Position numbers and translations under genes: made by a program
Source: a virus
Virus record (IMG/VR): IMGVR_UViG_3300043399_000446
Span: 1 to 64,000 of that record
Length of the DNA stretch: 64,000 nt
Reading direction: 5' to 3' (one strand)
Notes under the pieces: generated by a model
Told to the model about the DNA's origin: nothing
The model's database searches: none
The model's input: the letters and a program-made list of their open reading frames with translations, nothing else
Shown here: one piece after another, positions 1 to 64,000 of the stretch
How the letters are laid out: every line of letters starts with the position of its first letter
Numbering within the stretch: the stretch's first letter is position 1

Positions 1-89
1 AATGGTTTATAGAGAAATGAAGCATCCGTTGAAGTATATCGGCCCGGCTCTAATGGATTTAAATAAACATACACATAATAAGTAGACAT
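1..89 (-). CDS. GIY-YIG-type homing endonuclease, N-terminal part (runs off the window)
   Basis: Not in the ORF track; ATG at 89 reads MSTYYVYVYLNPLEPGRYTSTDASFLYKP, resembling the YVY...PFY(V/I)GKG start of phage GIY-YIG proteins; AAGGAG and GATAAATA upstream. Confidence 0.6.
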   Translation of the reverse strand, partial: MSTYYVYVYLNPLEPGRYTSTDASFLYKP

Positions 90-161
90 ATAAGATTCCC
101 GACTCCTTATATTATAAATTTTAAGATATCGAAATCTATCTTATTTCGACATGTTTATTTA

Positions 162-1193
162 TCACTTGACGTAGATATCATTAATTTGTCGGTTGACCTT
201 AATGAAGGTTGTGCATTTAGCCAATTGCTTTAATGTAGGTGCACCAACATATGTGCAAGTGCTACGCAAGCCACCCAAGATATCTTTTACAATGTCATGG
301 ATATTTCCTTTGTAAGGAACCATAACAGTTCTACCCTCTGAGCTACGATAGTCTGCAACACCACCATGATGCTTATTCATAGCAGTATCACTACTCATTC
401 CGTAGAATTCAACCACTCCTTTACCGTCGATTTCCACGACCCGTCCGCCGCCCTGATCTGTACCAGCAAACATACCGCCCAGCATAACAAAATCGGCACC
501 AGCACCAAAGGCTTTAGCAACGTCGCCAGGACAAGTGCAACCACCATCAGCGATAATATGTCCGCCAAGGCCATGAGCGGCATCGCTACATTCGATGATG
601 GCAGATAGTTGCGGATAGCCCACACCAGTCTGCACCCTTGTAGTGCATACGCTGCCAGGACCAATGCCCACTTTAACAATATCGGCTCCACGTAAAATTA
701 ACTCCTGTGTCATGTCTGCGGTAACTACGTTACCTGCAATGATAGTATGCTTTGGGTATAGTCTGCGAACCTCAGCAACAAAGTCACCAAAATGCTCGCT
801 ATAACCATTAGCTACATCAATACAGATAAAATGTATAGCAGGTATTGAATCTAAGATCAATACTAACTTATTTAGATCACGTTCACTAGTTCCCGTAGAA
901 ACAGCTAAGTAGTTACCACCAATTTTATCAATAGTGGGTTCTAATTGCCAATGATTATAAGATTTTACTAGACACGTAAACAACTTATGCTCATAAAGTG
1001 CTTCTGCAACGTCTGTAGTACCTACTCCATCCATGTTAGATGCCATAATAGGCACTCCTGTCCACGTCCAACCACTATGCTTGAATTTGTATGTGCGTTT
1101 TAAATCTACTTCTTTACGGCTTGAAAGTGTACTACGTTTTGGACGAATAAGTACATCTTTAAAGTCAAGTTTAACATCCTCTTCAATTCTCAT
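162..1193 (-). CDS. guaC: GMP reductase
   Basis: [21 protein letters not shown] start, [24 protein letters not shown] catalytic Cys loop, ADGG, FYGMSS, YRSSEG; no CBS domains. Confidence 0.95.
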
Positions 1194-2260
1194 TATACCT
1201 CCAATAATTTGTTTACCATAACTGTAGGTGTTAGGTATTTTTCAATAAGTATATCTCGTTGTGTTTCTAACAAACGAACGTAATAATCTCTAACATCCAA
1301 TCTATGATTGATAAAGTTAACTAGTTCTTGCTTGTGCTTTTTGTAACTATCATAATCTTTAGTCCATTCACTTGGATACAAGAATTCAGGCATGTACATT
1401 TCTCTATAAGAGCAACGATTTGGAAGTACAGGAATCACACCTGCTAACACAGCTTCCATCACACTAATACCCAAATTCTCATGTAGACTGCAACTGAAAA
1501 TAACGCTGCATGATCCCAAAGTTTTGTAATATTCTTCCTTAGACAGATTCATTTTCTGTGTTACTAAAGTTTCACCTGTAATGCTGTACCTAACATCTTC
1601 CATGATATTAGGTTGCTTATCGTCATTATAACGATGAGGCCAAATCATTACTTTCTTTTTAGGTTTATCCCAGTATTGACCACATTGCTCAATGATAGGA
1701 GTATGAGGCTGCCCACTACGTACGGCTTTGTGATGATATGCTTTATCAATCAACAGATTAGACAAAAACATATCTTTATGAAAATCTGTTGCGTAATAGT
1801 TATAATCGCAGCTATGAAACCAAGAAGATTCTTGATGCCAGGGCCAAGGTTTAGCCATTTTGTATCCCAATATATCTGTGGGATCATAAGCTCCTGCGTG
1901 CCAAATACCATGAATCTCTACAGGAATATTCAGTAGATCGCTCATGTATTTGATAACAGTTATAGCGAAATTCCATGCATCAGTAACTAGAAATTTGTCG
2001 CCTGGCTTTACGCGACCACTTTTGAATAGTTCGCTGACTTTTTGTGTTTGACTTGCTTTGTAAATGTTTGTGGCTGCAAAATCTAAGAATGCACCTTTAG
2101 TAGTACCCACAGCAGCCTGTACGCCATCAATAGTTTCTACACAGACATCTAAACCTCGTTTATAGATTTCTTTTTCTAAGATGGCAGGTATATTATAGTA
2201 CCACTGTTTAGTGTATCTCGCATCAATAGGTTCGATAGGAATAATGTATATTGTTTTCAT
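1193..2260 (-). CDS. GT-B fold glycosyltransferase (GT4-like)
   Basis: C-terminal [23 protein letters not shown] matches the E-x7-E GT-B motif; WPHR motif. Confidence 0.75.
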
Positions 2261-2269
2261 AAAGTTATG

Positions 2270-2290
2270 GGGCCCTTGCGGGCCCTTTTT
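2270..2290. terminator. GC hairpin (GGGCCC-GCAA-GGGCCC on minus); T-run only on plus
   Basis: Perfect 6-bp GC stem, GNRA loop on the transcribed strand; may be a stabiliser/processing site rather than a terminator. Confidence 0.4.
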
Positions 2291-2291
2291 C

Positions 2292-2513
2292 TTAGATACT
2301 TACTGCAACATCTGGCGTATCTTCATCCCACATGTTTTTGACTTCTTTGCCTGCTAACTTTTTAGTAAAAGTCCTATAGACATGATTCTTCATGTCATAT
2401 AGTGAAGCCTCGTCAAAAATGTAACCATATTCTACGCAAAATTCGCGATATTGGTCAAGATCATCAAAAATTTGATGTACGCGAGCATTGGGCTGAATGT
2501 TTAGTTTTGCCAT
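2292..2513 (-). CDS. hypothetical protein
   Basis: 73 aa ORF in operon, AAAGG SD. Confidence 0.7.
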   Translation of the reverse strand: MAKLNIQPNARVHQIFDDLDQYREFCVEYGYIFDEASLYDMKNHVYRTFTKKLAGKEVKNMWDEDTPDVAVSI

Positions 2514-2548
2514 TTTAATACCTTTTTAAGTTTGTTGTTAAAGTTAGA

Positions 2549-2989
2549 TTATACACGACTGTTGTAAAAAATAGTAGCACCGTTTTCACCATCTTCACTA
2601 ATTTGTATTTGAATATCCCTGAATGGATATCTGACTGCTATTTGCTCATATAAGTCATCGGCTATCATCTCACAACTTTTATAATTCAATTGCAAAGTAG
2701 CTTGTGAGCCACTATACAGCCCTTCAAGCCAGCGTTTGAATTGAATAAATTCGATGTCTCTATCGTTGTGAAAGACTTGGATGCCCACATTAAAATGAAA
2801 AATGTGGCGATGAGGATAGCCCAAAAACGAAACGTCATATTCATCTCCTGTTTTAAGATTTGGATCTGTTTCAGCAGCAGGATAACGATGAATACCTTCT
2901 TTACGAAATGTTACCCAAATCATACGCTTTGCAGCGTTTTTAATTACTTCTCGTTGCTCTTTTAGAGCTTGTTCACGTTGGTCAAACAT
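2549..2989 (-). CDS. queD: QueD/6-pyruvoyl-tetrahydropterin synthase-like T-fold protein
   Basis: EGIH...HRHIFHF His ligands, SCEMIA and ISEDGENGA motifs; start moved to MFDQRE (AAGGA SD). Confidence 0.65.
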   Translation of the reverse strand: MFDQREQALKEQREVIKNAAKRMIWVTFRKEGIHRYPAAETDPNLKTGDEYDVSFLGYPHRHIFHFNVGIQVFHNDRDIEFIQFKRWLEGLYSGSQATLQLNYKSCEMIADDLYEQIAVRYPFRDIQIQISEDGENGATIFYNSRV

Positions 2990-2997
2990 ATTATTCC

Positions 2998-3246
2998 TTA
3001 ACGAGTTAATGTATTGTAAGTTAACCACTGATGAAACGCATTATACACTATTTCTGCTTCTTTTTCATCCTGATTTACCCTAACTCCACGAACATAAAAC
3101 CCATCTTTTTTAATTTCAAGCATGGGTACGTTACCATCACTACCAAAACGTGGCGCAGGTAACTGATTATAGTAATAATTAATACTAGTATTATTAATAT
3201 ACTCAGATGGAGTAGTAATTATTGTAGTCTGATTATCGATCTTCAT
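2998..3246 (-). CDS. hypothetical protein
   Basis: 82 aa ORF tightly packed in operon. Confidence 0.6.
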   Translation of the reverse strand: MKIDNQTTIITTPSEYINNTSINYYYNQLPAPRFGSDGNVPMLEIKKDGFYVRGVRVNQDEKEAEIVYNAFHQWLTYNTLTR

Positions 3247-3442
3247 CTAAATCCAACCTTTCGTATTTTTCCTCCCAGTCAAGTTTTTGCAACCTGCTGA
3301 TTTCTCGTTCAAGCGTAATTTTTTGTTGAATGGCTTCAGTCCAAACTTGATTATCTTGACTTTTGTCGATTTCACTAATACGCTTTTCAAGCAGTTTGAG
3401 ACTTTCTTGTAATACTGCAATTCTGTTAGTATAAGACATCAT
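3233..3442 (-). CDS. hypothetical coiled-coil protein
   Basis: 69 aa ORF with GGAG SD. Confidence 0.65.
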   Translation of the reverse strand: MMSYTNRIAVLQESLKLLEKRISEIDKSQDNQVWTEAIQQKITLEREISRLQKLDWEEKYERLDLDEDR

Positions 3443-3448
3443 AAACTC

Positions 3449-4006
3449 CTATTTCCAATAAGGGCCCCAAGCCCATCCTATTAAAGACCACCTAATACCT
3501 TCTGTTTTCTTAACTTCATGAGGGAAAAAAGAAGGAAAAACTATAACACTGCCCCTTTTTTTAGTGCTGCTAAATCCTAATACAGATAATCCCCCTTGTT
3601 TATATGATTGCTCATCGGACAATTGAATAACCATAGTTAATTTTCTATCCCAGTTTTCACTATTGATGTATTTTGTATCAGTATGTTTTCCAAAATAGCC
3701 ACCGTTTTCATATTTTTTCAATTCATATTGTTCTATAAATGTAATGTCAAATTTGAAAAACTCTATTGCACTTTTCCATACATCTGCTAGAGTTGAATGG
3801 ATGGGGTGATTCAATGGCAATAAACAAGTTTGAAAATCAACCTCTACTCTATCACTACTAGGATATTTATTTACTCCGGGTTTTACATTCTGTTCACCAA
3901 ACCTAATTATATCCTCACACATTGTTACAGAAAGAATATCATGCTTTATAAAGATTTTTGAGCCTATGTTAAAAACCACATGGGGCATTTGCAAATTAGG
4001 TAGCAT
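3449..4006 (-). CDS. 2OG-Fe(II) oxygenase (P4Hc/PiuC-like)
   Basis: HTD (HxD), RKLTMVIQLS, VFPSFFPHEV (distal His), RWSLIGW (2OG-binding Arg). Confidence 0.85.
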   Translation of the reverse strand: MLPNLQMPHVVFNIGSKIFIKHDILSVTMCEDIIRFGEQNVKPGVNKYPSSDRVEVDFQTCLLPLNHPIHSTLADVWKSAIEFFKFDITFIEQYELKKYENGGYFGKHTDTKYINSENWDRKLTMVIQLSDEQSYKQGGLSVLGFSSTKKRGSVIVFPSFFPHEVKKTEGIRWSLIGWAWGPYWK

Positions 4007-5558
4007 CTAAAACCTCATTTATAGCCTCGTCACTATCTACAAAATCTTCATCCACCTCTTCAGTAGTGGAATCCTCTACTTCAAACAATTGGTCAAACAT
4101 AGTAGTAGCGTTTACTGCTCGCTTACCTGAATAACCCATACTTCCTGCTTTCATTTGCATCCAAAATCTGTTGTACTGTTCAATCAAATCTAAACTTTTC
4201 TGTCTATCTTTTTGAGCAAAGATTTCATCAACTACATCGCTGAATTTAATTCTATCAAAAGTCTCGTTCATTAGCATAGCTGGTATGATACCACTATCAT
4301 AACGACGATTTGCCTCTTGCACAGCAAAGATATGCTGATATACATTGTGTGCTTGCAATAGCGTGTAGCTCAACGTATCCCAACTTGTCTTTGTTTCTTT
4401 GCCTTGCTGATTGATGAATCCTACGCCCCTGTAGCAGATATCCTTAACAAGAAGTTTATCAGTTACAGGGCTATCTGTAAAGACTTTATGGATACCATCA
4501 GCTAATACAACATCCCTAAATTTACGATTATCTTGGGCATAGTTTTTATTTTCAGCAGTTTTTTCCATCCTATATGCCCATTTCTTGTTATGCTCAAAAG
4601 TATTTTCAAAATAACACAATCCTTTTGCAGCACTATAAAATGGGCTAGCACAGTCAAATGTAATACGCAAATTTGGATTATGATATTTGCGAATAGCTCT
4701 CTGAATATCGCTGAATAGTACAGCATATTCCATAATGCTGATACCCAAACAATGTATCAAATCATGTTTACCTGGAATAAGCAAACCATCATGGATAATG
4801 TTTACTAATCGCTTTAGTGTAAGATGAATATCAACTTTAGTTTGTCCACCAAATGCCCAACCATTAAAATGATTATTGGGATAAATATTTGGGTCACAAT
4901 ACTTTTTCATTTCATCATACCATTGATCGCTTTGAGTATGATTTTGCCCCTGCATTACATTTAGAAACTTACATTCGCCATTTCTATTTTTAATGAAATA
5001 TTCATTATTGATATGTGTGGCGTCAATAGCTTCCTGGATAGATGAAATACCATGAACTGATTTACCAGTTTTTGGATCTTTGATATGATAAGTAGTCAAC
5101 GACATAGAAGGAATATCAAGACACATACCATAATCCATGTATGTATCCATCCATTTTAGTACAGCTTGGCGTTTAGCCATAGCTTTAGGGCAGTTAGGAT
5201 CTTTCCAATCTGCTGGCCATTGACCTTTTAGAATCTGGAAACCACCTGAGTCTCCTAACATGAATGTACCCTTTTCGCGTTTGCGAATGATACTTTCTTG
5301 GGGATCATCTACAGTAGGATCCAAATTAGCATGACCTGATGAATAAAGACCCCATTTGTATGTATATAGACCCTCTTTACTATTAAGAAAGTTTAGTTTC
5401 TCTACATCGCCATTAAAGCTTTGTGGAATACGCGCAGGATCAAAATACTGTTTACCTTCCCGCTGTAGTCCCAATCCTGAAATGAAAAAGGATGATACTG
5501 CGGGGAGGAAAAGAGCCCAATCATCTTGTTGGGCTGCTGAAAGATCAATTTGTTCCAA
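3996..5558 (-). CDS. dpdA: TGT/DpdA-family guanine transglycosylase
   Basis: Ordered TGT motifs DSGGFQ, LDIP, VMQG, AFGG, HCLG, TFDCAS, AHN; phage context with QueD-like gene favours a DNA substrate. Confidence 0.7.
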   Translation of the reverse strand: MEQIDLSAAQQDDWALFLPAVSSFFISGLGLQREGKQYFDPARIPQSFNGDVEKLNFLNSKEGLYTYKWGLYSSGHANLDPTVDDPQESIIRKREKGTFMLGDSGGFQILKGQWPADWKDPNCPKAMAKRQAVLKWMDTYMDYGMCLDIPSMSLTTYHIKDPKTGKSVHGISSIQEAIDATHINNEYFIKNRNGECKFLNVMQGQNHTQSDQWYDEMKKYCDPNIYPNNHFNGWAFGGQTKVDIHLTLKRLVNIIHDGLLIPGKHDLIHCLGISIMEYAVLFSDIQRAIRKYHNPNLRITFDCASPFYSAAKGLCYFENTFEHNKKWAYRMEKTAENKNYAQDNRKFRDVVLADGIHKVFTDSPVTDKLLVKDICYRGVGFINQQGKETKTSWDTLSYTLLQAHNVYQHIFAVQEANRRYDSGIIPAMLMNETFDRIKFSDVVDEIFAQKDRQKSLDLIEQYNRFWMQMKAGSMGYSGKRAVNATTMFDQLFEVEDSTTEEVDEDFVDSDEAINEVLDAT

Positions 5559-5916
5559 CTTTATTCTCTTCTTTTACTAGTGTTTGAATAACTTTAATTT
5601 GTGCTTCTTTTTCTTCGATTTGTTTCACCAAATCTTTTACTGCAGGATAAGATTCTGCGAGTTTTTCAAGTTCTATTTCTTCGTCACACTTCTTTTTAGC
5701 CCAGGATAAAATCTCTTGAGTCCCTCTGTCTAAGGCAATTGTAGTTGATAACGAAGTTATAGGACACCAATTATACCCATCATACACTTCAAAATTTGAA
5801 GTAGTACCATTATACCTCACCATTCCCGCACTTGTATTGGCCATATTCACGTAGGGGTAACTACTGCTACCTCCTACGATTTCAATACAATTTCCTCCAA
5901 CAATGGATTTAATCAT
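5545..5916 (-). CDS. hypothetical protein
   Basis: 123 aa ORF overlapping both neighbours. Confidence 0.7.
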   Translation of the reverse strand: MIKSIVGGNCIEIVGGSSSYPYVNMANTSAGMVRYNGTTSNFEVYDGYNWCPITSLSTTIALDRGTQEILSWAKKKCDEEIELEKLAESYPAVKDLVKQIEEKEAQIKVIQTLVKEENKVGTN

Positions 5917-6644
5917 TTTGATTGTGCGGGTAGTAGATAAGTGTATTCTGCTACACCACTATCAACTGTAACTTGTGCAGCGCCTTGATCTGAGATACGA
6001 ACTACTTTGTCGCCAGTTAGATTCATGATTGAAATGAACTGCTTGACAGGCCACATCCAAGCACGGCTTAGTGTACCACTTACGCCTGCATGAAATACGA
6101 AGTTAGCACTATGAGTAGAAGGATCGCCAAAATAAACTTTTAGATCACCTTTATCTGTCTTTAGTGTGAAGTTAGTTTCTTCGCTATTTGCGTTAGCTTG
6201 TTTTTTCAACCTAAGAATACCTGCCACACTAGGCTCAAACTCAACGTTCCAAGTAGCACCTTTGAAGTTGAAGTTCTTTACTTTATCCTCAATAACTGCT
6301 TTAGCCATTAGACGATAATCATTTACGAAATCACCACCTGCAGTTTCAAAGTGAATCGTTGAAGGGACATCTGCGCCGTCACGATTTGTTTTTGTTACTG
6401 ATACTTTAGCCTTTTCATCATATTCTTCAAAACCCAAAATGATTTGAAGTTTACTTAGATTAGGCATACCAAATACACCCTCAAACTCAGCGATAGGTGC
6501 TTTGAATTTACCCAATACGATTACTGATTTATCTTCTGCGATAGCAGTGATATTAGTTTCAGTAGCAGTACCATTGACGCGAATCAAATCGATTACGCCC
6601 AATGAATGTGTATGTTGAATTAGATCCTGTAGAAAATCTTTCAT
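5913..6644 (-). CDS. DNA sliding clamp (T4 gp45/PCNA-like)
   Basis: 243 aa, clamp-like pattern, C-terminal YTYLLPA, adjacent to the polymerase; clamp loader also in window. Confidence 0.7.
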   Translation of the reverse strand: MKDFLQDLIQHTHSLGVIDLIRVNGTATETNITAIAEDKSVIVLGKFKAPIAEFEGVFGMPNLSKLQIILGFEEYDEKAKVSVTKTNRDGADVPSTIHFETAGGDFVNDYRLMAKAVIEDKVKNFNFKGATWNVEFEPSVAGILRLKKQANANSEETNFTLKTDKGDLKVYFGDPSTHSANFVFHAGVSGTLSRAWMWPVKQFISIMNLTGDKVVRISDQGAAQVTVDSGVAEYTYLLPAQSK

Positions 6645-6682
6645 GTTTTATCCTTTAAAATATTTAGGCAATATGTGTGTGC

Positions 6683-6711
6683 ATTATAGTGGAATAATTT
6701 GCGAAAAGCAA
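6683..6711 (-). promoter_or_regulatory. sigma70-type promoter for clamp/modification operon
   Basis: TTGCTT-17 nt-TATAAT; a late-type CTAAATA lies just downstream. Confidence 0.6.
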
Positions 6712-6718
6712 GTTTGAT

Positions 6719-9421
6719 TTATCCAATACTAAACAAGTCATCAAATGTACTTTTAGTATCTGTATTGCTGCGTATGTCCCATTCTAAGATACCCAATAAG
6801 TTGTCGATTTTTTCATCTACTAGAGTACGCTCCATTTCAGAATCGTCAAATGGCAATTGAACAAACCAATCAGGCAATCTTAGTTCATCTGTGGGATAAG
6901 CAACGCTTGTAAAATTCAATGGATTAGATTTGAGTTTACAAACTACAATCTTCATGCCATCAACAATCTTCATGCTATAGTTATCACTATTGACTCTACG
7001 TAAGTAGTTCCAATTCAATGCTGCGCGAACGTGACCAGGCATGTTTGCTTTACCAGTTTTGCTTTTCTTTTCTAAATCACTATAGTAAGTCAGCTTGTTT
7101 ACAGATTTAGGGCTGCCTTTAGTCCAACTTTCTTTGTTAGATAGTTCTACCTTGAAGTTTTTGATTGTTTCGATTACATCGTCACGACCTTTACCTGCAA
7201 GAACCATTTCTAAGACACCCATCAAGAAATCTTGAACATATTTAGGAGTATCTGCACGTTTTAGGTCAAGACCCATAGCTTTGATTTTACCAATCTTGCC
7301 ATTTACGTCTAAACGCTTGCCTTCTTTGTCGAAGATATTAAGAGCATAGCGTTTCTTAGTAATGAATAAGCCACGATCAGCAATCAATTCTCTACCTGCT
7401 TTGATAATCATGCCATTTTTTCTTGGTGTATGAAAGGCGCGCTCCATGAACGCCGCAAAGCTATCATTGACTTGATCTGCGATTGTATCATAAAGCTTGA
7501 TTACTGTGTCTTTGCTCCATTCTACGCCATCAGCCTCTATTACAGGCTTTAGTGATACTGCACTAAAATAACAGCTATCAGTATCGCCATAAACAATAGC
7601 ATCGCCTTCGTGCGTATACTTTCCAGTAACGATTTCGTTAGTCTGACTCATCATATGCTTGACGATTTGACGACCTGACAATGTTACACTTTGACCAATA
7701 CGCTTGTCATAGAATCTGCAATGTTCATTTAACAGAGCACCATATGCTGAGTTAAGCAGAAACTTACGTACTAACTGACGCTTGTCCCAATATTCTTGGT
7801 CCTCTTTAGTAGTAGATTCTTTTAGCTTTTTCTGCATTTCTTTACGTTCACTATACCATTCACTTAGTAGAGCAGGAATCACGCCCTCTTTCTCATACGT
7901 GAAGATCGTGCCATTTGCAGACAACATCCAAGGCCTGTTACTGTCAAATACTAGCTTCCATATTTCAGCAGCAGACATTTCTTCACTGCGACCATCTTCA
8001 TAGTCTAATGTAAGAATAGTGCCACGCTCCTGATTCATGATAGAAAGATATTCTAAGCTACCAAACAGATTCTCCCATAGAATAGAACCAGTTACATCAT
8101 CATCACCCTCTTTGTATCGGGCTTTCTGACTTGCTAGTTTTCTTCCTTTGTCAGCCATGTATCGTTGCGTGAGAGTTTGTCTGACTTGTGCAACGATTGT
8201 TTCTGGAGCCATGTTGAGGGCTCTAATAACCGAGGGATAGAGCGAGTTGATGTCGATACCACCGATCCATTCGCTAAGTCCTTTCTTGGGCGTAGCAACA
8301 TAGGCACCTGCCGCAGCTTGTTCATCCGATTCTTTCTCCTGTTTGTCGGGTACTACTAAGCCCATTTTGTGAGCTTTATTGATGACTGCCATTTCAATCT
8401 GAGCAACTGAGCCCATTACAGTAGGCAGCAAAACTGTATTCTGATGCGCGATACTATTTGCAAGATCCAAAAATTTTAGTTTATTGTGGATCTTTACAAG
8501 TAGCATCGTATCTTGACGGTTATACTCAATAAACTTCTTGAAGTCCTTGTTGTATAGTTGATCTAGTGTACCTTCATATTGTGTTTTGTTTTCGCCAACT
8601 TCCATTTCACCAATGAAGTCAAGCTTATAACTATGACGGCTCTCATAGTTATACTTTTTGTATAATTGTAGATAGTCCATATGAATACGACCAACTAAGT
8701 CATATGTCATTTCTACTTTACCAAAACGTTCATACTCGCGAGGTTTAGGCAGTTGATCCATCAAACAAAACTTACGTGTATCGTCTTTACTCATTACGCG
8801 AGTTACACGATTGACCATGTAAGGTATGTCATACCCTTCTGAGTTCCAACCTGTGATGATATCTGCATCGTCAATGAGTTGAAAGAATGTTTCAAACATT
8901 TCAACTTCGTTTGTGAACAGAATACAGTTTTCAAACTCATTTACAATCTGATTGGCAGTTTCTTTACTCATGTGCTTAGGGGCAATGACCAACGTTACAA
9001 GTTGGTCTAGCCAATCCAAATACATAGAAATTGCTGTTACAGGATTGAAGGGATCTGTTGTGGGGGAGAAGCCCTTTTCTGGATCAAAGTCAACCTCAAT
9101 GTCAAAGAATACTGTGTGAAGTTTAGGAGGATCCACATCCATATAGTTTTCACTCAGACACCTGAAAACTACGTTGATATCGCTTTCGTATAGTTTTTTA
9201 TTACCATGAATGCGTTTTTCTTTTTCAAATTCGCTGCGCTTGCGAGTAGAAAATCTACTCACAGCCTTACCATCTGTACCCCTATACTTACCCTTTAGAT
9301 CAGGATAATAGAAGGTGTATGAAGGTGAATATTCTTTATACTGTCTCTTTCCTTGAGGATCCCTTTCAACTACATAAATTCTATCTTTATCTCGGTCAAA
9401 CAACGCATCAATATATGACAT
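6719..9421 (-). CDS. family B DNA polymerase (T4 gp43-like)
   Basis: Exo DIE, GWNSEGYD, YNRQD; polymerase DINSLYPS, KFLLNSAYG, YGDTDS, KKRY. Confidence 0.97.
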   Translation of the reverse strand: MSYIDALFDRDKDRIYVVERDPQGKRQYKEYSPSYTFYYPDLKGKYRGTDGKAVSRFSTRKRSEFEKEKRIHGNKKLYESDINVVFRCLSENYMDVDPPKLHTVFFDIEVDFDPEKGFSPTTDPFNPVTAISMYLDWLDQLVTLVIAPKHMSKETANQIVNEFENCILFTNEVEMFETFFQLIDDADIITGWNSEGYDIPYMVNRVTRVMSKDDTRKFCLMDQLPKPREYERFGKVEMTYDLVGRIHMDYLQLYKKYNYESRHSYKLDFIGEMEVGENKTQYEGTLDQLYNKDFKKFIEYNRQDTMLLVKIHNKLKFLDLANSIAHQNTVLLPTVMGSVAQIEMAVINKAHKMGLVVPDKQEKESDEQAAAGAYVATPKKGLSEWIGGIDINSLYPSVIRALNMAPETIVAQVRQTLTQRYMADKGRKLASQKARYKEGDDDVTGSILWENLFGSLEYLSIMNQERGTILTLDYEDGRSEEMSAAEIWKLVFDSNRPWMLSANGTIFTYEKEGVIPALLSEWYSERKEMQKKLKESTTKEDQEYWDKRQLVRKFLLNSAYGALLNEHCRFYDKRIGQSVTLSGRQIVKHMMSQTNEIVTGKYTHEGDAIVYGDTDSCYFSAVSLKPVIEADGVEWSKDTVIKLYDTIADQVNDSFAAFMERAFHTPRKNGMIIKAGRELIADRGLFITKKRYALNIFDKEGKRLDVNGKIGKIKAMGLDLKRADTPKYVQDFLMGVLEMVLAGKGRDDVIETIKNFKVELSNKESWTKGSPKSVNKLTYYSDLEKKSKTGKANMPGHVRAALNWNYLRRVNSDNYSMKIVDGMKIVVCKLKSNPLNFTSVAYPTDELRLPDWFVQLPFDDSEMERTLVDEKIDNLLGILEWDIRSNTDTKSTFDDLFSIG

Positions 9422-9978
9422 TATACCTTTTTCCTACAGTTATCAAAATGCCATCTAAATCCATTAAATTGGTTTTTTCCTTCTAATCCACAATGTGGAC
9501 AAACCCATTTAACTTGTGTATTAGGTGAAACATTTTTATGGCCACACCACTGATGTGTTTTGTTTTTCACCCTCTCATTTTGAAATGACCTTTGAATTTC
9601 TCCACCTAACATATGATAGGTACCCTCCTCAACCAAACGCTTTACTCGGGCACTAACATCGCTGGCATGTTTTTTAGTCGTCCAATGATGCGATCCTTCT
9701 TTAACACGCTTTTGGGCTGCTAAACTGTTTAACTTAGAGATTTCTTCTGGTGGGAGTTTCATCCTTAAACCTATCATAACACAGGACTTCCAATCTTGTT
9801 TTTCAAAGTGTATATCATAATGTTCTTGAATGGGAATCGCTTTTAAATTAAGCGGGTCGTTATTAGTGTGGTCGCCATCTAGATGGTGAATATCATATAT
9901 TCTACCAAATTCATCTTTAGGTGGTTGTCCATAATGTTGGACATATACCTTTCGGTATGTTTGTGTTCGTTTTACCAT
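9421..9978 (-). CDS. free-standing HNH homing endonuclease with C-terminal Zn ribbon
   Basis: DIHHLDGDHTNN...EHYDIH; CPHC...WHFDNC; start moved to MVKRTQ (GGAG SD). Confidence 0.8.
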   Translation of the reverse strand: MVKRTQTYRKVYVQHYGQPPKDEFGRIYDIHHLDGDHTNNDPLNLKAIPIQEHYDIHFEKQDWKSCVMIGLRMKLPPEEISKLNSLAAQKRVKEGSHHWTTKKHASDVSARVKRLVEEGTYHMLGGEIQRSFQNERVKNKTHQWCGHKNVSPNTQVKWVCPHCGLEGKNQFNGFRWHFDNCRKKV

Positions 9979-10060
9979 GATACTCCGATTAGTAGTAGAA
10001 GGGCTATCTGTGAATCGGCACAGAAGGGTAGCTACTCCCGTTCGCCCTCTATTATTTATC
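9979..10060 (-). promoter_or_regulatory. late promoter plus structured 5' leader of HNH gene
   Basis: GATAAATA then three-way junction; loop CCGATT complementary to AATCGG overlapping the SD. Confidence 0.55.
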
Positions 10061-10073
10061 AGATATCCGTAGT

Positions 10074-10334
10074 TCACAGTGTTTTTCCTACAGTTTCCAA
10101 AATAGTATTAAGTTCTTCATGATCTTGATTGGTTTTGGTTAATGCTGCTTTGTGGGCCAAACGAATTGCTTTTTTGAGCACACTTGGCTTGATTTCCATT
10201 TCTTCTGCTACAGCTTTGACCAAATCAGATAAGCCTTCATTTAGGCTATCGATTTCGTGCATAGTTTGGCAGCCTTCGTTGATTACTTGTGTCAGGCGTG
10301 CTTTTTGTTCGTTTGAAAAAATTCGGCTAGGCAT
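10074..10334 (-). CDS. T4 DsbA/GapR-like dsDNA-binding protein
   Basis: 86 aa helical protein, pattern like DsbA/DUF2312 (…KAVAEEMEIKPSVLKKAIRLAHK). Confidence 0.55.
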   Translation of the reverse strand: MPSRIFSNEQKARLTQVINEGCQTMHEIDSLNEGLSDLVKAVAEEMEIKPSVLKKAIRLAHKAALTKTNQDHEELNTILETVGKTL

Positions 10335-10364
10335 TGTTTCTCCTTGTGTAAGAAATACTCGCGT

Positions 10365-10393
10365 ATTATACTTATAAAGCTAGAAGAAATCAA
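10365..10393 (-). promoter_or_regulatory. sigma70-type promoter for replication operon
   Basis: TTGATT-17 nt-TATAAT. Confidence 0.6.
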
Positions 10394-10405
10394 CATTATT
10401 TTGAC

Positions 10406-10798
10406 CTATTTGCGTTTGTAACCTTTGAACGATTTTATTGGACTGGTTTTATTAGTATCACCTAATTCTTGACTTTCATTGTGTGGATTTGGTGACAATG
10501 CGTCTTGCCAATCCACATTAGCCATTCTATACGCATGTTTTAGCATTTCAGCTTCCAATTTGGTATAAGGATGTGCAGTATTGTTTCTGCCCGCCCAACT
10601 TTGTTGAGGAATAGGTGGAAAATTTACTCCATCTGCAACAGCTACAAATTGCATAACTCTGTTCAAATCATACAACCTATCAGCAGTGCCTGCAACTCTA
10701 TGCGTGCCTGGCAATGAGGCTTCGTGTTCTTTAGGTAACTTTAGACCATTTTTTACAATGTTTTTGACTGCTTCGTTTATGAACTCTTTGGCACGCAT
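10406..10798 (-). CDS. hypothetical protein with capsid-targeting-like N-terminus
   Basis: Start MRAKEFINE, TAAATA 5 nt upstream. Confidence 0.7.
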   Translation of the reverse strand: MRAKEFINEAVKNIVKNGLKLPKEHEASLPGTHRVAGTADRLYDLNRVMQFVAVADGVNFPPIPQQSWAGRNNTAHPYTKLEAEMLKHAYRMANVDWQDALSPNPHNESQELGDTNKTSPIKSFKGYKRK

Positions 10799-10843
10799 CA
10801 AAATATTTACTGCGTACAAGTACATAAACTTATGTACTATAGT

Positions 10844-11440
10844 CTATAAATTTTTTTCAATGATCTTCTTGACTACAGTATGTAAGCCAGGATTTACTTT
10901 AAGTGCATGTGGCACTAGATGTTTGCGGATGTAGTTGCGAGTATACTTTTCGTCTTGATTGCTAAGATCCTCGCACCATTTTAACCCTTTACGCTCACAC
11001 CAACTGACAAACTCGCTTTTAGGTGTTGTTAGAAATGGTCTGATTACATTATCTCGGATCATGGGAATTACCTTAGGTGTACCATGCATACATGACCAAA
11101 GATAAGTTTCTACACAATCATCCAAATGATGTGCGGTTACAACTGGTCCCATACCCTCTCTGCAAAGAAATTCATAGCGACTGTTTCGCCAAAATTCTTC
11201 GGTGCTTAACTCTTTTGGTTTAGTGCCGCGAAGGAATCCAACCAATAAAGGTAAGTCATGCTCGTTACAAAACTTGCTGACGAATTCAAAAGCCCTATTA
11301 CTATTCTCAGTGCCATGATGGTAAAAGGCACAAGTAACCTCATGCTTTCTACGCAAGAAGTCAGTAATAGCAACACTATCCACACCACCTGAAAAAGCGA
11401 TGGTTAGTTTGCGTGGTAAGGGAACAAGAAGTTTTAGCAT
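10844..11440 (-). CDS. tilS: tRNA(Ile)-lysidine synthase, catalytic domain only
   Basis: PP-loop SGGVDS, RY.FL, TAHHLDDCVET, IRPFL, EDLSN...RNYIR. Confidence 0.85.
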   Translation of the reverse strand: MLKLLVPLPRKLTIAFSGGVDSVAITDFLRRKHEVTCAFYHHGTENSNRAFEFVSKFCNEHDLPLLVGFLRGTKPKELSTEEFWRNSRYEFLCREGMGPVVTAHHLDDCVETYLWSCMHGTPKVIPMIRDNVIRPFLTTPKSEFVSWCERKGLKWCEDLSNQDEKYTRNYIRKHLVPHALKVNPGLHTVVKKIIEKNL

Positions 11441-11475
11441 TCTTGTATTATACAAGAAGTGGGATTTTATTGAAA
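11440..11475 (-). promoter_or_regulatory. sigma70-type promoter of tilS with overlapping palindrome
   Basis: TTTCAA-17-TATAAT, ATG 6 nt downstream; perfect inverted repeat TTCTTGTAT-T-ATACAAGAA at 11440-11458. Confidence 0.5.
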
Positions 11476-12036
11476 GATATTTGGGTGATTTTTACCATAA
11501 ATCTTGATAAGTTTGCCCGCAACCATATCAGCTAACAATTCAATTGGGCTACCTGGATAGCTATCATTTGGTTCAATCATGCCCAATTCATGTTGTTTTA
11601 CATGTGTCAACTCATGTGCAACTGTTCTAAGAATATCAACTAAATTACGATTTTTGGCATATACCCAAATACTTCCTGATCCTGGAGTATGTCCACCAGT
11701 ATGAGTGTTTTCCTGTGCTTCTTCGGTATCCATACTCAATTCTATTTTAGGTAATTTACCCAAATTTAGCTTTTTACCTACCCAATTAGCAAAATCTCTT
11801 ACTATTTCTTCATTCGTATTTGGATCTTCATCCAGCTTATTTTTTATCCAATCGTCCGGTGTTTTCTTATATTTCTTTACAAAGATATCATGCAATGCGT
11901 TAGCTGATATCTTATGCTTTTTAGATATATTACGCATTAACTTGTCTATGGTATCGTAGTCGTGTTTAGCCAATGAAGGTAGTTTGTCCTTCAATTCTGT
12001 TACTGCCGAATCTAATAGTAATTCATTATAGCGCAT
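11467..12036 (-). CDS. zincin-like metallopeptidase domain protein
   Basis: RTVAHELTHVKQ (HExxH) followed by E; start MRYNELL. Confidence 0.65.
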   Translation of the reverse strand: MRYNELLLDSAVTELKDKLPSLAKHDYDTIDKLMRNISKKHKISANALHDIFVKKYKKTPDDWIKNKLDEDPNTNEEIVRDFANWVGKKLNLGKLPKIELSMDTEEAQENTHTGGHTPGSGSIWVYAKNRNLVDILRTVAHELTHVKQHELGMIEPNDSYPGSPIELLADMVAGKLIKIYGKNHPNIFQ

Positions 12037-12041
12037 CAATT

Positions 12042-12058
12042 TATTTATCAGATAAATA
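12042..12058. promoter_or_regulatory. back-to-back late promoters
   Basis: TATTTATC-A-GATAAATA palindrome between divergent genes. Confidence 0.65.
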
Positions 12059-12085
12059 CAATATATTATCTTAAGGACTAATATT

Positions 12086-12802
12086 ATGGGAATGAGGTTT
12101 TCTAGTGGAATGAGATTGATTGGTGGTATGCGGGCGTTGAGTTCAGGTGGAGGGGGTGGTGGTTCAGATCCTTATTTTGCTAATGTAGTGTTACTAGTGC
12201 ATGGTGATGGTGCCAATGGTGGTACTACTTTTATAGATAGTAGCTCTTATAATAGAACTCCTCAGTTCATTTCAGATGTAACTACAAGTAATGAGCAAAC
12301 TATTTTTGGTCAAAATACAATTAAAAGTGTTCAAGGAACTTTTGGTGGCAGCGTGTTACAATATGCATCTAGTACAGATTTTGCTGCTAATCAGCCATTC
12401 ACTCTAGAATTTCAAATATATATAACTTCTGCCCCATTTTTTCAACCTTTCTTTATGGGAAGGTCAGGAACAAGTTATACTATAATTAATGAAGAATCTA
12501 AGGCTATTCAATTTAGTAGCTATCCTGGTGACGGAGGGGGAAATTTAACAGTGAATTCTTGGAATTATGTAGCATATTCAGTTAATTCAACAGAAGTTAA
12601 TTTGTATATTAATGGGAATAAAATGACCGGGACTAGTGTAGGACTATCTGATCCTGCTACTCAGCCTTTTGGTTTAACAAATATACCCGATGGCATAAGG
12701 TCTTTGCAGGGATATTTAGCAGAGATTCGTTACACTAAAGGGGTAGCCCGATATTCAGGCGCAACTATACCTTTACAAACAGCGCCTTGGCCTAATAGTT
12801 GA
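12086..12802 (+). CDS. LamG/concanavalin-like lectin-domain virion protein
   Basis: DPYFANVVLLVHGDG, FTLEF, WNYVA...LYING, GYLAEIRYTKGVARY. Confidence 0.7.
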   Translation: MGMRFSSGMRLIGGMRALSSGGGGGGSDPYFANVVLLVHGDGANGGTTFIDSSSYNRTPQFISDVTTSNEQTIFGQNTIKSVQGTFGGSVLQYASSTDFAANQPFTLEFQIYITSAPFFQPFFMGRSGTSYTIINEESKAIQFSSYPGDGGGNLTVNSWNYVAYSVNSTEVNLYINGNKMTGTSVGLSDPATQPFGLTNIPDGIRSLQGYLAEIRYTKGVARYSGATIPLQTAPWPNS

Positions 12803-12821
12803 TTTAATATTTGAACTTATG

Positions 12822-12849
12822 AAAATGGCTGGATTAATCCAGCCATTTT
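12822..12849. terminator. bidirectional intrinsic terminator
   Basis: AAAATGGCTGGAT-TA-ATCCAGCCATTTT between convergent genes. Confidence 0.8.
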
Positions 12850-12855
12850 TATTCT

Positions 12856-12943
12856 TGCTACTTTAAGAAAGATTTGGTAGCGAATCAAACATTTCTGGGA
12901 TAGTAGCCACCCATCACCCTAACTACAATGGTCCTAAGGATGA
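12856..12943 (-). ncRNA. candidate small structured RNA
   Basis: Three consecutive hairpins with GCTAC in two loops and complementary GTAGT/GTAGC segments. Confidence 0.35.
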
Positions 12944-12949
12944 ATTCTT

Positions 12950-13636
12950 TTAGGTTCTTGATTCCATAATACTGAACCAAGGATCTATAATAACTAATGT
13001 GCCATCTTGGCGCTGCATAACATTTTGTGTATGTAAATCCCAACCAAATTTATTTATATTACCTGTATGATATAGTAGTTGCATCAATGAGAATAAAATT
13101 CCCCACTTTGCTATATCTGAGTTATCCCAAGATTGTATATCAGCTATTACTTGCTCTATTGTTGGGGGTTCTTTTAAAAATATCCAAGTATGAGGATCTA
13201 ATAATTGTTCGTAGACTTGATTCCATTTCATGTTTTTTGTAGCAAAATCACTAAGCATCCAAACAATAGCCTCTTCAACTGTTCCCTCTGTAATAGGATA
13301 TAGTTGCTCCATAGATATCTGAATATATTCTTTATCACCTAGCATGAATGTAGCGTGATGTTTGCCTTGAATTTCAATGAATCTAGGTAAATTTTCATAT
13401 TGTTGATGCTGCTGAACAAACTCATAAAACTTATAAAAGATGTTTGCTGAGTGTGTTCTATCTTCAAAGGTGTCTGGCATTATAATTTTAATTACTTTGC
13501 CTGTATCTTTTGCCCACACTGTTGCATCAGCACCCGACCCCAGCATCTTGTATCCAGCGTTCTGTAATGTTTTTGTTATTTGTTGAGCTTCAGGGGTACC
13601 CACTTCAGCTTCTTTAGTTATTTCATTGTATCTCAT
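12950..13636 (-). CDS. protein kinase-like protein
   Basis: LGSGADATVW Gly loop, VIKI, DLHTQNVM catalytic loop, IIDPW; start MRYNEITKE. Confidence 0.75.
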   Translation of the reverse strand: MRYNEITKEAEVGTPEAQQITKTLQNAGYKMLGSGADATVWAKDTGKVIKIIMPDTFEDRTHSANIFYKFYEFVQQHQQYENLPRFIEIQGKHHATFMLGDKEYIQISMEQLYPITEGTVEEAIVWMLSDFATKNMKWNQVYEQLLDPHTWIFLKEPPTIEQVIADIQSWDNSDIAKWGILFSLMQLLYHTGNINKFGWDLHTQNVMQRQDGTLVIIDPWFSIMESRT

Positions 13637-14073
13637 TTTATAGGGCACCAACTTTGTTTTGCTGTTCCGTAATATTCGCGTGCATAACCATTAGCTATCA
13701 GCAAATATCTCAATGATACACCATCAATAATTAAATCACCTAATACCCTACCGCCATATTTGTCCCAATTCATTAAGACGATTTCTATTTTTTGAGCATT
13801 TGCTACAATTGTCTGTGTGTAAGTAGTAGCTTCTCTGCCTCGCTTATCTTCTTGTGGGCATTGGGCTCTTGATCCCTTTTCAGGTGTATCTACTCCATAT
13901 ATTCTTAAACTTAATTCTGGTTTTAAAGGTTGGGGCAAGAATTTAGCTTCAAATTTTACAGTATCGCCATCAACTACTGAAATGATTCTATAATCATATT
14001 TATTAAACGCGGGTTTAGCAAAGCCTAATAAAGGCAATGTTGAAAGTAATATTGTTGCTATTATTGTTTTCAT
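13633..14073 (-). CDS. thermonuclease (SNase family) with signal peptide
   Basis: VVDGDT, RIYGVDTPE, DKYGGRVLG; hydrophobic N-terminus. Confidence 0.9.
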   Translation of the reverse strand: MKTIIATILLSTLPLLGFAKPAFNKYDYRIISVVDGDTVKFEAKFLPQPLKPELSLRIYGVDTPEKGSRAQCPQEDKRGREATTYTQTIVANAQKIEIVLMNWDKYGGRVLGDLIIDGVSLRYLLIANGYAREYYGTAKQSWCPIK

Positions 14074-16070
14074 TAGTCTGCTCTAATTGTTATGTCTCGC
14101 ATAGATAGTGAACCAAATATATCAGGCCTATCTTGTTGCGCCTGTCTATAAGCATCTTCTTGTGATGATGCTCTAACCATTATTTCTGCTCCAGGTCTTG
14201 CTGTAGGACTTACTCTATATAACTTTTCTTCAGATTGTTCAAAGGGCCTAATTAGTTTTGCTGTAGCTTTACCTTGTGATATTAAAGTTTGACCTGCTTC
14301 TTGTGGCATACCATATTCACTAAAAGCTTTTGCAAACGCTTCTTCTTTAGAACTTGCTGCAACTTCAATACCGTAATTACCAAAATTAACTTGCCACCAA
14401 TATTTACCTGTGGGTTTATTAGCAGTTTGATCTTTTTGATACTGACGCTGTGTTTGTATATTTTTAATAAAACTCTTTAGTGCCGATTGTGGCAACATAC
14501 CAGCACTATATTGAGCAAAAATTGCTATTGGATCATCATTAGATTTAGGTTGTAATAATTGATATAGCTTTTTCAAATATTCTTTACGATATGCCTGCGT
14601 ATCCATAGAAGCATCCAATGCTACTACAAATCGTAATAGTGTATTTGTTAGTTTGTTTATATCTTCGTTTAACCAATCGCCACCAGGACTACGAAACTCA
14701 ACATATCCTTCTTTAGGATTAATACTGGTATATTTACCGAATCCATCGCTGCTTGCTATTGCTCTTGATGCTATGGCGCCTAATCCTTTACGCATTTCAT
14801 CCATCAACTTTTGAGCGGAGTCGGGATAGTACCTTACTTGATCTTTAATTTTATCTAATGCGCTTTTTGTATAAGTATTAGCTTCGCGACCAAATTGTTC
14901 TAAAACATAATTATCGCCAAGTAATAATGCTAACTTTACAAAATCCATAAAAGCAACATTTTTACCTGGTATACTAATATTCATGTGTAAACCAGTTGAT
15001 TGATTGGTATATGCGCCACGTTGTTTAGCCCATGCTATAGTTTTCTTCAAATCACTTATCATTTCATCAATGGGCATCGGTGGACTTACAAATTCTAATC
15101 CACTGTCGTTGGCATCGTCTCCATCTATACTGCTATCAGGCTCTAAAACATATTTGTTAGGATCGCGTTTTGCGCCATGATATCTACCACTGACATTTAT
15201 ACCTTTACCTATCATATTGCTAAAATCTTCACCTACATCTTCAACTGACATTCCTCCGCCACTTGTTTCTGTATAATAGGGCCAAGCTACATAATTAGAA
15301 TAAGTCTGATAAACATCACTCATCCAACGTAGACCTTCGTCTTCAAAGAAATCGCTTTGGTCTGGTAAGTCAGAACTATCCATCCATCTATCGTAAGCGT
15401 TTTGGTATAAATCTCCCTGCTCATCCCATTCATTATCAACAAACTCATCAAACATTTCTTTGACGCGCTGTTTGACTTCATCACTGTCGGGATCTAAACC
15501 TAATTCTTCTGCTGCACTTTCTTGAGCTTCAGCAAAATCAAATTCATCTCCCATTTCTTCACGAAAAAACTCATCTTTTTCATCTTGCCACAATTCGCTT
15601 TGTTTTTCACTGGCCCATTCGTAGTAAGCTTCTTGTATTTTTTCTATCAATCTATCAACATCTCTACGACTGTTCCAATCACCATCAGCAAAAAAATCTT
15701 GAATGCCCTCAAAACTGCTTACTCTATCGTCGCTGCTAAAGTCTTGTTCTAATTCAGGTTCTTCGTCACCTTGAGTGTTTGGTACAACCATTTCAAATTC
15801 CATACCGGCTACTGCACCTGTATCTGCTGCTAATTTACGCAGATTACTTGGGCTCATATCTATTTCGTATAATGCCTCTTCTTCTAGTGGATGTAGTTTG
15901 GCTCCTGTAACCTGCTGTAGTAAGTCCCATGCCGCTTTCTTATCAGTAGAAAGCAAAAATTTCATTCTAACTTTTTCTTCAGGTGTGGCTACTTTTTGAA
16001 ACTTTACAAGTTCCATCATGCCAATATTATCTGGATAGGATAGTTCTTTTATGAATTGATTTGCTCTCAT
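14073..16070 (-). CDS. putative amidoligase (COOH-NH2 ligase) with acidic insert
   Basis: GMEFE, EPDSSI, GLEFVSPP, STGLHMNIS, KYTSIN, VEFRSPG; start MRANQFIKE. Confidence 0.75.
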   Translation of the reverse strand: MRANQFIKELSYPDNIGMMELVKFQKVATPEEKVRMKFLLSTDKKAAWDLLQQVTGAKLHPLEEEALYEIDMSPSNLRKLAADTGAVAGMEFEMVVPNTQGDEEPELEQDFSSDDRVSSFEGIQDFFADGDWNSRRDVDRLIEKIQEAYYEWASEKQSELWQDEKDEFFREEMGDEFDFAEAQESAAEELGLDPDSDEVKQRVKEMFDEFVDNEWDEQGDLYQNAYDRWMDSSDLPDQSDFFEDEGLRWMSDVYQTYSNYVAWPYYTETSGGGMSVEDVGEDFSNMIGKGINVSGRYHGAKRDPNKYVLEPDSSIDGDDANDSGLEFVSPPMPIDEMISDLKKTIAWAKQRGAYTNQSTGLHMNISIPGKNVAFMDFVKLALLLGDNYVLEQFGREANTYTKSALDKIKDQVRYYPDSAQKLMDEMRKGLGAIASRAIASSDGFGKYTSINPKEGYVEFRSPGGDWLNEDINKLTNTLLRFVVALDASMDTQAYRKEYLKKLYQLLQPKSNDDPIAIFAQYSAGMLPQSALKSFIKNIQTQRQYQKDQTANKPTGKYWWQVNFGNYGIEVAASSKEEAFAKAFSEYGMPQEAGQTLISQGKATAKLIRPFEQSEEKLYRVSPTARPGAEIMVRASSQEDAYRQAQQDRPDIFGSLSMRDITIRAD

Positions 16071-16078
16071 TTTTTCAC

Positions 16079-16762
16079 TTATAACTTATAATATTGATTC
16101 ATCACGTTGCTATTGAAGCCAACATCAATGATAACTGGTTTTCCTTGATATATACCCCAATTAACGGCTCTTCTAAAGTCACCTAATTCAACGTCAAACG
16201 AATTATTTAAATCTGCTAATGTATTAGCATAATCTGTCATTGTATCTATTTGTTCTTCTGATACATTGCGCTGACGAAGGAATGAAACAAAACTTTCATA
16301 GTTACCTGTATAACTCTTTTTACCTGTGATAGCCCAAGCCATGTTTACTAACTGCGACAAGTTATCACAGCCCATAATCTGGCACAATTGCTTCTCAGTT
16401 GCTTTTGTGGCCATTTCAGTATGAACCCAAGTAGGTTCACGATTCTGTTCGTCATAATCAATAATAGGTATCAATATACCTAGCTGACTTGCGTAACCAT
16501 CACTTAATATGTCTGCTTCTACACTATTCTGTGCTAGACCTTTTTGATTCTTAGCAATCTTTAGTACAGTAGGACGACCTTGATATTCAATGACTGTGGC
16601 AACACGGCTAGAACCAGCGCCTAATTTCTTGGCTCTTTCTAATGCATAAGCAAGTCTTGACTTGAATGTAGTTCCTTGTTGACGCATTTGAACAGGGTCC
16701 CAATCCGCAGGAAGAGGAGCTTCGTCAACAATAGCTTCTTTTAAAAATTCGTGGGCTCTCAT
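16079..16762 (-). CDS. protein kinase-like protein
   Basis: LGAGSSRVA, VLKIA, GDF...NWG, VIIDVGF; start MRAHEFLKE. Confidence 0.65.
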   Translation of the reverse strand: MRAHEFLKEAIVDEAPLPADWDPVQMRQQGTTFKSRLAYALERAKKLGAGSSRVATVIEYQGRPTVLKIAKNQKGLAQNSVEADILSDGYASQLGILIPIIDYDEQNREPTWVHTEMATKATEKQLCQIMGCDNLSQLVNMAWAITGKKSYTGNYESFVSFLRQRNVSEEQIDTMTDYANTLADLNNSFDVELGDFRRAVNWGIYQGKPVIIDVGFNSNVMNQYYKL

Positions 16763-17199
16763 GCTCTTTGTTTTTTAAGTAATGATTTTAATTGCCACTG
16801 CCATTTAGCATGTGCGTCAATTCTGCCAGCTATGTAATCAGCTATACCTTGCTCATCTGCTTCTTCAGCCAAATGAAAAGTTTGACGTAATAGTTCTATT
16901 AGTTTTTGATTATCTTCTGTTAACTCAGCTATCATTAACTCAGCGCGGGGAATTTTTACTTGATCTTGTATAATAGATAACTCGCCAAATCTAGTTAAAC
17001 TTCCTGGAGTATAACTATCTAATGTGCGAATTTTTTCTGCTGTTTCATCAATTGATTCAAAAACTTCTGTGTATATATCACCAAAGAATTCATGTAATTG
17101 TACAAAGTCTGGACCCTCGACGTTCCAGTGAAATGAATGTGTTTTAAGATAAAAGCAAAAACTGCTTGCTAAGTAAACTTTTAAACTATCAGATAGCAT
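16759..17199 (-). CDS. dps: Dps/ferritin-like protein
   Basis: HSFHWNVEGPDFVQLHEFF, DETAEKIR, HAKWQWQL. Confidence 0.92.
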   Translation of the reverse strand: MLSDSLKVYLASSFCFYLKTHSFHWNVEGPDFVQLHEFFGDIYTEVFESIDETAEKIRTLDSYTPGSLTRFGELSIIQDQVKIPRAELMIAELTEDNQKLIELLRQTFHLAEEADEQGIADYIAGRIDAHAKWQWQLKSLLKKQRA

Positions 17200-17298
17200 A
17201 ATAAAAATCCCAAGTATTATATTATTTATCTTAAAACAGAATACTTGATGCTTATCTGTAACCTTTAAAATTTACGTAAAAATCTATTACACTATCAG

Positions 17299-17523
17299 TC
17301 ATTTCTTTCTCCCTTGACAATGTGCGCGCTGTGAAAACCCTTTAGGATTTTTGCAGTTAATAGAGCGTTTATACTTAGCACTCCATTTCTCATCTAATAC
17401 ATCTTCTTCAGTCAAATCGCCTGTTCTGCGCTGACCTTTTTTGATGAATGGTTGATTTTCCTGCTCCCAAGTTTCAGGATAATTCATACCTAAACTTTCT
17501 TTGATAAATTCTTTGGCTCTCAT
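17299..17523 (-). CDS. small basic protein with capsid-targeting-like N-terminus
   Basis: MRAKEFIKE; C-terminal KWSAKYKRSINCKNPKGFSQRAHC module after LDE. Confidence 0.7.
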   Translation of the reverse strand: MRAKEFIKESLGMNYPETWEQENQPFIKKGQRRTGDLTEEDVLDEKWSAKYKRSINCKNPKGFSQRAHCQGRKK

Positions 17524-18509
17524 TTTACACTTGTTAAACTTATTCTGTATTGTTTACCGTGACTATCTTTTACGATGAGGCCTCCATTTTCAATCTTAAC
17601 AACAGTAACCGTACCTAACAGTCCATGTGTTACTTGTTTACCTGGAACAAGATTGCTGACATCAATATTCTTAGAACTCATACTTTCTTCAACATCTTGT
17701 TCATTTTGAATGCCACGCATGATTGCACTTTCGCTTTTTGTGCCCCAGTTCTTAGCACCTTTCTTGCGACATTTTACTAATGCACCTGAAGCATATGCTG
17801 ATGGCCAAACTTTGTATCTGCTCTTTACTTTATAATAGCAGGCGTCTTTTTTCTCCATCATTAATGCTTCGCTAAACATTGGACCTGCACAATGTGGGCA
17901 TTTTTCTTCTTTTATATCTTGCTCATCTAAAACATCACGGTAAAGTTCTAACCTACGCTTTTCAGTATCCAATCTTCTTTGTATATCTTCACGATCAATA
18001 TAAGGGTTAGGATCTTTTAGTTCAGATTCTAGACGTTTAATTACAGCTATTATTGCTTCAGCTTCTTTTTTTGCTCTTGCTTGTTTAGTTAATCCTTCCT
18101 CTACAGTTTCATCAGTTTTCTTTTTACAACTACCTGGCGCACCTGCTGGCACACCTTGAACTCTTGTATAGCCAGACCAACATTTTAGTTCGTCAAGTTG
18201 TTCTTCCGATATACCTTCGTTTGATTTCTTTTTAGTAGCGACATTGATCGCTTTGCCACTACGCTCTGGATTAGGATCTTCTCTGCGCTTGCGGGCTGCT
18301 GCACTAGCACGACCTTTCTTACCTAAAGAGTGTGCTTTACTCTGTGGCAAACATTTTGGTTTACCTTCACTATCATCTCCTCTAGCACAATCTCCTCGGA
18401 TCTTTCCATCAGGACCAAATCTTACCCATTTTTCTTTAAACCATTTACGTAAATCTTCGTTGATAGAATTTTCGGTACTTTTGACTAGGCCTTCAAATAT
18501 CTTACTCAT
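17520..18509 (-). CDS. modular basic/Cys-rich probable internal head protein
   Basis: Start moved to MSKIFEG; short basic modules separated by [ILV]xE linkers. Confidence 0.65.
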   Translation of the reverse strand: MSKIFEGLVKSTENSINEDLRKWFKEKWVRFGPDGKIRGDCARGDDSEGKPKCLPQSKAHSLGKKGRASAAARKRREDPNPERSGKAINVATKKKSNEGISEEQLDELKCWSGYTRVQGVPAGAPGSCKKKTDETVEEGLTKQARAKKEAEAIIAVIKRLESELKDPNPYIDREDIQRRLDTEKRRLELYRDVLDEQDIKEEKCPHCAGPMFSEALMMEKKDACYYKVKSRYKVWPSAYASGALVKCRKKGAKNWGTKSESAIMRGIQNEQDVEESMSSKNIDVSNLVPGKQVTHGLLGTVTVVKIENGGLIVKDSHGKQYRISLTSVK

Positions 18510-18513
18510 TGTA

Positions 18514-19692
18514 TTAATCCTTTTTCTTTTCGGGAAGACCTTTATGTTTTGTAGCAGCATATTCGTGACCTGCTTTTTTGCTCATACCTTTAGCCACTTT
18601 AGCTACCTCCTTGCTTGCTGGCTTCTCACCTTTTTGTGCAGCATGGACCATTCCCATAAATCTTTGTTGTGCTTTACTTACTGCTTTTTCTGCCACAATA
18701 TCAATCTTGGGTTTAATTTGATTTGATGTAGTTTCTTTATCAATAGTGCTATAAATTTTTGCTACACGTTCACCTTTAAAATCTATAGGTGTTTGTTGTT
18801 CTTTGGCTTTGTGGGCAGCAACCATTTTTTTAAACTGAGTATTTTTTAACATTTTTACAAATTTTCGGGGATCCATCAAAATCTGTAAAAAATCATCTTT
18901 TCTATCAGTTGACCTATATAGTTCCTGTATTGCCTTTGCTGCTGCGGACGTTACCGGTCCAGCCACACCACCTATATTAATTTCAATTGATTTATTAGAT
19001 TTTGCAGCGTTAAATATTTTATCTAAAATTTCATTAGCTTTTATGGAGGGACCTGGTTCTACTGTATGTGCTTCATATTGAGGTCCACCTGCAATAACTC
19101 CTGCACCTGTAACAGCCTCTCTGGCCATAGTTTTATGCTCAAGATATTCGCGAATAGTGTTTAGATAATCGTTTGCTTTTATAATCTTTTCTTGTACCCA
19201 GCCTTCTAAACCTTCTTCTTCGCTGATTTCAGAAATCAATTCATAAACTTTTTTAGCATTCTTTGCTGCTTGAAATAGATCACTACGCGCCATTTCTACT
19301 TCGTGGTCAGTGCGATCTTTGTCATGTGGTATAAATCCTGATTTTAATTTGCGACCTATTCCTGGCACTAAAATCAAATCATCTTCTTCTAACTTAGCTT
19401 CATCTACTTTTGTAGTATCCTGTTGAGGTTTACTTTTCATTAAAGCACGCATTTCTTGTTTAGTTTTGCCATATTTCTTTTTGAATTCTTCATCAGACAT
19501 TCCATCTTTGCCTGAACTAAGATCCATTTGTAATTCCTTGACTCTACCTTCAGAGATGCTATTAGCGTATTTTTTATTTGTTTTTTTACCGGTAAGTAGA
19601 TTACCGCCTTTACGACTTTGTTTGAATAAGGGAGTGGCTACTGTAGCAACGCTACCTGATGTCGTAGTTTCTACAATTTGAGTGATTTTCAT
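18514..19692 (-). CDS. modular probable internal head protein
   Basis: MKITQIVE start, late promoter upstream, C-terminal KAVSKAQQRFMG...KHKGLPEK module. Confidence 0.65.
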   Translation of the reverse strand: MKITQIVETTTSGSVATVATPLFKQSRKGGNLLTGKKTNKKYANSISEGRVKELQMDLSSGKDGMSDEEFKKKYGKTKQEMRALMKSKPQQDTTKVDEAKLEEDDLILVPGIGRKLKSGFIPHDKDRTDHEVEMARSDLFQAAKNAKKVYELISEISEEEGLEGWVQEKIIKANDYLNTIREYLEHKTMAREAVTGAGVIAGGPQYEAHTVEPGPSIKANEILDKIFNAAKSNKSIEINIGGVAGPVTSAAAKAIQELYRSTDRKDDFLQILMDPRKFVKMLKNTQFKKMVAAHKAKEQQTPIDFKGERVAKIYSTIDKETTSNQIKPKIDIVAEKAVSKAQQRFMGMVHAAQKGEKPASKEVAKVAKGMSKKAGHEYAATKHKGLPEKKKD

Positions 19693-19761
19693 GATTGATA
19701 CCTATTAATAGCTATTATACTATTTATCTGTACCAATCATGAATTGTATTTTGAAAATAAA

Positions 19762-21150
19762 TTATCCAGCAATATCTTGTGCGTTATTGGGGAATGAGCG
19801 GCCTTCTCCCCAAATAATTTTTACTGCACCATCGGCGCCGGGTGCTGCCAATCCGGTATTATTATCATATGATCCGCCCCCACCCCCTCCAGGCCAACCA
19901 CCATTTCCTCCTTTAGATCCTGAAGTTGTTAGACCATTACCTACCGATCCTGCTTGGGCGGGATAACCTGAACTGAATATTGTGGTTCCACCGCCACCGC
20001 CACCTGTTATATCACTTTGACCTGTACCACCATTACCACCACCATTGTTACCTGATCCAGCAGAGAATTGTGCGCCACCACCGCCACCTGATCCTGTACC
20101 CACTCCATTTAATCCTGTACTATATAATAGCCCCGAAATAGATCCTGAACCGTTACCACCTACACCATCGTAACCGCCCGCACCACCTCCACCTCCACCA
20201 CCATTATAGCCAGCCCCTCCACCACCACCATTACCTCCACCTGTAGTTACCCCTTCAGGTGTGCTAGTAAATGAGAAGGTTCCTCCTGTGGCTCCTGGAT
20301 TATTAGAATACGGTGCTCCACCCTGACCACCACCTGCATTAATCACAAAAGATCCTATGGTTATTGTGGTATTAGCACCGCTTTGGGCTCTGGCACCTTT
20401 ACCGTTGCCATTAGTTCCACCTGCTCCAACTACAATTGTATAAGATGTTCCAGGTGTGACTGCAATATCATTGGCATAAGCCAATGCGGCGCCACCTCCA
20501 CCTCCGCCACCACCATCACCTGAATTTCCGTCATCGCCGCAACCGCCTCCACCAATAGCAACTACGCATATGCTAGTAACGCCTTCAGGGGCAGTCCATG
20601 AGTAAGTTCCTGCAGTACTATAAATTTGTTGGGGTCCTTCAATAGGAGGAGGAACTGGTGTTGGTCCTGAAAAAATAATAGGTAATTGTTGTACAGTATT
20701 GTCTGTAAATATACCATAATTTACATTACCTTGTACTGTAATTGGTAAATTAGCAAATTCAGTATCAGTAAATATACCGTAATTTACATTACCTTGTATT
20801 GTTATTGGAAGATTAGCAAATTCAGTATCAGTAAATACATTTATATTAGGCAAACTAAAATTAGATGATATATCTTCATTAATAGTACCTACAGCAAATA
20901 TACTTAATCCACCACCTTGAAATGATACTGTTACATCTTCATTAATAGCACCTGCTGCAAATATACTTAGACCACTACTTTGAAATGAAACTAAAACATT
21001 TTCATTAATAGCACCAGGTACGAATAAGCTTGGATTTCCCGCAAAGCTTATAGATATTTCAGCATCTTCATTTGGACCAATGAAAACACCTGTAGGTTCG
21101 CTGGTTATAGTAATATTTTCTAAAAAAATATTATCAAAAATTAATGGCAT
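19762..21150 (-). CDS. glycine-rich virion/fibre protein with 21-aa repeats
   Basis: WTAPEGVTSICVVAIGGGG...GADGAVKIIWG glycine-rich domain; N-terminal repeats. Confidence 0.75.
   Translation of the reverse strand: MPLIFDNIFLENITITSEPTGVFIGPNEDAEISISFAGNPSLFVPGAINENVLVSFQSSGLSIFAAGAINEDVTVSFQGGGLSIFAVGTINEDISSNFSLPNINVFTDTEFANLPITIQGNVNYGIFTDTEFANLPITVQGNVNYGIFTDNTVQQLPIIFSGPTPVPPPIEGPQQIYSTAGTYSWTAPEGVTSICVVAIGGGGCGDDGNSGDGGGGGGGGAALAYANDIAVTPGTSYTIVVGAGGTNGNGKGARAQSGANTTITIGSFVINAGGGQGGAPYSNNPGATGGTFSFTSTPEGVTTGGGNGGGGGAGYNGGGGGGGAGGYDGVGGNGSGSISGLLYSTGLNGVGTGSGGGGGAQFSAGSGNNGGGNGGTGQSDITGGGGGGTTIFSSGYPAQAGSVGNGLTTSGSKGGNGGWPGGGGGGSYDNNTGLAAPGADGAVKIIWGEGRSFPNNAQDIAG
20690..21080 (-). repeat. 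63-bp (21-aa) intragenic tandem repeats
   Basis: INExVxVSFQxxGLSIFAxG x~3 then FTDTEFANLPITxQGNVNYGI x2-3. Confidence 0.85.
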
Positions 21151-21716
21151 TAAAATGTCCTATTTTGTGGGAAGTTAATATAAAATCCCGCAGATTGATA
21201 GTTTGCTCCTGAAACTATATCGGTATTAGGAATTTCTAAATCTGCACCTGAGCCTGTTGCGCCCACAGAACCTAGTAATGCGCCTCTAATTGTTAAACTA
21301 TTACTAGTACCTGTGCCAAATCCTCTGCCATAAGCTAAAAACCAAGTAGCTGTTCCTGATCCTACAGCCGCCGTCACCGTCAAACATTTACCTATGAGCC
21401 ACCTAACTTTTTGATTCACGATGCCCATATTTTCAACAGCCCGTGAATTATCTAATAAAACAAACTGAATTAGTAAATCAGATGACCTTGTAGATAAATC
21501 AGTAAAACTAGGAAAAGTTGCAGGAGTACCTTTATAAATATTTATTCTAGGAGATGGGGGAACATTGTTTGCTGCGGCACCCACAAACCCTCCAAAAGGG
21601 TATAAATTGTCGTATCCGCTACCACCTGATGTTAATCCCACAAATGCAGGTTGGTCAAAGCCCCCCACATAAACTATATTTTGTGCTATTTGGCTTGACA
21701 TTCTTAATGTTGGCAT
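21150..21716 (-). CDS. virion structural protein, paralog of 22141-22650
   Basis: Shared IYKGT.ATFP...R.SDLLI, IGKC, GTA.WF, GSGADLEI.N.DIVSG. Confidence 0.7.
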   Translation of the reverse strand: MPTLRMSSQIAQNIVYVGGFDQPAFVGLTSGGSGYDNLYPFGGFVGAAANNVPPSPRINIYKGTPATFPSFTDLSTRSSDLLIQFVLLDNSRAVENMGIVNQKVRWLIGKCLTVTAAVGSGTATWFLAYGRGFGTGTSNSLTIRGALLGSVGATGSGADLEIPNTDIVSGANYQSAGFYINFPQNRTF

Positions 21717-21727
21717 GTTATGACTCC

Positions 21728-22123
21728 TTAAATTACAGTTAAGTTCATGGTAACCGATACTATTTGTCCTGTTGTAGGAGTCATTGTACTGACTACCACC
21801 ATACCAGTACCACCTGATACGGAAATAGAATCACATACTATAACACTATTTCCATTTGACAGTGACCACCAAGAAATATTTCCTCCCGCAGTTGCAGCTT
21901 GTGAAATATTTCCTCCCGTTATAGAAATTGTAGTATTAGCTCTAGTATATGTTAAACCTGTATACGATAAAATATTTCCCGCTGGTAAATTAGCTGTAGC
22001 TTCAATGGGTATAGTGGGAAAAGCCACTGAGTCTGGGTAAATCCTTAAAGTTGCTGATCCTAAAGAATTCAACATACTTTGTGCCACACCCTGTGTTGAA
22101 AATGTATTTATTTGAAATGACAT
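21728..22123 (-). CDS. virion structural protein, paralog of 22664-23098
   Basis: Shared Q.N.FS, LR.Y, ITGGN, G..SW, TPT.GQ. Confidence 0.7.
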   Translation of the reverse strand: MSFQINTFSTQGVAQSMLNSLGSATLRIYPDSVAFPTIPIEATANLPAGNILSYTGLTYTRANTTISITGGNISQAATAGGNISWWSLSNGNSVIVCDSISVSGGTGMVVVSTMTPTTGQIVSVTMNLTVI

Positions 22124-22140
22124 TATATATCCTTATATAT

Positions 22141-22650
22141 TTAAACATCCCAGCCTTGTGGGAGTGAAATTAGCATGCCTGTTGATTGATAAGATTGTCC
22201 TGAAACAATATCTACATTGGCTATTTCTAAATCAGCACCTGAACCTAATGTACCTACGGTTCCTATCATTGCACCTTTGTCAGTCATAGAGGTTGTGCCT
22301 GAACGGCATAATATGAACCAAGCAGCAGTACCTGATGCTGATGCTGTGGTTACAGTTTGACATTTGCCAATTACATATTGTAAGTTTGTTCCACTATATC
22401 CTAAATTCTGATATTGACTAGATGTTGGTATAGTAAATGTAATTAATAAATCACTAGCTCTAGTTGATCTATCAGTAAGTGCAGGAAAAGTTGCAGCCGT
22501 ACCTTTATATATTAGTAATAAACTCACACTTGATGTACCAGAACCACTTATTATACTTGCAGAGGTAGATGAACCACTAGTTAATATTCCATTAGTGGAG
22601 TCATCTATCATGATATTTGCAGTCCCATTGGGAATATATAAATTTGCCAT
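22141..22650 (-). CDS. virion structural protein
   Basis: Ser/Thr/Gly-rich beta protein; paralog of 21150-21716. Confidence 0.7.
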   Translation of the reverse strand: MANLYIPNGTANIMIDDSTNGILTSGSSTSASIISGSGTSSVSLLLIYKGTAATFPALTDRSTRASDLLITFTIPTSSQYQNLGYSGTNLQYVIGKCQTVTTASASGTAAWFILCRSGTTSMTDKGAMIGTVGTLGSGADLEIANVDIVSGQSYQSTGMLISLPQGWDV

Positions 22651-22663
22651 AATATAATTTACC

Positions 22664-23098
22664 TTATGTTGCTGCTGCTAATGATAAAGAAAATGCTATT
22701 GTAAGATTTTGCCCTGATGTTGGAGTAAGGGTATTTAGAATTAATACTCCTCCACCCCCAGTGGTACTTACTGAATTTGATATTAGGGCTCCTCCCACAG
22801 TGCCAACACCAGATTGACCATAAATTGCAAACCAACTTACTGTTCCTGCACCAGTAGTTGCAACAGTAGTATTACCACCTGTTATAGTGATAACACCGTT
22901 AGATACAGTAGTGGTTAAATTAGCGAATTCTGCTAAATGTCCTGAAGGCACATTACCTACACTATTTATAGGTGCATTTGGATATGCGACATTAGAACCA
23001 TATACTCGCAATCTTTGATTATTTGTTGCACTTAATATTCCCGATCTAAGCGCCGCAGCCATAGCATTAGCTGAAAAACTATTAAATTGTAAAGCCAT
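22664..23098 (-). CDS. virion structural protein
   Basis: Paralog of 21728-22123; TAAATA and AAGGA upstream. Confidence 0.7.
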   Translation of the reverse strand: MALQFNSFSANAMAAALRSGILSATNNQRLRVYGSNVAYPNAPINSVGNVPSGHLAEFANLTTTVSNGVITITGGNTTVATTGAGTVSWFAIYGQSGVGTVGGALISNSVSTTGGGGVLILNTLTPTSGQNLTIAFSLSLAAAT

Positions 23099-23157
23099 AT
23101 CTAAATATCCTTTATTCTATTTATTCTTAATTTAAAAAAAATAATACTTTTTATCTA

Positions 23158-25113
23158 CTATTTCCTTAACAAGGGAGGTATTCCTGCCCTACTAACTTTA
23201 AATCCAAAAGCTTTAGCATTCTTTTTGATAGTATTGGGTTTTACATCCACTGTTAGCGCAGTTTTAAATCTTGGATCATTCTTTTCTGCGTTGCTTGGTA
23301 TATATCCTGAAGCACTTTCGTCAACTTTTGTTAGCGATTTCCATTTATTAGCTAAATTATTAACCAAGTCGCTAACATTATTAAGTTTATTTGCCTGCAT
23401 GTATCTAATGATATTAATCGCATGTTCTCTATCTGGACCTGAATTGGGTTTACGAGCATTACTTAAATCATTAGCAAGTCCTTTGGCCGCATCATTTTTA
23501 TAGTAATCTTGGTATATCAAACTATAACGCAATTTATTTGCTTTATCACTTAATAGGTTTTGATTGTTAGATTTAACTAATTCTATCCAAGGTAGTAAAT
23601 AACCTTTATGTGTACTTATATAACCGCCTGTTCGTTCTTGTCCTGTTAAAATAGAAACATCTCCAAGTTTTCTTGTATCTTGATTTCTCCAAGCATTTTT
23701 ATCTGTATAAAAGTATGTTGAGATTCCCAATCTTTTAGCTAAAATTAAATCTTGTCTAGCCCAAGCTTTGGTTCTTGACTCTGCTTCAGGCGACACATAA
23801 ATATGTATTTCGGTTACTCCCTTAATACTCATCGTAGGATCTTTACTAAAAATTCTATCTTCTGCTTCATGTGTTCTATGATGAGATTTTTGCGGGTCAC
23901 GGTTGCTCCAATAATCTACAGGCGCGGCCTTGTAATGACTGCTATACCATTTACCATCTAACACAAATAAAACAGCGTCATCACCTATTGTTTCGTGGTA
24001 TCCACCTCGTCTTGACCTTGTGGTGCTCAAAAAATAAGGATAACCTTTGGGGGCATATTGTTCTTCTACGCTTCCTAATGTGCTACTTAATTGAAATTCG
24101 CCTGTGCTTAAAATATTTTTTGCAGTAACGGCTGTAGTATAATGATATACAATTGGACTTAATCCTTCATTTAAAAAAGTTTCTTCTAAATTGGCTTTTA
24201 ACAGTTTTGTATAGTAGTTGGGATCTTCTTTAAGATGGTCTAATGCTATTTCTTTAGCAACTTTTATGTCTTTAGTATGTTCTTGTTCTACTTTAATACC
24301 CTTCTTTAACTCTGCCATAATGTGTTCTACACTAACATTATGTCTTTTAGTTAATTGTTGGGGAGTTAGAGTAGGGACATTTAATATAGATTGTTCATAC
24401 ATAGCTTCAATACTTAAACTCTTGCTATGTAGTTTGTCTCGTAGATCGTATAATTTTGTTAGCCAACCCTGACTGCGTAATGCTTTGTAAGCCAAGTTTT
24501 CGGGGCTGAATTCGCCACCTTTATCTAAACCCACTTGACGATAGCGACGCATTGTTTTTAGAAGTTCTTCTACTTTTTTGATGTTTTTAGATTTCAATGC
24601 TATCTGTACTAAATCATATAGCTTTTTGAACTTTTGCTTTGTTATAGTTTGATCCAAGTTTGCTCTTCGTTTTACTGGAATTCTTAACCATTTATTTTGT
24701 AATAAACTATACTCACCCAAACTAATTACAGGCTCATTGCTGTCTTGTACATAAAGTTCTACAGGTACACCATGAACTTTTATATCGTGACTATCGTTAT
24801 ATATTGTCTTTTTGGCGTTGAATAACTCACGATAAACTTCATCGTTAGATAGTTTGTTAAAATCTACTAAGATGTGTAAATCTAAATCGCTATGTGGCGT
24901 ATAAGTATAGGCTGCATTTGATCCTGATATAGTGATATCTGCTACATCTAAATCTTTAATACCTAATTCTGTAATGAAATCCTTAGCTATCAATATCAAT
25001 TGCTTTTTAACTTCAGGGCGTGGCTTATTGTTCACGAATAGTTTGGGATTCAACTTATCGTGAAATTTGACGGCGTCTGAGAGTTTGAAAGATTCTAATT
25101 GATTGATATTCAT
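23158..25113 (-). CDS. multidomain protein: pol-beta-type nucleotidyltransferase + small helical domain + ART-like domain
   Basis: ISGSNA...SDLDLH...VELY; GIKVEQEH...ALDHLKEDPNYY; VYHYT...LSTTRS...EAEDR. Confidence 0.6.
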   Translation of the reverse strand: MNINQLESFKLSDAVKFHDKLNPKLFVNNKPRPEVKKQLILIAKDFITELGIKDLDVADITISGSNAAYTYTPHSDLDLHILVDFNKLSNDEVYRELFNAKKTIYNDSHDIKVHGVPVELYVQDSNEPVISLGEYSLLQNKWLRIPVKRRANLDQTITKQKFKKLYDLVQIALKSKNIKKVEELLKTMRRYRQVGLDKGGEFSPENLAYKALRSQGWLTKLYDLRDKLHSKSLSIEAMYEQSILNVPTLTPQQLTKRHNVSVEHIMAELKKGIKVEQEHTKDIKVAKEIALDHLKEDPNYYTKLLKANLEETFLNEGLSPIVYHYTTAVTAKNILSTGEFQLSSTLGSVEEQYAPKGYPYFLSTTRSRRGGYHETIGDDAVLFVLDGKWYSSHYKAAPVDYWSNRDPQKSHHRTHEAEDRIFSKDPTMSIKGVTEIHIYVSPEAESRTKAWARQDLILAKRLGISTYFYTDKNAWRNQDTRKLGDVSILTGQERTGGYISTHKGYLLPWIELVKSNNQNLLSDKANKLRYSLIYQDYYKNDAAKGLANDLSNARKPNSGPDREHAINIIRYMQANKLNNVSDLVNNLANKWKSLTKVDESASGYIPSNAEKNDPRFKTALTVDVKPNTIKKNAKAFGFKVSRAGIPPLLRK

Positions 25114-25126
25114 TTACTTATTTATC

Positions 25127-25345
25127 TTATAATTTATGACCGCAATGTGGGCAGCGTTTGGCATGTTCTTCTTTTGCTTCTTCGATAGCTTGTCTGATGC
25201 CTTTTATGTCTTTCAATAAGTGATTAAGTAGTTTTCTATCTCTGTGTTTTTTGTCTTTTTCCAGTTCTTTTTTAATGCGTTCTTTTTGACTATTAACGCG
25301 CTTTTCAAATACTTCAATGTAATGTGGTAATGATTTTTTTGTCAT
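25127..25345 (-). CDS. small coiled-coil protein with CPHC knuckle
   Basis: 72 aa from MTKKSL. Confidence 0.55.
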   Translation of the reverse strand: MTKKSLPHYIEVFEKRVNSQKERIKKELEKDKKHRDRKLLNHLLKDIKGIRQAIEEAKEEHAKRCPHCGHKL

Positions 25346-25353
25346 AGTATAAA

Positions 25354-25379
25354 ATAAAAGGGGCAACTGCCCCTTTTAT
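25354..25379 (-). terminator. intrinsic terminator
   Basis: ATAAAAGGGGCA-AC-TGCCCCTTTTAT. Confidence 0.7.
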
Positions 25380-25397
25380 CCCTTTATCTAATAATTT

Positions 25398-26309
25398 TTA
25401 TGATGTTGGTAACTCTGTTACTACTTTACCCGTGTTATCAACTACTTGTAGATTTTTTGATTTTAAGTATTCAACATACATTGGACCAATTGTCTTAAGT
25501 AGATGCTCTTGATTCTCCATACAGAATACATAGCTACCTGAGTGGCGTAGTAGGACACGTTTGTCTACCCAAACGCGGCCGCCTAGATCACGCCAGTTTT
25601 CGCAGAATGTCCAGTCTTCGCTGTAGTAACGATTCTGACGAACGGCTGTGTCAAAGTATGTCTTTAGATACTTGTCATACTTTGGATCCATACCAATGTC
25701 ATTTTTGTATGGCTTGACTGCTGGGTGAGCATTTAGCTTCGCAAATACATGCTTCTTCATTAGCAAGAAACCTGTACCAGCTTTGCTTACTTCTTGTAGA
25801 CCATCAGGGCCTTCTTCTGCACCTTCAAATCCATTTACTACCCATTTGATAGGCATTGACTTCATTGGATATAGACCTGCGATAACGTCAACGTCACGAT
25901 TTAGTAGAACTAGCAAATGCCATGGCTCCCAACCAATGTCAGCATCTACGAAGAATAGATGTGTAGCTTCGGGCATATCTAGAAACTTAGCTGTTAGTGT
26001 GTTACGTGCGCGACTAATCAATGATTCATTGACCATTGTTTCCAATGTCCAATCAATACCAAGTTGGCGAGCAGTATTTGCCCACTTGATGAATGACATG
26101 AATACAGATTCAGTTAGCATACCGCCATAGCAAGGCATAGCGATGTGTACGCGAGTGGTACGTAAGAAATCTACATTAACTTGAATTTGTCCAGCCTGTG
26201 GCTGTTGACCTTGCTCGACTTGAGCAGGTACTTGGGCTGCTTGTTGTGCTAATTCCTGTACAGCCTCTACAGGAACTTTCTTTTCTGTCTTGGGTTTTTT
26301 AGTTGCCAT
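25398..26309 (-). CDS. GT-A fold glycosyltransferase-like protein
   Basis: IAMPCYGG, SLISRARN, FFVDADI (DxD), GTGFLL, SEDWTFC, LRHSG. Confidence 0.75.
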   Translation of the reverse strand: MATKKPKTEKKVPVEAVQELAQQAAQVPAQVEQGQQPQAGQIQVNVDFLRTTRVHIAMPCYGGMLTESVFMSFIKWANTARQLGIDWTLETMVNESLISRARNTLTAKFLDMPEATHLFFVDADIGWEPWHLLVLLNRDVDVIAGLYPMKSMPIKWVVNGFEGAEEGPDGLQEVSKAGTGFLLMKKHVFAKLNAHPAVKPYKNDIGMDPKYDKYLKTYFDTAVRQNRYYSEDWTFCENWRDLGGRVWVDKRVLLRHSGSYVFCMENQEHLLKTIGPMYVEYLKSKNLQVVDNTGKVVTELPTS

Positions 26310-26366
26310 AGTGTCCTCTTGTAAAGATAAAATTATTTACACAGAGATGATGGCGATGAAATTTTT

Positions 26367-27035
26367 TTATTTTTCGTCTATATAGTCTTGATTTTCAAGG
26401 ATATTTTGAGGTTTAGTTTCAACTAAATTTTCTGCTAGTGTTTCTGCAACCTGCTCGCCCATGACTTGGTCAAACATTTGAACAACATTTTGTGCTAATT
26501 TAGGATTAGTCTGTGCTTTAGGATACAAACTCATAACTAATGCTGTTTTACGCTTATCGTTTAATGTAGGCCAAGCTTTACGAATTTGTGTGGCACTTGT
26601 TATGCCAGGTCCAAATTCAACAGTGGGCAAATAAGCCATATATGCGTGCTTGCTAAAAGGTTGTAGGTTTTTTCCTGTATATGGTTGAAAGTACGCAGGT
26701 GAACCATCTTTCTTTGTTCCACCTGCTTGAGGGGGTTCGTTGCGATCCTTTTCGCTACGCACGAAAATCAATACATCTTCTTCGGGATTAAATTGTTGTG
26801 TAATTTCTTTAGCTTGAAATGGGCTTTTAACTTGAATAAAATGACCAGGTTCAACGCCTGCTAATTTTGCTAATTTTTCCTTTAGTGCGAACGGGAAAGG
26901 TCTTTCACTTTGGTCATTGGTTGCAGCTACATAAACTTCAGCATTGGGGAATGCTTTTTTAGCCGATTGATATAACGCAAAATGCCCTGCGTGAAATGGA
27001 TGAAAGCCACCTGGCATTATAACAAGCATACGCAT
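26367..27035 (-). CDS. HxGH cytidylyltransferase-like nucleotidyltransferase
   Basis: PGGFHPFHAGH and SATQIR motifs. Confidence 0.8.
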   Translation of the reverse strand: MRMLVIMPGGFHPFHAGHFALYQSAKKAFPNAEVYVAATNDQSERPFPFALKEKLAKLAGVEPGHFIQVKSPFQAKEITQQFNPEEDVLIFVRSEKDRNEPPQAGGTKKDGSPAYFQPYTGKNLQPFSKHAYMAYLPTVEFGPGITSATQIRKAWPTLNDKRKTALVMSLYPKAQTNPKLAQNVVQMFDQVMGEQVAETLAENLVETKPQNILENQDYIDEK

Positions 27036-27036
27036 A

Positions 27037-27423
27037 TTAATAACTCAATTTTACAAAATCCAATGTACCACCATCAAAATCAACAATCTTAGCACGCATG
27101 TAAACAAAGTTGCCTTCAATGTTAGTATAAACACTAGCATCAGATGCTAATTGTGGTGCGGTATTAGCAGGAGCATTAGCGTTAGCCACTAATTCGTATA
27201 CTTTGAACCAATCATTTTGTGTAGGTGATGTAGCTAAACTTGCTTCAATAACTATGTTGCCAGTCAAGCCTGTAGCTTTGATATTTATAGTTTGAAGATC
27301 ACGATTTCCTAAATAATATGCGGCTGCAGGTTGAGAGTTACCTATTACTGTGTAAGGTGCCCCGTTACCTGGATTCAAGTAACTGGTTTGTGGCAATAGA
27401 ATTAGTGTCGTTGTTTGAGACAT
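27037..27423 (-). CDS. probable virion beta-sandwich protein
   Basis: 128 aa, IEASL...WF...GNFVYMRAKI. Confidence 0.6.
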   Translation of the reverse strand: MSQTTTLILLPQTSYLNPGNGAPYTVIGNSQPAAAYYLGNRDLQTINIKATGLTGNIVIEASLATSPTQNDWFKVYELVANANAPANTAPQLASDASVYTNIEGNFVYMRAKIVDFDGGTLDFVKLSY

Positions 27424-27424
27424 G

Positions 27425-27592
27425 TTATGCTTTAACTACCTCTACAACAATAGAATCGCCTACTAATTCCTGTGATACTTGCTCTAGTGCGGATGCTACA
27501 TCATCACTTAACAAGTTGGCAGAATCAGTTTCGCTATCTTTAACGATTTTACTGAATTTTACTACTAGTACTTCTTCAACAATTTTGGCCAT
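27425..27592 (-). CDS. small hypothetical protein (55 aa)
   Basis: Below ORF-track cutoff; MAKIVEEVLVVKFSKIVKD..., GGAG SD and GATAAATA upstream. Confidence 0.7.
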   Translation of the reverse strand: MAKIVEEVLVVKFSKIVKDSETDSANLLSDDVASALEQVSQELVGDSIVVEVVKA

Positions 27593-27595
27593 GAA

Positions 27596-27622
27596 AAATA
27601 CTCCAATGATAGAGTATTTATC
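27596..27622 (-). promoter_or_regulatory. late promoter inside RBS-occluding hairpin
   Basis: gatAAATACTCT-atcatt-GGAGTATTT-ttc-ATG. Confidence 0.65.
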
Positions 27623-27628
27623 ATTAAT

Positions 27629-28306
27629 TTATTGTTTTTCAAGTTTAAAATTTAAACCCAATGCCTCAGGTATTGACAGAGCTAGTATAGTATAATCGCT
27701 TTCGTTATCATAGCCTATATTAAAGCTATCTCTTATCCAATTTTTAGTCCAACCTGTGTTATAATTTAGCCAATACTTCAAGCTTTTATTAGGATAAAAT
27801 TTAGTTGAACTGTTTTCGTATCTCTCAAAAAAATCTTTGAGATTACGATAAAAGTCATTACTAACTTTAGTATTTTTAAAATACACCCTATATTTTGTAG
27901 GGGGATTCCTTTTAAAATATTTAATTCCGCCAGGTACATTAGCTATAGCTTGTTTATATACAGGTTGATAATTTTCAAAATAGGGGGCTATCTGTTTAAG
28001 AATTTCAATGTCGTTTGCGTAGACTGACAAAGAATTCATACATAATCTTATGCTTGCACCCTCAGTATTAAAATTACTTTTCCACAAAAAGTAATTTTGA
28101 AATGTAGTTGTACGCTCTTTAGTCCAAGTAAAGGATGAAGCTATCCATCCTTTACTTCTCAAGAAAGCAATTCTATCTTTTAACGCTTTGAAATCCTTAC
28201 AGTACCTAGTTCTACCTATGTGAGATATCTTAAATACGACCTTGAATTCGTATTTTTTATAGTATAGTTCTGTCTTGTTTTCAGTTATTAACTTGAATGA
28301 TGCCAT
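27629..28306 (-). CDS. hypothetical protein
   Basis: 225 aa ORF, aromatic/basic, apparent internal duplication. Confidence 0.7.
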   Translation of the reverse strand: MASFKLITENKTELYYKKYEFKVVFKISHIGRTRYCKDFKALKDRIAFLRSKGWIASSFTWTKERTTTFQNYFLWKSNFNTEGASIRLCMNSLSVYANDIEILKQIAPYFENYQPVYKQAIANVPGGIKYFKRNPPTKYRVYFKNTKVSNDFYRNLKDFFERYENSSTKFYPNKSLKYWLNYNTGWTKNWIRDSFNIGYDNESDYTILALSIPEALGLNFKLEKQ

Positions 28307-30548
28307 TGCTATCCACGCTTGCAGTATGTTTCATAGACATTACAAAGTCTACTTTGCCTTCTTTCATTACAGCAGCCACATTTGCGTTTTTGATCTTATC
28401 AAAAATAATCTTCTTACTTAGTGGAACTCTGATTAGCTCATCGATCTTGCGTGCCAGGGGTCTTGCACCCATTTTCTTGTCATAGCCCACTTCTGCCAAA
28501 TACTCTACTACTGGCTCTGTGATAGTAAGCGAAATGTTGTGCTTGTCTGCTAATTGCTTACGCAAATCTTCAGTAAACTTGATTACGATTTTCTTGATTG
28601 CTAGTGTATCAAGCTTGTTGAATTTACATACTAGATCAATACGATTTCTGAATTCTGGCTTGAAGAAGTCCTTTAGAGCTTTGTCATCTTCGCCCAATTT
28701 ATCCTGACTACCGAAACCAATATTCAATCGTTCGCTATCGCTTGAACCTAGATTGCTGGTCATGATGATGATCGTATTCTTACATGATACTACTTTACCA
28801 TTGCTGCCTGTGATCTTACCTTCATCTAGAATTTGTAAGAAGATGTTGAAGATATCAGGATGTGCTTTTTCAACCTCGTCAAATAACATGATTGCGTGAG
28901 GATTCTTGCTAAGATCATTAATTAGTCGTCCACCGCTTACTTGACTGTCGTTGAAGCCAACATAGCCAGGTGGGGGTCCAATCAATGACGATACAGCATG
29001 TTTCTCGCCAAACTCGCTCATATCATATTTGAGTAATGGCATGTCTAAGTTTTTACTTAGTAGTTTAGCCATTTCAGTTTTACCTGTACCTGTTGGTCCT
29101 AAGAACAAGAAACTACACATTGGCTTAGTTTCGTTGCTGATGCCAGCAAATGAAACATAAACACGCTCTAAGATTTCTTGTACGGTAGCATCCTGACCAA
29201 ATAGCTTGTTCTTTACATTCAACTCTAAGGTAGAGATACGATCATAATTGTCACTTTTTAGCTTATCGGCAGGAACACCTGTAAACTTCTCTACTTGTTC
29301 GTAGATCAATTCTTTAGTGATGATAGCGCCATGATTTTCTGCTACGCGCTGTTTAGCACAGGCTGCGTCAAGCAAGTCAATACTCTTGTCAGGATTTTTA
29401 CGATCATGGATGTATCGTGCAGAGCTATCTACTGCTGCCTTGATAGCCTCTTCAGTGATTTCAACATTATGAAACTCATTGAGGCGTTTGCTCAAGCCTG
29501 ATAGAATCTTGATTGTAGATTCTTGACTTGGCTCATCAACGGATACCCGATAGAATCTACGCATTAGTGCGCGATCTTTCTCAAAGCTTTCGTAGAACTC
29601 TTCCCATGTTGTGCTTGCGATGACTTTGAGTGTGCCCTTAGTGATAGCGGGCTTAATCATGTTAGCAAAGTCGATAGAACCCCCTGTTGAATTACCTGAA
29701 CCACGCATAGTATGCGCTTCGTCAATAAACAGAATAGCTTTCTTTTTAGTATTAAGTGCTTCAATAACTGCTTTTACTTTTTCCTCAAAGTCTCCGCGAT
29801 ACTTGCTACCCGCAAGCAATGAACCAATTTCAAGTGAATACACTTCATGGTCGTATAAAAACTCTGGGCATTCTTTTTCATAAATGCGTTTTGCTAATCC
29901 TTCTGCGATAGCAGTTTTACCTACGCCAGGATCACCTACCATCAATACATTGCTTTTGAACTTCTTAGCTAATACATTGATAATATCTTCTAATTCATCA
30001 TTACGACCAATTAGTGGTTCGATTTTATCTTCATGTGCTAATCTTGTTAGATTAATAGTATATTCATCTAATACTTCGTCAGCTTGATTTTCAGTCAACT
30101 TAGTTGTGTATTCACTACCCTTATAGTGCTTTTGCCAATACTGAACAAACTCATTTTTGTTGACGCCATATTTCATTAGAAAGTAATGTGCGTGACTATT
30201 ACCCTCGGAGATAATGCTTAAAAATACATCAATAGTAGTAACCTGATTGCGATTAGTGAATAATACTTGCGTAACCGCCCTATTCATTACACGCTCTAAT
30301 GAATTAGTCCTACGAGGTTCCACTGGGGTCGCGGTTGTCACGATAGAATGTAAACTATCCACATAAGCTGTTAGTTCGTTGATAAGCATATCTGCTTCAG
30401 CACCAAAATGTGCCAAACATTTTTTGAAGGGTTGATGCGATACTAGAGCTAAAGCAAGATGCTCTACGGTACAATATTTGTGGCTTCTTTCTTTCGCCAG
30501 TTCAATGGCTGCTTCAATGATGGCTTCAATTTCGGGTGAGTTTTTCAT
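28281..30548 (-). CDS. clpA: ATP-dependent Clp protease ATPase subunit ClpA
   Basis: Clp N domain, two AAA+ modules (GDPGVGKT, GPTGTGKT), no ClpB coiled coil, IGF loop, GARPL. Confidence 0.93.
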   Translation of the reverse strand: MKNSPEIEAIIEAAIELAKERSHKYCTVEHLALALVSHQPFKKCLAHFGAEADMLINELTAYVDSLHSIVTTATPVEPRRTNSLERVMNRAVTQVLFTNRNQVTTIDVFLSIISEGNSHAHYFLMKYGVNKNEFVQYWQKHYKGSEYTTKLTENQADEVLDEYTINLTRLAHEDKIEPLIGRNDELEDIINVLAKKFKSNVLMVGDPGVGKTAIAEGLAKRIYEKECPEFLYDHEVYSLEIGSLLAGSKYRGDFEEKVKAVIEALNTKKKAILFIDEAHTMRGSGNSTGGSIDFANMIKPAITKGTLKVIASTTWEEFYESFEKDRALMRRFYRVSVDEPSQESTIKILSGLSKRLNEFHNVEITEEAIKAAVDSSARYIHDRKNPDKSIDLLDAACAKQRVAENHGAIITKELIYEQVEKFTGVPADKLKSDNYDRISTLELNVKNKLFGQDATVQEILERVYVSFAGISNETKPMCSFLFLGPTGTGKTEMAKLLSKNLDMPLLKYDMSEFGEKHAVSSLIGPPPGYVGFNDSQVSGGRLINDLSKNPHAIMLFDEVEKAHPDIFNIFLQILDEGKITGSNGKVVSCKNTIIIMTSNLGSSDSERLNIGFGSQDKLGEDDKALKDFFKPEFRNRIDLVCKFNKLDTLAIKKIVIKFTEDLRKQLADKHNISLTITEPVVEYLAEVGYDKKMGARPLARKIDELIRVPLSKKIIFDKIKNANVAAVMKEGKVDFVMSMKHTASVDSNGIIQVNN

Positions 30549-30550
30549 TT

Positions 30551-31363
30551 TTAATCCTTTTTGTGTTTGGCCATGCTAATAGCATTTATGATGCTTGAGT
30601 CTATATTATCAGGTATGTAGGGTTTTATCAATAGAATTTGGTCCCCAAAACTACCTAAGTTATATATAGGAAGACCTTGTCCTGCTAATCTCAAATGTAC
30701 ATGTGGTTGTGTTTTGGGTGGAATTCTAACTTCTATTATACTACCCGAAATAGTTTTAAATTCCATACTTGTACCTACTACTAAGTCTAATACTGATACT
30801 GGAAAGTTTGATACCAAATCGTTATTGTGGCGATCAAAATGTAGATGTTTTTGTGTTCTGAACTCAACTATTAAGGTGCCATTATCTATAACATTGGGTA
30901 ATTTTATTTGTCCCCCTTCAGGTATTCCTTTGGGAATTTCTATATCAATAGTTTTAACTCCCGCATGAGTTTGTAATTGTATCGTTTGTCCCCCACCAAA
31001 ATAAACCTGTTCAAGGGTCACCATAAGTGTAGTTTTGAAAACTTGTTGTCTTGCTTGATTAGTATTCTGTCCTTGATTTCGGAAAAAAGTATGGAAAAAA
31101 TCTTCAAAACCATGTGCGTGAAACTGAAATCCGCTAGGAAAGCCTTGAGTGAATCCTGAAAAATCGCCAGCAACGTTAGGATCATCGTATTGTTTTCTTT
31201 TTTGGGGATCACCCAAAGTTTCATACGCAGCTTGTATTTTTTGGAATGTAGCTGTATCTCCACCTTTATCGGGATGGTGAATACTTGCTAATTTTCGGTA
31301 TGCTTTTTTAATATCTTCTTGTGTCGCGGATTTATCGACACCTAAAGTTTGATAATAGTTCAT
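30551..31363 (-). CDS. dnaJ: DnaJ/CbpA-class co-chaperone
   Basis: J domain with HPD, G/F region, C-terminal domain, no Zn finger; start MNYYQTLGV. Confidence 0.9.
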
Positions 31364-31370
31364 TAAGTAT

Positions 31371-31817
31371 TTACTGGCGTAAAACACCTTCCAGTTTTTC
31401 TTTTGTTCTACCGTAAACTGCGATGCCTAATACTGTACCCATTGCTATGTGGAATAATCCTGCACCCATTAATGTCATAGGCTGATATTGTGCTTCAACT
31501 TTGCCATTCATTAAAGCCTGTAAAATAGACCATAAAACAGGGAACACAATAAAATCTGTTATACATACCACCATATACATCCATCCCATAGCAGGGCGCC
31601 ATTTATTGTTTACCCAATCTTTGTTTGTGTTTTCTACTAAATTTTCACCATTATTTGCGGCAGTAGTTTCAGCAGATTGCATAAAATTTTGATTTTGCAT
31701 TATAGGAGGACCAAATTGAGGTACAGTGGGATCTTTTACCAATTGTTCTTCTGCTACATCATTTGTAGCAACAGGATTTTCGTTATCTGTTTTTTTGGGT
31801 AATTTAACTTCATCCAT
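31371..31817 (-). CDS. holin-like membrane protein (3TM/GTA-holin type)
   Basis: WRPAMGW followed by hydrophobic helices and LGI...GRTKEK; start moved to MDEVK. Confidence 0.6.
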
Positions 31818-31818
31818 G

Positions 31819-32364
31819 TTATAATCCGGCCATAGCCTTGAAATTTTTAATTTCAACATCTGCGTCATCGTATATAGGTTTGGCACCTATTCCTGCAATC
31901 TCACGCATTTCATTTAAGTCACCTTCGGACTCTTCTTCTATTCTATATTCATGTGGTGAAATTGTTATGACTTGTTTTAATATATTGCTGTCAGCCTCAA
32001 ATTCTTCTTCGTTGACCATAACAACCCACTCAGTAGGCTCTATACCTGTTAGTGTTTTTAAATCTGAAATAAGTTCAACTATATGTGCAGGTACTGTACT
32101 TCTGCGATTCATTTCAACGAATACAACCCATTTACCTGGAGATAGTTCACCTTCGCTTATGCTTGCATCAAGTACCCAATCATAGCCCCGCTCGAACCAT
32201 TCAGCTAAATCTCTACCTGCCATTTCACTATAAACAACAAATGCTAATGTAACGATGTCGCTATCTTTACCCATTTTAGCAGAGTATTCATCGACTGATA
32301 CGGTTGAATCCATCATGCCTTCTAAGTCGTGATAGTCTAATCCCTCTTTAAGAATTCTTTTCAT
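31819..32364 (-). CDS. hypothetical protein
   Basis: 181 aa acidic, start MKRILKE. Confidence 0.75.
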   Translation of the reverse strand: MKRILKEGLDYHDLEGMMDSTVSVDEYSAKMGKDSDIVTLAFVVYSEMAGRDLAEWFERGYDWVLDASISEGELSPGKWVVFVEMNRRSTVPAHIVELISDLKTLTGIEPTEWVVMVNEEEFEADSNILKQVITISPHEYRIEEESEGDLNEMREIAGIGAKPIYDDADVEIKNFKAMAGL

Positions 32365-32372
32365 GTCTATCC

Positions 32373-32984
32373 TTATGCTACTGGTGGAGGTGCCATTCCA
32401 GGTGCCATAGCAGCTTGATCTCCTGCACCCATCTCAGCGCCTTCTGCGCCTTCATCTTGAGTCAATCCTTCTTCATCCAAATCGTTGCCATAAGCATCAT
32501 TCAATTCTTGTAAATCGATTTCTTGATCTGCTAAGTCAATAGAACCTTCTTTAATGTCGTTCATTAGTTCTTTTGGTATTTCTATTTCAACGAACCAAAC
32601 TTTTCTTTTCTTCATTCTAGGATATCTTGTACCAGGAACAAAGTCTTCATAGTCTTTTACTTCAACAGGTACTTTTAAAGATGATTTACCGTATGTTATT
32701 TTGCACCCTAAATTCAATAGTCTTTTTGCACCTTTAGGATCTGGCATCAATTTATAAGGCCACATGAATGCACATTTAACAGTATAACGCTTGACTATAG
32801 GTCCTTGAACCAATTCACCTAATAGCCAATTCTTGAATGCGTAAATGTCTGCTTCATCTAAAACTCGTTCAAAGTCTAAAAGAATAGACATAGAACCATC
32901 ACTGGTCATGATACCCTTGATAGTGTCTACTATACTAACGAAATCTATATCGTTGAAAAATTCATTTGCAGGTTTGTTTTTCAT
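32373..32984 (-). CDS. hypothetical protein
   Basis: 203 aa, late promoter 4 nt upstream of ATG. Confidence 0.75.
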   Translation of the reverse strand: MKNKPANEFFNDIDFVSIVDTIKGIMTSDGSMSILLDFERVLDEADIYAFKNWLLGELVQGPIVKRYTVKCAFMWPYKLMPDPKGAKRLLNLGCKITYGKSSLKVPVEVKDYEDFVPGTRYPRMKKRKVWFVEIEIPKELMNDIKEGSIDLADQEIDLQELNDAYGNDLDEEGLTQDEGAEGAEMGAGDQAAMAPGMAPPPVA

Positions 32985-33140
32985 CATGTATTTATCATAA
33001 TGAAAAACTTTTTTTAATTAAGGAATTTTACTGACTATAGCCCAATATTTATCATGTATTTTTCGTAAAAAACGCTGCTATTAATGTGTAATAGGATCAC
33101 CTTAAATATTTTTGCGTTCAATCTTATTAAGGAGATAACT

Positions 33141-33926
33141 TTGAGTAAAAGAAAAACTAGTGCGCTAACCCGTGGTCATGACCAAACAAAAGCTCATTCA
33201 AGAAAGCTCGATGCTAGCAATACTTTTTATATGCATGAGTCTAAAACGATTGATTTTTCTCAGGCGTATCCTAAGCAGCGAAATAAAAAAGTAGCTGAAT
33301 TGATACCCCGAAGTTTAAATCAAGAGAAGTATATCATTGCTCTACTTGACGAGAATACTGATATCGTAATCGTTTCGGGCCCTGCTGGTACAGGCAAAAC
33401 TTACTTAGCTATGGTCGCTGCTATAAAAGCGTTACGCGCAGGTGAATGCGAAAGAATAATACTTACAAGACCCGCTGTAGGTGTTGACGATGAAAAACAT
33501 GGTTTCTTACCAGGCGACCTAAATGCAAAAATGGAGCCTTGGACTAGACCATTACTTGATGTGCTTAGAGAATTTTACAACGCAAAGGAAATTGCCCACA
33601 TGCTAGAAGAACAAATAGTGGAGATAGCACCCCTAGCATTTTGTCGAGGTAGAAATTTCAAAAATAGCTGGATAATTTTAGATGAAGCACAAAACGCTAC
33701 TCCTAGTCAAATGAAAATGATTATGACTAGGATAGGAGTGGGTAGTAAGATTGTTATCTGTGGTGACGTTGAACAAACCGATCGTAGAACACATGATAAT
33801 GGCTTGATGGACTTGTTAGCAAAAATGGACAAAAATGCAGTTCCAGGAATGCAACTATGTAAGTTTGAGATTAAGGATGTACAAAGACACAAAATAATTG
33901 AACATGTACTAAAACTATACTCATAA
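33141..33926 (+). CDS. phoH: PhoH-like ATPase
   Basis: GPAGTGKT, LTRP, GFLPG, RGR, LDEAQN, GD..Q; TTG start after AAGGAG. Confidence 0.93.
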   Translation: MSKRKTSALTRGHDQTKAHSRKLDASNTFYMHESKTIDFSQAYPKQRNKKVAELIPRSLNQEKYIIALLDENTDIVIVSGPAGTGKTYLAMVAAIKALRAGECERIILTRPAVGVDDEKHGFLPGDLNAKMEPWTRPLLDVLREFYNAKEIAHMLEEQIVEIAPLAFCRGRNFKNSWIILDEAQNATPSQMKMIMTRIGVGSKIVICGDVEQTDRRTHDNGLMDLLAKMDKNAVPGMQLCKFEIKDVQRHKIIEHVLKLYS

Positions 33927-33955
33927 AGAAACGGGGACATATGTCCCCGTTTCTT
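33926..33955. terminator. bidirectional terminator
   Basis: AAGAAACGGGGACAT/ATGTCCCCGTTTCTT between convergent genes. Confidence 0.75.
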
Positions 33956-34226
33956 ACTTTGATTTCTCTTTAGCAGTTATTGTTGCTTCTTTTTCAAGTT
34001 GCGCAATAAGTGCAGGATAGATTTTCTTGTAATACTGATTGGCTTTATCCCAATCCATATCAACTATTTTACCCTCAATTACGCACTTTTCTATTTTCTT
34101 TGTGGCGTAATCTAAAATCACATTACAGGTTTGTTTATCGGTAGCTTTCAACTTTTTGCTAGTTGAAACTTGTTCATCGATCTGGCCGCCAGGCTTTCTC
34201 CAAAATGTAATAAGTAAGTAACGGAT
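33954..34226 (-). CDS. hypothetical protein, probable ATC start
   Basis: Frame open 25 codons upstream of the tracked TTG; AAGGAG 6 nt before ATC. Confidence 0.55.
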   Translation of the reverse strand: MRYLLITFWRKPGGQIDEQVSTSKKLKATDKQTCNVILDYATKKIEKCVIEGKIVDMDWDKANQYYKKIYPALIAQLEKEATITAKEKSK

Positions 34227-34236
34227 GATAATCTCC

Positions 34237-35160
34237 TTACATAGTCAATTCTGCTAACGAAGCTGCTAATGATATTTCGGGGACACCCACTAAAGGTAAA
34301 TTAGCAAGACCATTTCTAATGATAATAATGCTTGCGTCACGTTTTTCTTGTGTCTTACCCCACAAGTCAAGGTTTTGATACATCCAAACATAAATCTCTT
34401 CTACTCTTGTAGGATATAAAGAAATGTATTGCATCAACTGTTGACGACCTTCAAGCACTTTACCTGCTTTGAATAGTTGGCTTGCTTCTACAAGTAGTTC
34501 GTTTTCGCTACTTCCTGCTTTCTGTGGGGGCAACAGTTTACCTGTATTGCTATTTACTTGAAGTTGATTCAAGCATTTACGCAAGTCAGGATAAGTTGCG
34601 CGAACATAATCATCTAGTGTATCTAAATCAAATACTACATTCTCTGTTACTAGAACTGTAGCGGCGCGCGCTGTGAATTCCGTCTTATCTGTTTTAGCTA
34701 TATGGAATTCGTGACAGCGTGATTTTAGTGCAGGGATGATCTTGTGCTGATAATTACAAGTTAGAATGAATCTAACAGTTTGATGATATGCTTCCATATC
34801 ATTACGCAATGCTGCTTGAAACTCTGCGGATGTATAGTCAGCCTCGTCAAGTAGAATCACTTTGAAGTTACCAAAAGGCATTGTTTGTGCAAACCCATTG
34901 ATTTTTTCTCGCACAATAGCAACGCCATTCTCTCTTGACGCATTGATTTCTAGCACATCGTAATCTTCTACGCCTAGCTCATTAATCAATACTTTTGCTA
35001 GTGTAGTTTTACCTGTGCCAGGATCACCTGAAAGCAATAGATGAGGTATACTACCGTCTTTGATCCATTGTTCAACTTGCTGCTTTTGTCGTTCATCTAC
35101 GAACACATAATCAGCAACAGATTTAGGACGATACACCTCAACCCATAATTTATTTTTCAT
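34237..35160 (-). CDS. clamp loader AAA+ subunit (T4 gp44/RFC-like)
   Basis: LWVEVYRP, GDPGTGKT, EINAS, LDEAD, SRC. Confidence 0.93.
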   Translation of the reverse strand: MKNKLWVEVYRPKSVADYVFVDERQKQQVEQWIKDGSIPHLLLSGDPGTGKTTLAKVLINELGVEDYDVLEINASRENGVAIVREKINGFAQTMPFGNFKVILLDEADYTSAEFQAALRNDMEAYHQTVRFILTCNYQHKIIPALKSRCHEFHIAKTDKTEFTARAATVLVTENVVFDLDTLDDYVRATYPDLRKCLNQLQVNSNTGKLLPPQKAGSSENELLVEASQLFKAGKVLEGRQQLMQYISLYPTRVEEIYVWMYQNLDLWGKTQEKRDASIIIIRNGLANLPLVGVPEISLAASLAELTM

Positions 35161-35833
35161 ATTTGATTTCTTTTCTCTCTAAAACTAGAACCACTTCAAA
35201 CCCTTCTAAAAGACATTGATTGAGTTTTGCCTTATTCCTATTTTCTAAAATAGGATCTTTTCCTTTTTTATTCCAAGTCCAGTTAGACTTAATCTCGTAA
35301 ATCGTATTATCTATGATATAATCACTTATGTAAAGTTTTTTGGTATTATCTTCTGGATCTAGGTACCATACGCAAGGACCCCGCTTTACATTTTTGGATA
35401 TCCAGTCAGACCCATAAACCTTTTCTAAAGTTTCTAAAAAATCAAATTCATATGTACCTTGATAAGGTATTCCTAAATTTTTATACTCTAAAATAGGACA
35501 GTTTTTATTATTGTCCCAAGGATTGTTTTCCCAATGCTTTCGCATTGTATTTGCTAATTTTTTATAATGCCCTTGTTGTTTTCTTGTTGCTGTTGCTTTA
35601 ATTTGAGATGTTTTAGTTATACCTAATTTAGTCCTAGTCTCTAAAGATTTTTTGGCTCTTTCTAAATGGTCTGTTCTGTCAGAAAATTGTTTCCGCTTCC
35701 CCATACATGAGTTATGATGGGCAGAGCAACAATATTTGCCATTTGAAAAAATAAAGTTTGCTTGCCCATCACATCCATAGTTACATTTAGTTTCTATATT
35801 AATTTCTTTAGCAATAGGTTTTTGAAATTTCAT
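35150..35833 (-). CDS. putative homing endonuclease (Zn-binding N-terminus, PD-(D/E)xK C-terminus)
   Basis: CNYGC...CCSAHHNSC; YISDY...YEIKS; inserted in replication operon. Confidence 0.65.
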   Translation of the reverse strand: MKFQKPIAKEINIETKCNYGCDGQANFIFSNGKYCCSAHHNSCMGKRKQFSDRTDHLERAKKSLETRTKLGITKTSQIKATATRKQQGHYKKLANTMRKHWENNPWDNNKNCPILEYKNLGIPYQGTYEFDFLETLEKVYGSDWISKNVKRGPCVWYLDPEDNTKKLYISDYIIDNTIYEIKSNWTWNKKGKDPILENRNKAKLNQCLLEGFEVVLVLERKEIKYEK

Positions 35834-35875
35834 AAAAATCTTCTCCTACACTATTTATGCATAGAAAAGACTTTT
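35834..35875 (-). promoter_or_regulatory. late promoter in loop of RBS-occluding hairpin
   Basis: AAAAGTCTTTTCTATGC-ATAAATA-GTGTAGGAGAAGATTTTT-ATG. Confidence 0.65.
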
Positions 35876-35898
35876 CAACCCAAAGTGTATTTTTCATA

Positions 35899-36195
35899 TT
35901 ACCCACGTAATGATTCAAAACTAATGATTTTACCCAATTCTTCACCTAAATCTTTATCTTCAGTAATGATATGCAGCCTTTGATCGTGACGATCAGTTCT
36001 TCTATCATATACACTATATGATACCACATACCCACCATTGGCTTTATTGATAGTGAAATTTATAGAAGATGCTGATTCTATGCTTCGGACCCCAACCCCA
36101 ATTACTGATGATTTAGTTTGATTAGCATAGGGAACGTCAACTAACAATTCTGTTTGCTGAATTCTTCTACGCAGCCATGTGAAAAACCAATTCAT
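35899..36195 (-). CDS. hypothetical protein
   Basis: 98 aa ORF in operon. Confidence 0.7.
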   Translation of the reverse strand: MNWFFTWLRRRIQQTELLVDVPYANQTKSSVIGVGVRSIESASSINFTINKANGGYVVSYSVYDRRTDRHDQRLHIITEDKDLGEELGKIISFESLRG

Positions 36196-36410
36196 TTTGT
36201 TTCCAGTAGTTTTTTAAGATTAAAGATAGCTTCTGGTCCAAGCAAAAATTCGCATTTACGCTGCTCTGATTTTGGGTTCTTTGCACCAGTCCAAACACTA
36301 TAGAAGCTTAGTTGCTTAGTGTTTTCAGGATTGGCACAATCAACCAATTCAGCATAAAGTTGATAAGTTTCACCGCTTGTGTCTTTTACTTCATGTAATA
36401 GTTGTTTCAT
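36192..36410 (-). CDS. hypothetical protein
   Basis: 72 aa ORF, coupled start/stop. Confidence 0.65.
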   Translation of the reverse strand: MKQLLHEVKDTSGETYQLYAELVDCANPENTKQLSFYSVWTGAKNPKSEQRKCEFLLGPEAIFNLKKLLETK

Positions 36411-36772
36411 TATAGTACCTTATCACTCATAGTTTGATCGTTGACGGGTTCGTCACTTACTAGTAGTATATCATTATTATCTACTTTGCGTATGACTTTT
36501 TCGCCCTCATTATCTTCTATTTTAACACCTCGCGTCCAACGACCGTGAGCGATTAGGACATATTGCCCAACTTTTACATCTTTCTGCTCACTACCCACAG
36601 CGTAAACTTTTGCCCAACGTGGACGAATTCCAGAGTTTTTCATATCATCATTTGGAATGATGATGCCACCTTGACTGATACGCTCTTCAAACTTCATGTC
36701 GCATACGATTACTGCATCATTTAATGGGATTATTTTGTTGACTTTGTGTGCTGCAAATGCTAGTTTACTCAT
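36410..36772 (-). CDS. groES: GroES-like co-chaperonin (T4 gp31 analogue)
   Basis: PLNDAVIV, GGIIIP mobile loop, VYAVG, VKVGQYVL, DILLV. Confidence 0.85.
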   Translation of the reverse strand: MSKLAFAAHKVNKIIPLNDAVIVCDMKFEERISQGGIIIPNDDMKNSGIRPRWAKVYAVGSEQKDVKVGQYVLIAHGRWTRGVKIEDNEGEKVIRKVDNNDILLVSDEPVNDQTMSDKVL

Positions 36773-37149
36773 TTTTTACCTCGTTTTTGCTGTGCCTTTA
36801 GTTCTTCTTGTTTGATTCTTTCTACTTCTGCGTCATCTGCCATATCTTCTTCCAACTCTTTTTCAAATTGGCTCAACTCAATTAGCTCTTCAGCTTGGGG
36901 CTGAGGTGCTTGTGGTTTTTTAGATTCAGGCATGGGTTTTCTAACTGGATTGGCACTGCGATTGCCTACAGTTTTACTATAGTTTTGATTTACCTTTTCA
37001 GTAACAGGTGTAATTACCTTACCTTGAGCGTCGATAGTGTCTCCCCGTGCATTTACCGACATGTTTCCTACTGCGCGAACCTTTTCGTTTTTAGTAGCTA
37101 GTACGCTCATATCAACTGTTTTACCTAATGCTGTCCTATATTTGGCCAT
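36769..37149 (-). CDS. hypothetical protein
   Basis: 126 aa, AVGNMSVNARGD, GGAG SD. Confidence 0.75.
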   Translation of the reverse strand: MAKYRTALGKTVDMSVLATKNEKVRAVGNMSVNARGDTIDAQGKVITPVTEKVNQNYSKTVGNRSANPVRKPMPESKKPQAPQPQAEELIELSQFEKELEEDMADDAEVERIKQEELKAQQKRGKK

Positions 37150-37158
37150 TATGTTCTC

Positions 37159-37665
37159 CTATTTCAAAAATTCTTCTATATCTAAGTCATAGAATAAACT
37201 ATTTACCCTATGAACACCTATCAAAAATAATACAAAACTTGCTACTGAGCTACCTCTGCCCACTCCCCATACGATGTTATTTGCTCGCATAGTATCTACT
37301 AAGTATTTCAAATATTTTAGTAAGGGAAATAGGTCTCTTTCCTGATATAACATTAGCTCATTTGCTGCTCGTTGTAGTTCTGCTTCGCCCCTGCATTGAT
37401 CTAAAATCCATTTAGCGATATCTATGTTTTTGTAATCTTCGGGCATCAACCAAATGTTTTGACAGATTTGGTCGAACTCAGATTTATTTATTTTAGGATC
37501 AATATAAGTGATTAACTCAGGTTTATTAGATATATTTAACTCTGGGTCAAAAGTGATTTCTTTATCAACTAAGCATTTTTTGAGTGATAGCTCAGGGTTA
37601 GACATGATGGCGTCTAACAAGTCTTTTTCAGAGAAAATAGGGTTACCACAGCTATCAATTTTCAT
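37159..37665 (-). CDS. dnaE: stand-alone fragment of DNA polymerase III alpha
   Basis: WGVGRGSSVASFVLFLIGV...YDL..EEFL matches DnaE GxGRGS region; ends before PDID. Confidence 0.75.
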   Translation of the reverse strand: MKIDSCGNPIFSEKDLLDAIMSNPELSLKKCLVDKEITFDPELNISNKPELITYIDPKINKSEFDQICQNIWLMPEDYKNIDIAKWILDQCRGEAELQRAANELMLYQERDLFPLLKYLKYLVDTMRANNIVWGVGRGSSVASFVLFLIGVHRVNSLFYDLDIEEFLK

Positions 37666-37701
37666 AACTTACATTATTACATCTATCGATGATTTAGTCA
37701 A

Positions 37702-38310
37702 TCAAACTGGTGTTTTTTCCTGAGGATTGGTAAAAAGTATTTCTGCTACAGTTGTCTTGTCTGTTTTGATTTCCCAAAGCAAATCCTGATCCCAATCGTT
37801 AGATATAGCGTGTAGCTTTACTATTTTTTCTTTCTTGTTTATTTTGTTGAAGTTTGATATGCATGTATTTGGGTTAAACCACCAGCCATCGTTTTTTGCG
37901 AATTCTTCGTCTATGACTTCGATGTCACCAAAAAACTTCACACCATCACTCATTTTTGAACTTAGAATTATTTCTGTTACGACAAATCTACCTTCTGTAA
38001 TCGAATTAAGTTTTAGCAATAATGCTTGCATCACTACTTGGTCATATGGTTCATTGGGCAATGTGCAAACTTTTATATTAGCATCTATGTATTTGTCTAT
38101 AGCACGCTTTTCTTTTTCATTAACAAATACTGAATTCTCTAAGCAATCTAATAGAAAGTGTTTTATTCTTTCCATAGCTATGTTTTGTTCTTTGGGACAA
38201 TTTATTTCCACATAAATTATAAGTGAAAGAGAATACAGATTCATCAAGAACTTATTATCATAATGAACACCAGCTTGAAATGCAAAGTCACGCTGTATTT
38301 TTGTACTCAT
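37702..38310 (-). CDS. hypothetical protein
   Basis: 202 aa ORF. Confidence 0.7.
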   Translation of the reverse strand: MSTKIQRDFAFQAGVHYDNKFLMNLYSLSLIIYVEINCPKEQNIAMERIKHFLLDCLENSVFVNEKEKRAIDKYIDANIKVCTLPNEPYDQVVMQALLLKLNSITEGRFVVTEIILSSKMSDGVKFFGDIEVIDEEFAKNDGWWFNPNTCISNFNKINKKEKIVKLHAISNDWDQDLLWEIKTDKTTVAEILFTNPQEKTPV

Positions 38311-38317
38311 TTTATTC

Positions 38318-38542
38318 TCATTTTACGTTGATTTGTTTTTTGATGTTTTGCTTTTCAAGCATTGCATCCATTTTACGTCTGTATTCGTTCTTATAACTTT
38401 CAATAACCATTTGAAGCTGATGTATTAGTGGAGCATTGCCAGTTCTGTATGCAAAGGTTAGTTTATTTGTGAGGTCTGAAATTGTGTTTTGTAACTCTTC
38501 AAGAGTTTTCTTTTCTAAGCTTTGTACAAAGGGATGTTCCAT
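38318..38542 (-). CDS. small coiled-coil hypothetical protein
   Basis: MEHPF start. Confidence 0.65.
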   Translation of the reverse strand: MEHPFVQSLEKKTLEELQNTISDLTNKLTFAYRTGNAPLIHQLQMVIESYKNEYRRKMDAMLEKQNIKKQINVK

Positions 38543-38544
38543 GA

Positions 38545-39309
38545 TTACCACGCACTTAAGCTAACGCGCTTCCAAATAGCTGTCGATCCATCATAAGTAC
38601 CTACACAAACATAAAGATAATCACTGTCAACTGCTACTGTACCTGCCCTATCACCCAGCGAACCCACATTGCTTGCGGGAACTGTAGTTTGTATCTGTGT
38701 AACTTTTCTAGGACGATTATATGGCTCTATGAGGATCGTATTGCCGCAATCTAAACTACTTAATCTATAATCTAGTTGACTGACACCTGCAGGTGCGGTG
38801 ACAGTAGCCACATTTGCTACAACTGCATAATTTTCTAATGTAGTTACACCAAAATTATTATTACTGTTTACTACTTCACTGGGAAAACTGATGATTGCGT
38901 TAGCATTACTCACGGCTAGTTGCAATTGAACATTGCTTTGTGTACCTGTAGGGGCCCAACCACTAAATTGCAGCGTAACATCTCCTACTACAGTACCATA
39001 CTGGACATCTCCGGATTGTACATTTACAACTACAATGCCTGATAATGAACTTCCTAAATTATAAGTAGTTGCTCTAAATCCCCGCGTGGAAGCATTACTA
39101 ATAAGTGTTCCCTCCATGTCATTATTTACAGTAGAGTTGGCTAATGCTTGTTTTACGACTACTTTTGTTTGTAGATCAGTAATTTCATTTGCTGCTGTAT
39201 TTAAATTAGTTTTTATAGAGGCGAAATTATCCCTAAAACCTTGAGAACTATTGTTCTGTCCAGGTATAGGATAATTTACATTTATTCCACTTGTATTAAT
39301 TGTACTCAT
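38545..39309 (-). CDS. baseplate/tail-associated structural protein
   Basis: NSSQGFRDNF..IK N-terminus; GDRAG...YLYVC...WKRVSLSAW C-terminal module. Confidence 0.65.
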   Translation of the reverse strand: MSTINTSGINVNYPIPGQNNSSQGFRDNFASIKTNLNTAANEITDLQTKVVVKQALANSTVNNDMEGTLISNASTRGFRATTYNLGSSLSGIVVVNVQSGDVQYGTVVGDVTLQFSGWAPTGTQSNVQLQLAVSNANAIISFPSEVVNSNNNFGVTTLENYAVVANVATVTAPAGVSQLDYRLSSLDCGNTILIEPYNRPRKVTQIQTTVPASNVGSLGDRAGTVAVDSDYLYVCVGTYDGSTAIWKRVSLSAW

Positions 39310-39337
39310 AGTTTATTCCCTATAGTATTTATTACCT

Positions 39338-41857
39338 TTAATCTTTAGGTAAAATTGTTTCTCTAGGAAACAATACATAAAAATCTTCGCTGTCGATAGG
39401 ATTAGGAGTAGGAGTAGCACTTGGTAAGTCAGTATACTCCCAAATTGGTGGATCTATTTCTGTCCTATCAATATCATAGGTAATACTTTTATCAACTGTA
39501 AATCTATCAATTTGGAAATTAATTTCATTTAACCTATAGTTTCTGCCTATTGGATCTTTCCAATTATTGTTTATATTATTTGCTATAGTTTTTGCAAATC
39601 CGGGCTTAGTGTAACAAATAACCCAAGCTTGTGTGTACCCTAAAGTACTACCATTTTCTTGCTGTGAAGTCATCCATAATGGTAATAATGAGCTATCAGG
39701 TTCTTCTCCTAAAACATCACCTACTTGAACCCTCATATTGTAAAGTGAGTTTGGATGCAATATCTGTGCGAAGCCTGGACTTAGGCTTGTATAGTATTCT
39801 TTACCTAATATCTCTATCCAACTGACATAAATGTTCACAACGCTAGTCCAATAAGGACCTAAAAATAAGGGTATCAATCTAGGCCAAACTATAGTTTTTG
39901 GTATACTCGCGCCTTCAGGATTTACTAGGTTATCAACTACCTCGCTATATACAACTTCGTATACTACTTCTCCTAAATTGTTTTTTGCTATGGCCGTTTT
40001 TATTTCACCTAAAGTAATGTTTCTCCAATAATGATTTTCATTAATGGCGGATAAGTACTGATTAATATCACTGGCGTAAATATTATAGGAGTGTGCATAA
40101 ATTACGCTTGTTGCTTTCCCAAAATATATGTCATCAGGTCTATATAAAAATTCTTGGGGTATCAGTTCATTATTTTGTAATAAGCTATTTAAAATTTCTC
40201 TATCTTCTATACTTGGTGATGCTTTAATGTATAGTTTATCTGTAGGTTGTGCATATCTTTGTAGAACATTAATAGTAAATTCCTTCGATAATGTAACTAC
40301 TGAAAATTCTGGAGAAAATGCTCTTATTTCAAATGAAAACTCTGTGTTAGTTCCTAAAGGTAATTCTACGCTTGTGGGTTGGTTTGCAACAACCCCTGTT
40401 ATTTCGCCATTATTTAATAAAGATAAATTAGGTGGCAAGCTTCCATTAATAATTTCATATTGTAAATCAACATCCGATATTGCTGCTACTCTTAGGGTAC
40501 TTATAGTGCCATTAAATATCGTTCCTAAATCTTTTGGAGTTATCCAAGTAATTACGCCTTTTACAGTCTTATATACTAGTAAGGAAAAATTAAATATTGG
40601 ACTAACTACTGCTAGATTATTACTTTTTATAACTCTAACTGAAAAATTAAATTCCTGTATGCCTTCTTCATCTAGAATAGGTGTTCCTACTATCCATCCG
40701 GTCTGAGAATCTCCTGATAAGAATGTAGGAGTATTAAGGAATTGATATATTAGTGTAGAACCATCAAAATCATATCCTAGAATTCTAAAAGCAAAATAAT
40801 TATTACTTTCTTTTTTACCTATGTCTGCAAATGATGTTAACGGTACAGTAAATTGCTGACTAGGTTCAGCTGGTACTATATAATATCCAAAATTCTCAGG
40901 GTCACTCTTGCTTATGTTAAATGTAAGTGGTCTAGTGTTTAATATAGTAGGTATTCTGGTATTAGGCAAATATCCTGGCCCACCTGAAAAAACGGAAGTA
41001 TTTTGATTAATTATTGTAATCGAATATTCAGAAGTATCATTACCTAATGGGCTATTCAATCTTAAGACAAAGGTATAGGTTTGGATAGTAGGAGATCCAG
41101 ACGAAACGCTGGGTAATGTTGTAGTCATAAATCCTGTTCCAGAATTTAGAATTACAATAGGCCCATTTTGTGTAGAACTAATAGTAAAAGTCGTACTATT
41201 CAGTATTTCTTTTACATAATACGTAGTTCCTTCAGAAATTCCACCAAAAACACTGCCTGAAAATATTATAGGCCTACCGACAACAAACCCTGTAGTACTT
41301 ATACAAGTAAAAGTATTATTAGAATTATCAGTAATAGTCGTGGCTGTCTCAACTAAGGGAGAACTAATGTTTATTAAAGGAGCTTGTGGATATCCCCTTA
41401 GTATTCCTAATTCATTAATTTCTAATCCTGGGGGTAGGATACCTTCTTTTACTTCGATGTAAACAGGATTGTCTGGGTTAGGATTTGAATACTCAATGGC
41501 TAATTCGACCCAGGTACTATCTAATACACTTAATAAATCACCTTCAGGTGTCGTAAACTGAGGAATAGCCGCACCTGAAATAGTGATAGAAAATGTTCTA
41601 TCTCTTAAACCACCTAAATTATCAATAGCGCGTAAACTAAATGTATATATAGTATCTTTGTCAACTGTAGCAGGAGTACCACTTAGTACACCTGTATTTT
41701 GAAATGTTACTCCTTCAGGTAAATCTCCACTCAAAAAAATGTAGGAAACACTTACTGCGGGACTTACAGGAGTTGCGATAAAAGTATATTCAAGAAAGAT
41801 TTGTGCAGGGAAACTGCCTAAACTTCCTGATTTTGTTTGCCAAATAGGTTGTGCCAT
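39338..41857 (-). CDS. baseplate wedge-like protein with Ig-like repeats
   Basis: Repeated G.LP.G..L...G.L.G.P Ig motifs; LPLWM.SQQ...LGYT C-terminus. Confidence 0.65.
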   Translation of the reverse strand: MAQPIWQTKSGSLGSFPAQIFLEYTFIATPVSPAVSVSYIFLSGDLPEGVTFQNTGVLSGTPATVDKDTIYTFSLRAIDNLGGLRDRTFSITISGAAIPQFTTPEGDLLSVLDSTWVELAIEYSNPNPDNPVYIEVKEGILPPGLEINELGILRGYPQAPLINISSPLVETATTITDNSNNTFTCISTTGFVVGRPIIFSGSVFGGISEGTTYYVKEILNSTTFTISSTQNGPIVILNSGTGFMTTTLPSVSSGSPTIQTYTFVLRLNSPLGNDTSEYSITIINQNTSVFSGGPGYLPNTRIPTILNTRPLTFNISKSDPENFGYYIVPAEPSQQFTVPLTSFADIGKKESNNYFAFRILGYDFDGSTLIYQFLNTPTFLSGDSQTGWIVGTPILDEEGIQEFNFSVRVIKSNNLAVVSPIFNFSLLVYKTVKGVITWITPKDLGTIFNGTISTLRVAAISDVDLQYEIINGSLPPNLSLLNNGEITGVVANQPTSVELPLGTNTEFSFEIRAFSPEFSVVTLSKEFTINVLQRYAQPTDKLYIKASPSIEDREILNSLLQNNELIPQEFLYRPDDIYFGKATSVIYAHSYNIYASDINQYLSAINENHYWRNITLGEIKTAIAKNNLGEVVYEVVYSEVVDNLVNPEGASIPKTIVWPRLIPLFLGPYWTSVVNIYVSWIEILGKEYYTSLSPGFAQILHPNSLYNMRVQVGDVLGEEPDSSLLPLWMTSQQENGSTLGYTQAWVICYTKPGFAKTIANNINNNWKDPIGRNYRLNEINFQIDRFTVDKSITYDIDRTEIDPPIWEYTDLPSATPTPNPIDSEDFYVLFPRETILPKD

Positions 41858-41858
41858 A

Positions 41859-42479
41859 TTATCCTTTTAGGTATTTTAACGCAATATCATAATGATGCTG
41901 TCTATCTGCCAATCCATTAGTTCCACCATTGATTCTTTTTGTTAAGCCAATAAAATCATTTCTATCACAAAACGCATTTAGTTTGTTAGTATCCCAAAAC
42001 CATCCTGCACTTACACATGCTCCTGAGGGTGTTTCTAAGTATTCTACTGCTGCATCCAAGTCCATTTCTAACGATTTTGCGAATCTTGTATAATTATCTC
42101 TGCCTGTTATTTGTATCAACCCTCTGCCTCTAAACTTCCATCCGTCACCTGATTTTTCATCACCATTTTTCATACGATTTGCATATACGCGATTAGCTAT
42201 TTTCTCTGGATTTCTTGCGTATTGATTTGCTAATTCTCTTGTAGGAAAATATCTAGGGAATATGCGCAATAACCCATCAGCAGAATAGTTCAAATTTTCT
42301 ATTACAAGGTTAAATCCACCTGATTCGTGTGCAAGTTGTGCTAAAAACGCCGCAGTTCTTTCCTCAGTATCCAATATATTATAATACATTGCTATAGTAT
42401 ATAAAGGCCCCACGTATCGTTCTAACACAATTCTACGTGTTCCTGGACAAACTTTTTGTAATAATTCTATAGTAATCAT
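41859..42479 (-). CDS. GH19 (chitinase-class) endolysin
   Basis: AAFLAQLAHESGG, ENLNYS, FRGRGLIQITGR, RINGGTNG. Confidence 0.92.
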   Translation of the reverse strand: MITIELLQKVCPGTRRIVLERYVGPLYTIAMYYNILDTEERTAAFLAQLAHESGGFNLVIENLNYSADGLLRIFPRYFPTRELANQYARNPEKIANRVYANRMKNGDEKSGDGWKFRGRGLIQITGRDNYTRFAKSLEMDLDAAVEYLETPSGACVSAGWFWDTNKLNAFCDRNDFIGLTKRINGGTNGLADRQHHYDIALKYLKG

Positions 42480-42494
42480 AATTTTTCCTAATTA

Positions 42495-43709
42495 TTAGGA
42501 TATAGCTCCTATAATATACCATTGAGTTGTTGAGGCTGCGATATAATTTATAGTGGAGTTAGCTGCTTGAACATATGCTGCATTAGCAGATCCAAACCCT
42601 ATAGATGCGTTACTAGCTGGAAACACATTCAAGGTGTCTGATGTAGTATTTGTTATGTAAATAACTAATCCAGATACAGCTACAGGTAATATAACACTGT
42701 TTGCACCTGAAGTTACCGTACTAACTATATTTATTGTATTTCCCAATGCTGTGGCAGTACCTTGTGTAGTACCTGCAGCACTTATGCCTGTTTGTACTGA
42801 ATTTATTAAATATTGATTGGTTCTTAAGTTACCGCCTTGAATATTTCCTGTTGCTGTTATTAGACCTGTAGTGCTTATATTACCTATGTTAGCATTACCT
42901 ACAATATTTGCAGTGCCATTAGTCCTAATTACCAAATTACCAACATTAGCAGTTCCTGTAACAAATACATTACTAAGATTACCCACCGAAGTAATATTAG
43001 GTTGTGCACCAACACTAACGGTATTCGCTACATTTGAAAATGCTGATCTTAGGTTAGGAACCTGAGTAGTTGAAGTAACTATTAAAGGTGCGTTGCCTGT
43101 AGCTATTGTAGAAATTAAACGAGAACCCGTAATATTACCTGAGGCCGTTACTAAAGTGACACCTATATTACCTATGTTAGCATTACCTGATACACTTAGG
43201 CTTGCTAATGCACCAAGTGATGTAATATTGGGCTGAGACGCTGTAATTATTGTGCCACCTAAAAAATTTGCGCTTATTAAATTAGCGCCTAATAAAGATC
43301 CTCCATTACCGCTACCCAATAAAATATCATCGCTAAATATGGCTGTATTTGCTGAAATATTGTTGACACCTAAAATATTTCCGCCCGTACCATTGGCAAT
43401 TACTATGGAACTTTCAATATTTACATTCCCTATATTAGCATTACCTGTTATACTTAAATTTGCTAGTATTCCTAATGAAGTAATATTAGGTTGTGCATTG
43501 GTTGTAACCGTACCTGCATTAATTGCACTATTGGACCAATCTAAATTACCTTGACTGTCAATAATTAAAACTTGTGATGTTGAACCTGTATTAGCCGGTA
43601 AATTTAAAGAATAAGGCGCGGTTGCCCTATTAGAAGATAAAGTTATACCTTGTAACCCTATTTGAAAACTATTACTAGTAGTTCCTGCTAATTTTATTTT
43701 ATTCGCCAT
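42495..43709 (-). CDS. tail fibre-like protein
   Basis: AQPNITSxG repeats, Asn/Gly/Ile-rich. Confidence 0.7.
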   Translation of the reverse strand: MANKIKLAGTTSNSFQIGLQGITLSSNRATAPYSLNLPANTGSTSQVLIIDSQGNLDWSNSAINAGTVTTNAQPNITSLGILANLSITGNANIGNVNIESSIVIANGTGGNILGVNNISANTAIFSDDILLGSGNGGSLLGANLISANFLGGTIITASQPNITSLGALASLSVSGNANIGNIGVTLVTASGNITGSRLISTIATGNAPLIVTSTTQVPNLRSAFSNVANTVSVGAQPNITSVGNLSNVFVTGTANVGNLVIRTNGTANIVGNANIGNISTTGLITATGNIQGGNLRTNQYLINSVQTGISAAGTTQGTATALGNTINIVSTVTSGANSVILPVAVSGLVIYITNTTSDTLNVFPASNASIGFGSANAAYVQAANSTINYIAASTTQWYIIGAIS

Positions 43710-43733
43710 TTTCGCATTCCTTTAAGAAGAACA

Positions 43734-43758
43734 GGAGAGTTGCGGCTAACAACTCTCC
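43734..43758 (-). terminator. intergenic hairpin
   Basis: GGAGAGTTG/CAACTCTCC 9-bp stem, weak U tail. Confidence 0.5.
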
Positions 43759-43781
43759 CACGATTACAACTTTATTTATAA

Positions 43782-45281
43782 TTAAATTGGTAAGGCATAA
43801 GTTATTAGAACTCTACCCGAACCTCCTGATGCCCCTGCAGCAGTGTAATATAATTCTACATTAATGGGGGTTCCCACTGGACCCACTGATGAAGGAACGT
43901 CGTATCTACCTACTGTTGTCAAGTCGCTATCACCGGCACCAGCAAATTGAGTAGGAATACCTTGTGGACCCACAGTGATAGTTGCTCCAGTGCCACCGCT
44001 GAATGCTGAATCAACGATAATGCTTACTGTGTCAACAATAGCATTTGCAGGTAAAGTAAATGCACTTATTGTAGCATTTGAACTGACAACGAAAGGTGTG
44101 CTTACAACCGTCATCATACCTACAGGCTGTGGTGCACTCCAACTTAAGTTTCCATTTCCGTCAGTTGATAAGAATTCACCTGCATTTCCGCCTGAAATCT
44201 TGACATTAGAAACAGGACCTAGGTTAGCAACACCATCTACTGTTAGACCTGTTAGAGTTCCAACAGAAGTAATGTTTGTCTGTGCATTTGTTAATATAGT
44301 ACCACTTAAATTACCAATGAATGTGTCAGCGCGTACATTACCTAACGTTGTCCAGTTAACAACTTCATTGTTGATACTTACTTGACTACCAAATGCAAAT
44401 TCACTATTACTTGTGTCCCAGCCCATAAATGCTGTTGCACCTGCATTACCAGCAGTGTTCCAATAGTTTAATGCAGTACCAACGTCATAATTAGTGTTAG
44501 AAGTTAGTGGACCACCATTAGAACTTTGTAATTGTATGATTGGATCTTTTACTGACAATGTATCAACATTAATGTATGTTAAATTACCATTGACAGTTAA
44601 ATTACCACCAACTAAAACGTTACCTTGAACATCTAAATTTGTTAATGTACCAACGCTTGTAATATTAGGTTGTGCATTTGACGTAACAGTCTCAGCTATT
44701 AAAGCGTTTGCTACCTGTCCTGTTATATTAGCAGCCGTAATACTTGTTAGTAACGCACCATTTCCGCTTAAGTTTGTAGCGAATAATGTATTAGTATCAG
44801 TGTTAAATGTGAAGTTAGCACTAGCACCAAATGAACCGCTACTGTTGAACTGAACTTGTGTATTATCACCACCTGCCTGTTGGAAATCAACAGGAGCGCC
44901 ATTTGCGTAATAATAGTTATCAGTTAGAATACCACCTGTACTTATATTACCTGTAACGTTAGCATTTCCTGATACACTTAGATTTGCCAGTGTACCAAGT
45001 GATGTGATATTGGGTTGTGAGCTTGAAGTAACTGTATCAGCAACTAATGCATTTGCTACTTGACCAACAATGTTAGCTGCTACAATGTTAGTTAAGCCTG
45101 CTGCATTACCTACGAAAATACCTTCAGATGCAGTAATATTACCTGCAGTTAGGCTTACAAAAGAGGTATTTGCACCATTTTTTACTTCAAGATTACCTGA
45201 AGCATTTTGTAGCAAAGGACCCGTAAATCCTAATTGGAAATTACCTCCTTGGGTACCTTTAATTTTAATCCATGTACTCAT
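43782..45281 (-). CDS. tail fibre-like protein
   Basis: QPNITS repeats, VQFN..GSFG, LSVKDPII, LSTDGNGNLSW. Confidence 0.7.
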   Translation of the reverse strand: MSTWIKIKGTQGGNFQLGFTGPLLQNASGNLEVKNGANTSFVSLTAGNITASEGIFVGNAAGLTNIVAANIVGQVANALVADTVTSSSQPNITSLGTLANLSVSGNANVTGNISTGGILTDNYYYANGAPVDFQQAGGDNTQVQFNSSGSFGASANFTFNTDTNTLFATNLSGNGALLTSITAANITGQVANALIAETVTSNAQPNITSVGTLTNLDVQGNVLVGGNLTVNGNLTYINVDTLSVKDPIIQLQSSNGGPLTSNTNYDVGTALNYWNTAGNAGATAFMGWDTSNSEFAFGSQVSINNEVVNWTTLGNVRADTFIGNLSGTILTNAQTNITSVGTLTGLTVDGVANLGPVSNVKISGGNAGEFLSTDGNGNLSWSAPQPVGMMTVVSTPFVVSSNATISAFTLPANAIVDTVSIIVDSAFSGGTGATITVGPQGIPTQFAGAGDSDLTTVGRYDVPSSVGPVGTPINVELYYTAAGASGGSGRVLITYALPI

Positions 45282-45293
45282 TTTTATATTCCT

Positions 45294-47120
45294 TTATTTA
45301 AAATTGATTATTAAGAGTCCCTCACCTGTGGAGCTTAAACCCGAATCAATGGTTAAAATTAATTGGGTAGCTAAGGCATATTTATACGCAGGTGAAACCG
45401 TATATGTGCCCACTGAATTTGCTAAACAGTCTGTAGTTGTAAACAATCTATTAGCATTTAAAGAATCTCCCACACTTAGTGTAGGGTTAGTACCATTAAA
45501 TGGTGTATTTATTATTATTGAAATTTCTGTTATTATAGTATTAGCTGCAACTAGAACTAAATTTAATAAAGATGCCGATGTATAACTAAACGGTGTTTTA
45601 ATAGTTCCCGCAACATTGTTTGCTACATTAGCAGTTTCAGCATATGAAACTATAGCATTTAATGTGCCTGAAACACTTAGATTACCTGTAACATCTAAGC
45701 CTGATTGGCTGAATACTGCAATATTAGATGTTCCTCCTATACTAGCAGTAATATTTCCGCCGGCTGCTGGTATAGATAGATTTGAATCACCGTTTATTAT
45801 ATTAGATACTGCCACATTACCAAGCGAAATATTACTTAAAAGACCCCCATCACCAATAAAGTAGTTAGCTGTAATGGTGTCAACACCTAAAATATTTCCG
45901 CCTGTCCCATTCCCAATAATTATTGCATCTTGGGCATTTAAGTTACCTATATTAGCATTGCTAGTAACACTTAAACTGTTAAGAGTACCTATTGAAGTAA
46001 TATTAGGTTGTGATGGCGTTGTGATTGTACCTGCTAAATAGTTAGCACTAATTAAATTTGCACCTATTAAAGAACCACCGGTGCCATTACCTAAATTTAA
46101 TTCTCCCTCTAAATTAGCACCATTGCTATGTACCTGTAATATATTTGATACGCCATTAATACTAGTATTAACATTGCCATTTAATTCTACAATTACACTA
46201 CTATTTCCGTTAACGATTGCAGTTCCATTTCCTATGTTACTAGATGTAGTGCTCCAAGATAGGTTACCTGATCCATCAGTAGTTAGTACTTGTCCACTTG
46301 ATCCTCCGGTAATTATTATATTACTTACATTACCTAAATTAGCTGTGCCTGCTACTCTTAAATTTGCTAATATTCCAACTGAAGTAATATTAGGTTGTGC
46401 AGAGGTTCGTAAAGTACCATAAAAGGAATTGGATGTGATATTATTTGCACCTAAAATATCTCCACCCGAACCTGAAGCTATAACTACGGAATCTTCAGCG
46501 ACTTGTAATACATTAGCTACACCATTAACACTCGTATTGACATTTCCATTTAATTCTACAACTACATTACTATTTCCGTTTATTATAGCGGTGCCATTAG
46601 CTTGATTTGTTGCCCAAGATAAATTTCCAGAACCATCGGTGGTTAGAAATTGCCCAATTGTTCCGCCTCTGATAATTACATTACTTACATTACCTAAATT
46701 AGCAATTCCTGATACATTTAGTGATGAAAGTGTACCCGTTGTTGCTGATATGTTACCTGATAAATTAATATTATTAACAGTATCTATGTCTGTTGGTAAT
46801 TCAATATATAAAGTTTGGTTTGAATCTATTAAAGTTGCCGTGGTAGGTAATGTACTAGGTATAGTTTGTGTGAATAAATATAAAGTACTTGAATATGTCC
46901 TAACGCAGGCAATTTTAGCAGAAATAACAACATCACCTGTAGGTTTAGGTGTTACCGTTATACCTGCGCCCGGAGTTTTATTAACAGATGACACGCCCGT
47001 GGTTACTTGATTTTGGAATAATTGATTAAAATTTTCTTGAGTTTTTTGAAAAGCGGATCTTATAGGATCCGCACTAGGGTCGTCTGGAAAATCCCCAAAA
47101 TCTATATTTTTTTGACTCAC
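45294..47120 (-). CDS. tail fibre-like protein with baseplate-docking N-terminus
   Basis: DPIRSAFQK..ENF (gp9/gp10-like start), duplicated ~120 aa unit; GTG start preferred for SD spacing. Confidence 0.7.
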   Translation of the reverse strand: MSQKNIDFGDFPDDPSADPIRSAFQKTQENFNQLFQNQVTTGVSSVNKTPGAGITVTPKPTGDVVISAKIACVRTYSSTLYLFTQTIPSTLPTTATLIDSNQTLYIELPTDIDTVNNINLSGNISATTGTLSSLNVSGIANLGNVSNVIIRGGTIGQFLTTDGSGNLSWATNQANGTAIINGNSNVVVELNGNVNTSVNGVANVLQVAEDSVVIASGSGGDILGANNITSNSFYGTLRTSAQPNITSVGILANLRVAGTANLGNVSNIIITGGSSGQVLTTDGSGNLSWSTTSSNIGNGTAIVNGNSSVIVELNGNVNTSINGVSNILQVHSNGANLEGELNLGNGTGGSLIGANLISANYLAGTITTPSQPNITSIGTLNSLSVTSNANIGNLNAQDAIIIGNGTGGNILGVDTITANYFIGDGGLLSNISLGNVAVSNIINGDSNLSIPAAGGNITASIGGTSNIAVFSQSGLDVTGNLSVSGTLNAIVSYAETANVANNVAGTIKTPFSYTSASLLNLVLVAANTIITEISIIINTPFNGTNPTLSVGDSLNANRLFTTTDCLANSVGTYTVSPAYKYALATQLILTIDSGLSSTGEGLLIINFK

Positions 47121-47164
47121 CGTTATCATTCCTTTACGATAATGTATTTATCAAAAGTTTGTCC

Positions 47165-47195
47165 AAAAAAATACCCGGGAATTCCCCGGGTATTT
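47165..47195 (-). terminator. intrinsic terminator
   Basis: ATACCCGGG stem followed by T7 on minus strand. Confidence 0.8.
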
Positions 47196-47210
47196 AAAAT
47201 GCAGTTTATT

Positions 47211-49322
47211 TTACTTTAATCCTGCTAGCTTTTTCCAGTCAGTTAAAGAATCACCTTCTGTTACTTTAACTGATGTGTGGGGTAGCGTTGTTTGATCACG
47301 CTTTTGTTTATTCAACCCACCTGATATTACCTTAGTCATAAAATCCATATCCGCTTCAAATGTATCATCAGCACTGTTTGCAAATGATTCTTCTAATCCA
47401 TCATCCTGTTCTTCATCTGATTCTTCTTCAAGTTTAGAATCATCTGCACCTGCTGAATTTGCTAATCCTATGTTATCAGCAGCGATTTCTTTATCTTCTG
47501 CGTCGACTTCTTCTGCACCTGAATCGGGAGGATTATCTTCAGAAACTTCAAATTCCATCTGATCCTCTGTTTCGACTTCATCAACCATTTCTTTATCGCC
47601 GCAAGAATGTCCTGCTTCCAGCATGCCACCGCATTCTTGGCATGTTTCTTTATGACCGTCACATTGGCAATCTTGCATACCGCAATCAGGGCATACTTCA
47701 CCGTGTTCGTGATCGTGACTACCCATCTCATCAGCATAATCGTGAGAATCATCATGTGAGCCACCTGGCATACCTGTTCCAGCTACTTTCTTAATTAGTG
47801 CCATCATACCATCATGATCGTCAACTACTGTAAGATCGCCATGTTGTTTAACCGTATCTTGGTCAGCATGTGAAACTCCATAGTCGCTAGGTTGTTCTTC
47901 ACCGCCTAGAATTCCCATTTGCTTTACTAAAGCCATAAGCTTGTCTGCATCACTATCGCTAGCAGTTACACTTACTGAATCAGGAGCACCCATTTGACCT
48001 TTTGATACAGAAATGCTCATCCCTTCTTCGATGGCTTCACCTTCAGTTAGAAGTTCATTTAGTTGGTTGTCCCAACCTTCAAATGCCATCATCATTTCAT
48101 CAACTTTAGCATCATAATCTGATGTATCTTTGAAAGTTTTGCCACCAACACTAAACTTTTCACCTTTTTCTGCTTTTGCTAATGCTGCTGTGAAAGCATT
48201 TCCTTCTTCCATTTCATCTTCCATTGCTGGCATAGCTTGACTTGCCATTCCAGAAACTGTTGCTGCGGGCATTTCTTCACCAACTACTACACCACGCATT
48301 GGCATGATACCATAGCATTCGTCAAGACCCATTTTGTATCCTTCGTGATACATACGAGCTTCTTCGCTGCCTTCATCATAACGGCAGTGATAACTTTCTT
48401 TAGCAAGAGCGTGTGATTTGCCTCTGTGGTGTGCTGCTTTTAGGCGTTGATCCATGCCTTCTTCTACTTTCTTTTTCTTTTTATCACCAGCAGCCTTCTT
48501 CATGGTTTCTTTCTTGTTTCCATCTTTATCTAAGTCTAGAAAATCTGGTTTTGATCCTTTTGCTTCTAATGTTAAAGGAGATGCTAATGCGTCATTTGGT
48601 GGCATATCAGCTTCATTAGTTTTAGCACGTAGTTTAGCTAATACTGCACCTGCTACTTTTTCACCACGCTCTTTTGAACCATAATGCTCGCCCGCACTCT
48701 TAGCAATCTTAGCAAACTGCTTACCAGGCTTACCAATGTCTTTACCTGCACGGGCTGCCTTAGCTGAGTAATCGGCTTCACCTAGCTCGCTACCTGCCAA
48801 ACTCATTTCACCCTTGCCAATAGCTTGTTTGATTGTGTTAGCTAGTTGTGGATTAGCAACTTGTCCTAATACTTTAGTACCTTGTTTGATTACTTGTGTA
48901 GATGCTTTAGCTGGTTCTATAGTTAATTGTTCTGCTTCGGCTAGCATATCCAACTCAGCAATCCAATCTTTTAGGCTTTCTTTGACTTTCTTTTTCTCTG
49001 ATGGCTCCTTGTCAGATAGCTTGTGCTTTGTTTTTCCTAGCTTTTCTAGTTCTTTGCTTTTCTTAGGAACGCTACCTACAATATAACGCTGTAACTCTGA
49101 TGCTCCACCATAACGCTTTGATGTATCAGCTTCACCACCTGCTTTACGAGGACGGCCGCGGCCACGCTTTTCAGCAGGAGCCGCAGTTTTTTTCTCACCA
49201 TCTTCGTCATCTTCGTCATCATGTTGTGCGGCGCCACCATAAGCTTTACCTGCGACTTTTCTTGATGTCATTTCAGCTTCGTTAAGCTGGTCTAGTTTTC
49301 CTAAAAGACTTTTGAAATCCAT
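47211..49322 (-). CDS. long acidic/modular probable prohead core or internal protein
   Basis: Many [ILV]xE sites, acidic tracts, His/Cys cluster, C-terminal KLAGL. Confidence 0.6.
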   Translation of the reverse strand: MDFKSLLGKLDQLNEAEMTSRKVAGKAYGGAAQHDDEDDEDGEKKTAAPAEKRGRGRPRKAGGEADTSKRYGGASELQRYIVGSVPKKSKELEKLGKTKHKLSDKEPSEKKKVKESLKDWIAELDMLAEAEQLTIEPAKASTQVIKQGTKVLGQVANPQLANTIKQAIGKGEMSLAGSELGEADYSAKAARAGKDIGKPGKQFAKIAKSAGEHYGSKERGEKVAGAVLAKLRAKTNEADMPPNDALASPLTLEAKGSKPDFLDLDKDGNKKETMKKAAGDKKKKKVEEGMDQRLKAAHHRGKSHALAKESYHCRYDEGSEEARMYHEGYKMGLDECYGIMPMRGVVVGEEMPAATVSGMASQAMPAMEDEMEEGNAFTAALAKAEKGEKFSVGGKTFKDTSDYDAKVDEMMMAFEGWDNQLNELLTEGEAIEEGMSISVSKGQMGAPDSVSVTASDSDADKLMALVKQMGILGGEEQPSDYGVSHADQDTVKQHGDLTVVDDHDGMMALIKKVAGTGMPGGSHDDSHDYADEMGSHDHEHGEVCPDCGMQDCQCDGHKETCQECGGMLEAGHSCGDKEMVDEVETEDQMEFEVSEDNPPDSGAEEVDAEDKEIAADNIGLANSAGADDSKLEEESDEEQDDGLEESFANSADDTFEADMDFMTKVISGGLNKQKRDQTTLPHTSVKVTEGDSLTDWKKLAGLK

Positions 49323-49334
49323 TTTAAGTTCCTT

Positions 49335-49958
49335 TTATTTCTTGGCGCCAGTTTTTGGTAATGCTGGTCGTTTAATTGTAGTCATTGGACTCTTTACACC
49401 TAAAGATGCGTCATCTTTTTGTGGCTTCCATGGGTCAAAACTATCTTTAGTTTTAGGAGCATCAAAATGCTCAGTGCCCTTGATATGTCCATCATCCGTT
49501 TGTTTCTTGATTTCATCTAGATACGAATTGCCATAAGCTTTAGCAGCTTCTTTACCATTATCAGGCATTTCTTCATGAGTAAGAACAGGACTATTGTCCA
49601 TCTGATTCTGATACTTTTCTGCTTCACTGTTCTGACTATCATCAAATGATGTAGAAACTAATCTAACCATGTTGACATTGTAGCCTAACAGTTGGGCCAT
49701 TTGCTGAACCATAGGCTCAGTTGCTGGATATCTAAATTCACACTTGATTATTGTTACAGGTTGATTTTCTATTCCAGGAAAGCCATATGGTGTTTTCTGA
49801 ATAGGAGTAGAAACAGGTTCACTGATTTTGATTGGGTCAAATTTTTTCAAGTTAAACTTGAACATATCTAACCAATTCTTATCAACTTCACCTGCAATCT
49901 TAATGGTGTAATTATATGTCTTTACACTTTCAGAGATAAATTGTTTTAACTGTTTCAT
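49335..49958 (-). CDS. probable head-associated protein
   Basis: MKQLKQFISE start, late promoter upstream. Confidence 0.65.
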   Translation of the reverse strand: MKQLKQFISESVKTYNYTIKIAGEVDKNWLDMFKFNLKKFDPIKISEPVSTPIQKTPYGFPGIENQPVTIIKCEFRYPATEPMVQQMAQLLGYNVNMVRLVSTSFDDSQNSEAEKYQNQMDNSPVLTHEEMPDNGKEAAKAYGNSYLDEIKKQTDDGHIKGTEHFDAPKTKDSFDPWKPQKDDASLGVKSPMTTIKRPALPKTGAKK

Positions 49959-49987
49959 TTATGATATTCCGTATTTTATTTATCTAT

Positions 49988-50554
49988 TTATATTTTTTTT
50001 CTACAGTTATCAAAATGCCATCTTGACATAGCAGGGTGCTGCCCCATTTTTCCACATTTAGGGCAAGTGGAAATAGGCTTAGGTCCTTTATTTTTACCCA
50101 ATAATGCTTTACTTATATTAGGCCTTTTTCTACCCTTAAGTGCTTTACTAACATGTGGTAGAGGCTTACCTAATTTACTAATACTTATAGATTTGCAATG
50201 TTGTTCAGACTTTTTCTTGCCCTCATGAGATTTACTCATTTTATTGCGTTGAGTTTTTGAGAATTTGAACCCCTCTATACCTTCACCCCCATCTGTAAGA
50301 TTTCTTAGAATTCCTGTTCCTAAATCCTTTCTACCATACCACTTAATCATTCTTCTTTCTATAGCAAGGGCACCCAATTCAGTTAAATTATGCTCTAATA
50401 TTATTATTTGAGAAAAATCTTTTGGTATATTTATAGTATGTTTTTCAATGGCTCTGGTGTTCTTTCCTTTACCAATATAATAAGGTGTCCCATCTTTTCT
50501 AAGGTAAGCGTAAACGTAAAAACCAACAGGAATAATTTTTTTGCTAAATACCAT
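49988..50554 (-). CDS. GIY-YIG homing endonuclease with NUMOD-like repeats and Zn ribbon
   Basis: YVYAYLR...YYIGKG, R, E, N motifs; CPKC...WHFDNC; start moved to MVFSKK. Confidence 0.85.
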
Positions 50555-50626
50555 GGCTGACTGCTCCTTACAAGCGTTAGAGAGGATGGGTATTTCCAGT
50601 ACCGCGATCCTCAATATCTATTTATC
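50555..50626 (-). promoter_or_regulatory. late promoter plus structured 5' leader of GIY-YIG gene
   Basis: GATAAATA, GAGGAT/ATCCTC stem with inner GGTA/TACC, second stem over AAGGAG. Confidence 0.55.
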
Positions 50627-51113
50627 ACTTATCTTTGGTTTTCTGACCTAGCATTTTCAATAGCTCATTTCTATCAGCTATTAATTTACCTTCACCTAAA
50701 GGAGTATTTTCTAGTTCTTTATTTGCTGCTTCACTTTTTTGATCTAGTGCAGCTTTTTTCAACTGTAACTCAATCATTTTTAGCTTTTTATTAAGTTTAG
50801 CTGTTTTTGCTGTTATTGCATGACCTAAAAATGTCCCTGCCGCTGCAAATATTTCACTGCTATAGCGACTATCTACCTGCATACCTAGCTCTTTCAAGTC
50901 CTTAAAACTGTCTACCGCTAAGTTTGCTAGTTCATCCATTTCTATATCGCTAGCTTCTAAACCACGCACTTGAGGTAATGCGTTGTCTATCTTTTCTAAA
51001 TTGTCTAATGCGTCTTGTGTAACTTCTTTTATTTCTTCTTTAGGTATAGGAAGATCGTCGTTAGATTCGTCATGCTGTGCTAGTTCAAAAAGTTCTGATA
51101 GTTTTTTAGTCAT
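50625..51113 (-). CDS. possible terminase small subunit (gp16-like)
   Basis: Two-helix coiled-coil with ADRNELLKML tail; position among head genes. Confidence 0.4.
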   Translation of the reverse strand: MTKKLSELFELAQHDESNDDLPIPKEEIKEVTQDALDNLEKIDNALPQVRGLEASDIEMDELANLAVDSFKDLKELGMQVDSRYSSEIFAAAGTFLGHAITAKTAKLNKKLKMIELQLKKAALDQKSEAANKELENTPLGEGKLIADRNELLKMLGQKTKDK

Positions 51114-51136
51114 AATAGGTATTTATGACTATAGGT

Positions 51137-51571
51137 TTATCTTTTACTTTTATGAAAGATATCATCTTCAGTTACGATTCTAAATGTAAGACCTGCACTC
51201 TTGCAGAATGCCATAGCCGATTTCCATTTAGCATGGTTAACAGCTACTATTGCTCTATCTTTAGCTGTAGCTGCTTTGCTTTCTATTAGACTTTGTTTTT
51301 TAGGTTTTATTTCCACTATTTCTGCCATTCTTTGGCCATATTTGTTTTCATAAACTACTAAAAAATCAGGTATATAGTTAGCTTTCTTTCCTGTCAGTGG
51401 ATTAATATAAGGTATGAATATTGGCTCACTTGCCCATTGTAAGATGCTAGGGTTGTTGTCCAAAAACATCATCATGGTCATTTCCCATCCTGATCTGTAT
51501 TTAGGTTTATGTTTTCCTATATATTTTTCAGGATTTTTAGGATTGAAAATGCCTTGAGCAAAGTTTGCCAT
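51137..51571 (-). CDS. head completion nuclease (T4 gp4-like)
   Basis: NPEKYIG, YRSGWE, WASE, YIPDF, EIKP, N.AKW, TEDD. Confidence 0.88.
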   Translation of the reverse strand: MANFAQGIFNPKNPEKYIGKHKPKYRSGWEMTMMMFLDNNPSILQWASEPIFIPYINPLTGKKANYIPDFLVVYENKYGQRMAEIVEIKPKKQSLIESKAATAKDRAIVAVNHAKWKSAMAFCKSAGLTFRIVTEDDIFHKSKR

Positions 51572-51573
51572 CT

Positions 51574-51933
51574 TTATTGAACAATGTTTCTTGCTATAAA
51601 TTGATTAGGAGGAGGTGTTACAGATACACCATATAGTGATGTTTTAGATTTAAAGCTATTCAAGTAATAACTAATAACTTTATTCATTTGTAATGCTGTA
51701 GTACCTTGGATAGAACTTAATAGTTCTAGCACTGGTATTCCAGTTTCTTGTGCTATTCTAAAAAATACAGCCGTAAAATTACCTGCTATATTTTGTGTAG
51801 CACATACTGTTCTAAAATATCCATAAACAATATCAAAATCACTGGCATTAACTTGTAGATCAAAGGCATAAAAAGAATCAAAAATTCTTACTGTTTGGTC
51901 TAATGAAGTTCTAGTATCAAGAATTTGTGGCAT
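51574..51933 (-). CDS. hypothetical tail-module protein
   Basis: 119 aa, coupled to upstream gene. Confidence 0.7.
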   Translation of the reverse strand: MPQILDTRTSLDQTVRIFDSFYAFDLQVNASDFDIVYGYFRTVCATQNIAGNFTAVFFRIAQETGIPVLELLSSIQGTTALQMNKVISYYLNSFKSKTSLYGVSVTPPPNQFIARNIVQ

Positions 51934-53126
51934 TATCTTCCTCTTGTAGCTTGCCCTGCTGTTGGATTAGGTCCTGCATTAGGAGGCTGTTGATTTGCTT
52001 GTGGTGCTCCTGCTGTCCCTTGTGAGGAGGGAGTTGCACCAAAAATGGGTGTATTAAACAACTGATTCCTATTAGGTGTACCTTGAATACTATTTATAAT
52101 GCCTGTAGTTACTTCGGACCTTGCTATTTTTGCTAAATTTTGTCCTTTAAATGCGTTGTATGTTGTGCCTGCATTTCTAACAGCACCCAATACATCTCCT
52201 TCTAAAATCAAGCTCTTTAATGTCCCACCTACACCATCCACTAATCCCCCTTGACCCATTATAGTTCTGTTAGATCCTGGTTTAGCTATTGGACTAAGCA
52301 ATCTATCGTATGTAGCTTCATCACCAAATCCAGGTATATAATTTTCTGGTTTTCCCCCATCTAGTTTACCTTCGTTGTATACTACGGTTTCATAATCTAA
52401 TGTCATACTATTTTCCATAGTACCTGCATTTTCACCATAACTATATGTATCGTGTGCAAATCTTGTTATTATAGGGTTTATCAAAGTATATGCAGTAAAA
52501 TTGTGTTGATTGAATCCAAAAATAGTAATATCTTTAAAGAAAGGAACCTTTTGGGGTGCATTAGGATTTGTAGCTTCACCCGTAAAGCCCCAATCATTAT
52601 TTACTATTTGTTCTGAATATATATCTCTGTAATTATAATTAGCTAATGTGGGGCTTCCTTGACCATTAGCAGGACCTTGAGTGCCTTGTGCTGGTCCACC
52701 CCTTGCACCACCAAATACTACATTAGGATTTCTAGCATCTCTGAAATAGTATGTGAAATAACTTACCCACATTCCATTAATCAAATTATTATTGTCATCA
52801 TGAAAAGTGATATCAATAGGATCATACTTAACTTTTGTATAAGTTAATCTTTTTCTATTATATTGATTGTGTTCTGATGATTGTAAAGTAAAACTGGGGA
52901 GCTTTGCTGTCTTAACAGCTAATCCAAAATTCTCATTTCTAAGGGTATTTCTTGTATAAGCGTCTTGATTTATATTAAAATATACATGAAAAAGAAATTT
53001 GAATTTAGGTGCGTACTGATAACCATTACTTCTAAATGTTTTAGAAGCATGTGTATAATCTCTTAAATAATCGCTGCCGAAGAACGCTCCAGCAGCGTTA
53101 TTAAATTGGTTATTAAACCATCCCAT
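51933..53126 (-). CDS. tail tube initiator/baseplate subunit (gp48/gp54-like)
   Basis: Tube-fold motifs KLPSF, YDPIDITFHDD, LINPII, LDYE. Confidence 0.65.
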   Translation of the reverse strand: MGWFNNQFNNAAGAFFGSDYLRDYTHASKTFRSNGYQYAPKFKFLFHVYFNINQDAYTRNTLRNENFGLAVKTAKLPSFTLQSSEHNQYNRKRLTYTKVKYDPIDITFHDDNNNLINGMWVSYFTYYFRDARNPNVVFGGARGGPAQGTQGPANGQGSPTLANYNYRDIYSEQIVNNDWGFTGEATNPNAPQKVPFFKDITIFGFNQHNFTAYTLINPIITRFAHDTYSYGENAGTMENSMTLDYETVVYNEGKLDGGKPENYIPGFGDEATYDRLLSPIAKPGSNRTIMGQGGLVDGVGGTLKSLILEGDVLGAVRNAGTTYNAFKGQNLAKIARSEVTTGIINSIQGTPNRNQLFNTPIFGATPSSQGTAGAPQANQQPPNAGPNPTAGQATRGR

Positions 53127-53127
53127 A

Positions 53128-53769
53128 TTACTGGCTTATTGAACTACCTATACCTGTAACTGAAGTTCCGCCAAATGCACGACCAACGCTTGCACCAACG
53201 CCAGAAGCCAATGGTGCTTGAATTGCGTTATCAAATCTTATTGATAGTGATATAGTTACAACATCGCTTGTTCCATAATTTAGAGTATTATAGTTAGCTG
53301 ATGCTAAGAAGCAACCATATAATTCCCATGTCTCTAGAACTTGAGGTACTGCTGCACCATTTCCACCGTCTAGAATTTCGACGTTTGTTTGGAACTTATA
53401 GTCTTGACCTGTTGCTGCACTAGCTTGCTCAACAAAGTCCATTTGCTTCTGAATTTGTTGACCTACTAGTTTAGCTACACTACCTGATGCGTCGTCACGA
53501 ATATTGATAGACATTGGTGCCCAAGTATGTTTACCTGATAGATAAATCGTAGAGTTGTACACTGGTAATGTAATTTCCGAAAAGGTTACATTAGGTCTAG
53601 AACAATCTATAACTTGTTTAGTCAATTCTATTGAATTTGCTTCTACACCAAAGTTTAAGAAATTTACTCTAAAACGGAATTGTAGTTTAGGCATTAATAA
53701 GCCTTGGCTTCCCCCAGCGTTATCTGACGCTACGGTCATGTTGAACAATGATTGTGAGGCTGTTGCCAT
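53128..53769 (-). CDS. tail tube protein (gp19-like)
   Basis: RFRV, RPNVTF, GKHTW, WELYGCF, directly after sheath. Confidence 0.85.
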   Translation of the reverse strand: MATASQSLFNMTVASDNAGGSQGLLMPKLQFRFRVNFLNFGVEANSIELTKQVIDCSRPNVTFSEITLPVYNSTIYLSGKHTWAPMSINIRDDASGSVAKLVGQQIQKQMDFVEQASAATGQDYKFQTNVEILDGGNGAAVPQVLETWELYGCFLASANYNTLNYGTSDVVTISLSIRFDNAIQAPLASGVGASVGRAFGGTSVTGIGSSISQ

Positions 53770-53804
53770 TTTTTTATCTCCTATTATTTGTATTTATCAT
53801 TACT

Positions 53805-53828
53805 AGATAAGGGGTTTCCCCCTTATCT
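53805..53828 (-). terminator. hairpin after sheath gene
   Basis: 10-bp stem with GAAA loop on minus. Confidence 0.55.
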
Positions 53829-56800
53829 TAGGCTGATAATTCTCCTGTGTTTAGAACACGAACTGGAATGTAGATGAATTCAGCAGCTTTCACTGGCTCA
53901 ATCGCAACGTCAACCCATAGTTCATTTCTATCTATTCTAGCAGGTGTGTTATTACTTTCATCACAAACTACTAGATAGTCGTAAATACCACGTTTTGCAA
54001 CTAAATCAATCATAAGTGTTTCGATAACACCTGCGATTTCATTACGTGTCAATGCATCATTAGGTTCAAACACAAATGGTCTAGAAGCTAGTGTTAGCTG
54101 ACGACGGATATATGCTACCAATCTTGCTACATTAGTTCTGTCTAGTGCGCTTTGTGAATTGAAACTTGTCTTATTGCCATAGTTCAATAATCCTACACCC
54201 GTAAAGAATACTAATGGGTTGATGAAATTGGTATACAATACATCACGAATACCTATACGTGTCTTAATTGTTACAAACTCACCTGTTGTTCTATTCAAGT
54301 AACCTATGTTAGTTGCGTTATCAATGATACCACGGCGTGTACCTGCTGCTGCTAACCATGGATAAGAAATAGTATCATTACGCAAGAATGTACGTAGCAT
54401 CATATGTGATGCTGGTACAGCAACTAAATTACCATTCAAGTCTGAAGTGATACCACTGGGATAAAATAGACCCATGTAAGTATTACGTGATACTAGACCT
54501 TCTTCGCCTGTTGAAGTTGCACCTACAGCATTATTTGCCCATGCTTGAATTGCGGTAGCGTCATCAGCTAAACCCATTGGTGTGTCACCAATAATATAGG
54601 CTGTTTCACCTCTATCAGCATTTAATACTATCATGTTAGGTTGTAACTCAGGATAGTTGGGAGTAGCAATTAGATTGAAAAAGTTATCTTCATCACGTAT
54701 ATCTGTGTTAGTATCAATTGCTTGACGCATTGATTGAACAACCATATTACGCTGTGCTTTACGGCCCATAAATGGCGCACCATTACTTTGTAAACCACTT
54801 ACTGATACCCAAGCATCTTTTTGTGCAGGTAACGATTGATTTGGAAAGTTGCTTCCACTGAAATAGTTTGCTCTAAACTGTTTTACGTTATATCCCGAGC
54901 GTCTTGTGTTGAATAAAAGCATACCTGTTGGATACAATGAAGCATCAGGAGCATCTAAGTCAAGATAATTGCTTGTTAATAGTGAAGCAATTGTGGGAAC
55001 TGGATCATCGACTGCACTTGTTGTACTATTAGTTGCCCAACGAGCATCAGCAAATAAAACACCATTTGAACTTACTTGATCTGTATTATTGATTAGCGTC
55101 CACTGATCTTCGCCATCCACACTTTCATAACGGCGTATTATGGGATAATTTTCTAAATCACTCGTATCTATCCATAAATCACCATAAACTAGTGACGTTC
55201 CATCGCTCTGTGCTGTAGGTGCTGTTGCACTAATGATAGGACCATTTGGATCAGTAGCGTTTGTTCCACTGGGTGTTGGAAAACCTGAAGAATCATAATT
55301 TTGATTCTTATATCCCCTCCAGTTACCATTGTAGTTTACCATGATATCTACTTGGTCGACTACTGAATAGAACCAATTTGTACCGTTCGCTGGTGCTTGT
55401 GCAGGCTCGCCTTCATTAGCAGTATATGTAAATTCAACCCAGTTACTGATCTGCGTAGTATAATTGCTTGCTGCTGTTCCTGAAATATATGTGACGCGGC
55501 TAACTGCTCCACCTGTTACAGCAGCCACTTCAATGACAAGATTATTTGCTGGCGCAGTGCCTCCTAAACTATTACCCGCGATAGTAATTTGATCGCCTAC
55601 AGCGTAACCTGAACCGCTTGCTGAAGGTATTGGAGCAACAGTATAAGATTCATATGATTTTGTGATATTAAATATTGCACCTGTACCTGCTCCAGTTGTT
55701 GATGTTTGCGAAACTGAAAACATTTTCACATCTGAAGGACCTATTTTACAACCTGACGTTGTTCCCACAACGAATCCTGCTGTTACTAATAATCCATTAG
55801 AAACGCCAGTTAGGGTATTGTAGTCATTAAGAACAATTTCACCACCTTGTGTATGAACTAGCTGTATTGAACCGCTAGTGGTAACTGAGGCTACTGTGTT
55901 AGGTATATTTGCAGCAGACCAACGAGTTACAAAATCTGTAGCAGTATCATTATTATTTATAGTAACAGTGTAATAAGATGAAAGTGATGAACTACCTGGT
56001 GTACTTACTGCCACACGTAATGTATATGGTCCTGATGAGAATACTGGATTATCGACAGAACCTGTTACAACTGTTGGACCAGTAGCTATACGCTCCCATA
56101 AATAAACTGGTGTCAAACTTGAGTCATTAAAGTTGTATTGCGCGTAAATAGAACCTGCAGGAATCGCTTTTCCACCAGTCGCGTCTAAGCTTTCTGTTGC
56201 TGCCCAGTCACTTGTAGCTAATGTTACAGCTTTTGTTGACCATGATGCTATGCCCGCGTCATAGCGAGCAATTACAGGAGCTAAACCTCCTCCTGCTGCA
56301 CCTACTTTAACCCATACTGAACCTGTAGGTCTTGGATTAGTTTGACTGCTTGTCCATAATGGCATTTGCGCCGCCGTACCATAATAAAAGCCTGGTTGTA
56401 AATAATTACCCGTATTTATTCCTAAATCTGTTAGTACTGTGCTACCTAATACTTGAGTTATTTCAATATAATTAGCATTACTTTGGCCTTTTTGCCTTGA
56501 ATAGATAGCTAGTTTTCCATCTACCACTTCAGCAAATAAGTCATACCAACCTAGTTCATTAATAACATTTTGTACACCGTGAACTGTATTATCAGGTGCT
56601 AGAGGTACTATAATATTTGCACTTATTGTGCCACCTAGACTTAATACAAAAGAATCACCAGCTGTTAGTGTAGGTTCACTTTGCGTTCCCTGGATTGTTG
56701 GCCAATCTGCTTTCCACGCATCTGAACCTAATGGTACCCATACATTGTTGGTTGATTTATAAAAATATTGTGCTGCATCGCTTGGTGCTGCTGTAATTTG

Positions 56801-57370
56801 TATAGCATTTACAGCGTATTCACCTATGTTACCAATGCTTGCTAATGGTACTCCACCTGACAATTGATCTGAATCTGTAATAACGATAGGGAATTGTTGT
56901 GTGAATTTACCAGTTGTAGCGTTGAATTCGAAAATTCCCCATGTACTATCTGTGGTATCTAACCAGTAAGCACCATTATCTGGTGCACCTGTTGGACGAC
57001 CTGTTTGACCTACTAGGGCTGCTAAGTCAATGTCTGAACGAAGTACGTAACAACGATTTGTTGCGCCTAATACTGAGTAGGCTGCTAATAAACCATATTC
57101 GTTTAGTTCATAACCTTGAATAGGTGTACCATTTGTTGTTGTATAAAAGAATGGTGTACCATAAAGATTTACTAAATCACGCTGACTTGTTACTAAGAAT
57201 AATTTATTAGAGTTAGCTAATGTCGTAGCTTGTGCGACACCTGTACCCGAGGCGTCTGCCTTGTTCTGTGCTGTAGCTACAACTACAAGAGGTACTGAAT
57301 TTGTTGGGGCAGGAAGATATTGACTTTGGTCAATAATCGTTACTTCTACGCCGGGTGATGTTAAAGCCAT
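53828..57370 (-). CDS. tail sheath protein (gp18-like) with large insertions
   Basis: SPGVEV start, PWLAAAG..RG, NVARL, FEPND, CDESNNTP, P.KAAEFIYI. Confidence 0.95.
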   Translation of the reverse strand: MALTSPGVEVTIIDQSQYLPAPTNSVPLVVVATAQNKADASGTGVAQATTLANSNKLFLVTSQRDLVNLYGTPFFYTTTNGTPIQGYELNEYGLLAAYSVLGATNRCYVLRSDIDLAALVGQTGRPTGAPDNGAYWLDTTDSTWGIFEFNATTGKFTQQFPIVITDSDQLSGGVPLASIGNIGEYAVNAIQITAAPSDAAQYFYKSTNNVWVPLGSDAWKADWPTIQGTQSEPTLTAGDSFVLSLGGTISANIIVPLAPDNTVHGVQNVINELGWYDLFAEVVDGKLAIYSRQKGQSNANYIEITQVLGSTVLTDLGINTGNYLQPGFYYGTAAQMPLWTSSQTNPRPTGSVWVKVGAAGGGLAPVIARYDAGIASWSTKAVTLATSDWAATESLDATGGKAIPAGSIYAQYNFNDSSLTPVYLWERIATGPTVVTGSVDNPVFSSGPYTLRVAVSTPGSSSLSSYYTVTINNNDTATDFVTRWSAANIPNTVASVTTSGSIQLVHTQGGEIVLNDYNTLTGVSNGLLVTAGFVVGTTSGCKIGPSDVKMFSVSQTSTTGAGTGAIFNITKSYESYTVAPIPSASGSGYAVGDQITIAGNSLGGTAPANNLVIEVAAVTGGAVSRVTYISGTAASNYTTQISNWVEFTYTANEGEPAQAPANGTNWFYSVVDQVDIMVNYNGNWRGYKNQNYDSSGFPTPSGTNATDPNGPIISATAPTAQSDGTSLVYGDLWIDTSDLENYPIIRRYESVDGEDQWTLINNTDQVSSNGVLFADARWATNSTTSAVDDPVPTIASLLTSNYLDLDAPDASLYPTGMLLFNTRRSGYNVKQFRANYFSGSNFPNQSLPAQKDAWVSVSGLQSNGAPFMGRKAQRNMVVQSMRQAIDTNTDIRDEDNFFNLIATPNYPELQPNMIVLNADRGETAYIIGDTPMGLADDATAIQAWANNAVGATSTGEEGLVSRNTYMGLFYPSGITSDLNGNLVAVPASHMMLRTFLRNDTISYPWLAAAGTRRGIIDNATNIGYLNRTTGEFVTIKTRIGIRDVLYTNFINPLVFFTGVGLLNYGNKTSFNSQSALDRTNVARLVAYIRRQLTLASRPFVFEPNDALTRNEIAGVIETLMIDLVAKRGIYDYLVVCDESNNTPARIDRNELWVDVAIEPVKAAEFIYIPVRVLNTGELSA

Positions 57371-57490
57371 TTTATATTTCCTTTATTGTAAAATTTTGAG
57401 GTTTACCGCCTGAGTTATAAGATTATTTAGCAAAAATTTCAAAAAAGTGCTCAAACCGTGCCTTCGAAGGTTCCAAAACATAAATACTTT

Positions 57491-57835
57491 ATGAGACCTA
57501 TTTGCGAAACCTGTAACAAAAATGTCAGGTCAATAAATTACATTAAAAATGGACAATACCATTACCGTAGCCAATGCGATGAGTGTAGAAGAAAGAAAAT
57601 AAATCTACCACCTAGAAAACCTAATTGGCTCAGGAGTGGTTATAAGAAAAAACCCGCATGTGATTTATGCGGGTTTAAGTGCATCTATCAATCTCAGATA
57701 GTAGTCTATCACATTGATGGTGACTTAGAGAACATTGAATTTAATAATTTACGCAGCGTGTGTTTGAATTGTATTGAAGTAGTAAAACGTACAAAGGTTA
57801 CTTGGCGCAGGGGTGATTTAAAAGTTGACTACTAA
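57491..57835 (+). CDS. small Zn-binding HNH-like protein
   Basis: CxxC pairs, HIDGDLEN...NL..VCLNC; ATG 4 nt after TAAATA. Confidence 0.7.
   Translation: MRPICETCNKNVRSINYIKNGQYHYRSQCDECRRKKINLPPRKPNWLRSGYKKKPACDLCGFKCIYQSQIVVYHIDGDLENIEFNNLRSVCLNCIEVVKRTKVTWRRGDLKVDY
57647..57676 (-). terminator. terminator for dNMP kinase transcript, inside opposite-strand CDS
   Basis: AAACCCGCAT/ATGCGGGTTT stem with T6 tail on minus. Confidence 0.55.
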
Positions 57836-58450
57836 TTTAACTTTTTTGTGTAACTCATCTATAGTGCCGTCGTTTTGAATTACAAAATCATATTTCAATC
57901 CCACGCTACTATACTCGCTAGCATGAATACCAGCTTTTTCTAATCTACTTCTTGCCATTGCCCAACCATAATGGCGATCACCTTTTTGAAATTCTTCAGC
58001 ATCAGCATACCATTCTGGATTCTTACCACGTTCGACTCTGATAGTCATCCCACCCGCGTTTTTAATAGCTTTTAGCTCATTAGGGAATCTACAATCAGTA
58101 ATTACTACGTTGTGTTTAGTTTGCCTAAGTTTATTTTCTACGCTTGCCACCCAGATGTCGTTGTGAAAGTTTTGACGACAAACTTCTGTGCCCCAATACT
58201 GTAGGATCCATCTTGGGGTAAGATGTGGCATTCTTAAACGCTCAGACCACCATGGGTCTACTTGCTCACGCCATTCTCTGCTTGCTTTAGTTGTACCTTC
58301 AAGCATTTCACGATTCCAACCAAAAACATTAGCGACAGCATCCTTTAAAGATCCTGCGAAGCTCATACGCTTAAATCCGTGAAATGTACAAAGATAATCT
58401 GCTATTGTATCTTTACCTGAACCAATTAGGCCTGTTATTCCTACAATCAT
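57818..58450 (-). CDS. deoxynucleoside monophosphate kinase (T4 gp1-like)
   Basis: GLIGSGKDT, FAGSLKD, TPR.ILQ.WGTE, DCRFPNE, HASE. Confidence 0.92.
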   Translation of the reverse strand: MIVGITGLIGSGKDTIADYLCTFHGFKRMSFAGSLKDAVANVFGWNREMLEGTTKASREWREQVDPWWSERLRMPHLTPRWILQYWGTEVCRQNFHNDIWVASVENKLRQTKHNVVITDCRFPNELKAIKNAGGMTIRVERGKNPEWYADAEEFQKGDRHYGWAMARSRLEKAGIHASEYSSVGLKYDFVIQNDGTIDELHKKVKLVVNF

Positions 58451-58522
58451 TGAAACCCCCGTGATTTCTTATGACATAGTATTACAACATAGATAAAATG
58501 TAAAGAGATAAGGTTACCTATT

Positions 58523-59308
58523 TTATCCCTGTACCCAAGTCAACGGCTGTGAATAGTCAACATAACGCTTGAGTTCATCAATCAAACGTTCTTGGTCAGC
58601 TTTGCTTTCAGCTTTCATAGCTGAACCATTCAATGTTGTGCCACCACCTGGACCCACAATACTACCATATTTTTCACGGGCCTCACCTATGATACCTTTT
58701 AGAACTGCTAGTGTATAGTCACCTATCCAAACACCAGCACCTGGATCTTGTAGTAGCACTTCTTCAGGTCTTTGGACATCTGCCCAAATAAGGACTCTCT
58801 CGCCTGTTCCTTTAGGGTCACGGACAATACGTAATACTTTGGTAACAGGGTCAAATGTATAGATAACGTAACCACCAAACATACGTGCAGCCAGTTCTAC
58901 ATAACCTGCGTAAAAGTCATAAGTTGCCATACCACCAGCATAGTTATAATTTAGCAGGTAAGTATTAAGGATAGCACTACTAAAAGGATCAAATGAAGAT
59001 GATGCTGGTCCTGTTTCCATACCCACGGTTCTGCGGAAGATTGATCTTACGTTTATGAATTCCTGTGGCAATGTATAAGTGTCAACATTCTTGACCACAG
59101 TCATTAATGTATATGATTCCGCTGTGGCATTTTGTGCCCGTTGACGGTAAATTTTAATGGCGTAATTATAAGCAGCTTCAAAATGCTGGGGATCTAACTC
59201 CAGGTCTACAATATCACCACCTAATCTTAGGCGCAGATTTTCAAACATTGCGTTTTTTAATTCGTCTAACGTGTATCCATTAGGTGTATTAAGTATATTA
59301 GCTGCCAT
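58523..59308 (-). CDS. neck protein (T4 gp13-like)
   Basis: LRLGG..VDLEL, KY....GPGGGTTLNG. Confidence 0.8.
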   Translation of the reverse strand: MAANILNTPNGYTLDELKNAMFENLRLRLGGDIVDLELDPQHFEAAYNYAIKIYRQRAQNATAESYTLMTVVKNVDTYTLPQEFINVRSIFRRTVGMETGPASSSFDPFSSAILNTYLLNYNYAGGMATYDFYAGYVELAARMFGGYVIYTFDPVTKVLRIVRDPKGTGERVLIWADVQRPEEVLLQDPGAGVWIGDYTLAVLKGIIGEAREKYGSIVGPGGGTTLNGSAMKAESKADQERLIDELKRYVDYSQPLTWVQG

Positions 59309-59370
59309 AATTTTAATCCATTTATAAATTTATTTATCTGGATTTTCTGGTTCTCTAATCATTCCTAGGC

Positions 59371-59398
59371 AAAAGGCGAGTAGATATGCTCTACTCGC
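59371..59398 (-). terminator. intrinsic terminator closing the ncRNA candidate
   Basis: GCGAGTAGA/TCTACTCGC followed by CTTTT on minus. Confidence 0.7.
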
Positions 59399-59399
59399 A

Positions 59400-59750
59400 A
59401 AAATAAAAACCATTCCTTAGGCTCTATTACAGAGGCGACGATGAATTTAAAGATTAAGGTGGAGGATTGTCTATGTCTCACCTACCCCTCAAGGGGACTT
59501 TACCATATTCGCTGCAAAGTCAAAACATTATTCATCGGGTAGTTTTGACCAGCCTGGGCCCTCTATCGCTATTACCATGACCCAGCAACATCAACCATTA
59601 AGATACAGGAAACGTTTCCGTCAAGGGACGGACGTTTAGGCATCATAGGGTAGTCCTGTAAATTCGGCGTTGGTCTCACCTGCCACCGTCACCCGTGAAT
59701 AGGGAACGGATTATAGACACACTCCAGGGCGTGTGTTTGCCCATTAACCA
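59400..59750 (-). ncRNA. large structured ncRNA candidate, family unassigned
   Basis: ORF-free, GC-elevated, at least 8 hairpins, G-U pairs only on minus strand, 8-bp long-range pairing, own terminator. Confidence 0.6.
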
Positions 59751-59761
59751 ATAATTATTAC

Positions 59762-60631
59762 TTACTTGCTATTTTCGTAAGACCATTTCCAAGTATAACC
59801 TTCTTCTAGACCTAAACTGTCACACAATTCATCAGTAAAGGTACCATCAATTCGTAATGTATATCTAAATCCTGGTTCAGGATCTACACCATGATAGTCG
59901 CGGTTATTGAAAAAATAACTTCTAGCTCCTGAAGGGAGATAATGTTTTTCTTTATTTTTTTCATCCCATATAAAGCTAGGTCTCCACCCACCATCAAAGA
60001 ACAAGTTTATATTGTGATCTTTATGTTCTGCTACGATACTATCTCTGTGTATAGTTACCCCTGCGTTGGGATAAGTAGTGAAGAACATTATTCTTCCTAT
60101 TTCTTTGAAAGGTAGTGTTTTTATATATTCTAGTAGTTTAGGGAAATGCGATGCTGCAGGAGTCCAATTATCATTATTTTGAGTTTTATTCCTGAAGTCA
60201 CCGTGCTTTAGATAAAGAGCAAAGAACCAAGGTATAGCTGACCCTAAAGCAAAGTACGCATACTTATAAAATGCCTGTATTTCTTGGCCTTTAGGGGCTT
60301 TACTTATCAGATCCAGTAAAGCGTGATGATGAATCCCTGAGGGATCTAAAGTAGATAGAATTTTAGTCCATGACCCGTGATTATCATATCGCAATTCTTC
60401 TTCAGGGGGTATATCACCATATATCATTCCCATCTTGTATTCAGTAGCTAATGCTAATCCTTGGCAACATTCTATATGTAATTCAGTATCCATACTATGG
60501 TCGATAAATTGATCCATAGATATTATCAGTTGTTTTTTGATACCTACACCTTTAGCTCCATATTCTTGGTATTCAAAATGGGGTATTGAAATGTTTCCTA
60601 TACTGAATATTTTATGTGCTTGGTTGTTCAT
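59762..60631 (-). CDS. cupin/2OG-Fe(II) oxygenase-like protein
   Basis: IHRD (HxD), FNNRDYHGV, LRIDG. Confidence 0.6.
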   Translation of the reverse strand: MNNQAHKIFSIGNISIPHFEYQEYGAKGVGIKKQLIISMDQFIDHSMDTELHIECCQGLALATEYKMGMIYGDIPPEEELRYDNHGSWTKILSTLDPSGIHHHALLDLISKAPKGQEIQAFYKYAYFALGSAIPWFFALYLKHGDFRNKTQNNDNWTPAASHFPKLLEYIKTLPFKEIGRIMFFTTYPNAGVTIHRDSIVAEHKDHNINLFFDGGWRPSFIWDEKNKEKHYLPSGARSYFFNNRDYHGVDPEPGFRYTLRIDGTFTDELCDSLGLEEGYTWKWSYENSK

Positions 60632-61056
60632 AAATCTCTTTCTTTTCTATTTTCGCTATAGAAGGGATCAAACTCTCCACCAGGATATCGTGCTTTTAGT
60701 TTTTCTACATTCTCAGCAACAACATCATTGGGATCGTAACCTAGTGCGCGGCAAGCATTTATCCAATACCAAATGATATCGCCTAATTCACGTTTCATGT
60801 GATAGCGATTTTCTTCAGTATAGGGCTTACCTTGAAACGCCATCTTTTTGACGATTTCACTAAACTCCCCGCCTTCACTTGCCAACCCAATACTTGCGGT
60901 AAGTAGTAAGGGCATGTTTAGTTGTAAACTATGAACAGCAGCCTGCCTTTCCAACTTATGAATAGAATCTATAAAAGACTCTACATAATTTGATTGGTTG
61001 CTAGTTACGCCAGCTACAAACTCTTTGTATTTGTTTAAGTCGATTTTTTTATCCAT
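60628..61056 (-). CDS. mazG: MazG-like NTP pyrophosphohydrolase
   Basis: GLASEGGEF.EIVKK, ELGDIIWY, NVEKL.ARYP. Confidence 0.88.
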   Translation of the reverse strand: MDKKIDLNKYKEFVAGVTSNQSNYVESFIDSIHKLERQAAVHSLQLNMPLLLTASIGLASEGGEFSEIVKKMAFQGKPYTEENRYHMKRELGDIIWYWINACRALGYDPNDVVAENVEKLKARYPGGEFDPFYSENRKERDL

Positions 61057-61064
61057 ATTTTTCC

Positions 61065-62297
61065 TTAGAATGCTTTCAGCAGAATCATATCAGCGTTAAA
61101 CCTGCCGCTAGGGTTACCAGCTACCGCACGAATGTCTTTGAAATATTTCCGTGCCGCAGGCTTGCTACCCATGATCTCCTTGATTTGTTCAGCAGGACGA
61201 CGCAGCGTTTTCATTTCGCTTTTCAGCGTATCAAACCCCAGAAGCGTATTGCCCTTGACCGAGAAAGTCTTGGCAAGATCATCCGCAACATAGTGGTGCA
61301 GCTTGCGTTTCGCCGTATCATAGACCCACGCCTCACTCGCCCCCAGCAACATCTTGGGATGAATGCTGACAAGATTCAGCTTAGTCTCAGCGTCCTTGAA
61401 TTCCTTCAGGAACTTGAGTTTAGCTACAATCTTCTCGGGCGGCACAGCCTTACGCTTGCGCGGCGCTTTCGTAGCCTTTTTGTTGCTGACATAGCTACCC
61501 ACACTAGCCAGCATAGCTTCGATAAACTTGATCGTGTTTTTGACCTGAGTTTTCGTAAGATGCGAGTACGCTTGAACCAGTTGCGGGTCCCTACCCTCAA
61601 GCACCTCATTGTACTCTGCTAGCTTGCGCTTCCAAGCATCAGTAACAATTGAAGTATGCTGAGGCATAACATTGTATTTTGTCAGGAACCCAACAGCATC
61701 AGCAGGCGTATTAGCCTTCGATCCACCAAGATTGAAGTCATCCATCACACCTTCAAGCTCACCCGCAGCTTGACGCGCCTTTTCACGCATCACTTCCTGA
61801 ATATTAGGACGTGCTGCGGCGTCTTCCTTGACCTTCTTCTTGCCACCAATCAGTGACTCGACCCTGACAATGGGAGCAAGGAGACGGGCAACTTCAGCAT
61901 CCAGTTGCTTTTGTTCCACCTCAGTAAGGATCAGACCACGTAGAGTGAGGCGAGCCAGCCAGGCATACGTGGGAATAGCGAATTCGCTGTCATCTACCTT
62001 AGCCATGATTTTGGCTTCAGTAGTCTTTCCGTTATGGAGAAGGAACTGAATCATCAGGTCTTTGGCATCTTTACGACCATAGAACCTGTTGTACCAGTGT
62101 AGCGACGTAGCAAGGACGCTTTTGCGAACATCCTCATTGGGCTGAACCGTAAACTCAGGTTCATACCCAATACGAGCCACTTCAGGATCTTTAGGATTGA
62201 GAGCCTTGACGGTAGCAGAGTTGTCGATCAGCATCGACTTTTTAGTCACCCTACGTGCGACAGGCTTAGCAGGCTTTACAGCGGCTTTACGAGGCAT
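61065..62297 (-). CDS. early hypothetical protein (basic, GC-rich coding sequence)
   Basis: 410 aa, consensus sigma70 promoter upstream, C-terminal KTLRRP...GRFN...LLK. Confidence 0.8.
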   Translation of the reverse strand: MPRKAAVKPAKPVARRVTKKSMLIDNSATVKALNPKDPEVARIGYEPEFTVQPNEDVRKSVLATSLHWYNRFYGRKDAKDLMIQFLLHNGKTTEAKIMAKVDDSEFAIPTYAWLARLTLRGLILTEVEQKQLDAEVARLLAPIVRVESLIGGKKKVKEDAAARPNIQEVMREKARQAAGELEGVMDDFNLGGSKANTPADAVGFLTKYNVMPQHTSIVTDAWKRKLAEYNEVLEGRDPQLVQAYSHLTKTQVKNTIKFIEAMLASVGSYVSNKKATKAPRKRKAVPPEKIVAKLKFLKEFKDAETKLNLVSIHPKMLLGASEAWVYDTAKRKLHHYVADDLAKTFSVKGNTLLGFDTLKSEMKTLRRPAEQIKEIMGSKPAARKYFKDIRAVAGNPSGRFNADMILLKAF

Positions 62298-62327
62298 AGT
62301 GTTTCCATGTGAGTAGACATTTCAAGC

Positions 62328-62356
62328 ATTATAACAGAGTGCCTATTTATTGTCAA
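62328..62356 (-). promoter_or_regulatory. consensus sigma70 early promoter
   Basis: TTGACA-17 nt-TATAAT. Confidence 0.85.
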
Positions 62357-62537
62357 GTTTTGGTGCCCGATTTAACTTAAGGCGCCAAAACATCCGCCAG
62401 CGAATGCTTTGTGGGGTTTTGTGTAGACTTTGCGTCCCAGTCAGCCATTTACCGTCAATAAGTTTGCCAAAAGGCTTTGGTTTAGGTTGACCCTTTAGCA
62501 ATCGGCGTGCTACTTGTTCGTAGGGAGAAAGTTTCAT
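62343..62537 (-). CDS. small basic early protein
   Basis: MKLSPYEQ start 7 nt after -10 box. Confidence 0.55.
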   Translation of the reverse strand: MKLSPYEQVARRLLKGQPKPKPFGKLIDGKWLTGTQSLHKTPQSIRWRMFWRLKLNRAPKLDNK

Positions 62538-62544
62538 AGCAACT

Positions 62545-62573
62545 ATTATGACACGACCCTCATTTATTGTCAA
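62545..62573 (-). promoter_or_regulatory. sigma70 early promoter
   Basis: TTGACA-17 nt-CATAAT. Confidence 0.75.
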
Positions 62574-62609
62574 CTTATTGAACCAAATAACTTTGCGATA
62601 AATAAGAGT

Positions 62610-64000
62610 ATGCCCAAACTATCTTTATACAAACCAAATAAGCAAAATGACTATAGGTTCTTTGATCGTACCATTTCAGAAATGTTTACGGCTGGAGCCA
62701 CTGATTTGTATGTACACAAGTATGCGGGCGTAGCCAATACAGGCCCAAGCAATGACTTTACACAGCCTGAATACGATAAACCAGATCCAACACAAATACA
62801 AGATTTACTATTCTTAGAGAATAGGGATCGTGTGTACGACCAAAACATTTATAGATTACGTGGTCACTACAATGTACAGAACCTGGACTTCGACTTGAGT
62901 CAGTTTGGTTTGTTTCTAAACAATGATGTGATCTTTATAACTGTACATTACAATGACATGATCGACATCATGGGTCGCAAGTTGATGGTAGGCGATGTAA
63001 TAGAACTACCCCATCTTATTGATTACAATCCTCTTGACGAATCATTACAGTATGCTTTAAAAAGATTTTATCAAATCACTGACGCAAACTATGCCAGCGA
63101 AGGTTTCAGTCAAACTTGGTTCCCACATCTTTGGCGTATAAAGTGTGAACCCTTAATCAATAGTCAAGAGTTCCAAAACATACTCAACAAACCCAACAAT
63201 GAAGATAACTATTTGGGCAATTATGATCCCGATAAAACTTATCCACCTGGGTATACGGTTCAGTATGGCGACAAAGTTTATGAGTCATTGAAAGAAGTTC
63301 CTATAGGTAAAAATCCACCCGATCCAGAATTTTGGAAAGAAATACCTGAGGGTGGCACATTATCTGACATTATTTCAACTTATAATAAGAATATCGCAGT
63401 TAACGATGCGATGCTTGAAGAAGCAAAACGATTGCTACCTAAGTCAGGATACGATACAGGTAATCTTTATGTCGTGCCAACTTACGGAGTAAAATCAGGT
63501 AAATTTGACCAACCTGCACCACCTATAAACATTTTGGGTAGTCCATTAGGATTAAGTGCTGTTATAGGTACAGTTGTATTGATGAAAGATCCCAACTATA
63601 AGAATAGTAGCCCTGTCATCAAAGTGTCAAAGCAGGCAGTGCAGAGCTTTTGGGACATGACTGCTGACATGGATCACATAAGCGATCCATTAGACGCATT
63701 CGTTGCTTTAAGTTTAGAAACAGATGAAATAGCTCCTGAAAGAACATCCACAGGATCGGGTGCAGTAAGCGGTGAGAAAGTTGTTGTAGCACAAAGTAAT
63801 GGTATCATTTTAGGACCCTATGGTACCGCCGATAATACTTACGCAACTGCTGACCAAGATCCAGTAGCTCCTGGATTTACAGGTACAGAGCCATATGGTC
63901 CCAATACAATGAACTATCGCGCAGACTGCGATCCAAGATTTCAGTTCATAGCGCGTAGCAGTCCAAGATCATTTGGTTATACTACAGGATACCTAACAGG
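62610..64000 (+). CDS. neck/head-closure protein (T4 gp14-like), partial
   Basis: Not in ORF track (no stop in window); MPKLSLYKP...DLLFLENRDR...LSQFGLFL...GDVIELPHL; GATAAATA 5 nt upstream. Confidence 0.7.
   Translation, partial: MPKLSLYKPNKQNDYRFFDRTISEMFTAGATDLYVHKYAGVANTGPSNDFTQPEYDKPDPTQIQDLLFLENRDRVYDQNIYRLRGHYNVQNLDFDLSQFGLFLNNDVIFITVHYNDMIDIMGRKLMVGDVIELPHLIDYNPLDESLQYALKRFYQITDANYASEGFSQTWFPHLWRIKCEPLINSQEFQNILNKPNNEDNYLGNYDPDKTYPPGYTVQYGDKVYESLKEVPIGKNPPDPEFWKEIPEGGTLSDIISTYNKNIAVNDAMLEEAKRLLPKSGYDTGNLYVVPTYGVKSGKFDQPAPPINILGSPLGLSAVIGTVVLMKDPNYKNSSPVIKVSKQAVQSFWDMTADMDHISDPLDAFVALSLETDEIAPERTSTGSGAVSGEKVVVAQSNGIILGPYGTADNTYATADQDPVAPGFTGTEPYGPNTMNYRADCDPRFQFIARSSPRSFGYTTGYLT

Follow-up and report, generated by a model that had tools for sequence, protein, structure and literature searches.

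The analysed DNA, a stretch of 64,000 nt referred to below as the window, is part of an 86-kb IMG/VR record with an estimated completeness of 25%; the DNA runs containing the stretch are labelled freshwater, two of them possibly representing the source sample, and no RNA run is listed for it. On the minus strand, positions 59360-59752 hold a conserved element of approximately 390 nt, the extent of which was defined by alignments of relatives and by empty sites in relatives. The conserved region begins at TATTGG, 10 nt past the stop codon of the upstream ORF, and terminates past the second of two direct repeats. As claimed in the original prediction of a structured non-coding RNA at this position, the element is located in the largest ORF-free gap: the 453 nt from 59309 to 59761 are the longest stretch of the window without an ORF of at least 80 aa. 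The elevated GC content claimed for the gap was reproduced, with values of 0.42 for the gap and 0.453 for the element versus 0.372 for the window. All strings quoted in the prediction, including CGATGAAT (59530-59537) and ATTCATCG (59439-59446), were found on the minus strand where it had placed them.

The two ORFs flanking the element are both complete. On the 3' side follows a gene of 261 aa (58523-59308, minus strand) that affiliates with the head-tail adaptor Ad2 or neck proteins (phrog_211, E 3.5e-22), in agreement with the expected adjacency of neck genes. The neck protein is 34-40% identical to its counterparts in the jumbo phages Atu_ph07, PA5oct and the Rak2 group. The upstream neighbour, an ORF of 289 aa (59762-60631, minus strand), is without Pfam or PHROG family and was present in 0 of 80 related loci.

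Between the element and the neck gene, and outside the RNA, a hairpin AATCCA/TGGATT (59315-59344, minus strand) is formed around the late-promoter-like word GATAAATA (59331-59338), and the neck start codon at 59306-59308 lies directly 3' of this hairpin. The word GATAAATA resembles the late promoter word of T4. The window contains 17 copies versus 5.9 expected; 14 of the 17 are on the gene strand, and most are found 1-30 nt ahead of an ORF start. In the neck loci inspected, a hairpin of the GATAAATA type precedes the neck start, with the element present or absent. Given this constant position and the enrichment of the motif ahead of ORFs, the neck gene is most likely served by a late promoter of its own that lies 3' of the element, the promoter function being inferred. 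A late promoter in front of the element, as had been guessed, was not recovered: no promoter-like site is present just ahead of it, and GATAAATA lies behind it. In the T4 lysozyme gene the late promoter is situated inside a start-site hairpin, and read-through transcripts are thereby kept untranslated. Likewise, the ribosome-binding region of the neck gene is covered by the GATAAATA hairpin, irrespective of the presence of the element. By analogy, such a start-site hairpin hints at transcripts that begin upstream, would include the RNA and may run on into the neck gene. This likeness concerns the neighbouring promoter and not the RNA itself.

All six frames of the element are broken, the longest minus-strand frame inside it amounting to 38 aa, and indels of 1 and 2 bases occur between members of the RNA family, indicating that the element is not coding. 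Folding of the single sequence gave a modest gain over shuffled controls (minus strand, z = -1.98; plus strand, z = -1.32). With a fold only modestly above chance, the window alone settles nothing, and the real support comes from relatives.

Homologues were collected by motif scans without a covariance model. An invariant 17-mer from the first alignment served as scan motif, and members were also sought by a second motif and a gapped pattern. The 17-mer retrieved 82 stretches, comprising 74 members and 8 unrelated sequences; the second motif retrieved 55 stretches, 22 of them new and 20 of these members; and all 55 stretches retrieved by the gapped pattern from metagenome contigs were members. 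Members were found in 94 viral contigs and 55 metagenome contigs, or about 150 stretches, the overlap between both sets being unchecked. Members with changed motifs were missed by this approach, and the invariance of the two scan motifs is partly built in, since the members were gathered by scans for conserved motifs. In 185,579 bacterial and archaeal species genomes the gapped pattern yielded one stretch, situated inside a 302-aa ORF of an Alkalicoccus contig, which was rejected as a chance match (approximately 0.26 expected). The carriers are jumbo myoviruses of freshwater that have not been cultured, with PA5oct, Rak2 and Atu_ph07 as distant relatives. The element measures approximately 385-450 nt among 63 distinct full-length members and occurs exactly once in each of 4 large records, one of which is a complete genome of 364 kb.

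RNAalifold predicted 52 pairs from 52 sequences, 33 of them with two-sided changes. Long-range pairs were added by a covariation scan, and the 5' end was revealed by wider alignments. The final model, written on the 63 distinct full-length members, contains 92 pairs in 17 helices, with three pseudoknots. The cells of this model were paired in 88.7% of cases versus 75.7% (sd 0.3) in shuffles and 37-42% when the partners were slid by 1-3 columns, and two-sided changes were observed for 71 of the 92 pairs versus 46 in shuffles. None of 500 shuffles reached any of the five measures applied to the 63-sequence model. Compensatory changes of this extent bear on the covariation check proposed together with the original prediction and show a conserved fold. 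The strand assignment by G-U pairs was upheld as well, as 224 G-U cells were counted versus 71 A-C cells among 4875 paired cells, which identifies the minus strand as the folded one. We are highly confident that the element represents a real structured-RNA family.

As the alignment shows, the 5' core (about 300 nt) is built of some 16 helices that three pseudoknots lock in place; these pseudoknots join the 5' tail to the P4 loop, the P2 loop to a strand downstream, and the P11 loop to a strand 80 nt away. The first pseudoknot, P1, is formed by the 5' strand TTGGTT (59746-59751, minus strand) and GACCAA (59670-59675) in the loop of hairpin P4 (92.3% paired, 6 of 6 pairs two-sided). P4 itself (GGTG/CGCC, 59666-59680, minus strand) carries the P1 3' strand in its loop (87.6% paired, 4 of 4 two-sided). 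A CAA/TTG pairing proposed by RNAalifold competes with P1 and exhibited one-sided changes only; P1 was preferred. The second pseudoknot is of the H type (59718-59742, minus strand): the loop CACAC of helix P2 (GGGC/GCCC, 90% paired) pairs with a downstream GTGTG. The latter pairing was found in 42.6% of cases in the register of the window, which is offset by one column, and in 82% in the register of the family, with two-sided changes in all 4 pairs. Between P2 and P4 lies hairpin P3 (CCGTT/GACGG, 59686-59709, minus strand; 99% paired, 3 of 5 two-sided).

A junction domain (59604-59660, minus strand) is closed by P5 (TACAGGA/TCCTGTA; 97.3% paired, 7 of 7 two-sided), which encloses a conserved CTACCC stretch, a short variable hairpin and the helices P7 (AACG/CGTT, 92% paired) and P8 (TCCGTC/GACGGA, 90% paired), helices 7 and 8 of the model. 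It is followed by hairpin P9 (CTGGGTC/GGCCCAG, 59554-59585, minus strand; 99.8% paired, 6 of 7 two-sided) with a nearly invariant loop of 18 nt (59561-59578). P10 (GCTG/CAGC, 59511-59553, minus strand; 100% paired) encloses hairpin P11 (GTCAAAAC/GTTTTGAC; 85.3% paired, 8 of 8 two-sided), and the P11 loop carries CGATGAAT. This loop forms the third pseudoknot, P12, whose 3' strand ATTCATCG (59439-59446, minus strand) pairs with 59530-59537 (98.6% paired, 5 of 8 two-sided). The P12 helix stacks on P13 (TAAAG/CTTTA), which closes a junction (59448-59502, minus strand) together with P14 (CCCC/GGGG) and P15 (AGGTG-GA/TC-CACCT); helices 13-16 were 91-100% paired. The P15 loop of 12 nt, CATAGACAATCC (59464-59475), is almost invariant, and so, nearly, are the strands joining P5 to P9 and P10 to P13 in the 63-member alignment. 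Some members possess peripheral extra hairpins capped by GUAA loops, one of which was 100% paired in 21 sequences and included compensations. A possible fourth pseudoknot between a conserved GACTA stretch and TAGAC of the invariant loop was considered but not substantiated, as its middle position, judged by eye, varies without keeping the pair.

Ten of the stems proposed from the window alone were supported by covariation in the 63 distinct sequences and two were not, measured against shuffle controls. ACACAC/GTGTGT, CCGTT/GACGG, TACAGGA/TCCTGTA, AACG/CGTT with TCCGTC/GACGGA inside it, CTGGGTC/GGCCCAG, GTCAAAAC/GTTTTGAC and CCCC/GGGG were all retained, as was the long-range pairing CGATGAAT/ATTCATCG; CTCT/AGAG was retained as an optional hairpin present in just 18 of the 63 sequences. 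The pairing GACTTTGC/GTAAAGTC was dropped, being 41.2% paired with 486 of 500 shuffles equally high, and so was CTACCC/GGGTAG, with 56.8% and 500 of 500 shuffles. Of the doubled word AGGTGAGAC the second copy proved to be conserved, whereas the first did not.

The 3' module of approximately 90 nt consists of a hairpin with an invariant 3' arm and two direct repeats flanking it. After the last pseudoknot strand, it is composed of TCGCC, the optional hairpin CTCT/AGAG (59422-59434, minus strand), direct repeat R1 (CCTAAGGAATG, 59411-59421, minus strand), in this window a T-rich run TTTTTATTTTT (59399-59409) between R1 and the inverted repeat, the 3' hairpin GCGAGTAG/CTACTCGC (59376-59398, minus strand; helix 17, 61% paired) with a second TCGCC within its 3' arm, and direct repeat R2 (CCTAGGAATG, 59360-59369, minus strand). 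The 3' arm TATCTACTCGC is invariant throughout the family; the 5' arm varies and is often mismatched. The terminator predicted behind the RNA was found only in part: a terminator-like hairpin (59376-59398) with a T run is present, but the T run is not conserved in relatives. Since most relatives lack it, termination at the 3' hairpin is not established.

The repeats R1 and R2 change together between lineages, both copies reading, for example, AAGAAT, AGAAGAT, AAAAGAT, AAGCAG or GCTGATT. R1, R2 and the invariant arm do not recur elsewhere in the 86-kb record or in the 364-kb genome. A search for a target of the repeats in trans revealed a complement neither in the element nor in the 86-kb record nor in the complete 364-kb genome. 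The word ATATCTAC was not enriched in the window (5 found vs 2.9 expected). Concerted change of direct repeats is better known from DNA sites, such as iterons and protein-binding repeats, than from RNAs. R1 and R2 are inferred to be two sites for one partner; their concerted change could also reflect two like strands competing for a single pairing partner, or protein sites at the DNA level.

The RNA family is previously undescribed and matches no described RNA family. The whole window gave no match in Rfam 15 at the gathering score, and at E values up to 10 the region 59200-59900 gave chance-level hits only. The best weak hit in this region, Xoo1, reached 21.9 bits versus a threshold of 70 (E 0.28) and was rejected as being at chance level. 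ARAGORN detected no tRNA and no tmRNA in the window. These searches included the covariance-model check suggested earlier and bear out that the RNA belongs to no recognised family and is without the hallmarks of tmRNA, RNase P RNA and group I introns. A blastn search in distant mode against 50,697 phage records returned no match for the element of the window or for a divergent member. In the literature no description of this RNA family was found, including 10.64898/2026.10.21.760802 in the parts available; supplementary files, which may list motifs, were not covered.

Several known types of RNA were rejected individually. Neither at the gathering score in the window nor at E values up to 10 in 59200-59900 were the core helices P3-P9 of a group I intron (RF00028) recognised; in addition, no gene is interrupted, the flanking ORFs are complete, and relatives free of the element keep the same neck ORF and a short gap. 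The conserved P4 core of bacterial (A and B) and archaeal RNase P RNA was not matched by the covariance models, and tmRNA was ruled out by the negative ARAGORN result in the window together with the absence of an Rfam hit. No covariance-model match was obtained for GOLLD, ROOL, OLE, HEARO or raiA, or for the pRNA of phi29. The 5'-UTR placement of a riboswitch or attenuator is not fulfilled, as the promoter-like GATAAATA hairpin, of inferred promoter function, separates the element from the neck gene, and neither is a conserved terminator, the hairpin being kept and the T run of the window missing in most of the 63 members. The template of a reverse transcriptase (retron or DRT2-like) was considered because repeats flank a segment, and no RVT_1 was found: neither the 86-kb record itself nor 5 large element-bearing records, one of them complete, contained a match.

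The distribution of the element was followed through the neck gene. Relatives of the neck protein numbered 448 in viral contigs, and among the best 80 of these 448 only 9 loci contained an element detectable by blastn. In most of the best 80 neck loci, a MazG-like ORF is instead separated from the neck gene by a gap of approximately 54 nt. In some relatives the same small upstream ORF is followed directly by the promoter hairpin, representing clean empty sites. Five long, incomplete records (21-39% complete) of relatives without the element were searched for a second copy, and none was found, a result that carries no information at this completeness.

The neck gene begins 134-283 nt past the 17-mer in 64 of 74 members and lies 3' of the element in 35 of 55 metagenome members. 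A second phage group, represented by the loci L094, L101, L168, L170, L173 and L180, has no neck gene in the fetched stretch, and small conserved ORFs follow the element. In five of these six loci the terminase large subunit is encoded 2-4 kb downstream of the element; none was matched in L180, which shares the small ORFs. A context of this terminase type was found in 13 of 55 metagenome members. By eye, a promoter-like word similar to GATAAATA is also present 3' of the element in the second group. In many members the fold starts a few bases past the upstream stop codon, or right after a hairpin and T run ending the MazG-like gene. No partner gene was consistently adjacent to the element.

On a neck tree of 97 distinct rows, 43 of them with the element, its presence requires at least 10 state changes; label shuffles required 28-37 (first 10 of 200). 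The sampling of this tree is biased, motif scans having supplied the carriers and similarity of the neck protein the non-carriers. The identities of the RNA and of the adjacent neck protein were moderately correlated (Spearman 0.43), with outliers in both directions: an RNA identity of 99% with a neck identity of 77%, and a neck identity of 97% with an RNA identity of 73%. The repeated state changes and the moderate correlation with its outliers characterise the element as accessory, a module subject to loss and to exchange through recombination.

The element would be best understood as an independent, single-copy accessory RNA gene and not as a leader of the neck gene. The inferred own promoter of the neck gene, the second context without a neck gene and the single copy per genome favour a separate RNA gene over a neck-specific leader. 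Its RNA may be co-transcribed with the preceding gene or arise by read-through of the terminator of that gene, possibly with subsequent processing; this is inferred from the position of the element within approximately 10 nt of the upstream stop codon or terminator hairpin, a distance too short to accommodate a promoter, and from the failure to find one in the window. The transcript is presumed to end at or near the 3' hairpin, upstream of the late-type promoter of the next gene, its ends being inferred from conservation only. It may then function in trans, the folded RNA serving as a scaffold to which a partner from the phage or the host binds; R1 and R2, which co-vary, would provide a putative pair of sites for one partner. 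We consider an independent trans-acting RNA, rather than a cis regulator or a DNA element, to be fairly probable. Taken as a whole, a new structured non-coding RNA family that forms an independent single-copy accessory gene acting in trans is the best explanation and is held with only slightly better than even confidence, the function being inferred. Counted against it, besides the lack of expression data, the T run that is not conserved and the absence of a consistently adjacent partner gene, were the following points: the element constantly and directly precedes a late-type promoter and late genes in the same orientation, which also fits a role of the 3' module in cis or at the DNA level, concerted direct repeats are more DNA-like than RNA-like, and no promoter of the RNA was identified.

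The rival explanations rank in the order cis regulator, ribozyme, assembly RNA and DNA-level element. A cis-acting regulatory RNA would be a very large attenuator, riboswitch or antiterminator, whose fold senses a signal or binds RNA polymerase and controls read-through past the 3' hairpin into the late gene. The element is always co-oriented with and directly upstream of the next gene, and the 3' hairpin is terminator-like in the window; yet the T run after this hairpin is not conserved, and the downstream genes differ by phage group, being the neck gene in one and unrelated small ORFs in the other. One copy of TCGCC precedes R1 and another is part of the 3' arm; either could pair with GGCGA of the 5' arm, which would create mutually exclusive structures. 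The position of the neck start in a late-promoter hairpin would, by the T4 precedent, imply read-through, but the promoter-like GATAAATA intervenes between element and gene and is equally there in loci free of the element, and close relatives express the same neck gene without it. Moreover, about 390 nt and three pseudoknots far exceed known attenuators. A regulatory role in cis is regarded as unlikely.

The pseudoknotted core with its invariant joining strands may alternatively constitute the catalytic centre of a ribozyme, for example one that processes itself from the upstream transcript or acts on another RNA. Its size, the three pseudoknots and the invariant single strands beside covarying helices are features of large ribozymes. 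Furthermore, the RNA abuts the upstream ORF and in many members has no room for a promoter, so that its 5' end would need processing. Group I introns and RNase P RNA are comparable in size and share the long-range pseudoknots in the core, the invariant joining strands and the variable peripheral hairpins with GNRA caps. The element differs from them in its helix order, interrupts no gene and matches no Rfam ribozyme family or covariance model of these RNAs even at E values up to 10. Some of its short words recall conserved elements of group I introns, which was taken as a lead only, but these words are not in group I order. To our knowledge, other large ornate RNAs of bacteria and phages for which a ribozyme nature had earlier been suspected have so far either proved to be something else or still lack an assignment. 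Catalysis is a doubtful proposition.

Even less credence is given to an RNA of virion morphogenesis that, like the pRNA of phi29, would bind the portal, neck or terminase assembly. Both contexts of the element are late morphogenesis regions, one before the head-tail adaptor and the other upstream of a block ending in the terminase large subunit, and the element is present in a single copy per genome. As with pRNA, a structured RNA is encoded by a phage, here next to head-tail connector or terminase genes. This gene neighbourhood is the sole link, however, and data on binding to virion proteins do not exist. The element is more than twice as long as pRNA, is without a match to the Rfam pRNA family and is dispensable in close relatives: phages with neck proteins 81-88% identical lack it, so that it cannot be essential for assembly in this lineage.

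A DNA-level element, either a replication origin with a priming transcript as in ColE1 RNA II and the T4 origin transcripts or a cluster of protein-binding sites, has the least in its favour and is very improbable: the structured transcript followed by repeats and A+T-rich DNA, the concerted change of the two direct repeats of the 3' module, the T-rich run TTTTTATTTTT separating R1 from an inverted repeat with one invariant arm, the single copy per genome and the absence of the repeats elsewhere in the 86-kb record would all be in keeping with it, but the strand-specific G-U excess and the compensatory changes over 300 nt indicate selection on a folded single strand, close relatives are entirely without the element, no initiator gene lies alongside, and the complete 364-kb genome offers no skew or strand-switch signal at the element, its cumulative GC skew turning at approximately 193 kb and the element being located at 81.8 kb (a weak test, as skew follows gene direction).

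Large RNAs as ornate as the one described here are rare, and past examples turned out to be ribozymes, guide RNAs or self-assembling cages. The original inference of a large phage RNA comparable in kind to GOLLD and ROOL was supported, all of its testable parts having held. Similar to the element, GOLLD and ROOL are large, intricate phage-borne non-coding RNAs with pseudoknots, which were first found in lake metagenomes and are accessory rather than universal among relatives. In contrast to them, the element matches neither Rfam model in sequence or structure, is smaller (approximately 385-450 nt) and is not accompanied by tRNA genes, none being detected in the window or in the sequence retrieved on both sides of the element at 10 related loci. 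A bolder interpretation, to which we assign only a low likelihood, would place the element in a novel class of large RNA machines of giant phages, as a ribozyme or as a head-tail or packaging RNA. The triple-pseudoknot core would do chemistry or organise proteins, the co-evolving 3' repeats would dock a dimeric partner, and the element would be a mobile module made of RNA alone that spreads among jumbo phages of freshwater.

The new RNA class is directly testable, given a well-supported alignment, a defined fold, clear boundaries, natural presence/absence variants and a complete carrier genome of 364 kb. It adds to the evidence that jumbo phages carry functional modules which do not consist of protein and are skipped by annotation pipelines. 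Among the jumbo phages with counterparts of the neck protein, PA5oct exhibits the same order of Ad2, dNMP kinase and tail sheath as the phage of the window, with just 36 nt ahead of Ad2. In Atu_ph07, a gap of 68 nt separates the neck homologue from the divergently oriented gene before it.

The neck gene, which encodes the head-tail adaptor Ad2 and is the next gene downstream of the structured RNA element, is directly preceded by a hairpin (59315-59344, minus strand). The loop-side of this hairpin holds the gene's GATAAATA-type motif (example arms TTTCCTGAT...ATCAGGAAA), and the Shine-Dalgarno-like AGGA lies within its 3' arm. An equivalent hairpin with the motif was found directly 5' of the neck gene start in the related loci L002, L006, L016, L023, L045 and L076. 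In the proposed mechanism, the ribosome site would be masked in transcripts arriving from upstream and exposed in transcripts initiating at the motif. A comparable arrangement of motif and ribosome-site hairpin is known from some T4 late genes, and the neck-start hairpin may be regarded as similar by analogy. Head-tail adaptor Ad2, dNMP kinase and tail sheath follow one another in this order both in the window (53828-59308, minus strand, with a tail sheath ORF of 1180 aa) and in Pseudomonas phage PA5oct.

In the terminase-context phages (L094, L101, L168, L170, L173 and L180), in whose fetched stretches no neck gene was found, a second conserved motif consisting of two hairpins was observed approximately 60-130 nt 3' of the element. 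Here the element is followed by a TAAATA-like word and then by the two-hairpin motif, both stems of which display visible compensatory changes. The two hairpins probably form a structured leader for the gene that follows. For the first ORF past the element in L094 (5216-5611, minus strand), the PHROG comparison gave a weak hit (E 5.1e-05) to a homing-endonuclease family.

The 3' hairpin of the element itself is flanked by the direct repeats R1 (59411-59421) and R2 (59360-59369, both minus strand), which occupy equivalent positions in all members and vary in concert between lineages. A complementary partner of R1/R2 was found neither in the element nor in the 86-kb record or the complete 364-kb genome.

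Upstream of the element, a 289-aa ORF (59762-60631, minus strand) had no match in Pfam or PHROG and was not present in any of the best 80 of 448 related neck loci. Cargo genes differ among relatives in the slot that is flanked by the MazG-like gene on one side and by either the element or the neck gene on the other. A further gap of 216 nt with a GC content of 0.44 (62298-62513) is located 2.5 kb upstream of the element and is bordered by divergently oriented genes.
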